Made by a program: the position numbers and the translations under genes. Below the pieces are notes generated by a model. The model saw only the letters and a program-made list of their open reading frames with translations, had not been told where the DNA came from and searched no databases. Source: an uncultured Candidatus Saccharibacteria bacterium (lineage in GTDB: Bacteria; Patescibacteriota; Saccharimonadia; Saccharimonadales; Saccharimonadaceae). From it: a stretch of 32,790 nucleotides of DNA. Shown piece by piece: positions 1-32,790 of the stretch; the first letter of the stretch is position 1, and each line of letters starts with the position of its first letter. The stretch covers positions 1-32,790 of the forward strand of contig CAJZIB010000001.1 of assembly GCA_916049555.1 (NCBI GenBank), read 5' to 3'.

Positions 1-822
1 GTCACGCCAAAGACGGTTGAGGTCACCAAAAATGACTCACTCGACTCTCCGTTCACGGTTTATATCAGCGGTATCGACAATCGCGACCACACTCTGCCGT
101 TTGCTGCCCGCTCCGACGTCAATCTCATCATGGTCTTCAATCCCAAAAAACATAAAATCCTCATCCTTAATACCCCTCGCGACTTTTATGTCCCGCTCGC
201 CATGAACGGTAAGCTCGACAAACTCACTCACGCCGGCCTCTATGGCGTTAATGAATCGATTCATACTCTCGAAAACTTCTATGGCATCAAATTTAATTAC
301 TATGCCCGCATTAATTTTGATGCTACCTCCTCTGTGATTGACCAGCTTGGCGGTGTCGACGTCACGATTCCATATGTCGTCAATACCTATCACGGTAGGC
401 GCCATTATGAACCAGGCACGTACCATCTAAACGGCGATCAGGCTCTCGATTTTGCTAGGGAACGCGTTTCGATTAGTTGGGCTGGTGGTGACCGTGAGCG
501 CGGCCGCAATCAGGAAAAAATTCTTTCCGCAATGCTTCATAAATTACAAACTAGTCCAAATGACCTCAATCGCATTGATCAGATTTTTGCCTCCATCGCC
601 AAGAATATTCAGACCAACTTCACTAGTGACGATCTCAAATATCTCGTCCAGCGCCAGCTTACCACGCTCGCCAGCTGGCAAACTGAATTAATCGACGTTG
701 ACGGCAAGGCTGACATCACTTCCACCTTCACCTATCCTGAACCAAAGCACTTTGTCTGGCACCCATATCAAGATTCTGTCGACCGCGCCAAGGCCAAGCT
801 CCAGGAATATCTCCAAAACTAA
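1..822 (+). CDS. LCP (LytR-CpsA-Psr) family phosphotransferase, CpsA/Wzg-like; 5'-truncated by window edge
   Basis: Frame 1 is open from base 1 (VTPKTVEV...FTVYISGID...RSDVNLIM). It contains the LCP motifs RSD, TPRD.YV, DKLTHAG.YG, QAL.FARER and GDRERGRNQ, recalling streptococcal CpsA. Confidence 0.9.
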   Translation, partial: VTPKTVEVTKNDSLDSPFTVYISGIDNRDHTLPFAARSDVNLIMVFNPKKHKILILNTPRDFYVPLAMNGKLDKLTHAGLYGVNESIHTLENFYGIKFNYYARINFDATSSVIDQLGGVDVTIPYVVNTYHGRRHYEPGTYHLNGDQALDFARERVSISWAGGDRERGRNQEKILSAMLHKLQTSPNDLNRIDQIFASIAKNIQTNFTSDDLKYLVQRQLTTLASWQTELIDVDGKADITSTFTYPEPKHFVWHPYQDSVDRAKAKLQEYLQN

Positions 823-909
823 ATATCAAAATTTAATAATATTAAAAAACTAATCATAAAAATTAATCTAAAATTAATCTAAAAATAATCTTAAGATCCT
901 ATCACAAAC

Positions 910-1446
910 ATGACCTCAAAAAATACACCAAAAATTCATTCAAAAACCGCAACCATTCTTTTGGCACTCCTGATTTTTCAAATGCTTTTTATTTTTGCCA
1001 TGTCGTCTTTCGGTCCAGATTCTTCAAACGCGCAAAGTAATTTCTTTGTTAATCTAATTTCCGGGCTCGTACCAAATCTTAAAACTAGTACCTCGGCGTC
1101 AGCCTTTGATCTCAAAACCCTCGTCTTCTTCGTCCGTAAAACCGCCCATTTTACCGAATACGCTATTTTAGGCCTCCTCTTCTACCTTAATCTAAAACAT
1201 CACTCAAATAAAAAACAATCACTAAAGCAACACTCAGGCCAAAAGCAATCGCCAAAGCTCTTCGCTCTAGCGATTCTATTTAGCGCCCTCTATGCTTGCA
1301 CCGATGAATTTCATCAGCTTTTTGTTCCTGGCCGCACCGGACAGCCTTTTGACGTCTTAGTTGACACGCTCGGCGCCACTTTTGGCTGTCTCGTCGTCCT
1401 CGCCGTCCAAAAAATCAGAACCCGGCTAGCTCTTCGTCGTTCTTAA
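910..1446 (+). CDS. VanZ family membrane protein
   Basis: Motifs IF.MSS...S..QS, RK.AHF.EYA.LG and YA.TDEFHQLFVPGR.G...DV.VD.LG, with hydrophobic helices. Confidence 0.9.
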   Translation: MTSKNTPKIHSKTATILLALLIFQMLFIFAMSSFGPDSSNAQSNFFVNLISGLVPNLKTSTSASAFDLKTLVFFVRKTAHFTEYAILGLLFYLNLKHHSNKKQSLKQHSGQKQSPKLFALAILFSALYACTDEFHQLFVPGRTGQPFDVLVDTLGATFGCLVVLAVQKIRTRLALRRS

Positions 1447-1531
1447 TTAAATCAGACAAATCAAAACCCAGCTAATTCTTCGTCGTTCCTAGCCAAATTA
1501 CAAGCCGGCTAATTCTTCGCCGTTTTTAATC
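1412..1531. repeat. Three degenerate ~37-nt copies of the cpsB 3' end, spanning the vanZ/cpsB convergence
   Basis: ccggctagctcttcgtcgttc (1422), ccagctaattcttcgtcgttc (1468), ccggctaattcttcgccgttt (1505). Confidence 0.85.
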
Positions 1532-2232
1532 ATCTTGCGATAATGCTCTTCGCCAGCGTATTTCAGAATTTTCTTCTGTGCTTTCTCAAATTTCAAAAAC
1601 AGGGAACCGTCCGCTCGGTGAATATCCGTGCCGAGATAGGAAATTAAGTGTCGCTTCAATAAAATCTTTAACGTCTTTTTTGCCTTGCCGCCATACTGTC
1701 CGACGATACTCCCAAAATTCCCCTGCAATTTTACTCCCAGCTTAACTAGGTCCACTGCGGCGTCTGGATTTTTTTGTAAGAATAAATAGCGCTCTGGATG
1801 TGCCAAAATCGGTGTAATCCCACGTGCCTTCAGTTCAAAAATCATGTCGCGCAAAAACGGCACTTCTGCATAAAACGGCAGCTCAAACAGAATCTGATAA
1901 CGAACGCCTTTCTTGCCTTCGAAATCGCCGCCGAGTGCAGATGATTTTTTTGCCACCAGGTGGTCAACCATTTTTGGATCGATATAGATTTCGTTGCCAG
2001 GTAGTAAAATAAACTTCACGCCGGCCTGATCAAGCTCCTTCTGTAGTTTCTCACGAAGCAGCTTTTTCTTCTGATTGTCAGCCGCCTGCTCACTATCGGC
2101 AATGAAATGTGATGTACAGAAACCACCGCGAAAACCTAGCGCTGCCAGCTTTCTCGTCATCTCGACACTCTCTTGCATCGAGCGGCTGCCGTCGTCAATG
2201 CCAGGCAGGATATGTAAGTGTAAATCAATCAT
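1498..2232 (-). CDS. cpsB: PHP-family protein tyrosine phosphatase (CpsB/CapC/YwqE type)
   Basis: MIDLHLHILPGIDDGS, TSH, PGNEIY, ILAHPERY and LGTDIH metal-binding motifs. Confidence 0.93.
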   Translation of the reverse strand: MIDLHLHILPGIDDGSRSMQESVEMTRKLAALGFRGGFCTSHFIADSEQAADNQKKKLLREKLQKELDQAGVKFILLPGNEIYIDPKMVDHLVAKKSSALGGDFEGKKGVRYQILFELPFYAEVPFLRDMIFELKARGITPILAHPERYLFLQKNPDAAVDLVKLGVKLQGNFGSIVGQYGGKAKKTLKILLKRHLISYLGTDIHRADGSLFLKFEKAQKKILKYAGEEHYRKMIKNGEELAGL

Positions 2233-2260
2233 AATCTAATTATATCCCACCCGCATCAAA

Positions 2261-3946
2261 CTAGTAGCTGTAGTATTTGTTGTAGTAGTCGCCGCGACGT
2301 TCATCTACGGTACGGTTCAAGACAACACCGGAGACCTTCACGTCAATCGCCTCAAGCGCCTTCTTTGAATTCTGCAAGTCTTCAATCGTAGTGATATTTG
2401 CAGAACAGACAACCACGGTGCGGTCTGTTTTCTTAGCCAGAATCAAAGAGTCTGAAAGTCCGTCAAGTGGCGTGCCGTCAAGGATGACGTAATCGTACTT
2501 TTCTTTCGCCTCGTTCAGCAACTCTTCCATGTCACTGGAGTCTAGTAATTCACTTGGATTTGGTGGCACCACACCACGCGTAATTACACTCAAACTCTTC
2601 ACTGTAGTTTTCTGTACATATTTTTCATATGTCTTAGCCTCATTCTCAGCTAGCAAGTTGGAAAGCCCAGCCTTGTTTGAGAGAGCAAAGATTTCGTGTT
2701 GACGACCAAGACGCATGTCACAGTCGATCAAAAGTACTTTCTTCTGGGTTTTCGCAAAAGCCACGGCGAGGTTTGATGCGATAAAACTTTTACCTTCGTT
2801 TGGCGTCGAGCTGGTAATCAATACAGTATTCGATTTCTTATTATTCAAAGAGAAGTAAAGACTGGTACGAATCGTACGAAAATCCTCACTCACCTTTGAT
2901 TTCGGATTGTCGCGAAGTACAAGCTCGGAATCTTCATCAATCTCGTCGGCCTCAGTCTCGTCAATCTCGGCTTCTTCAGCCTCTTTTTCAGCCGCTAATT
3001 TTTCTTGAAGCGCCTTCTCTTCAGCAATAATCTTTCTACCAACTGCCTTAATCTCCACCACTTTTTTTACTGGAGCTTCTTCAGTTTTTTCTTCCGTCTC
3101 ACTCTCTGCCTCGTCAGATTCTTCCGAGATGGCTTCCTCAGTCTCAAGCTCTAAGGCCTTCTTTGCTTCCTCGCGTGCCAGCTTCTTTGCTAGTTTCATT
3201 TGCTGCTTTTCAAGCTTCATAGCTTGCTTAGCCTCTTTTTTAGCACGTTTTTCAGCTTCTTTTTTGCGTTTTTCCTTTTGCTTTTCAGTCTCTAACTTTC
3301 GCACCTTACCAAAAATTGGTAGCTTAAATAATTGCTCAATCTGTTCAGTAGTTTTAATCGTACGATCAAAATAGAACATCAGGAAGATAATTGCGGTAGC
3401 GAGCATCACGCCAGCAGCAAGATAAATTGCCTCTTGTTTCACCACGTCCACATTATATGGCTTCTGTGGCTCGACTGCGCGGTCCAGCACGTTGACGCTT
3501 TTATCGTTATAAATTAAGCCAATCTCGGAAGTAAATACCTCAGCAATGCTATTTGCAAGCTCAAAAGCATGGTAATGATTGGCATCCACCACGGAAATAC
3601 TAATAATCTCGGTATCTTTGAGGGAAGAAACATTAATCTTTTTCACAAGCTGCTCATAAGAGTCGTCAATCAACATCTCACGCTTCACGCGATCGAGCAC
3701 GCGGTGGGATTTTACTACCTCGGTATAAGTATCAATCAAGTTTTTGTTGGCGTTGATTTCATTTTGCACGGTATTTTTTGATTTATCCGAGCTCAAAATT
3801 ACGGTTGCCTGAGCCTTATATTCAGGTTTCTGCACAAAAATAGTATAAAAAGTACCGCCAGCGACAACGAGTACCACAAAAGTTACAAACAAGATCAAGT
3901 GCTTCTTGAAATAAGCCAAAAGATCTCTCAAATTAATTTCTTCCAT
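2261..3946 (-). CDS. Fused polysaccharide co-polymerase (Wzz/CpsC) and BY tyrosine kinase (CpsD) with a charged linker
   Basis: N-terminal MEEINLRDLL, two TM helices, P.Y.A and VLD.A..P..P motifs. C-terminal Walker A STPNEGKS, A' LLIDCD, B VILDGTP and tyrosine cluster YYNKYYSY. Start moved to ATG 3946, which lies 7 nt after TGnTATAAT. Confidence 0.9.
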   Translation of the reverse strand: MEEINLRDLLAYFKKHLILFVTFVVLVVAGGTFYTIFVQKPEYKAQATVILSSDKSKNTVQNEINANKNLIDTYTEVVKSHRVLDRVKREMLIDDSYEQLVKKINVSSLKDTEIISISVVDANHYHAFELANSIAEVFTSEIGLIYNDKSVNVLDRAVEPQKPYNVDVVKQEAIYLAAGVMLATAIIFLMFYFDRTIKTTEQIEQLFKLPIFGKVRKLETEKQKEKRKKEAEKRAKKEAKQAMKLEKQQMKLAKKLAREEAKKALELETEEAISEESDEAESETEEKTEEAPVKKVVEIKAVGRKIIAEEKALQEKLAAEKEAEEAEIDETEADEIDEDSELVLRDNPKSKVSEDFRTIRTSLYFSLNNKKSNTVLITSSTPNEGKSFIASNLAVAFAKTQKKVLLIDCDMRLGRQHEIFALSNKAGLSNLLAENEAKTYEKYVQKTTVKSLSVITRGVVPPNPSELLDSSDMEELLNEAKEKYDYVILDGTPLDGLSDSLILAKKTDRTVVVCSANITTIEDLQNSKKALEAIDVKVSGVVLNRTVDERRGDYYNKYYSY

Positions 3947-4082
3947 ATCCCATATTATAACATAAAACAACCGGTATTGTAAAGAGTTATCATATCAAAA
4001 CAGAATAATGCAATAAGGATAAGCTGTATCTGTAAAATGATCATTTACTATAAATAACGGTCTAGTCCCACCCCTGTAAAGC

Positions 4083-4111
4083 TTGCATTTTTTTAATGTT
4101 TCTGCTAAAAT
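4083..4111 (+). promoter_or_regulatory. sigma70-type promoter for the intergenic transcript
   Basis: TTGCAT (4083-4088), 17-nt spacer, extended -10 TGcTAAAAT (TAAAAT at 4106-4111). Confidence 0.7.
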
Positions 4112-4211
4112 CTCAGGTATTGCTCTTTTCCACAAGTCATTCTAGAGTATTTTGACTTACGAGGTGGGTCGGTCGCGAGCAATAGAATTAAACGGAGTAA
4201 GAATTTTACTT

Positions 4212-4292
4212 ATGCGTAGACTTAAACGTGAATCTTCGCGCAAAAAGTCGAAAATTCCTCCTGCCCCATGGCAAGAGTTCATTATTTACTAA
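4212..4292 (+). CDS. Putative 26-aa basic peptide MRRLKRESSRKKSKIPPAPWQEFIIY
   Basis: ATG 4212 to TAA 4292, with GGAG at 4194-4197 separated from the ATG by a small hairpin. Lies in the gap between the two large hairpins. Confidence 0.4.
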   Translation: MRRLKRESSRKKSKIPPAPWQEFIIY

Positions 4293-4370
4293 TCAGAAGG
4301 GTCAAACTTCCTTGAAGATTCAGCCTGAGAGCTAAAAACGCAAATCTTCAAGCACGATTATTAAATAAGG

Positions 4371-4401
4371 AAAATATCACCCCAAAAGGTGATATTTTTT
4401 T
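4371..4401 (+). terminator. Intrinsic terminator
   Basis: aaaatatcacc-ccaaaa-ggtgatatttt followed by a T run. Confidence 0.8.
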
Positions 4402-4405
4402 GATT

Positions 4406-4474
4406 CTATCTTGCTAATCAGTACAATACTATCTTGCCAATCAGTGGAACGCTATATCGCTAATCAGAGCAGCA
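4406..4474. repeat. Three tandem degenerate 23-nt repeats
   Basis: ctatcttgctaatcagtacaata / ctatcttgccaatcagtggaacg / ctatatcgctaatcagagcagca. Confidence 0.8.
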
Positions 4475-4517
4475 CTTTAGGTTTCCCCTATTCTCTAAGA
4501 TGTGGTATTATTTTTTT

Positions 4518-6281
4518 ATGAGAATATTGTCTGGAGAATTGAAAACGAAATTAAATCAAACCGTAACTGTTGCCGGTTGGGTTAATTCCCGCCGTGACCA
4601 TGGTGGCCTCATCTTTATTGATTTACGCGACCATCAGGGAATTATCCAGTTAGTCATCACTCCAGAAAATAATCAGGCCTTCACCCTCGCTGAATCTTTG
4701 CGCGATGAGTTTGTTATCTCCGCAACTGGCCTCATCCGCGAGCGCGCCGCTGATCTTAAAAACCCAAACATCGAGACTGGCGACATTGAACTCGTGGTCG
4801 AAAGCATCGAACTCTTGAATCGCTCCGACACTCCTCCAGTCAATACCCACGACGATGGACCTGAATCCAGCGAGGAGCTTCGCCTCAAATATCGTTATCT
4901 TGATTTGCGTCGTCCAAGCATGCAAAAGACTCTGAAGCGCCGCGCCAAGTTTTATTCCTACCTCAGAAATTACATGGATCAGCACGACTTTATCGAGGTC
5001 ACCACGCCAATTCTTGCGAACTCCAGCCCTGAAGGTGCTCGTGACTTCCTAGTGCCATCCCGTCTGAAACCAGGTCTCTTCTATGCACTTCCTCAAGCTC
5101 CTCAGCAGTTCAAACAGCTCCTCATGGTTGGCGGCCTGCCACGTTATTATCAGATCGCTCCATGTTTCCGTGATGAGGATCCACGTGCTGACCGTCTTTA
5201 TGGTGATTTTTATCAACTAGACTGTGAGATGTCCTTCGTTGATAAGGGTGAAACCGTCAGACAGACTGTCGAGCCACTCATCAAGTCTCTCGTCACCGAC
5301 TTTGCCGGCAAAAAACTTTTCTCTGAAGAAATTCCACGCATTTCATACCAGGAATCAATGGAAAAATATGGCGTCGACAAGCCAGATCTTCGCTATGGTA
5401 TGGAAATGATTGAGCTTACGGAAATCTTGAAAGACACTAGCTTCAAGGTCTTCCAGAGTCCATGTGTCAAAGCTATCTGTGTTGAAAATGGTGCCAGCCT
5501 CACTCGTTCTCAAATCGACCAGTTTACTGAAAAAGCCAGAAAGCTTGGCGCCTCCGGTCTCGCCTACATCATGTATGAAAACGGTACCGAAAAAAGTCCA
5601 ATTGCTAAATTCTTGCAACCTGAAGAACTTGCCAAAATCAAAGAAGCCACTGGCGCTAAAGATGGTGACGCTGTCTTCTTCTGTTCTGATGATCGCGCCA
5701 AGGTGAATAAAATCCTCGGACAACTTCGCATCGCTTTTGCAGATCACTTTAATCTTAAAGACGACTCCATCGTTGCGCTTTGCTGGATTGTCGACTTCCC
5801 ATTCTACGAATGGAATGATGGCGAACATAAGATCGACTTCGGTCACAACCCATTCTCGATGCCAAAAGGCGGTCTCGCCGCTCTTGAAGCTGCAGAAACC
5901 GATGAAGAAAAACTTGCCATCGTCGCTGACCAGTACGACATGGTGATGAATGGCTACGAAATCTGTTCTGGCGCCGTCAGGAATCACAATCCTGAAATCA
6001 TGTACAAAGTCTTCGATATTCTTGGCTATGGTCATGAATATGTCGAGAAGCGCTTTGGTGGCATGCTTAATGCCTTCAAATTTGGTGCACCTCCACACGC
6101 CGGCTGTGCTTTCGGTATCGAGCGTATCTTCATGGTCTTAAACGATACAAAGAACATCCGCGACATTGTAGCCTTCCCAAAGAACGGCTCCGGTATCGAC
6201 CTCATGATGAGTTCTCCATCCTTCGTTGATGAATATCAGCTAAAGGATGCGCATATTCAGATTATTGAAGACGAGGAATAA
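4518..6281 (+). CDS. aspS: Aspartate--tRNA ligase (possibly non-discriminating)
   Basis: GWV..RRDHGGLIFIDLRD OB fold, EGARDFLVPSR, ALPQAPQQFKQLLM, CFRDED.RADR, GAPPHAGCAFGIER. Start moved to ATG 4518, 6 nt after TGgTATTAT. Confidence 0.97.
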   Translation: MRILSGELKTKLNQTVTVAGWVNSRRDHGGLIFIDLRDHQGIIQLVITPENNQAFTLAESLRDEFVISATGLIRERAADLKNPNIETGDIELVVESIELLNRSDTPPVNTHDDGPESSEELRLKYRYLDLRRPSMQKTLKRRAKFYSYLRNYMDQHDFIEVTTPILANSSPEGARDFLVPSRLKPGLFYALPQAPQQFKQLLMVGGLPRYYQIAPCFRDEDPRADRLYGDFYQLDCEMSFVDKGETVRQTVEPLIKSLVTDFAGKKLFSEEIPRISYQESMEKYGVDKPDLRYGMEMIELTEILKDTSFKVFQSPCVKAICVENGASLTRSQIDQFTEKARKLGASGLAYIMYENGTEKSPIAKFLQPEELAKIKEATGAKDGDAVFFCSDDRAKVNKILGQLRIAFADHFNLKDDSIVALCWIVDFPFYEWNDGEHKIDFGHNPFSMPKGGLAALEAAETDEEKLAIVADQYDMVMNGYEICSGAVRNHNPEIMYKVFDILGYGHEYVEKRFGGMLNAFKFGAPPHAGCAFGIERIFMVLNDTKNIRDIVAFPKNGSGIDLMMSSPSFVDEYQLKDAHIQIIEDEE

Positions 6282-6287
6282 GAAACT

Positions 6288-6322
6288 CTAGCCTAGGTCA
6301 GAAAAATCCAAACCTAGGCTAG
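6288..6322. other. 11-bp inverted repeat directly after the aspS stop
   Basis: ctagcctaggt (6288-6298) / acctaggctag (6312-6322). Confidence 0.6.
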
Positions 6323-6390
6323 TCTTGAAAAATATCCAAAGATCTATTCTAGATTTAGAAAAATAAACTTTAATCTAAAAGCCCTAGCCA

Positions 6391-6422
6391 TAAAAAATCT
6401 ACACTGCGGTGTAGATTTTTTA
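6391..6422. terminator. Bidirectional intrinsic terminator between aspS and uppP
   Basis: taaaaaatctacac-tgcg-gtgtagatttttta. Confidence 0.88.
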
Positions 6423-6448
6423 AGACTCTTTTAGGCAAAGATCACATT

Positions 6449-7255
6449 TTAAGCGAAGATCACAATACTAAGCAGCACACAGGCGAGCAAAACTCGGTAG
6501 TAGCCAAAGGCTGGGATCGAATTTTCCTTCTTGAAGAACTTCATCACTACTTTCAAAGCGATTAGGCCAGAGATAAAAGCGACCAAATTAGAAAATAGCA
6601 GCATTTGCCAGTTTGCGGCAATATAGGCGCGACTGGAACTCGAAAGTAATGATTTACCACACACTGCCGTCATAATTGGGAGAGAAGCAAGGAAGGAATA
6701 TTTTGCAGCTGAAGCAGAGTTCATTCCCATCACACGACCAGCAATAATCGTTGATCCAGAACGCGAAACACCTGGAATCAAAGCAAATACCTGTGCAAGG
6801 CCAATCACAAGCGCCCTTTTATGAGGTAATTTATTTTCGTCTGTCTCAGATTTGTGTGGCAAGCGATTTACGAAAATCATCAAAAGCCCCACGGTACCCA
6901 TTGCGATTGCAATCGTGGTCAGAGCGGAGAAGAAGCTATGTTGCTCAATAAATTTTGATAAGACCAGCCCAATCAGACCAGCAGGAATTGAAGTGATCAA
7001 AAGATTCATTGCCATATGTACATCACGTTTCACAAATACCTGTTTTAAAATCTTCAAAATTTCCTTGCGATAGTAAATTAAAAGTGCAAACAAGGTTCCG
7101 AAATTAATCAGCTCCAAAAAGAAATGAAAATCGTCCGCGCGACTCCCGGCGCCTAATAATTTTTGGACAAGTTCCAAATGTCCGGAAGAAGACACTGGAA
7201 TAAACTCGGTCAGACCTTGCGTCAAACCTAAAACAAGTGATTCAATTACATTCAT
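6449..7255 (-). CDS. uppP: Undecaprenyl-diphosphate phosphatase (BacA)
   Basis: LG..QGLTEFIPVSSSGHL and GLAQ..ALIPGVSRSGSTI signature motifs. Confidence 0.97.
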   Translation of the reverse strand: MNVIESLVLGLTQGLTEFIPVSSSGHLELVQKLLGAGSRADDFHFFLELINFGTLFALLIYYRKEILKILKQVFVKRDVHMAMNLLITSIPAGLIGLVLSKFIEQHSFFSALTTIAIAMGTVGLLMIFVNRLPHKSETDENKLPHKRALVIGLAQVFALIPGVSRSGSTIIAGRVMGMNSASAAKYSFLASLPIMTAVCGKSLLSSSSRAYIAANWQMLLFSNLVAFISGLIALKVVMKFFKKENSIPAFGYYRVLLACVLLSIVIFA

Positions 7256-7354
7256 ACTAGCATTATAGCGAATAATCTGTTTTCTTTACAATCTTGAAAT
7301 ATCATGTATAATATGTCAAAAGAATATTATTAAAAATCACAGGGAATTAAATTA

Positions 7355-7711
7355 ATGCCGATTATCAAATCTGCAAAAAAGGCAGCACGCCAAGCAGTCA
7401 AACGCACTGCGCAGAATCAACAAATTAAAAAGTTCATTAAGGCCGCTCTTAAAGCTTTCAAGGCTGAACCAACTCCTGAAAATCTTTCAAAAGCTCAGTC
7501 TGAATATGACAAAGCTGCAAAGAAAGGTCTTTTGAAGAAAAATACCGCTTCTCGCCGCAAAGCAAACTTAGTTAAAATCGCTAAGGCTGCAAAAGCTGAA
7601 GTCAAAGAAGCTCCAAAGACTGTGAAAAAAGCTGTTGCAAAGAAGCCTGCAGCTAAGAAAACTGCTACAAAAAAGGCAACCACTAAAAAAGCAACTGCCA
7701 AGAAAGCTTAA
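7355..7711 (+). CDS. rpsT: 30S ribosomal protein S20 with Lys/Ala-rich C-terminal extension
   Basis: MPIIKSAKKAARQ..KR, DKAAKKG..KKNTASRRKA, followed by a KKPAAKKTATKKA tail. Confidence 0.95.
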   Translation: MPIIKSAKKAARQAVKRTAQNQQIKKFIKAALKAFKAEPTPENLSKAQSEYDKAAKKGLLKKNTASRRKANLVKIAKAAKAEVKEAPKTVKKAVAKKPAAKKTATKKATTKKATAKKA

Positions 7712-7720
7712 CTAATCTTT

Positions 7721-7747
7721 AAAATAGGGCCCAGCGCCCTATTTTTT
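7721..7747. terminator. Bidirectional terminator between rpsT and holA-like gene
   Basis: aaaatagggc-ccagc-gccctatttttt, overlapping the holA-like stop codon. Confidence 0.8.
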
Positions 7748-8377
7748 GTCTGATAATTCAAGCAAAAAAGTTTCCAGCAAAAGCCAAGGCTCTTTCGAAA
7801 AGCTAGTTTGTTTTAGCATCATGTCAATTTCGGCGAGTTTCTTCACAATGCGTTTTTCGCGTTCACCATTTGGTTTGGCCGCCAGTAAATCCACTGCCTT
7901 CTTGGTCCAGGACCCCACTGTTAGGTATGGACTATTATTCTCCTCAGCCTCACGCAGCAGTTTTACCGCCCTCTTTCCGTCGGTCAAGGCAATATCAAAC
8001 ACGCGAAAAGTTAAGAATTTGTCTACCTCTTCAGTAATCTTAAATTCATCAATCTTCACCTGCTGTGGATTTTTCTTCGCTACAGTAGCCAGTTCCTTAT
8101 AGACGGCATTTCTCTTGTCGATCTTCTGTTCTAAAATCACAATCTTGTGTTCAGTCTCAAGATATTTTGGCAGCTCTGCAAATAATTCTTTCTTTGCCCC
8201 CAAATCCTTGATTAAGATTTTTCTTGTTTCAGAAAACAACGTCGTACCCTGGAAAATCGACACCAAATCTGCCTTTTCTAGACTCTCTGCGTCAATTACT
8301 TCATAGTTCTCACCCAAAAAGTCCTTAGCTTTCGACTCGGCTTTTTTGCGATCGTCTCCATCAATCAGATAAATCAT
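7739..8377 (-). CDS. holA: DNA polymerase III delta subunit-like protein (short form)
   Basis: MIYLI.G.D start, T.LFS..R.I.IKD, K.DKR, and C-terminal L.EID..LK....P.LLLE motifs. Lies next to rpsT, a common linkage, and overlaps the mutM stop as ATGA. Confidence 0.65.
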   Translation of the reverse strand: MIYLIDGDDRKKAESKAKDFLGENYEVIDAESLEKADLVSIFQGTTLFSETRKILIKDLGAKKELFAELPKYLETEHKIVILEQKIDKRNAVYKELATVAKKNPQQVKIDEFKITEEVDKFLTFRVFDIALTDGKRAVKLLREAEENNSPYLTVGSWTKKAVDLLAAKPNGEREKRIVKKLAEIDMMLKQTSFSKEPWLLLETFLLELSDKK

Positions 8378-9300
8378 AAAATCTTCTTTTGGCAATGTGG
8401 GCAAAGATGCGTACCGCGACCTGCCACCTTTATTTTAATAATTTCCGTTCCACAGCGGTTGCAAGGCTCTCCTTCTCGGCGAAAAACTTGCGCAAATTTC
8501 TGTAGGTAATCCCCACGTGTACCATCCGCCTTCACATAAGTTGCCATCGTGCTGCCACCAGAATCAATCGACGCCTGCATCACCGATTTTGCCGCCTCCA
8601 ATAAGTCGGAGATCTCTGTTTCACTCAGTGATCCGGTCAATCTTTCTGGATGAATTTTAGCTAAGAACAGCGCCTCGTCCGCGTAAATATTACCAAGCCC
8701 GGCAATCACTGTCTGATCAAGAATAGTCGGTTTTATCTCCGCGTTCTTATGTCTTGCTAGGTTTTTAGAAAACTCCGCCACGCTCATTTGCCATGGCTCT
8801 TTGGCTAGCTTCTTAATAAAACTGTCTTGTATCACCTCGTTAGTCTCTAGAATCTTACAAAACCCAAACTTCCGCTGGTCATTAAAATATAAAGTCCCGT
8901 TCTCGAGGGTGAACGATACGCGAGTCTGCTTATTTGGTAACTCCGAGAAGAAGCTATCCGTCGGGTGGCCGCCCGCAAAACTTTTTTCGTCATAAAGCGA
9001 GGTTTTAAAATCACCAGCCTCAATCATTTCTCGATAATCCTTGCCGGATTCCTCGCCGAAAGCTCGAAAAATAAGCTGTCCGGTCATTCTCAGATGTATC
9101 ATCATCGAAACTCCGTTTGCAAAATCAAAAATCAGCGCCTTTCCAAAACGGCGAATAGCAATAATTTCTTGCCCAAAAATCAACTCCTTCGGGCCGATAA
9201 AAGATTTATCACAAAAAACCTGCACAGTCTGCACGTGTTTTCGCAAAATAAACTGATCTAGTCCCCGGCGAATTGTTTCAACTTCTGGTAACTCTGGCAT
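8374..9300 (-). CDS. mutM: Formamidopyrimidine-DNA glycosylase
   Basis: MPELPEVE, RRFGK, HLRMTG, D.RKFG, LDQ..IAGLGNIYADE and C-terminal zinc finger C..CG...R.T..CP.CQ. Confidence 0.97.
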   Translation of the reverse strand: MPELPEVETIRRGLDQFILRKHVQTVQVFCDKSFIGPKELIFGQEIIAIRRFGKALIFDFANGVSMMIHLRMTGQLIFRAFGEESGKDYREMIEAGDFKTSLYDEKSFAGGHPTDSFFSELPNKQTRVSFTLENGTLYFNDQRKFGFCKILETNEVIQDSFIKKLAKEPWQMSVAEFSKNLARHKNAEIKPTILDQTVIAGLGNIYADEALFLAKIHPERLTGSLSETEISDLLEAAKSVMQASIDSGGSTMATYVKADGTRGDYLQKFAQVFRREGEPCNRCGTEIIKIKVAGRGTHLCPHCQKKIL

Positions 9301-9439
9301 GGCTCTATTTTATCCTAAATTCCGCAAACTCTCCACATTAAAAAAGCGCAGGTCTCAGCGCAGATCTATCGGTTAGACAAAACAAAATATGTGCAAACCT
9401 CTTAAACGTGTAAAATCTCAAGAATCATCAAGCTTATGC

Positions 9440-9468
9440 TTGACTATAATTATAAAATATTGTAGAAT
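9440..9468 (+). promoter_or_regulatory. sigma70-type promoter of the 9519 gene
   Basis: TTGACT-17 nt-TAGAAT, followed by hairpin cgggg/ccccg and SD aaaggag. Confidence 0.7.
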
Positions 9469-9518
9469 CGCGGCAACTACGGGGAAGGTCCCCGAGAGTT
9501 CTTTGAAAGGAGTGTAAC

Positions 9519-10808
9519 ATGAAAAAGCAGAATTTGTTACCGTTGGCAACCGTTGTTGCACTTTGCATGAGTGCAACGTCTATCACTGTCCCGCTTGGCG
9601 CGCTCAATTTTGGCGCACAGACGGTTTATGCAGGTGTTGTAAAACGCAGCGCTTCTAGTAAGACTGCCGGCACGACATCCGCCGCAACTACTGACGCATC
9701 TTCGGATGCAAACACCACTAAGCAGGAAACCTCGATCGGCACTGCAGCTTTCAGCGACGGCAAGACCTACACCGAAGTTGATTCGAATGGTCAGGTCGTC
9801 ACTCAGCGTGATTTGCAGGATGGCGCTTCGAAGTATGCCATCCCCACCTTCCATGGAAAGCCCTACTCAAGCGATTTTCATCGCATTGGTGGCGGCTACA
9901 TCGAAGACGAGCTGGTCTTTAATCCGCTCATTAATGGCGATGGGAGCCCCCGCAAGCTTAAGGATCCTGTAATCTATCCCGTGAATGTGTACAAGTCAAG
10001 CGATTGGTTGCTTCCGAATGGCGTCGCAAAGACACCGGGTTATCTCGGCGCAGAGCTTGAATTTGAAACAGCAAGCTTTGATGATAGAGGAACTACGGAT
10101 TTAACCCCTACTCCGGAAACCGCTGCACACCACATGATGAGGTTGATTTATGCGACGAAGTATACCACGGAGAATCATCCTTGGCCTGCAATCAATCCGA
10201 TAACCAATAAACCGCTGTGGGATACCCAGCCGTTTTGGAGAAGCGACAATAGCTTTGATCTGTACGGATACTTGAAGCAGTTCACCCCTGAATATAAAGA
10301 TTGTCGCGGATTTATGCAGGTGGATGGATCTGCACCAAGGAAATACGGAAGTCGAAATACTATGTACGGCAGCGTCTTTGAATACGTACATGGCTACGAC
10401 GATCACTATTATATCAATAATCCGGATGATTATCCGCATGGTCCTGCATTCATGGTACATATGCAGTTGAGTAACTCTGTGGTCTTCCAAAAAGACTATG
10501 ATGGTGCACCAGCTGGATTGATGTTTGGATCAACTTATCCGACAGCGGATGGTAAATGGGCGTATAGCGCCGATGCTCAGGTTCGAATTGAACCCGGCTA
10601 TGAAGGCCAGAAAATCCGCATTACCGGAACAAATGATGCGTATATCAACGAGGGGGTGCTTAAAGGCCTCGAAATGATTATGCATTACTATGTTGAAGAT
10701 CATTCCCTCAACAATGCACTTGGTGGGGAGTATGGTTGGGTAAATATCCCCATCCCCGGCCTTGATGCAGAAAAGGCGAAAGTTGTAGTTTTTAGAGGAA
10801 AGTCCTAA
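9519..10808 (+). CDS. Secreted hypothetical protein
   Basis: 429-aa ORF with a strong SD, signal-peptide-like N terminus, S/T/A linker and aromatic-rich domain that I do not recognise. Confidence 0.85.
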   Translation: MKKQNLLPLATVVALCMSATSITVPLGALNFGAQTVYAGVVKRSASSKTAGTTSAATTDASSDANTTKQETSIGTAAFSDGKTYTEVDSNGQVVTQRDLQDGASKYAIPTFHGKPYSSDFHRIGGGYIEDELVFNPLINGDGSPRKLKDPVIYPVNVYKSSDWLLPNGVAKTPGYLGAELEFETASFDDRGTTDLTPTPETAAHHMMRLIYATKYTTENHPWPAINPITNKPLWDTQPFWRSDNSFDLYGYLKQFTPEYKDCRGFMQVDGSAPRKYGSRNTMYGSVFEYVHGYDDHYYINNPDDYPHGPAFMVHMQLSNSVVFQKDYDGAPAGLMFGSTYPTADGKWAYSADAQVRIEPGYEGQKIRITGTNDAYINEGVLKGLEMIMHYYVEDHSLNNALGGEYGWVNIPIPGLDAEKAKVVVFRGKS

Positions 10809-10851
10809 GTAACTCTGCTGGTATGTGGAGAAGATACCGTGTTTATCTCCT

Positions 10852-10883
10852 GGCGCCTGGTTTTTCCAGGCGCCTTCCCATTT
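10852..10883 (+). terminator. GC-rich hairpin, probable terminator
   Basis: ggcgcctgg-ttttt-ccaggcgcc followed by a weak U tract (ttcccattt). Confidence 0.6.
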
Positions 10884-10910
10884 GACCGATTCCGCTTTTG
10901 GCTATATACT
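10882..10910 (+). promoter_or_regulatory. sigma70-type promoter of the 10940 gene
   Basis: TTGACC-17 nt-TATACT. Confidence 0.65.
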
Positions 10911-10939
10911 TTAACAGAAATATCTAATGGATTTAAAGT

Positions 10940-13900
10940 ATGCATTTCACTCCTCGTATAAAAAAAATCATAGTAGGGTTCTTTCTTGGATTTCTTTTGG
11001 CAATAATTGCTAGTACTTCCAACTCATTTGCAGTAGAGAAACCGGGCGGTAGCTCTGGTGGTCAGGGTGGAAAAATTAACTCTTGTGGTAGTAACCCAGG
11101 GGCAATATGTTATAGTAGCCACAATGATAGTGCAAGTGAGGTCAGTGGTGGAGGTGGCGAATGGGTGAAGATATTTATAAAAACTAAAGAATTCGAGAGT
11201 GTAAAAAATTCTATACCTTATAGCATGCTTCGAGGAAATTATCATATAGATAAAGATACTGACAAACATATTAAATATGGATCTGACCCCAAGGTTATTA
11301 CAGGGTGTGGGGAAGCGGATTATATTTATGTTTTTATTTCGCATACGTATATAAATAACCCAAATTCAAACCCACCCTATCCAGCAAGAATGACAGGATA
11401 TGGTCCAAACAGCTTCTCGAACTTTTGGGAGCACATGGAAAATGGAATAACGGTAGAGCAAAGATATGTAAAACGAGCTGGGGATAATCACGCCGATTAT
11501 AATGAGGCAAAAGACGCCTATTTTAAATATGTAGCGCGCACTGGCCAAGGCGACGATGCGGTAGCTGAGGCAAAATGGAGACAAGGTCAATTCTCCTGGT
11601 TCTGTTCCTGGGATGCAGAGAAGAAGCCTGATTGTGACCCGAACGATCCGACTTGTAATGATAAAATCATCCCGCCAACCCCAACGGCTGGCAGTCTCAA
11701 CTGTGGTCGCGATCTCCCTGGCGTTTCCACTTCGCCATACAAAGGCAATACTGTCGCCGACTCTGGCGTCGTCAATCTCTCCTATACCGGTACCCTAGAT
11801 TTTCGTAACTGGCAAAATACTACAAAGGGGAAGAATTATGTTCTAGCTCGGCCGGGAGACTCAGTCCGTTTCAAACACTCCATGTGTTATACCGCACAAG
11901 CAGTTGGCCGCACTCTGCAGGGTCGCCCAACTCCAGACAAAGAAAATCATTTTCAAATTTATGCAAAACGCAACGGCAGCGAGGATAGTCGTTATCTTTT
12001 CGGTCAGTCCGAGTTGCTCGATGGTAATCAGCGTACTGTCCATGCCCACACTCAGCACCAAATCCGTGGTAACGGTATTATTTCTGCCGACTATGGCTTC
12101 ACTACAGAATCTCCAACTGGCAACCCGACTCCAGATTATCTCTGTAACTCACCGATTTTCATAAACAGTAATAACCGCGGCATCCAGAACGGTTTCCAAA
12201 TTCCAGGCTTCGCGACCGGTGTCACGAACTGTAATTCCGCCAACCGCACCACCAACAATTCTGAAGTCGGCAGCGTGATTTCACAAGGTTTGCGCTACGA
12301 CGATATTCGCACCTGGGTTTCCTACACCACTCAGTTTGTCGGTAGATGTGGCTGTGAACGCGATGAGGCATATGAAAATCATTTCAAACAGACTTCGTAT
12401 GATACTGCCGGCACCTCGAGTGACCCAAGAACCGAATGGGGCCAAAACTACGTCTCTTGTCGTGCTAGTGGTACCTGTAACCATGGTGAAGATACAAGAT
12501 ACAGACCAACCTATACATATGAATTTCCGCTTACCACTGAAAATCGCGGCACCAAAGAAACTGAATCCAAGGTTTATGTCCCATATAACTTCAATACCTA
12601 TGTCACTAGCTTCATCGATGCCGAGGACATCGCTTTCGCTGGCGAGCAGGTTGACATCGGTGGCTCCTACCATATTCTGCCAAGGCAAAACGACGTTGTC
12701 GCTAAAAATGCCTACGCCACCGTCACTTCCAGCAAGGAAACTTTCCGTATTTATGAAATGATTCTCCCAATCTATGCCACTCCAAACACCTTCTCTGGCA
12801 ACGAACGCTCTGCTCAAGACGTCTGTCAGTATTACGGCATTTCCAACTGTAATCTCGTTAATACTATCAATGGGCCAATGAACGCCAGTGGCAACTATAG
12901 TGGTGAGAGTAAAAACACCGGCACCTTCTCTCGCACTATCCCAGACAATGAAGAATATGTTGGCTTTAAATACTGTACTGCCACCTCGATCTGGCCAGCC
13001 TCCTCTCATGTTGGCACCACCAATACAGTTGATGAAAACATCAGTGGTCCAGCCATGAACGGTGGTGACGAAAGCAAATATAACGTCTCTGATCTCTCTT
13101 GTATCACTATCGCCAAGAAGCCAAACTTCCAAGTTTGGGGTGGCGGTATGTACACTAACGGTAGCATCGAAACCTCCGTCAGTAAAAAAGTGCCAGGTAG
13201 CGGCTTCAATCCTTATCCAAATGGCACTGAAAAGATTTTCGGTTCATGGGATGAATATCACGTAATTGCTGGCAGTAATGTTTCCGGCTTTGGCTCTGGG
13301 GCCTCCCTTGGTTATGAAAGAGGCTATCGCTTTGATGTTCCAACTGGTGGCGCCAATCTTAATGATAGTCGCAATAATCTCACCGTCGCAAGCCGCGGCC
13401 GCACTGGTTACTCTGGTGTACCAGGTCTTCCATCAAGCCTCTTAGCCCGCCTCAAGGCAAGATATCGCGATAATATTGAAAAAATCAGTCGCCTCAAAAT
13501 CACCACGCACGACACTGGCTTGCAGAACGCTTATATTAAAGGTGATGTTAATCTCTCGCAAATTAGTCTTCCGGATTATAATCCAAATGCCGCTAGTACA
13601 CTTGGCGTGATGAAAAATAGTCTCTACAAAACTCTTTCCGCCGACGATTCAAAGAATAATACTCTCGTTCTCTATGTTGACGGTACCCTCAATATCGATC
13701 AGAATGTCTGTTATGCCACCTCTGCATACTACTGTGAAGGAATCTCATCCACCATACAAAATAATTATGCTGATATTGCCACAAACTCCATCACTAAGCT
13801 TCCTCAGATCCTCATCTTTGCAAAACAAATCAACGTGTCAGATCAGGTAACTCGTATCGACGCCTGGCTTATTCTCGACGAAGATAATGCACCAAACAAT

Positions 13901-14245
13901 CTCAATACCTGTTCAACCTATGCCGAACCTTCAGCTCTCGTCTGCTCGAAAACTCTCGTCTTTAATGGTCCCGTCTTTGCCAAGAGTCTCACCTTGAGGC
14001 GCACCGGCGGCGCCAACCACGGCGGCGGCATAGCAACTCGTGACAACGCAGGCTCTCGTGAACTTGGCACTTCCTTCAGGCATCTTCCAGGCGATACCTA
14101 TTATTTTACGGCCAATGATGGCTCAGTTGCGCCAGGTGAAATCTTCAATCTCCGTTCAGACGCCTACTACTGGGGTATGGGGCAGGCCCAGCGTTCCGGC
14201 ATTGCGGAAGTTGTTTACCAACGTGAACTTGCACCACGATACTAA
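10940..14245 (+). CDS. Large secreted Cys-rich surface/adhesin-like protein
   Basis: Signal peptide and many spaced Cys. The C-terminal region (KKPNFQVWGG, LVFNGPVFA..L.L.RT.G, GEIFNL, ELAPRY) resembles large surface proteins I recall from Saccharibacteria; not database-checked. Confidence 0.8.
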   Translation: MHFTPRIKKIIVGFFLGFLLAIIASTSNSFAVEKPGGSSGGQGGKINSCGSNPGAICYSSHNDSASEVSGGGGEWVKIFIKTKEFESVKNSIPYSMLRGNYHIDKDTDKHIKYGSDPKVITGCGEADYIYVFISHTYINNPNSNPPYPARMTGYGPNSFSNFWEHMENGITVEQRYVKRAGDNHADYNEAKDAYFKYVARTGQGDDAVAEAKWRQGQFSWFCSWDAEKKPDCDPNDPTCNDKIIPPTPTAGSLNCGRDLPGVSTSPYKGNTVADSGVVNLSYTGTLDFRNWQNTTKGKNYVLARPGDSVRFKHSMCYTAQAVGRTLQGRPTPDKENHFQIYAKRNGSEDSRYLFGQSELLDGNQRTVHAHTQHQIRGNGIISADYGFTTESPTGNPTPDYLCNSPIFINSNNRGIQNGFQIPGFATGVTNCNSANRTTNNSEVGSVISQGLRYDDIRTWVSYTTQFVGRCGCERDEAYENHFKQTSYDTAGTSSDPRTEWGQNYVSCRASGTCNHGEDTRYRPTYTYEFPLTTENRGTKETESKVYVPYNFNTYVTSFIDAEDIAFAGEQVDIGGSYHILPRQNDVVAKNAYATVTSSKETFRIYEMILPIYATPNTFSGNERSAQDVCQYYGISNCNLVNTINGPMNASGNYSGESKNTGTFSRTIPDNEEYVGFKYCTATSIWPASSHVGTTNTVDENISGPAMNGGDESKYNVSDLSCITIAKKPNFQVWGGGMYTNGSIETSVSKKVPGSGFNPYPNGTEKIFGSWDEYHVIAGSNVSGFGSGASLGYERGYRFDVPTGGANLNDSRNNLTVASRGRTGYSGVPGLPSSLLARLKARYRDNIEKISRLKITTHDTGLQNAYIKGDVNLSQISLPDYNPNAASTLGVMKNSLYKTLSADDSKNNTLVLYVDGTLNIDQNVCYATSAYYCEGISSTIQNNYADIATNSITKLPQILIFAKQINVSDQVTRIDAWLILDEDNAPNNLNTCSTYAEPSALVCSKTLVFNGPVFAKSLTLRRTGGANHGGGIATRDNAGSRELGTSFRHLPGDTYYFTANDGSVAPGEIFNLRSDAYYWGMGQAQRSGIAEVVYQRELAPRY

Positions 14246-14357
14246 AACTAAAATAGTACCCTTCCTCGTCAATTTTAAAATAAGTAGCCCACTTCCACGT
14301 CAGCTTGTCAAAACAAAACTCTTATGCTAAATTTATATAAAATAGGTCAACACAAAA

Positions 14358-16970
14358 ATGGATTCTGGAATGCAAAATAATCAACCAAAAACACCTGCTT
14401 CAAGCACGATAGATGCTGCCATGAAGGCACCACACCCAGGTGACTCTGATTTTGGTCTGAATCCAGAAGACGCCGTCTCAAAGGTTGCCGATAAAATCCA
14501 GCATGCCACCAATATTCTGATCGCCCTCTCTAAAGACCCTAATGTTGATGAGATTTCCGCTGCCATCGCCCTAGCCTTTGTTCTAGACCAGCAGAAAAAA
14601 CATGTCACAGCTATTTACTCCGGCCAGACTCCAAATGCGCTTGAATTTTTGCGCCCTGAAGAAACCTTCCAAAAAGACATTAGTGGCTTGCAAGATTTTA
14701 TCATCGCCCTCAATAAGTCGAAGGCCGACCACCTTATCTATCAGGTTGAAGGCGATTATGTCAAAATCCTTATCACCCCATACAAGGGTCAAATCAAAAA
14801 AGAGGATCTCGAATATTCCTATAGTGACTACAATGTTGACCTCGTGATCGTCTTCAATGTTAATTCTGGTAGCGAAATCGACTCCGCCCTTTCTGAGTAT
14901 GGACGTATCATGCATGATGCCATGGCGATTAATATTACCTCCAGCGTGCCGGGTCGCTTTGCGGATCTTGAATGGAGTGATCCTTCAAAATCTTCCGTTT
15001 GTGAAATGGTCTACAATTTACTTGGTGAGCTTGAAATTGACAATACTCCACAAGAGGTTGCCACTGCTTTGCTTACCGGTATTCTTTCTGCCACCGAACG
15101 CTTTTCGAATAATCGCACTAAACCAACCACCATGGCGGTCGCCTCAAAACTCATGGAAGCCGGCGCCGACCAGCAGCTAATTTCCTCCAATATCTTAAAA
15201 GCAGAGACCCCAGCTGTAGCTGCTGAAAATCCTTTTGCAACCCAATCCCCAATCACCACTCAAACGCCAGCAACTCCAGTAGTCCAAGAATCACAAGAGG
15301 CTCCAGCGACTTCAACCATTCAAGAAACCCCAGAAGTACCAGCAGCTCCAGCAGCCCAAGAAGCACAAGAGACTCCACCAGTAGCTCAGGAATCCCCGGC
15401 AGTCGCAGCCGCCACGTCAGAAGTTTCAGCAGTCTCGCAGGACTCCATCGAAGCTCCTCAACTCACTCCGGAACAAGAACTTGAACGTATGTTTGAGCAG
15501 AATCAGGCCTCCCAGTCTCAGACCCCTACCTCAGGTAGCTCACTCCCTGGAAACCCTATGGTTGCCGCCTCAAATGTAATGGACGACTTAGCTCGCCTCA
15601 CCGATTCAATGTTGAGCGCAGAGTCTCCAGTAGCACCAACTGTTGCTCCTGTTGCTCCTGTTGCTCCAGTTGCCCCAGTTGCCCCTGTTGAGCCTATAAC
15701 TCCAAATATTCCAGTGGTACCAGCAGCGCCAGAAGTGTCAGCGGCGATTCCAACTATTCCTGTCGCACCGGAAAATATTCCAGCCGCGCCAGAAAATTCT
15801 CCTGCTCCAAATATTTCAGTCACTCCAGAAAATCCAACTATCTCAGCAGCCCCAGCGCAACCTCAATATATTCAACCACAACCGATGCAATATCAATCAA
15901 CACAACCGCAGCCAGTACAATATCAACCTATACAATATCAACCTGTGCAACCTCAACCAGAACAGATTCAGCCAATGCCTCAAATGCAGGCCGAATATCA
16001 GCCTGCTCCACAGCCAATTCAGCCTACTCCTCAGTCAGCCCAGACAGCCTTCCGTCCTCAACCAGCTTCAAACCCTGAGATTTATGGTCACACCATCGCC
16101 GAACCGGTCATAGATTCCGGTGAAGACATGAGTCGTCTGATGGATGAAGCCCTCGCTGAGCCTTCTCCAATCCAGAATCCAATCGGTTACCAGGGAATGA
16201 TCAACCAATCCAACTACATCAATCAGTCTCTTAATCAAAATGCCACGCCAAACTATCCACTTGCTGTTGGTCAGCAACCGGTTACAAATTACCAGCAGGG
16301 CCAAAATCTTGCAACGCTTTCCGCGCCTGCCTTGCCACAAATGCCACAAAATCAGGCCTACCCAAATCCTGAATACTCAAATGTGGTTCCAGAGTACCAA
16401 ACTCCAGCTATGCCGGTTCTCCCTGAGGATCCATCACAGCCGGCTCCACAGCCTATCCCACAGCCTGCTCCACAACCAGTTCAACCTACTCCACAGCCTA
16501 TCCCACAGCCTGCTCCTCAGCCAGTCCAGCCAGCTCAACCACAAATGCAGGTTCCAGCTCAGCCTGCCCCAGAGCCAATTCAGTCACAGCAGCCAATGGA
16601 TAGCTACATTCAGGCCACTCCACCAGCCACCAGCACGCCAATCCCGGATTTTCTTCAGCCCGAATCATTCCTGCCGCCAGCTCCAGCCCCAGTAATTATC
16701 GATCAGTCCGCGCCTCCATTCATGCCACCAACTATGCCTACCCCACAACCTATCCCACAGCCTGCTCCTCAATCAGTCCAGTCAACTCAACTACAAATGC
16801 AGGTTCCAGCTCAGCCTGTCTCAGCTCCAGCTCAGCCACAAATGCAGACAGAAGTTCAGCCAACCCCACAGCCGACCCCACAGCCAGCTCAGCCGCAGAC
16901 CTCTGCCGATCCGGCCGCCAATCCAGTCAAGGCTGATCCATCTGCTTTTCATATCCCAGGCAGCTACTAG
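14358..16970 (+). CDS. Degenerate DHH/NrnA-like protein with ~580-aa Pro/Gln/Ala-rich tail
   Basis: N-terminal ILIAL..DP..D...AA.AL, SS.CEMVY and ATALLTGI...T.RF....T...M..A..L..AGA match the DHH fold, but no DHH triad is present. Sits upstream of truB. Confidence 0.8.
16435..16900 (+). repeat. Coding tandem repeats [14 protein letters not shown] / PQMQVPAQP
   Basis: Recurrent ccacagcctatcccacagcctgctcc and caaatgcaggttccagctcagcctg units. Confidence 0.8.
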
Positions 16971-17008
16971 TTTTGACATTGCAGAAAAATCCACTATGAT
17001 GGTAGGAA

Positions 17009-17773
17009 ATGACAGAAAATAATCCCAAAATCCCAAATTCAGTGGTCAACCATGAAAAAATGGCTAAAATTGAAGCCGAAATCAACCCAAGTGACATCAT
17101 TTTGATTGATAAACCAGATGGACTCAGTTCCTTTGGCGTAGTCGCTCGTGTTCGTCGTGTGCTTTCTAAAAAAGCTGGCAAAAAAATTAAAGTCGGCCAT
17201 ACCGGCACACTCGACCCCTTTGCCACTGGCCTTCTGATTTTACTTGCCAACAAAGCCACCAAACTTTCCAATCAATTTCTTAAACTCGACAAGTGGTATG
17301 AAGCCACAATCCATCTCGGCAAGGTTAGCACTACAGGTGATCCCGAAGGTGAAATCACTGATTTTGTACCTGAAACTCCAAGAGAAAATCTCCCGGATCG
17401 CGCCGAAATTGAGAAGGTGATTGAAAAATTTATCGGCCAAATCCAGCAAACTGTTCCGAGTTTTTCTGCCGTCAAAATCAACGGCCAGCGCGCCTATCAA
17501 CTTGCCCGTCGTGGTGAAACCGTAGAGATGCCAACCCGCACTGTTGAAATTTACGCCATCGAAATCCTAGGCTATCATTATCCAAAACTCGTGATTCGTA
17601 CTCATGTTTCCAGCGGTACCTACATTCGCACACTCGGTGAAGATATTGGTAAGGCCTTAAACACCGGGGCTTATCTCACCGCTCTTCGTCGCACCAAGAT
17701 CGGCGATTTCGATATTGCCGCCGCCACCAAGCTCGCAAAGTTTATGAGTGCAGAAGAAATTCATCAAACATGA
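17009..17773 (+). CDS. truB: tRNA pseudouridine(55) synthase
   Basis: DKP.G.SS, KVGHTGTLDPFATGLL, P.FSAVKING.RAY.LAR.G, VSSGTYIRTL..DIG, LRRT..G. Confidence 0.97.
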   Translation: MTENNPKIPNSVVNHEKMAKIEAEINPSDIILIDKPDGLSSFGVVARVRRVLSKKAGKKIKVGHTGTLDPFATGLLILLANKATKLSNQFLKLDKWYEATIHLGKVSTTGDPEGEITDFVPETPRENLPDRAEIEKVIEKFIGQIQQTVPSFSAVKINGQRAYQLARRGETVEMPTRTVEIYAIEILGYHYPKLVIRTHVSSGTYIRTLGEDIGKALNTGAYLTALRRTKIGDFDIAAATKLAKFMSAEEIHQT

Positions 17774-17815
17774 GCCCTTGTAGAAACTCCTATACCGTGG
17801 TATAATCTCTCCAAT

Positions 17816-18082
17816 ATGATTACAAAAGAGAATAAAGCTAAGGCAATTGCTGCTACTGCCCGTGATAAAAAGGACGTCGGTTCTCCAGAGGTTCAGGTTT
17901 CTATTTTAACTGAGCGCATCAAAGAAGTAACTGAGCACGTTAAGGCTAACAAGCATGATTTCATGGCTCGCCGTGGACTTATGCAGATGGTTGGTCGCCG
18001 CAAACGTCTTCTAAAGTATCTTGAGAAAACCGACTTCGAACTCTACAAAGGTACAGTCGCAAAACTCGGACTTAGGAAATAA
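17816..18082 (+). CDS. rpsO: 30S ribosomal protein S15
   Basis: D.GSPEVQV..LT.RI, H...NKHD...RRGL..MVGRRKRLL.YL, LGLRK. Confidence 0.98.
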   Translation: MITKENKAKAIAATARDKKDVGSPEVQVSILTERIKEVTEHVKANKHDFMARRGLMQMVGRRKRLLKYLEKTDFELYKGTVAKLGLRK

Positions 18083-18087
18083 TCACG

Positions 18088-18113
18088 AAATCCCCGCGCA
18101 AGTGGGGATTTTT
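18088..18113 (+). terminator. rpsO terminator
   Basis: aaatccccgc-gcaa-gtggggattttt. Confidence 0.85.
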
Positions 18114-18119
18114 AGTGCA

Positions 18120-18150
18120 CAAAAACAAAAGACCCTACGATTGTAGGGTC
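18120..18150 (-). terminator. Terminator of the 18161-18790 gene
   Basis: gaccctac-gatt-gtagggtc preceded by an A tract on the + strand. Confidence 0.8.
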
Positions 18151-18160
18151 TCAGGTTCCA

Positions 18161-18790
18161 TTAGAACAGTTTGTCAAAGTTTTCGACCGTAAATCCGAGT
18201 ATTTCAACCACTTGCGGTCTTTCGCTCTCGCCATTAAAGTATTCTTCACTGAAGGCATCGATCTCGTCTCTGTATCGAGTTGCTGCCAGTGCGATGCTTA
18301 CCTGAATTTCATGCGGGGTCGGTTTTCTGACCTTGCGGTAGAAAGTGCGGATCTTTGCCGGATCAGCGAGACTTTCTGTGCTCCATCTGGTGGAAATCTT
18401 CGCGCGGCATTTGTCGTAATCCGGCCGATGTAAATATCTCATTCTCACCTTAGACACATCTTGCAAAATGTCGTAGATATCGCCAACTGCCCCCTCTCTG
18501 CGCTCAATCGCCTGATAGAGCACGTCATCTTCATGGAAGAAATAATCTTCCGCCATGTTTTGCACCAACGAGAACCTCAAGAAGTTCCCCCCGTCCTGCT
18601 CGACGTAGAAGAATACGTAGTCGATGTTCAAATCGAGGCGAATCTGTTTTCTGAGTGGCACCAGCTTCTCCTCAATAAGTCTGTTGCGAAACAAATCTCG
18701 CGCCTTCTGGATCTCGGTCTCATCCTCACCTGTGAAACCATCCATCTTGATCAAAAGATAGTGATTATCTATCTGCATCTGCTGTTCCAT
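18161..18790 (-). CDS. Hypothetical cytoplasmic protein
   Basis: 209-aa ORF with SD agaaagga, its own promoter (TTTACA-17-TATAAT at 18921-18893) and its own terminator. No recognised domain. Confidence 0.8.
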   Translation of the reverse strand: MEQQMQIDNHYLLIKMDGFTGEDETEIQKARDLFRNRLIEEKLVPLRKQIRLDLNIDYVFFYVEQDGGNFLRFSLVQNMAEDYFFHEDDVLYQAIERREGAVGDIYDILQDVSKVRMRYLHRPDYDKCRAKISTRWSTESLADPAKIRTFYRKVRKPTPHEIQVSIALAATRYRDEIDAFSEEYFNGESERPQVVEILGFTVENFDKLF

Positions 18791-19004
18791 ATAATGGTCC
18801 TTTCTTAATGTGCGTGAATTATCGGTTCAACTTGTTCTAAGGCCGCTCCCCTCCTTTCGGTCTTCAATAATAGACATCTTAGAACATCTTATATTATAAC
18901 ATGAAAACCATAATCTGTAAAACAAACGCCTGAGTTAACATCTCAAGTGCAACACTAACCAACAAAAAGGCTTTTCATGATACAATTAATCCATAACAAT
19001 AAAA

Positions 19005-19067
19005 GGGAAGACGGCGGATAAGTCTTCTAGACCCAGCTTTTCTAGAGTAGTTATCTGGTGTTTTCCC
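19005..19067 (+). promoter_or_regulatory. Long hairpin in the pnp 5' leader
   Basis: Nested stems gggaagac/gttttccc, cggataa/ttatctg and ttctaga/tctagag immediately before SD aaagga. Extended -10 TGaTACAAT at 18978-18986. Confidence 0.65.
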
Positions 19068-19080
19068 AAGAAAGGAATCA

Positions 19081-21246
19081 ATGGAAATAATCAATCCAAC
19101 CGGCAAGCACACCTTCAGTGTGTCAACCGATTTTTGTGGTCGTGAATTGAAACTTGAAGTCAATCGCGTTGGTTTTCGCACCACTTCATCTGTTTTAGTT
19201 ACCTATGGCGATACTGTCGTTCTCGGTTCAGTCGTTGTTAGTGAAAAACCTGTCGTACAGGATTTCTTCCCACTTTCAATCGACTATGAAGAAAAATTCT
19301 ATGCAGCTGGCAAAATCTCTGGCTCAAAATTCATCAAGCGTGAAGGCAAACCTGCTGATGAGGCAGTGTTGATTGGTCGCCTCATTGATCGCCCAATTCG
19401 CCCACTTTTCCCTAAAGGCTATCGTCAAGAAGTTCAAGTTGTCACTACTGTCCTCTCAATGGACCCAAGTTTCCGTCCTGATGTCGTGGCGATGATTGCC
19501 GCTTCCTCAGCTCTTTTAAATGCTGGTGTGCCATTTGACGGCCCAGTCGCAGGCCTTCGCATTGGTCGTGTGAACGGTGAATTCAAGGCCTTCCTCACCA
19601 AGGAAGAACGTGAAGCTTCCGATCTAGACCTCGTGGTTGCTGTTAAAGACCAAAAAGTTGTCATGGTCGAAGCTGGTGCTAATGAGGTTCCAGAACAGGT
19701 TATCATTGATGCTATGCGTTGGGCCGTTGAAATGGCGCAACCAGCTCTCGCCCTTCAGAGAGAATTGAAGGAAAAACTCAATGTGGTTGAAAAACCATAT
19801 GAACTCAGCCTCCCAGATGCAGCAGTTGCTGAAAAAGTTGAAAACTGGACTCGTGAACACTTTAAGGGTGAAGACGGCAAGACTGGCACTAAAATCCGCG
19901 GTAATGTACTTGATCGTAAACGTATTGCCGATGAATTAAGAGACCAGATGGACGCGGAATTTGCGCTTGAACTTGGCGAAGGTGAAACCGACGAAGAGAA
20001 AATCGCAGATTACGACGCTCGCTTGAAGGATGAATATCACAATGCTTATGAATTAGCTATCCATCATGAAGTCCGCCGCGCCATCGTTGAAGATAATGTT
20101 CGTCCTGACGGCCGCAGGCTCAATGAGGTTCGTCCGCTCAGCTCTCAGGTTGCCATCCTTCCACGCGTACATGGTTCTTCACTCTTTACTCGTGGTCTCA
20201 CTCAAGCCATGAACATTGTCACCCTCGCTCCTCTTTCATATGCTCAGATTGTCGACACTATGGAAGTCACCGATGGTGAACGCCGCTACATGCACCACTA
20301 TAATGCACCTAGCTACACCGTTGGTGAAACTGGCCGCATCGGTTCTCCAGGTCGTCGGGAAATCGGCCACGGCTATCTTGCCGAGCGCGCCCTTCTCCCA
20401 GTACTTCCATCCAAGGAAGACTTCCCATACGCCATCCGTTCCGTCACCGAAATCATGTCTCAAAACGGTTCCACCTCAATGGCTGCCACTTGTTCATCTT
20501 GTCTTGCACTTATGGACGCCGGCGTTCCACTTAAGGAGCCTGTCTCTGGTGTTGCTATGGGCTTGATGCTTGATGGCGAAACTCCACACGTTCTAACCGA
20601 CCTCATGGATGCCGAAGATTTTGCTGGTGATATGGACTTCAAGGTTACTGGTACCAAGAACGGTATTACCGCCCTCCAGATGGATATGAAGGTCCATGGT
20701 CTCCCTGTTGATATTCTTGAAAAAGCCATTCAGCAATCTCACGAAGGTCGCATGTTTATTCTCGGCCACATGCTATCCGTACTTTCTGCTCCACGTGCTG
20801 AGCTCTCACCATACGCTCCACGTATCGAAAAACTCATGGTCAAACCTGAGAAGATCGGTGCCGTGATTGGTAAAGGTGGCGAGATGATTAATAAAATCAC
20901 CTCTGAAACTGGCGCTGAAGTTGATATTGATGACTCTGGTCTCATCACTGTTTCTGGCACTGACGCTGAGAAAATCAAGCGCGCCATCGACTGGATTCGC
21001 AGTCTCGTTGAAGAGCCGGAAGTTGGTAAGATTTATCGTGGTAAGGTAGTGAATATTAAAGATTTTGGTGCTTTCGTGAACATTCTTCCAGGCATCGACG
21101 GTATGCTTCACATTTCTCAAATTTCTGAGAAACGCCTTGATAAGGTTGAAGATGCGCTCCACCTCGGCGATGAGGTGAATGTGCGTCTCGACTCGATTGA
21201 CGATAAGGGTCGTCTCTCCCTCAGCATGCGCCGCGTTGAACAATAG
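19081..21246 (+). CDS. pnp: Polyribonucleotide nucleotidyltransferase
   Basis: DFFPLSIDYEEKFYAAGKI, RLIDRPIRPLFP, RREIGHG.LAERAL, EDFAGDMDFKV.GT, KH (GKGG) and S1 domains. Confidence 0.98.
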   Translation: MEIINPTGKHTFSVSTDFCGRELKLEVNRVGFRTTSSVLVTYGDTVVLGSVVVSEKPVVQDFFPLSIDYEEKFYAAGKISGSKFIKREGKPADEAVLIGRLIDRPIRPLFPKGYRQEVQVVTTVLSMDPSFRPDVVAMIAASSALLNAGVPFDGPVAGLRIGRVNGEFKAFLTKEEREASDLDLVVAVKDQKVVMVEAGANEVPEQVIIDAMRWAVEMAQPALALQRELKEKLNVVEKPYELSLPDAAVAEKVENWTREHFKGEDGKTGTKIRGNVLDRKRIADELRDQMDAEFALELGEGETDEEKIADYDARLKDEYHNAYELAIHHEVRRAIVEDNVRPDGRRLNEVRPLSSQVAILPRVHGSSLFTRGLTQAMNIVTLAPLSYAQIVDTMEVTDGERRYMHHYNAPSYTVGETGRIGSPGRREIGHGYLAERALLPVLPSKEDFPYAIRSVTEIMSQNGSTSMAATCSSCLALMDAGVPLKEPVSGVAMGLMLDGETPHVLTDLMDAEDFAGDMDFKVTGTKNGITALQMDMKVHGLPVDILEKAIQQSHEGRMFILGHMLSVLSAPRAELSPYAPRIEKLMVKPEKIGAVIGKGGEMINKITSETGAEVDIDDSGLITVSGTDAEKIKRAIDWIRSLVEEPEVGKIYRGKVVNIKDFGAFVNILPGIDGMLHISQISEKRLDKVEDALHLGDEVNVRLDSIDDKGRLSLSMRRVEQ

Positions 21247-21290
21247 ATCGCGCTAAGCGGCGTTTCATGCGCCGCTTTATCGCTTCAATG

Positions 21291-21323
21291 AAAAAAGATT
21301 GGTCGTATGGCCAATCTTTTTTA
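21291..21323. terminator. Bidirectional terminator after pnp
   Basis: aaaaaagattggtc-gtat-ggccaatctttttt, preceded by a second hairpin aagcggcg/cgccgctt at about 21255-21277. Confidence 0.85.
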
Positions 21324-21341
21324 TTCTAAAGCCTTAATTCT

Positions 21342-21398
21342 AAATCAAGTTAAATCAAGTTAAAACAAGTCAAATCAAGTCAGGATAAGTTAGGATAG
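21342..21398. repeat. Degenerate 10-nt tandem repeat
   Basis: aaatcaagtt aaatcaagtt aaaacaagtc aaatcaagtc aggataagtt aggatag. Confidence 0.8.
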
Positions 21399-21413
21399 GG
21401 CTCATTTCCAGGC

Positions 21414-22157
21414 TTATAAGTCAACGAAGCCGTTATTTTCCTTAACTTTTTCATCACGGCAAGTCATGGCTGGATTACCATTTGGATCTTTCACTCCGCG
21501 GTAAACTTCCTTTACTTCAGGAGAAAGATTTTCGCAAAGATCTGGGGCATGTCCGGCGGTTGCAAATTTCCATTCACCATTTGGTAATGCACGGTAATAC
21601 ATTGCAAGATGACCGCCACCGCCACCTTCGACACGGGTCGCACCAGTTGTTGGGTTAGTTATTACTTCGTAATTCATATGTTCGCTTGCCACTGCAAATA
21701 GATAGGTTGCGTCCTTGTTAGTGTAAAGTTTAGTCAAGCTTACGATTGGCCAGCTATCTTTAATCTCAAAACCCTCATCATTCTTGCCAGACATCTTTTG
21801 AGTCCTAGCCTTAATAAAATTCATAAGATCACCAACCCGCGTATCCATAGCCATTGGCTTAACGATCTCAGTTACTTTCGCATTCTCGACATTTTCTACT
21901 GCCTTTGTGCCTGTGGCGAGCTCATATTTTGAAATCACCTCGTTCGCCTTAACGAGAGCTTCCTTTGAATTCTTTACCTCACCTTCCAGTTTGTTTTTCT
22001 GATCGTTAACCCTGATCGTGGTATAAATCAAACCGCCAAGACAGGCAAGAATTATTAAACAAAAAACCGCAGCTATTTTTTTATTGCCACGGCCCGCTCG
22101 AGAATCTCGCTCCTCACTACTGATATTTATAATATTATCTGCATCGTTTCGATCCAT
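21414..22157 (-). CDS. Single-pass membrane hypothetical protein
   Basis: SD aaaggag, one TM helix (IAAVFCLIILACLGGLIY), a coiled-coil-like segment and a C-terminal Cys pair. Confidence 0.85.
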   Translation of the reverse strand: MDRNDADNIINISSEERDSRAGRGNKKIAAVFCLIILACLGGLIYTTIRVNDQKNKLEGEVKNSKEALVKANEVISKYELATGTKAVENVENAKVTEIVKPMAMDTRVGDLMNFIKARTQKMSGKNDEGFEIKDSWPIVSLTKLYTNKDATYLFAVASEHMNYEVITNPTTGATRVEGGGGGHLAMYYRALPNGEWKFATAGHAPDLCENLSPEVKEVYRGVKDPNGNPAMTCRDEKVKENNGFVDL

Positions 22158-22242
22158 ATATCTCCTTTAATCAACTATAACATAAACAATTTTTTCCGCT
22201 AGTCCCTCACCCTATCTATAATTATTATGCTATAATCTGTCT

Positions 22243-24489
22243 ATGGTTAAACGAAAAAAAGGTCGACGCAAATCTTCCCGTGAGGTAGTTCCAGAACACG
22301 AATTACCAGGCGGTTTTTGGCGTCAAGTCTCAGCAGTTCTTATGATTGCCATCTCTATCGTACTCGTGATGACTTGGTTCGGTAGTGGCGGCACTCTTCT
22401 TAACGATTTTCATAAATTCGGCCTCTGGTTGATTGGCTATGCCACTTTTGCCATCCCCGTGATCCTGGTTTATCTTGCCGTGAAAATCTTCCGCACCACA
22501 GATAATCGACTCCCCGCCGTCATCTGGGTCGTTTCGTTCTTAATGATTTTCTGGCTCTCTGGACTCTTTGGTCTGCCAACTTATGGTAACTCTGCTACAC
22601 AAACTGGTGGTATCCTTGGGGTTTGGTTAAATAGTATGGTCACACAAATTCTCAACCCAAGTGTTGCCGCCTTTATCTATATTGTTTTAATCTTTATCAC
22701 CGCAATTTTCATCCTCCAGCTTTCTCCGGCCGCCGTCTTTCGTGATATTGCCAACATTTTCAAAACCACCAAGCGTGATGAAGATGCTGAAAATGCTCGC
22801 ATTGCCCGCCGCGCTCAGGCTGAGGATGCGGTTAACGCTGGAGCTCTGGGTCCTCTTAAGATCAAAGCTAATGGCGTCGAAGTTACTGCCGAAGAATTAA
22901 AAGCCGCACCAAAAATCGAAGTTAAAAAACCGGTTGCTGCCGCCCCTGTTGAGGCTGAACCTGAACGCGCTCTCATTGCCGTTTCTGATCCAAACTGGAA
23001 AATGCCTTCAACCGACCTGCTTTCGAAAAAACAGAATCCGCCAGATGGAGGCAATATTCAGCAGAATGCCTTTATCATTAACTCCACCTTTGCCGACTTT
23101 GGTATTGAGGTGAAACTTGATGGTGCTAACGTTGGCCCTCGTGTCACTCAATATACAATTCAGCCACCAACTGGCGTAGTCCTTTCGAAAATCGCCGCTC
23201 GCGACAAGGAGCTTGCGCTTAATCTTGCCGTCGATAAGGTCCGTATTGAGGCACCAATTCCTGGTACTCGCCTGGTTGGTATCGAGATTCCAAACGTCCG
23301 CCCAGCCGACGTCACTCTACGTTCAATTCTCGAGAGTAATGAATGGAAGAAGGAAACTAACCCGCTCTCTTTTGCGGTTGGTAAAGATATTTCTGGTAAT
23401 CCTGTCATCGCCAATCTTGCCAAAATGCCACACCTCCTGATCGCCGGTACTACTGGTTCTGGTAAGTCTGTCATGACCAACACCCTCATCTCCTCCTTGC
23501 TTTACCGCAATGCCCCAAGCGACATGAAGCTGATCATTGTTGACCCGAAGCAAGTAGAAATGGTGCAATATAATGACATTCCACATCTCTTAACGCCAAT
23601 TATCAACTCCACTGAAAAATCTCTCTCCGCCATGAAATGGGCTGTGAATGAGATGGAGCGCCGATATACTCTTATGGCTGAAGAGAAGGTTAAGAAAATT
23701 GAAGATTATAATGAAAAACTTCATAAAAAATCTGCCACCATTACCGATGAAGATAATAATGAGCAGCAGCATGATGGCGGCAAGATGCCATACATCGTCA
23801 TCGTGATCGACGAGATGGCCGACTTGATGATGCAGGCAGGGAAAGACCTCGAGCAATTGATTGTTCGTATCGCACAGAAAGGTCGTGCCTCTGGTATCCA
23901 TCTCGTACTCGCAACCCAGCGTCCTGAGGTTAAAGTGATTACCGGTCTAATCAAGGCCAACGTTCCAGGTCGTATCGCCTTCGCCGTGAATAATAATACC
24001 GACTCTCGCATTATGCTTGATATGGGTGGTGCCGAGAAGTTGCTTGGTAAAGGCGATATGCTAATGCTAACCACTGAGATGATGGGTAAGCCTCGTCGTA
24101 TCCAGGGTGCTTATGCTTCCGATAGCGATGTTGAAAAACTTACCAACTTCCTCCGTGAGCAGCGCGCGCCTGAATATAACAACGAAGTGATTTCTCAAGC
24201 CGTCCAGATTAAGGGTATCGGCCCAACCGATGGTGGTGGTTTTGGTGACCTCGGTCGTAAATACGATCCACACGACCCAGTCGTCCGAAAGGCAATCGAA
24301 ATTACTCTCACCAAAGGTAAATTCTCTACCGCCATGTTGCAAACCTATCTCGGTAAAGGCCACGGTTTTGTCTCTGGTCTGGCTATCTGGCTGGAAGAGA
24401 TTGGCGTTATCGGTCCGGCCAACGGCAACAAACCACGCGACGTCATGATCAAAAACCTAGACGAATTCGACCAGCTCGCCGGCGGATAG
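22243..24489 (+). CDS. ftsK: DNA translocase FtsK/SpoIIIE
   Basis: 4-TM N terminus, GPRVTQY, MPHLLIAGTTGSGKS, DPKQVE, IDEMADLMM, ATQRP, GAEKLLGKGDML and gamma domain. Confidence 0.97.
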   Translation: MVKRKKGRRKSSREVVPEHELPGGFWRQVSAVLMIAISIVLVMTWFGSGGTLLNDFHKFGLWLIGYATFAIPVILVYLAVKIFRTTDNRLPAVIWVVSFLMIFWLSGLFGLPTYGNSATQTGGILGVWLNSMVTQILNPSVAAFIYIVLIFITAIFILQLSPAAVFRDIANIFKTTKRDEDAENARIARRAQAEDAVNAGALGPLKIKANGVEVTAEELKAAPKIEVKKPVAAAPVEAEPERALIAVSDPNWKMPSTDLLSKKQNPPDGGNIQQNAFIINSTFADFGIEVKLDGANVGPRVTQYTIQPPTGVVLSKIAARDKELALNLAVDKVRIEAPIPGTRLVGIEIPNVRPADVTLRSILESNEWKKETNPLSFAVGKDISGNPVIANLAKMPHLLIAGTTGSGKSVMTNTLISSLLYRNAPSDMKLIIVDPKQVEMVQYNDIPHLLTPIINSTEKSLSAMKWAVNEMERRYTLMAEEKVKKIEDYNEKLHKKSATITDEDNNEQQHDGGKMPYIVIVIDEMADLMMQAGKDLEQLIVRIAQKGRASGIHLVLATQRPEVKVITGLIKANVPGRIAFAVNNNTDSRIMLDMGGAEKLLGKGDMLMLTTEMMGKPRRIQGAYASDSDVEKLTNFLREQRAPEYNNEVISQAVQIKGIGPTDGGGFGDLGRKYDPHDPVVRKAIEITLTKGKFSTAMLQTYLGKGHGFVSGLAIWLEEIGVIGPANGNKPRDVMIKNLDEFDQLAGG

Positions 24490-24491
24490 AT

Positions 24492-24522
24492 AAAAATATA
24501 GCCTCAAAAGGCTATATTTTTT
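24492..24522 (+). terminator. ftsK terminator
   Basis: aaaaatatagcct-caaa-aggctatattttt. Confidence 0.85.
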
Positions 24523-24565
24523 ATTTCGTTTATGCTAAAATAGAAGCACTAACAAGGTACATATT

Positions 24566-26563
24566 ATGAAACAAACACAAAGCGCGGGTAATTTTGCCTG
24601 CAAACTTTCGATATTCTCGAGGTTAGCGCGCCTCAAAAATCTTCTCAGCACAAAACGCGCAAGAATAATCACTACAGTATTCGCATTTTTTACATCACTC
24701 CTTTCTCTATGCTTCTTACAGAATCCTAACTTCGCCAGTCTCCTCCGCACTCCAGCCACCTACTTAAATATCTCCACCTCCACCCCAAATGTCGATTTTC
24801 AGTTCAACCAGTCCGAACTCTCCGCCTCTGCATTCAAAACAAATAATGTCACCGTCAATATTCAGACTGATAACGCCACTGGTGCTACCACCTATATTTC
24901 GAGCGTCGATGAGGCTACCAGTCTAGTTCATGCTGATTCTGGTGTATCTGATAGTATTGCTTCAATTTCCACCCCACTCCTCTCGACCGCCTTCACTGGT
25001 AAAACATGGGGCTACCGCGTTGGTTCTCTCGCCACCACAGCTTTTAATCCAATCCCAAAAGCCAGCGCCCCTGCTGAGATTTTAAACACCACCTCCGCTA
25101 CTTCAGCATCGAATAATATTAATATTGATTTTGGCGTCAAGGTCTCCCCAGATCTATCCTCTGGAACTTATTCTAAGCAAATCTTGTTCACCACCACTAC
25201 AAATTACGTACAGACCTATACGAAATTCTTACCTGGTCCTGCTTTTAATGCTATTCTCACGGGATTAAGTTCAAACAATTATACTGATTATTTTAAACAT
25301 TCGCCTACGGCACCAGCTAATCTTGCCACTGCTCAAATCGTTTCAGTGGCTGGATCAGAACATCCGATTTATCTATGGTATGAAGCTACGGATAAGACAA
25401 TTTATTGGTGGAGTGCCGCTGATGTTGTTTATATGAATGAAGATGCTTCCTATATGTTTTCTCATGTTAATTATGGCGCGTATTATATTAATAAGGAAGT
25501 AGATGCGAGTGGCATTGATACCAGTAAAACTACAAACATGAGCCATCTTTTTTACTATGACAAACCTGGTGGTCTTGGTCTACAAGGTGTAAAAACTGAC
25601 GGGTTCAACACAAGTAACGTGACGGATATGAGCTACATGTTCTCAATGAATAATTATTTAGGCGATCAGTCTAATTCACCTGATCTTAGTACCTTTGATA
25701 CTAGTAAGGTCACCAATATGGAACATATGTTCGACGGTTCAAACTTCTATCATATTGACGTATCGACCTTTGACACAAGCAACGTGACAAATATGGACGG
25801 GATGTTTTCATCTAATCATAGAACATTAACCATTAATGTTGATAATTTTGATACCAAGAAAGTAACAAGTATGGCAAGAATGTTTTTTAATTGTCAAGCC
25901 ATATCCACCCTAGATGTATCTAGTTTTAGGAATAATCTAGTTACTAATATGTCTGGAATGTTTGAGAATAACAGATCTCTCACTTCATTAAATCTAACAG
26001 GTTTTAATACAGAACATGTTACAGATATGACTAAGATGTTCGCCGGAATGGAGAGTATTCCTAATTTAGACTTAACGGGCTTCGATACAAGCCAAGTAAC
26101 AGATATGACTCAAATGTTCGCTAATATGAAGACTATTAAGAATTTAAATCTCTCGTCATTTGATACTTCAAAAGTCACCACGATGGCAACTATGTTTGCT
26201 TCAATGTATAAAATTGAAAATCTAAATTTGTCATCATTCGATACTAGAAATGTCACAAATATGAAATATATGTTTAGCTATATTATGAGAGATGTAGCAA
26301 ACGGAGTTTTGGATCTTTCAAGCTTCAATACCCAAAGCCTTAATAATAGTATTAGTATGTTCAATGTGGCAAAAGTAAAAACAATCTATGTTTCACCATC
26401 TTTTACCAATACTTCTATTGGTGCCTCGACTTATATGTTCAGTAATGCTACTAATCTTGTCGGTGGTAACGGTACAACTTATTCTCCAAGCAATCCTAGA
26501 GATAAAACCTACGCTCGCATCGATGCCCCAGGCACCCCAGGCTACTTCACTCAAAAGCCATAA
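24566..26563 (+). CDS. BspA-type (DUF285) leucine-rich-repeat surface protein
   Basis: About 10 repeats of LDLS.FDTS.VT.M..MF, an N-terminal hydrophobic anchor and C-terminal LVGGNGT.Y...YARID.PG.PGYFT. Confidence 0.92.
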   Translation: MKQTQSAGNFACKLSIFSRLARLKNLLSTKRARIITTVFAFFTSLLSLCFLQNPNFASLLRTPATYLNISTSTPNVDFQFNQSELSASAFKTNNVTVNIQTDNATGATTYISSVDEATSLVHADSGVSDSIASISTPLLSTAFTGKTWGYRVGSLATTAFNPIPKASAPAEILNTTSATSASNNINIDFGVKVSPDLSSGTYSKQILFTTTTNYVQTYTKFLPGPAFNAILTGLSSNNYTDYFKHSPTAPANLATAQIVSVAGSEHPIYLWYEATDKTIYWWSAADVVYMNEDASYMFSHVNYGAYYINKEVDASGIDTSKTTNMSHLFYYDKPGGLGLQGVKTDGFNTSNVTDMSYMFSMNNYLGDQSNSPDLSTFDTSKVTNMEHMFDGSNFYHIDVSTFDTSNVTNMDGMFSSNHRTLTINVDNFDTKKVTSMARMFFNCQAISTLDVSSFRNNLVTNMSGMFENNRSLTSLNLTGFNTEHVTDMTKMFAGMESIPNLDLTGFDTSQVTDMTQMFANMKTIKNLNLSSFDTSKVTTMATMFASMYKIENLNLSSFDTRNVTNMKYMFSYIMRDVANGVLDLSSFNTQSLNNSISMFNVAKVKTIYVSPSFTNTSIGASTYMFSNATNLVGGNGTTYSPSNPRDKTYARIDAPGTPGYFTQKP

Positions 26564-26604
26564 CCCATAATCTATAACCCATAGTTCATAACTCATAACC
26601 CATC
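26557..26604. repeat. 7-nt tandem repeat starting at the bspA-like stop codon
   Basis: gccataa cccataa tctataa cccatag ttcataa ctcataa cccatc. Confidence 0.8.
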
Positions 26605-26646
26605 GCGCTTCGCTTGAGATTTTTTCCACAGTCTGCTATAATCACA

Positions 26647-26702
26647 GCATTATTAGCTCAGCAAGCGACTATGAGGTGTGCTTGCTTTAACCAAAGGAGT
26701 GC
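26647..26702 (+). promoter_or_regulatory. Probable S6:S18 ribosomal protein leader
   Basis: Promoter TTGAGA-17-TATAAT (26614-26642), stem agcaagc/gcttgct, unpaired CCA at 26691, and outer stem gcatt/agtgc overlapping SD ggag. Confidence 0.65.
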
Positions 26703-26705
26703 AAA

Positions 26706-27062
26706 GTGAAACAGTATGAACTTACTGTGTTGATTCATCCTGATTTGGAAATGAATCTAACACCAGCCCTAGACAAAATTAAGAAATTAATTGAGTCACA
26801 AGACGGTAAAATCGTAAAAGAGACCAACGAAGGTAAAAAGCGCCTTGCTTATACTATCAATAAGCAAGATTACGCTGTTTATTACTTCTACGAGCTCGAG
26901 CTTCCTGCTCAGGCCCCAGCAAAGATCTCTTCTACCTTGAATATTACCGATGAGGTTCTACGTTATCTCTTAGTCACTGTCGACGAACGCAAGGCTAAAT
27001 TTGAAGCTAAGCGCAAGGCTCGTGCAGAGAAAACTAAGAATACTGAAGAGTCAGCAGAATAA
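26706..27062 (+). CDS. rpsF: 30S ribosomal protein S6
   Basis: GTG start, YEL..LI.PDL, GKKRLAY.I.K, VLRYL. First gene of rpsF-ssb-rpsR. Confidence 0.96.
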   Translation: MKQYELTVLIHPDLEMNLTPALDKIKKLIESQDGKIVKETNEGKKRLAYTINKQDYAVYYFYELELPAQAPAKISSTLNITDEVLRYLLVTVDERKAKFEAKRKARAEKTKNTEESAE

Positions 27063-27079
27063 ATAATTTAGGAGGTTTT

Positions 27080-27523
27080 ATGGCGCGGGGATTTAGTAAG
27101 GCAATCATTACAGGGAACGTCGTTCGCGATCCTGAACTCAGAGCTACTTCTGGTGGCACTCAGGTCTGTTCTTTCTCTGTAGCAGTAAATTACAATTACG
27201 TACAAAACGGTGAGAAAAAAGAACAAGTTTCTTACATCAACTGTTCTGCATGGGGCAAGGCCGGCGAGGTAATTGCTCAGTACGCCAAAAAAGGCACTGG
27301 TATTCTCGTTTCCGGACGTCTTTCTCAGCGTGCTTTTGAAGATAAGGCCGGCGCAAAGCGTTCAGCTACTGAAATCGTCGTTGAAGATTTTAACTTCCTC
27401 GGCGGTGCCAGTGAGGGATCTTCTTCAAGAAGCTTCGCCAGTTCCAGTAATGATGAATCTGCTGATATCATCCCAGATGATATTCCAGATGAGCCTATCG
27501 ACCTCAGTGAGGTTCCATTCTAA
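27080..27523 (+). CDS. ssb: Single-stranded DNA-binding protein
   Basis: GN..RDPELR.T..G, AWGK..E, V.GRL and acidic C terminus ending PF. Confidence 0.97.
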   Translation: MARGFSKAIITGNVVRDPELRATSGGTQVCSFSVAVNYNYVQNGEKKEQVSYINCSAWGKAGEVIAQYAKKGTGILVSGRLSQRAFEDKAGAKRSATEIVVEDFNFLGGASEGSSSRSFASSSNDESADIIPDDIPDEPIDLSEVPF

Positions 27524-27552
27524 ACAATAATTAAGAGAGAGTTTTGAGAGAA

Positions 27553-27750
27553 ATGAAAAGAATTAAAAATGATCCAAATCTTTACTTCGACTATCGCGAT
27601 GTAAAGACTATGCAACGTTACATTGACGTTTATGGTCGCATTGAACCAATTTCAAAAACCGGTCTTTCTGCTAAACAGCAAAGACAATTAGCTGTCGCTA
27701 TCAAGCGTGCACGTCATCTTGCATTGCTTCCATTTGTGTCTGCCAACTAA
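27553..27750 (+). CDS. rpsR: 30S ribosomal protein S18 (no zinc-binding cysteines)
   Basis: DYRDV...RYI...GRI.P...[26 protein letters not shown] 27553 preferred over TTG 27544. Confidence 0.96.
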
Positions 27751-27765
27751 TTTAGGAGAAAAACC

Positions 27766-28326
27766 ATGTACGGTCCAACCGATTTAAAGAAAAACGTACT
27801 AATCACCTTAGATGGCCAGCCATACAAAGTCATTGAATATTCCCAAAAAGTTATGGGACGTGGCGGCTCCATCGTCAACGTACGTGTCAAAAACTTAATC
27901 ACTGGTGCATTAATTCCAAAGACTTTCAAAGGTCAGGAAAAAATCGAACCAGCCGAAGTTACCACCAAAAAAGTTCAGTATCTCTACAAGGATGAAGATA
28001 AGTTCTATTTTATGGACCCTTCAACTTTTGAACAGTATGAACTATCAAACGACCTTGTCGGTGATTCTAAAGATTTCATGAAAGATGGTGATGAGATGGA
28101 AATCCAGTTCTACAACGGTTCCGCTATTAACCTCACTCTTCCAAAGAATCTTTGGCTTGAAGTCACCTATACCGAAAATGCAGTTAAGGGCGATACTTCA
28201 ACTTCAGTTATGAAAGACGCCACCCTTGAAACTGGTGTCGTGGTTAAGGTCCCAGCTTTTATTAAAACTGGTGATGTAATTTCTGTTGATACGGAAACTT
28301 ATGCCTACCGTGAACGTCAAAAATAA
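27766..28326 (+). CDS. efp: Elongation factor P
   Basis: QYLY.D...YFMD..TFEQ, V.GDT....K.ATLETG....VP.FI..GD.I.VDT....Y.ER. Confidence 0.96.
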   Translation: MYGPTDLKKNVLITLDGQPYKVIEYSQKVMGRGGSIVNVRVKNLITGALIPKTFKGQEKIEPAEVTTKKVQYLYKDEDKFYFMDPSTFEQYELSNDLVGDSKDFMKDGDEMEIQFYNGSAINLTLPKNLWLEVTYTENAVKGDTSTSVMKDATLETGVVVKVPAFIKTGDVISVDTETYAYRERQK

Positions 28327-28327
28327 G

Positions 28328-29014
28328 ATGCGTTCATTGCGTGATCGAGATATGAATACGCATACCAGCATGCAAGCTATGCATACTAGTATGCCAGTGT
28401 CACGCGCAGAGAATAAGCTTGCGGGGGCGGCGCAGGCTTTTTCTTATGATTTTCGTGGTAAAACCGTGCTCGACATAGGCTCCAGTACTGGTGGCTTCAC
28501 CGAATATGCACTGCTTCGTGGTGCCAAGAAAGTCATTGCTATCGAAAGGGGGACTAGGCAGATGAAAGCACCCCTTCGTTTTGATCCGCGTATCGATTTA
28601 CGAGAAAAAACGGATATTTTTTCCGTGACTCGTAATTCGTTGTCGAGAGATCAAGATGAATCCGATGAAAATGAATCTAAAACAAATACAAGAATCGACA
28701 CAATCCTTGCCGACGTCTCTTTCATCTCCCTAAAACAGGTACTACTTCATGCTAAAAAACAGCTTGCCTCCCCTCAGACAGATTTTCTTGTCATGCTAAA
28801 GCCTCAATTTGAAGCCAGACCATTTCAACTGAAGAATGGTGTCGTCAAAAACGAAACTATTCGTCGCGACATCATCAAAGATTTTGAAGCTTGGCTCAAA
28901 AATAACGGCTTCTTGATCGTGAATAAACGCGATAATACTCTCGCTGGCAAAAACGGTAATCTTGAGCGATTTTATTTTCTTAAATTGGCCGTAATGTCCC
29001 ATAAAAACAGGTGA
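28328..29014 (+). CDS. tlyA: TlyA-family rRNA methyltransferase lacking the S4 domain (start uncertain, 28328 or 28391)
   Basis: VSRA..KL, LDIGSSTGGFT, DVSFISL, LKPQFE and G..GN.E motifs. Confidence 0.88.
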   Translation: MRSLRDRDMNTHTSMQAMHTSMPVSRAENKLAGAAQAFSYDFRGKTVLDIGSSTGGFTEYALLRGAKKVIAIERGTRQMKAPLRFDPRIDLREKTDIFSVTRNSLSRDQDESDENESKTNTRIDTILADVSFISLKQVLLHAKKQLASPQTDFLVMLKPQFEARPFQLKNGVVKNETIRRDIIKDFEAWLKNNGFLIVNKRDNTLAGKNGNLERFYFLKLAVMSHKNR

Positions 29015-29029
29015 TACGCTGGTATATTC

Positions 29030-29058
29030 TTGTCAAAGTGTTCATAATTTGCTATAAT
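29030..29058 (+). promoter_or_regulatory. rnj promoter
   Basis: TTGTCA-17 nt-TATAAT with extended TG. Confidence 0.75.
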
Positions 29059-29159
29059 ACTAACTAGTTAATCTTACTTATTTTCAAACAGAACAGAATT
29101 CAAGCGAAAATCTTTTTGTTTGCAAACTTTGTAGATCTTATTATTTAAAAAAGGAAATC

Positions 29160-31406
29160 ATGAATAAACAAGAACAAGAAAGACGTGCCAGACTCATGAA
29201 GATGCAGGCTGAGCGATTGCCAGAAATCAAACGCCGTTTCGAAGAAAATCAGAATCGTGCGAAACTTGCCGAAACTCCTGCTCCTGTTGAGACTGGTGCA
29301 GCAGTAATTTTTGAACAGGCTCAGAAGCGTAATTTCAACAGCAACTTCAAACCGGGCGGCAAGGACTATGCGGCTCGTTCAAAGAGAAAAAACAATTTCT
29401 CTGGCGATAATTCCGATACTCGCGCGAATAAAGCTGCCGATCAGTCCAAGAATAAAAAAGCCCCAAAAGCCAAAGCTCCAAAAGCTGCCAAAAACGTAAA
29501 AAGCACTGAAGCCGAAGAACGCAAGGTTAATCTTTCCGTCTCTACTAGGCGCGGCGACATGGTTCATCACCAGCGCATGCTTTCCCAGGATGTAAATGCT
29601 CAGGCTACTCAGCATATCATTGGTATTCCAGTTAATAAATCTCGCTTCAATGGCTATAATGGCGCCCAGGTTACTAACGCACAGCTCAAGTCGGCCCGTC
29701 CTGATCACGAGGCTGTTCGTATTATCCCAATCGGTGGTGTTGGTGAATTTGGTATTGGTAAAAACATGACCGCCATCGAGTACAAAGGTGAAATTATCGT
29801 TATCGACATGGGTGTACTTTTTGCCAGTGAAGATTACCCTGGCGTCAACTACATGGTCCCAGATATTAAATACCTCGAAGATAATATGGATAAGGTAAAG
29901 GCGATCCTCTTTACCCATGCCCACCTTGACCACATCGGTGCCTGCCGTCATCTACTTCCAAAATTCAATCCACTCACCCCGATCTATGCCACTGATTTTA
30001 CTATTGGTATGATCAAGAAACAGATGAGCGAACTTGAAGATGTTCCAGAGATGAACTACCAGGTGGTTGATCCATTCAAGCACGAAAAACTCCAGGTTTC
30101 TGAACACCTAAGCGTTGAGTTTATTCACACTCTTCACTCCATTCCGGGTAACTGTGCCATCATCATCCGCACCCCAAATGGCGTCATTTACTTCTCAGGT
30201 GACTGGCGCGCCGAAGCTAACCCAATCGAAAGACAAACTGACTTCGAGCGTATTGATGAAATCGTCAAAAACGAGGGAATCACCTTGATGCTCAACGAGT
30301 CTACCAACATTGACTCACCGGGCCATCATCCTCACTCTGAATACGACGTTGGTGACAATATCGGCAAGGTAATGGACCATTACGCTAATGGCCGTGTGAT
30401 CATCTCCTGTTTCTCTTCACAGATTAACCGTATTGGCATGATTCTCGAGCAGGCCTACCAGCGTGGACGCAAAGTTGCCTTTGCAGGTTTCTCAATGATT
30501 AATAATATCGAGGTCGCCCTCCGCGCTAAATGTATCAAAGTTCCAAAAGATACCGTAATGAAGATGGAAGATATTATTAAACTTCCTGACGATAAAATCA
30601 CCATCGTCTGTACCGGTTCCCAGGGCGAACTCAATGCCGTGCTTAATCGCATGGTCAGTGGTGCACATAAGTACATCAAGATTAAGGCCTCCGACACTAT
30701 CGTCTTCAGTTCAAACCCAATCCCAGGTAACGAGCCACACGTCGTTAACACTGTTGACGGACTCTTACGTGAGGGTGCTCAAGTTATTCAAAACGGCAAG
30801 ACTCACCTCACTAATATCGGTCCACTCCACCTTTCAGGTCACGCATATTACGAAGACCACGTCGATTTTGTCACTCGCCTGCAGCCAAAGAATTATATGC
30901 CATACCACGGTGAGTTCTTCATGATGGAACATAATGCCGAGATGGCTGAGAACGTGGTTGGTATCCCACATGAGAATATCCTCATTGCCGACGATGGCGA
31001 CGTTGTTGAATTAATGCCAGATCACACCATCCGCAAAAATGGTCGCATTCATGTTGGTAATAAACTTTACGATGATGCCGATAAGCCGGTTCATGAAGCT
31101 GTCGTAAAAGACCGTATTCATATCTCTCGCGAAGGTATCTTTATGATCGTCCTAACTCTCAGTAAGAAAACTGGTCGCCTCATTAAGACCCCAGATATCG
31201 TTTCCCGTGCTTTCATTTATCTTGACAATTCTGAAGAATTAATCGGTAAAATTCGCCACTATCTCCGCGTGAAAACTGAAAAATCCATCTCTTCCGACCC
31301 AGAACTAAAGGTCTTAAAAGATGAAATCAAAGAAGATATTACTCGTATTCTCTTTGACGCTACTGGCCATACTCCAATCGTTATCCCGGTCATCAATAAG
31401 GTTTAG
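29160..31406 (+). CDS. rnj: Ribonuclease J with ~180-aa N-terminal extension
   Basis: IGKNM, THAHLDHIG, HSIP, SGD, ESTN, TGSQGE, IPGNE, HLSGH and PYHGE motifs. Confidence 0.97.
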   Translation: MNKQEQERRARLMKMQAERLPEIKRRFEENQNRAKLAETPAPVETGAAVIFEQAQKRNFNSNFKPGGKDYAARSKRKNNFSGDNSDTRANKAADQSKNKKAPKAKAPKAAKNVKSTEAEERKVNLSVSTRRGDMVHHQRMLSQDVNAQATQHIIGIPVNKSRFNGYNGAQVTNAQLKSARPDHEAVRIIPIGGVGEFGIGKNMTAIEYKGEIIVIDMGVLFASEDYPGVNYMVPDIKYLEDNMDKVKAILFTHAHLDHIGACRHLLPKFNPLTPIYATDFTIGMIKKQMSELEDVPEMNYQVVDPFKHEKLQVSEHLSVEFIHTLHSIPGNCAIIIRTPNGVIYFSGDWRAEANPIERQTDFERIDEIVKNEGITLMLNESTNIDSPGHHPHSEYDVGDNIGKVMDHYANGRVIISCFSSQINRIGMILEQAYQRGRKVAFAGFSMINNIEVALRAKCIKVPKDTVMKMEDIIKLPDDKITIVCTGSQGELNAVLNRMVSGAHKYIKIKASDTIVFSSNPIPGNEPHVVNTVDGLLREGAQVIQNGKTHLTNIGPLHLSGHAYYEDHVDFVTRLQPKNYMPYHGEFFMMEHNAEMAENVVGIPHENILIADDGDVVELMPDHTIRKNGRIHVGNKLYDDADKPVHEAVVKDRIHISREGIFMIVLTLSKKTGRLIKTPDIVSRAFIYLDNSEELIGKIRHYLRVKTEKSISSDPELKVLKDEIKEDITRILFDATGHTPIVIPVINKV

Positions 31407-31476
31407 TATTCTTAGTAATGTCCAGGCCTTCAATAAGGTCCAGTATTCTTAGTAATATCCAGGCTACCAATAAGCT
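31394..31476. repeat. 37-nt tandem duplication including the rnj 3' end
   Basis: caataaggtttagtattcttagtaatgtccaggcctt / caataaggtccagtattcttagtaatatccaggctac / caataagct. Confidence 0.85.
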
Positions 31477-31499
31477 CCGCCAGGGGCTTATTGTTTTTG
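31468..31499 (+). terminator. rnj terminator
   Basis: caataagctcc-gcca-ggggcttattg followed by ttttt. Confidence 0.85.
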
Positions 31500-31556
31500 T
31501 CCATACTCGAAGCACAGGTATGTACTCGAAGCACGGTTTAGAGTATAATAAGCCTA

Positions 31557-32303
31557 ATGTTTTTTAAATCCTTAGGCATCGTCGCCGAACGTCCACTCCC
31601 CGAACTCCTTGCCTATCTTTTTCTCCTCTTCATTCTATATTCATTTGGCGGCTGGATTGTTGAATGTATCTGGACTTTAATCACAAAGCGCCGACTAGAG
31701 AACCGCGGCTTCCTTTTTGGTCCAATCTGTCCAATCTATGGTGTTGGCTCATTACTTTGTGTTCTATTCCTTACACCACTCAATTTGTCCTGGCCGGCCA
31801 CATTTTTCACGATGGTCATCCTCTGTGATGTCATAGAATACGTCACCTCGGTTGTCCTTGAAAAACTCTACCACGTTCGCTGGTGGGATTATACTACAGG
31901 TTCACTTCTGCACCTAAACGGTCGTATTTCGCTTGAAACCTCCATCGGGTTTGGGGTTGGCGGTATTGCTATTCTTCATCTCGTTCAGCCAATTTATACT
32001 AATTTCCTCGCATATTTTTCTCCTCTAACACTTCTCATTGTCGCATGTCTCCTAGCTATTATCTTCATTGCGGATATTATCTTCTCCACTATTGCCATTG
32101 CCAATGTTACTAATCGTATGGCCGGAGGCACAATTGACCTAACAGCCGAAATTAAAAAATTTAGCATCAATTATTATAAGAAAGCCTCGCGTCTCAGCCG
32201 CAAGATTGCGCGCTCCGCCCTTTCTCAGGTTGAGAAAGCTCAAAAAGAAGCTAAGCGCCGCGTCCAGAATACTTTTGGTCCTAAAGATTCTAGTAATAAA
32301 TAA
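31557..32303 (+). CDS. DUF1113 (CmpB/TMEM229-like) putative ABC-transporter permease family membrane protein
   Basis: YSF.GW..E, NRGFL.GPICPIYG.G, EY.TS..LEK....RWWDY, L.GRI.L. Confidence 0.88.
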   Translation: MFFKSLGIVAERPLPELLAYLFLLFILYSFGGWIVECIWTLITKRRLENRGFLFGPICPIYGVGSLLCVLFLTPLNLSWPATFFTMVILCDVIEYVTSVVLEKLYHVRWWDYTTGSLLHLNGRISLETSIGFGVGGIAILHLVQPIYTNFLAYFSPLTLLIVACLLAIIFIADIIFSTIAIANVTNRMAGGTIDLTAEIKKFSINYYKKASRLSRKIARSALSQVEKAQKEAKRRVQNTFGPKDSSNK

Positions 32304-32331
32304 TTCACTTATTCATTCACTCATTTATTTG

Positions 32332-32751
32332 TTAATCCAAAAAATAGGTCTTCAAATCACTATTCTCGCGTAGCTCTAAAATGAATGGCGACTCTTTATC
32401 CTTTACCGTGAGAAATAAAACTTTCTTCCGTGCACGTGTCATTGCTACATAAAATAACCTCCTTTCTTCTGAAAATGCAAAGTCTGAGTCGCTAGGCTTT
32501 CTCCTCCATAAGAAATCCCTGAGAAATTGAAACCTTCCTCCAGTATCTTTATTATTTGAAAGTTTGAGTATGGCCAGCTCGCGTACGAGCCCTGCTAATT
32601 CATCTTCCTCCACTCGACTCGGAAAACCTAATGTTGCATCTCGGCAATTTATGATAAATACATAATCTGCCTGCAATCCCTTAGATTTATGCGCGCTTAA
32701 GAAACTAATCTCAAGATCTGGTCGCTCACGCATGATAATCTGGAGTTTGTC
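32332..32751 (-). CDS. UvrD/helicase IV-like superfamily 1 helicase, C-terminal fragment
   Basis: Motif V SAHKSKGLQADYVFI and motif VI EERRLFYVAMTRAR. The frame is open up to the adapter junction. Confidence 0.9.
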   Translation of the reverse strand, partial: DKLQIIMRERPDLEISFLSAHKSKGLQADYVFIINCRDATLGFPSRVEEDELAGLVRELAILKLSNNKDTGGRFQFLRDFLWRRKPSDSDFAFSEERRLFYVAMTRARKKVLFLTVKDKESPFILELRENSDLKTYFLD

Positions 32752-32790
32752 AGATCGGAAGAGCGTCGTGTAGGGAAAGAGTGTTCAGAG
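32752..32790 (+). other. Illumina TruSeq adapter read-through plus partial i5 index (artefact)
   Basis: Exact AGATCGGAAGAGCGTCGTGTAGGGAAAGAGTGT (32752-32784) followed by TCAGAG. Confidence 0.98.

Follow-up and report, generated by a model that had tools for sequence, protein, structure and literature searches.

A conserved 26-residue basic protein of Candidatus Saccharibacteria, encoded by a short gene with a structured leader RNA

RESULTS

Organization of the locus

The region between positions 4083 and 4401 of the window (the whole 32,790-nt stretch of DNA that was analysed) is an independently transcribed gene that encodes a 26-residue basic protein and carries its own structured leader RNA. 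The genus of the window is Ca. Nanosyncoccus, of the Candidatus Saccharibacteria (TM7). As can be seen in Table 1, the short open reading frame (sORF) is preceded by a promoter, a 5′-terminal stem-loop and a Shine-Dalgarno (SD) sequence, and is followed by two stems and an intrinsic terminator. All the elements that an earlier note on this DNA had listed here, namely the promoter, the leader hairpin, GGAG, the small hairpin, the sORF, the 10-bp stem and the terminator, are present in the sequence.

Table 1. Coordinates of the features of the sORF locus and of the neighbouring genes (window positions)
Feature	Position	Strand	Details
Wzz/P-loop chain-length-determinant-like gene, upstream neighbour	2264-3946	-	
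Promoter	4083..4111	+	-35 TTGCAT 4083-4088, 17-nt spacer, extended -10 TGcTAAAAT 4103-4111
5′-terminal leader stem-loop	4118..4184	+	67 nt; MFE fold, covariation
Shine-Dalgarno GGAG	4194..4197	+	14 nt upstream of ATG
Small hairpin agtaa/ttact, between SD and ATG	4196..4210	+	lineage-specific
sORF	4212..4292	+	26 aa + stop, MRRLKRESSRKKSKIPPAPWQEFIIY; ATG 4212 (not 4213), stop 4290-4292
Hairpin GAAG-GGUCAAA-CUUC	4296..4310	+	4 bp, directly after the stop codon; window lineage only
10-bp stem	4311..4352	+	inner agc-CTGAGA-gct at 4322-4333; fold, not conserved
Intrinsic terminator	4368..4401	+	14-bp stem + U run; terminator-like on the minus strand too
aspS, downstream neighbour	4518-6278		
BacA gene, beyond aspS	6452-7255	-	

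The window promoter agrees with the consensus at 8 of 12 bases, with 3 of 6 in the -35 hexamer, which accounts for its absence from the list produced by a generic promoter scan. In the Nanosyncoccus loci, the arrangement TTGNNN-N(16-18)-TGnTAnnnT was present in 95 of the 119 upstream regions of relatives and in none of 119 shuffles. Of 119 relatives, 115 have an SD sequence 4-16 nt ahead of the ATG, and the median spacing between GGAG and ATG is 12 nt. At the 3′ end, a terminator-like hairpin was found no further than 130 nt past the stop codon at 109 of 126 loci, compared with 2 of 126 shuffles; the terminator stem begins a median of 12 nt after the stop codon in the Nanosyncoccus loci and covaries among strains. 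Folding of the whole 285-nt unit gave z = -3.38, but since the reverse strand folds equally well (z = -3.34), folding energy alone is not decisive. Judged by comparison of related sequences, the evidence is decisive for the predicted promoter, the outer helix of the leader (P1, described below), the SD sequence, the sORF and the terminator.

The earlier note had named conservation of the stems in relatives as a check, and the outcome differs from stem to stem: P1 and the terminator are conserved, whereas the hairpin between SD and ATG is lineage-specific and the 10-bp stem is not conserved. Analogues of the SD-ATG hairpin (gtac/gtac, ggc/gcc, agtt/aact) occur in some sublineages, and most Nanosyncoccus leaders are without one. 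The strains with an identical peptide have 15 distinct 3′ flanks, and each of these keeps the hairpin directly behind the stop codon; it was not seen in other Nanosyncoccus loci. In place of the 10-bp stem, sister strains with an identical peptide have unrelated hairpins, and in one close relative the stem has a change that is not compensated.

No known RNA family was recognized at the locus, as the earlier note had supposed. Rfam gave no match at gathering thresholds in the whole window, and at E <= 10 the 10 matches around the locus were all far below threshold, none of them on the leader hairpin. The loci of 12 relatives gave only a tRNA, and ARAGORN found neither a tRNA nor a tmRNA.

Genomic neighbourhood

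Direct adjacency to aspS is confined to the strain group of the window. Of the 15 different 3′ flanks that occur with an identical peptide, only a part leads to aspS, and since the neighbours differ even between strains that share the peptide, the gene is not an aspS leader. In addition, aspS has its own conserved extended -10 box (TGgTATTAT, positions 4503-4511) 7 nt before its ATG at 4518, a placement which suggests that the aspS mRNA is leaderless and starts at 4518. A self-contained unit that is not simply the leader of aspS, and a separate promoter for aspS, had both been proposed in the earlier note; the recurrence of promoter, SD sequence and terminator next to varying neighbours, and the conserved box upstream of aspS, bear these proposals out.

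In 91 of the 126 Nanosyncoccus loci, the next gene encodes a membrane-anchored DsbA-like thioredoxin, convergent with the sORF in 73 of those 91, and a CNNM/CBS gene follows thereafter. In subfamilies I and II (defined below), 14 of 15 loci have this order too, sORF(+)/DsbA-like(-)/CNNM/CBS(+). The upstream genes vary and include those for CorA, a Na+/H+ exchanger, an MFS protein and an iron permease. Among the neighbourhoods examined, the gene was never found within a ribosomal-protein operon.

The sORF is conserved as a protein

A peptide profile search found the sORF intact and in single copy in 115 of 121 Ca. Nanosyncoccus genomes; among the high-quality genomes of the genus it is intact in 76 of 81, and internal stops occur in none. 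For the 13 aligned codons of 101 distinct DNA versions, the entropy was 0.53, 0.28 and 1.18 at the first, second and third codon position, respectively. The variation is mainly synonymous, as with CCT/CCA/CCC/CCG or TTT/TTC. Its concentration at third positions indicates selection on the peptide, and the sORF is clearly under purifying selection as a protein. Covariation of the stems and codon conservation of the sORF had both been suggested as checks in the earlier note; the second is answered by these entropies and the intact frames in the genus, and the first by P1 (see below).

At the DNA level, the best-conserved part of the locus in relatives is the 3′ half of the ORF. A DNA search covered 24 genomes of the genus, 12 of which gave a match, and 16 from other families, none of which did; at the matched genus loci the ORF was always intact, with the consensus MRI..KR...RK.SKI[PA]PA.WQEFIEI. 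We conclude that this is a real, conserved coding gene, present in single copy and autonomous, and that the region is primarily protein-coding rather than a source of non-coding RNA.

Distribution and subfamilies

The peptide is 26 aa long in the window, 26-35 aa in the genus and 29-31 aa elsewhere in the order. A first profile, made from the genus, found little outside it, with matches in 8 of 301 order-level genomes, five of them marginal, and two of the marginal ones looked like true relatives. A profile of divergent members found 188 of 401 class-level genomes, a count that takes in two unpublished genomes (G057 and G305). The matches comprised 130 of 168 genomes of the window's family and extended to many others within the order, and in the class sample this profile found none of the 117 genomes of 21 further families. 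When a 70-sequence profile was applied to a phylum-wide sample, 20 of 401 genomes were matched, all in the window's order: 20 of the 23 genomes of that order, neither of the 2 genomes that represent other orders of the class and none of the 376 from other classes. The family thus appears, from these profile matches, to be near-universal and single-copy in the order of Ca. Nanosyncoccus, and none was found outside the order in the phylum sample. A pattern scan of all GTDB species yielded 267 pattern matches and 186 confirmed loci; among the loci listed (80 of the 186 confirmed), all carry the name Saccharibacteria, Nanosyncoccus or Nanosynbacter.

Three subfamilies were distinguished. Subfamily I comes from the window's family but from other genera (MPIAIKFVSSRRKKIAVDVVPAEWQTYIAQ is an example), subfamily II from other families of the order (MPVKIKIIPSRGAKVEVKIRRPRWQQFIKY is an example) and subfamily III from Nanosyncoccus, the window included. 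A Trp is the sole residue that is invariant across the family, and it is followed by Gln in at least 90% of the sequences. Both belong to a conserved C-terminal segment, P-A-x-W-Q-x-[FY]-[IL], and the last 10 residues are the best conserved; the N-terminal halves are conserved too, within each subfamily. In Nanosyncoccus, a second Pro stands before the invariant Pro in 67 of 101 distinct sequences. The other two subfamilies have a single Pro at this place, and VPAEW or RRPxW replaces the Pro-Pro motif.

The leader RNA contains a covarying helix and an invariant GGUCG motif

In the MFE fold of the window leader, P1 consists of 8 bp (positions 4118-4125 with 4177-4184) and encloses a CCAC-GUGG inner helix and a variable hairpin. 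Most leaders likewise have a CCCA/UGGG helix inside P1 and a hairpin of variable sequence, and minimal leaders consist of P1 and a U/A-rich loop that ends in (G)GUCG(U/A)A. Two Nanosyncoccus loci, L041 and L066, have almost no leader. To judge from the position of the promoter, transcription in Nanosyncoccus should start about 7 nt past the -10 box, directly at P1, and the predicted transcript has a length of ∼285 nt in the window and ∼200 nt in most relatives.

In the 45 leaders that were aligned, GUGGG (4164-4168) and GGUCG (4171-4175) are invariant (45 of 45). RNAalifold recovered P1 from the same leaders, with compensatory changes in 5 of 6 of its pairs. Counted over the alignment, 96.6% of the P1 pairs are standard pairs, and there are 22 double-change cells compared with 3.7 ± 1.6 in shuffles, none of 500 shuffles reaching as high a number. 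Sliding the 3′ arm of P1 by 1-3 columns left only 32-46% of the cells paired. Covariation in the predicted 5′ hairpin is therefore strong. A purpose-made helix finder for P1 could not tell true partners from mismatched ones, and the alignment-based count was relied on.

Other genera of the family follow the same leader logic with a different sequence (GUCUCGCGC ... AAAGGUCGAAGCGCGUGAGGC) and show many compensating P1 variants. Within this family-level clade, 118 of 138 distinct upstream regions have a GGUCG at a distance of 15-75 nt from the ATG, the chance expectation for a 5-mer in 60 nt being ∼6%. In subfamily II, GGUCG was present in none of 26 leaders; these have a 5′ hairpin, followed in 12 of the 26 by an (A)GACAAAAA tract.

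A 15-nt leader motif is unique in the window's genome when up to 2 mismatches are allowed. A covariance model of the leader (R1) found it immediately in front of the sORF in 31 of 61 genomes of the genus; apart from these, the model gave only four weak matches (E 0.03-0.1). The uniqueness of the motif and the location of the R1 matches at the sORF indicate that the leader is a gene-specific cis element and not a dispersed regulon motif. A descriptor of a hairpin plus GGUCG was too permissive, giving 125 matches in the window's own genome, mostly within genes. In the MFE folds, the SD sequence is fully unpaired in 58 of 103 leaders and its median unpaired probability is 0.76; since the leader fold does not sequester the SD, a mechanism of repression is not evident from the structure.

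Several possible partners and identities of the leader were considered. A CGACC partner for GGUCG in the ORF or 3′ UTR was seen in only 2 of 23 cases and was rejected. The rRNA of the window's own genome being unassembled, the leader motif was compared with the 16S and 23S rRNA of a relative (G696); this gave no extended match, and only single words at chance level (GGUCG, GUCGUA, GUCGAA) occur in that rRNA. A T-box, mimicry of a tRNA D-arm or T-loop and a riboswitch were dropped, since they have no Rfam support and the minimal leaders amount to a hairpin with GUCG.

Similarity searches and peptide properties

An exhaustive HMM search of 1.84 billion representative proteins gave 52 matches at E <= 0.001, all of 26-87 aa. 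The longer family proteins that were inspected mostly have an upstream in-frame extension through the leader, and three (P0031, P0037 and P0042) extend beyond the usual stop. Where family members are named in the sources, the name is only 'hypothetical protein'. The window peptide matched no family in Pfam or NCBIfam, and among 70 family members no Pfam family was matched by more than one; profile searches showed no similarity to any RNA-binding or ribosomal family. Full-text searches of the literature gave no paper that describes the peptide family or the leader motif.

With a net charge of ∼+6 over 26 residues, calculated from the sequence, the peptide is strongly basic, and its basic part is the N-terminal half. 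AF2 assigned a helix to residues 23-28 only (pLDDT 63), and the other model (pLDDT 76) had no assigned secondary structure. The C-terminal segment is thus predicted to form a short helix, with the peptide otherwise largely unstructured on its own. Low structure is typical of small peptides that fold on a partner, and we infer a likeness of the peptide to those small proteins whose folding takes place on RNA. As to ribbon-helix-helix or CsrA-like dimers, a class of small nucleic-acid-binding proteins with a dimeric beta-sheet fold, the Pfam comparison of the 70 members gave at most one match for any family, and the AF2 monomer has the C-terminal helix only (pLDDT 63-76).

Structural searches did not identify a relative: Foldseek of the AF2 models against the PDB gave no match, the ESM Atlas gave no usable match, and the broad family profile found nothing among PDB sequence profiles. 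A narrow profile aligned 19 residues with the C-terminus of human NOP16 (8fkp chain SZ) at E = 0.21, a likeness that is only local (YPAEWQDFL versus PAEWQEFI). We rejected a relationship to NOP16 in view of this E-value, the 19 residues and the loss of the match with the broader profile, and regard it as a curiosity.

DISCUSSION

The family is undescribed, and its general type is a known one, a small basic protein that is encoded by an sORF and preceded by a structured leader. The model libraries contain no model for the peptide family and none for the leader motif. The family is invisible to most annotation, many of its copies being below the length limits of gene callers. The Saccharibacteria live as ultrasmall epibionts and have genomes of ∼0.6-1 Mb, where almost any gene that has been retained can be expected to be important. 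Since it is kept in nearly all genomes of the order and has a dedicated promoter and a leader longer than its ORF, the gene is a strong candidate for a core function, and the peptide may be a missing component of the RNA or translation machinery in this genome-reduced CPR order. It is also an easily synthesised target for asking about lineage-specific parts of that machinery in CPR bacteria, and the leader is a new conserved RNA motif and a candidate addition to RNA family collections.

How the peptide acts can be read in several ways. It might work in trans through a protein partner and not through RNA, as a modulator of an envelope or ion-transport protein or of RNA polymerase, in which case the leader hairpin would be a 5′ stabiliser of the mRNA or the target of a different regulator. 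This we consider possible, though on the doubtful side. The sole order-wide context of the sORF, with the convergent DsbA-like gene and CNNM/CBS (14/15 and 91/126 loci), would fit such a role, as would the frequent transporter genes upstream, and the conserved hydrophobic/aromatic tail of the C-terminus could be a docking motif; P1, starting ∼7 nt past the -10 box, also occupies the classic position of a 5′ stabiliser. However, convergent genes are not co-transcribed, and where genomes are small and rearrange slowly, shared gene order says little about a functional link. The peptide moreover has neither a hydrophobic segment nor a Cys, and a stabilising role would leave the invariant GGUCG in the loop unexplained. 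An action in cis is improbable. Leader-peptide attenuators and arrest peptides such as trpL, hisL, TnaC and SecM resemble the sORF in having a short ORF with a conserved C-terminal part, an invariant Trp and a terminator close behind, and a ribosome that paused at the C-terminal codons or at the stop could here mask the terminator and so allow read-through, for which the conservation of the last 10 residues, the median distance of 12 nt from stop codon to terminator stem and the presence of aspS downstream in the window would be suitable. Against this, there is usually no co-oriented gene downstream to be controlled: the next gene is mostly convergent (in 73 of the 91 DsbA-like loci, and in 14 of 15 in subfamilies I and II), it varies among strains with an identical peptide, and the gene moves independently of its neighbours. 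The folds show no antiterminator helix that would compete with the terminator, and the full peptide, N-terminal half included, is conserved within subfamilies. As for aspS itself, its extended -10 box is placed for a leaderless start, and the window peptide lacks the Asp codons that an aspS attenuator would need.

The earlier note had offered three readings, a new non-coding or dual-function RNA, a small basic peptide that binds nucleic acid or the ribosome, and a PPAP-dependent stalling regulator. That the RNA is the functional product, as an sRNA or dual-function RNA with an incidental or secondary ORF, is very hard to reconcile with the data and must be given little credence. The leader is structured, covarying and longer than the ORF, and the unit runs discretely from promoter to terminator; but third-position variation and a frame that is intact order-wide indicate selection on the peptide, and a new non-coding RNA as the main product is not supported. 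Outside the ORF, only P1 and the 5-nt motif are conserved, both of which change between subfamilies, and no Rfam family was matched. The least credible of these proposals is a sensor that stalls at PPAP in an EF-P-dependent manner, like the proline leaders of the mgtL type. Although the window peptide contains PPAP and genes for Mg2+ transporters (CorA, CNNM) lie nearby in relatives, Pro-Pro is found in just 67 of the 101 distinct Nanosyncoccus versions and gives way to VPAEW or RRPxW in the other subfamilies, and there is no co-oriented downstream target. Since the motif is not conserved, EF-P-dependent stalling is unlikely and largely refuted. Of the three readings, the small basic peptide fits best, with its binding to RNA or ribosome a matter of deduction, and the other two are not supported.

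Our tentative preference, held with slightly less than even confidence, is for a peptide that acts in trans by binding RNA or the ribosome and that has an autoregulatory operator in its own leader. The peptide would bind the ribosome or another abundant RNA, and the 5′-terminal hairpin with its invariant GGUCG would serve as an operator for the peptide or for another factor. Binding to the operator would then control the translation or the stability of the sORF mRNA, as in autoregulation of the ribosomal-protein or CsrA type. The strongly basic composition, the short predicted helix and the gene-specific leader motif favour this proposal; such a motif is a hallmark of feedback control exerted by the encoded protein, of which ribosomal-protein leaders and CsrA are examples. 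Several observations speak against it. The peptide has no similarity to RNA-binding or ribosomal families, and its gene lies outside ribosomal-protein operons, with the convergent DsbA-like gene as its one conserved neighbour. In subfamily II, GGUCG is absent though the C-terminal motif of the peptide persists, and L041 and L066 are nearly leaderless. Finally, the 16S and 23S rRNA of G696 showed no mimic of the leader motif, and the leader fold does not sequester the SD sequence.

Two known types of small RNA-binding protein can be compared with the proposed trans-acting peptide. CsrA/RsmA bind GGA motifs in the loops of 5′-leader hairpins, and the arginine-rich lambda N binds boxB hairpins. 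The sORF locus shares with both a small basic protein and a short G-rich motif in the loop of a leader hairpin, and a further common trait is an arginine/lysine-rich stretch followed by Trp. In contrast, there is no homology to either, and the motif is GGUCG(A/U) and not GGA or a GNRA-like loop. Compared with CsrA, the peptide is half the size, and its leader occurs once per genome and so defines no regulon.

A more specific form of the preferred reading would make the peptide a ribosomal or ribosome-associated protein specific to the Saccharimonadales lineage, and the GGUCG hairpin the autoregulatory leader that it binds. We think this rather unlikely; if true, it would add a new ribosomal protein and a new class of ribosomal-protein leader, confined to one CPR order. 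The Saccharimonadales are a clade known for reduced ribosomes, autoregulated leaders are known for S15, L20 and L25, and very small lineage-specific ribosomal proteins include bL36, bTHX, bS22 and bL37. As in those systems, the sORF encodes a tiny, very basic, single-copy and near-universal protein from a strong promoter, and has a gene-specific structured 5′ leader with an invariant short motif. Unlike them, it shows no sequence or profile similarity to ribosomal proteins, lies in no ribosomal operon and has no rRNA mimic that could be found, and bL36 and bL32 are separate from it.

The identity with bL36 was rejected because bL36 (PF00444) is encoded elsewhere, in 34 of 41 genomes and 27 of the 28 of high quality, and no family member matches the Ribosomal_L36 profile. 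The bL32 profile (PF01783, Ribosomal_L32p) likewise matched none of 70 family members, and bL32 was rejected since sister families have a separate bL32 gene in addition to the sORF. In the 24 genus genomes searched, the Pfam bL32 model gave a single spurious match, an absence that agrees with the statement in PMC9297842 that Saccharibacteria are usually without bL32. Of the 16 sister families, 13 have a small, reduced bL32 gene (MGKPKKRTS...) that is distinct from the sORF.

Elements downstream of the sORF

Immediately after its stop codon, the 26-aa sORF is followed by a short hairpin. The window's strain group (strains encoding the identical peptide) has 15 distinct 3' flanks, and every one of them keeps this hairpin. 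The loop of this hairpin is similar to the leader motif GGUCG(A/U)A, and the structure may act as a second binding site. In subfamily I, which comprises relatives from other genera of the same family, the terminator 3' of the sORF is almost unchanged among several genera, a degree of conservation that is unusual for a terminator; it may be common to the sORF and the convergent DsbA-like gene.

Features flanking the sORF and its relatives (L-numbers, loci of relatives)
Feature	Location	Sequence or arrangement	Basis or scope
Post-stop hairpin	4296-4310, immediately 3' of stop codon	GAAG-GGUCAAA-CUUC	sequence, strain comparison
Terminator	3' of sORF, L202, L204-L210, L212	near-identical CACCCCAAGGCACCGGGGUG, loop AAGGCACC	subfamily I
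Tandem repeat	4406-4475	23-bp unit (CTATCTTGCTAATCAGTACAACA-like), about 2.7-3 copies	window sequence
aspS start region	4503-4520	extended -10 box TGgTATTAT, then ATG 4518	sequence, sister strains
Synteny	L151-L172	sORF(+), DsbA-like thioredoxin(-), CNNM/CBS(+)	subfamilies I and II, order-wide

The tandem units lie after the sORF terminator and before the aspS promoter, and strain comparison showed that their copy number varies from none to about five among strains with the same peptide. They could represent a variable repeat or, alternatively, an array of protein-binding sites. Further downstream, the aspS mRNA appears, from the layout of its start region, to be leaderless: the ATG lies 7 nt beyond the end of the extended -10 box, no SD precedes it in the window sequence, the -10 box shares bases with another ATG in the same frame, at 4500, and the arrangement of -10 box and ATG is kept in sister strains.

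Gene neighbourhood and protein comparisons

In subfamilies I and II, a gene for CorA or another ion transporter frequently lies upstream of the sORF; the arrangement with the DsbA-like and CNNM genes is lost in the window's strain group.

The C-terminus of human NOP16 (...YPAEWQDFL; PDB 8fkp chain SZ, residues 149-167) is similar to the PAEWQEFI motif of the sORF family. Because this match was obtained with a narrow profile only, at an E-value of 0.21, the likeness is probably due to chance.

Neither the 24 Nanosyncoccus genomes searched nor the window's own genome gave a credible match to the Pfam bL32 model, a genus-wide result that is consistent with the loss of bL32 reported in Saccharibacteria (PMC9297842). 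With the same model, a shortened bL32 (about 45-55 aa, MGKPKKRTS...) was found in 13 of 16 sister families (loci L213-L216).
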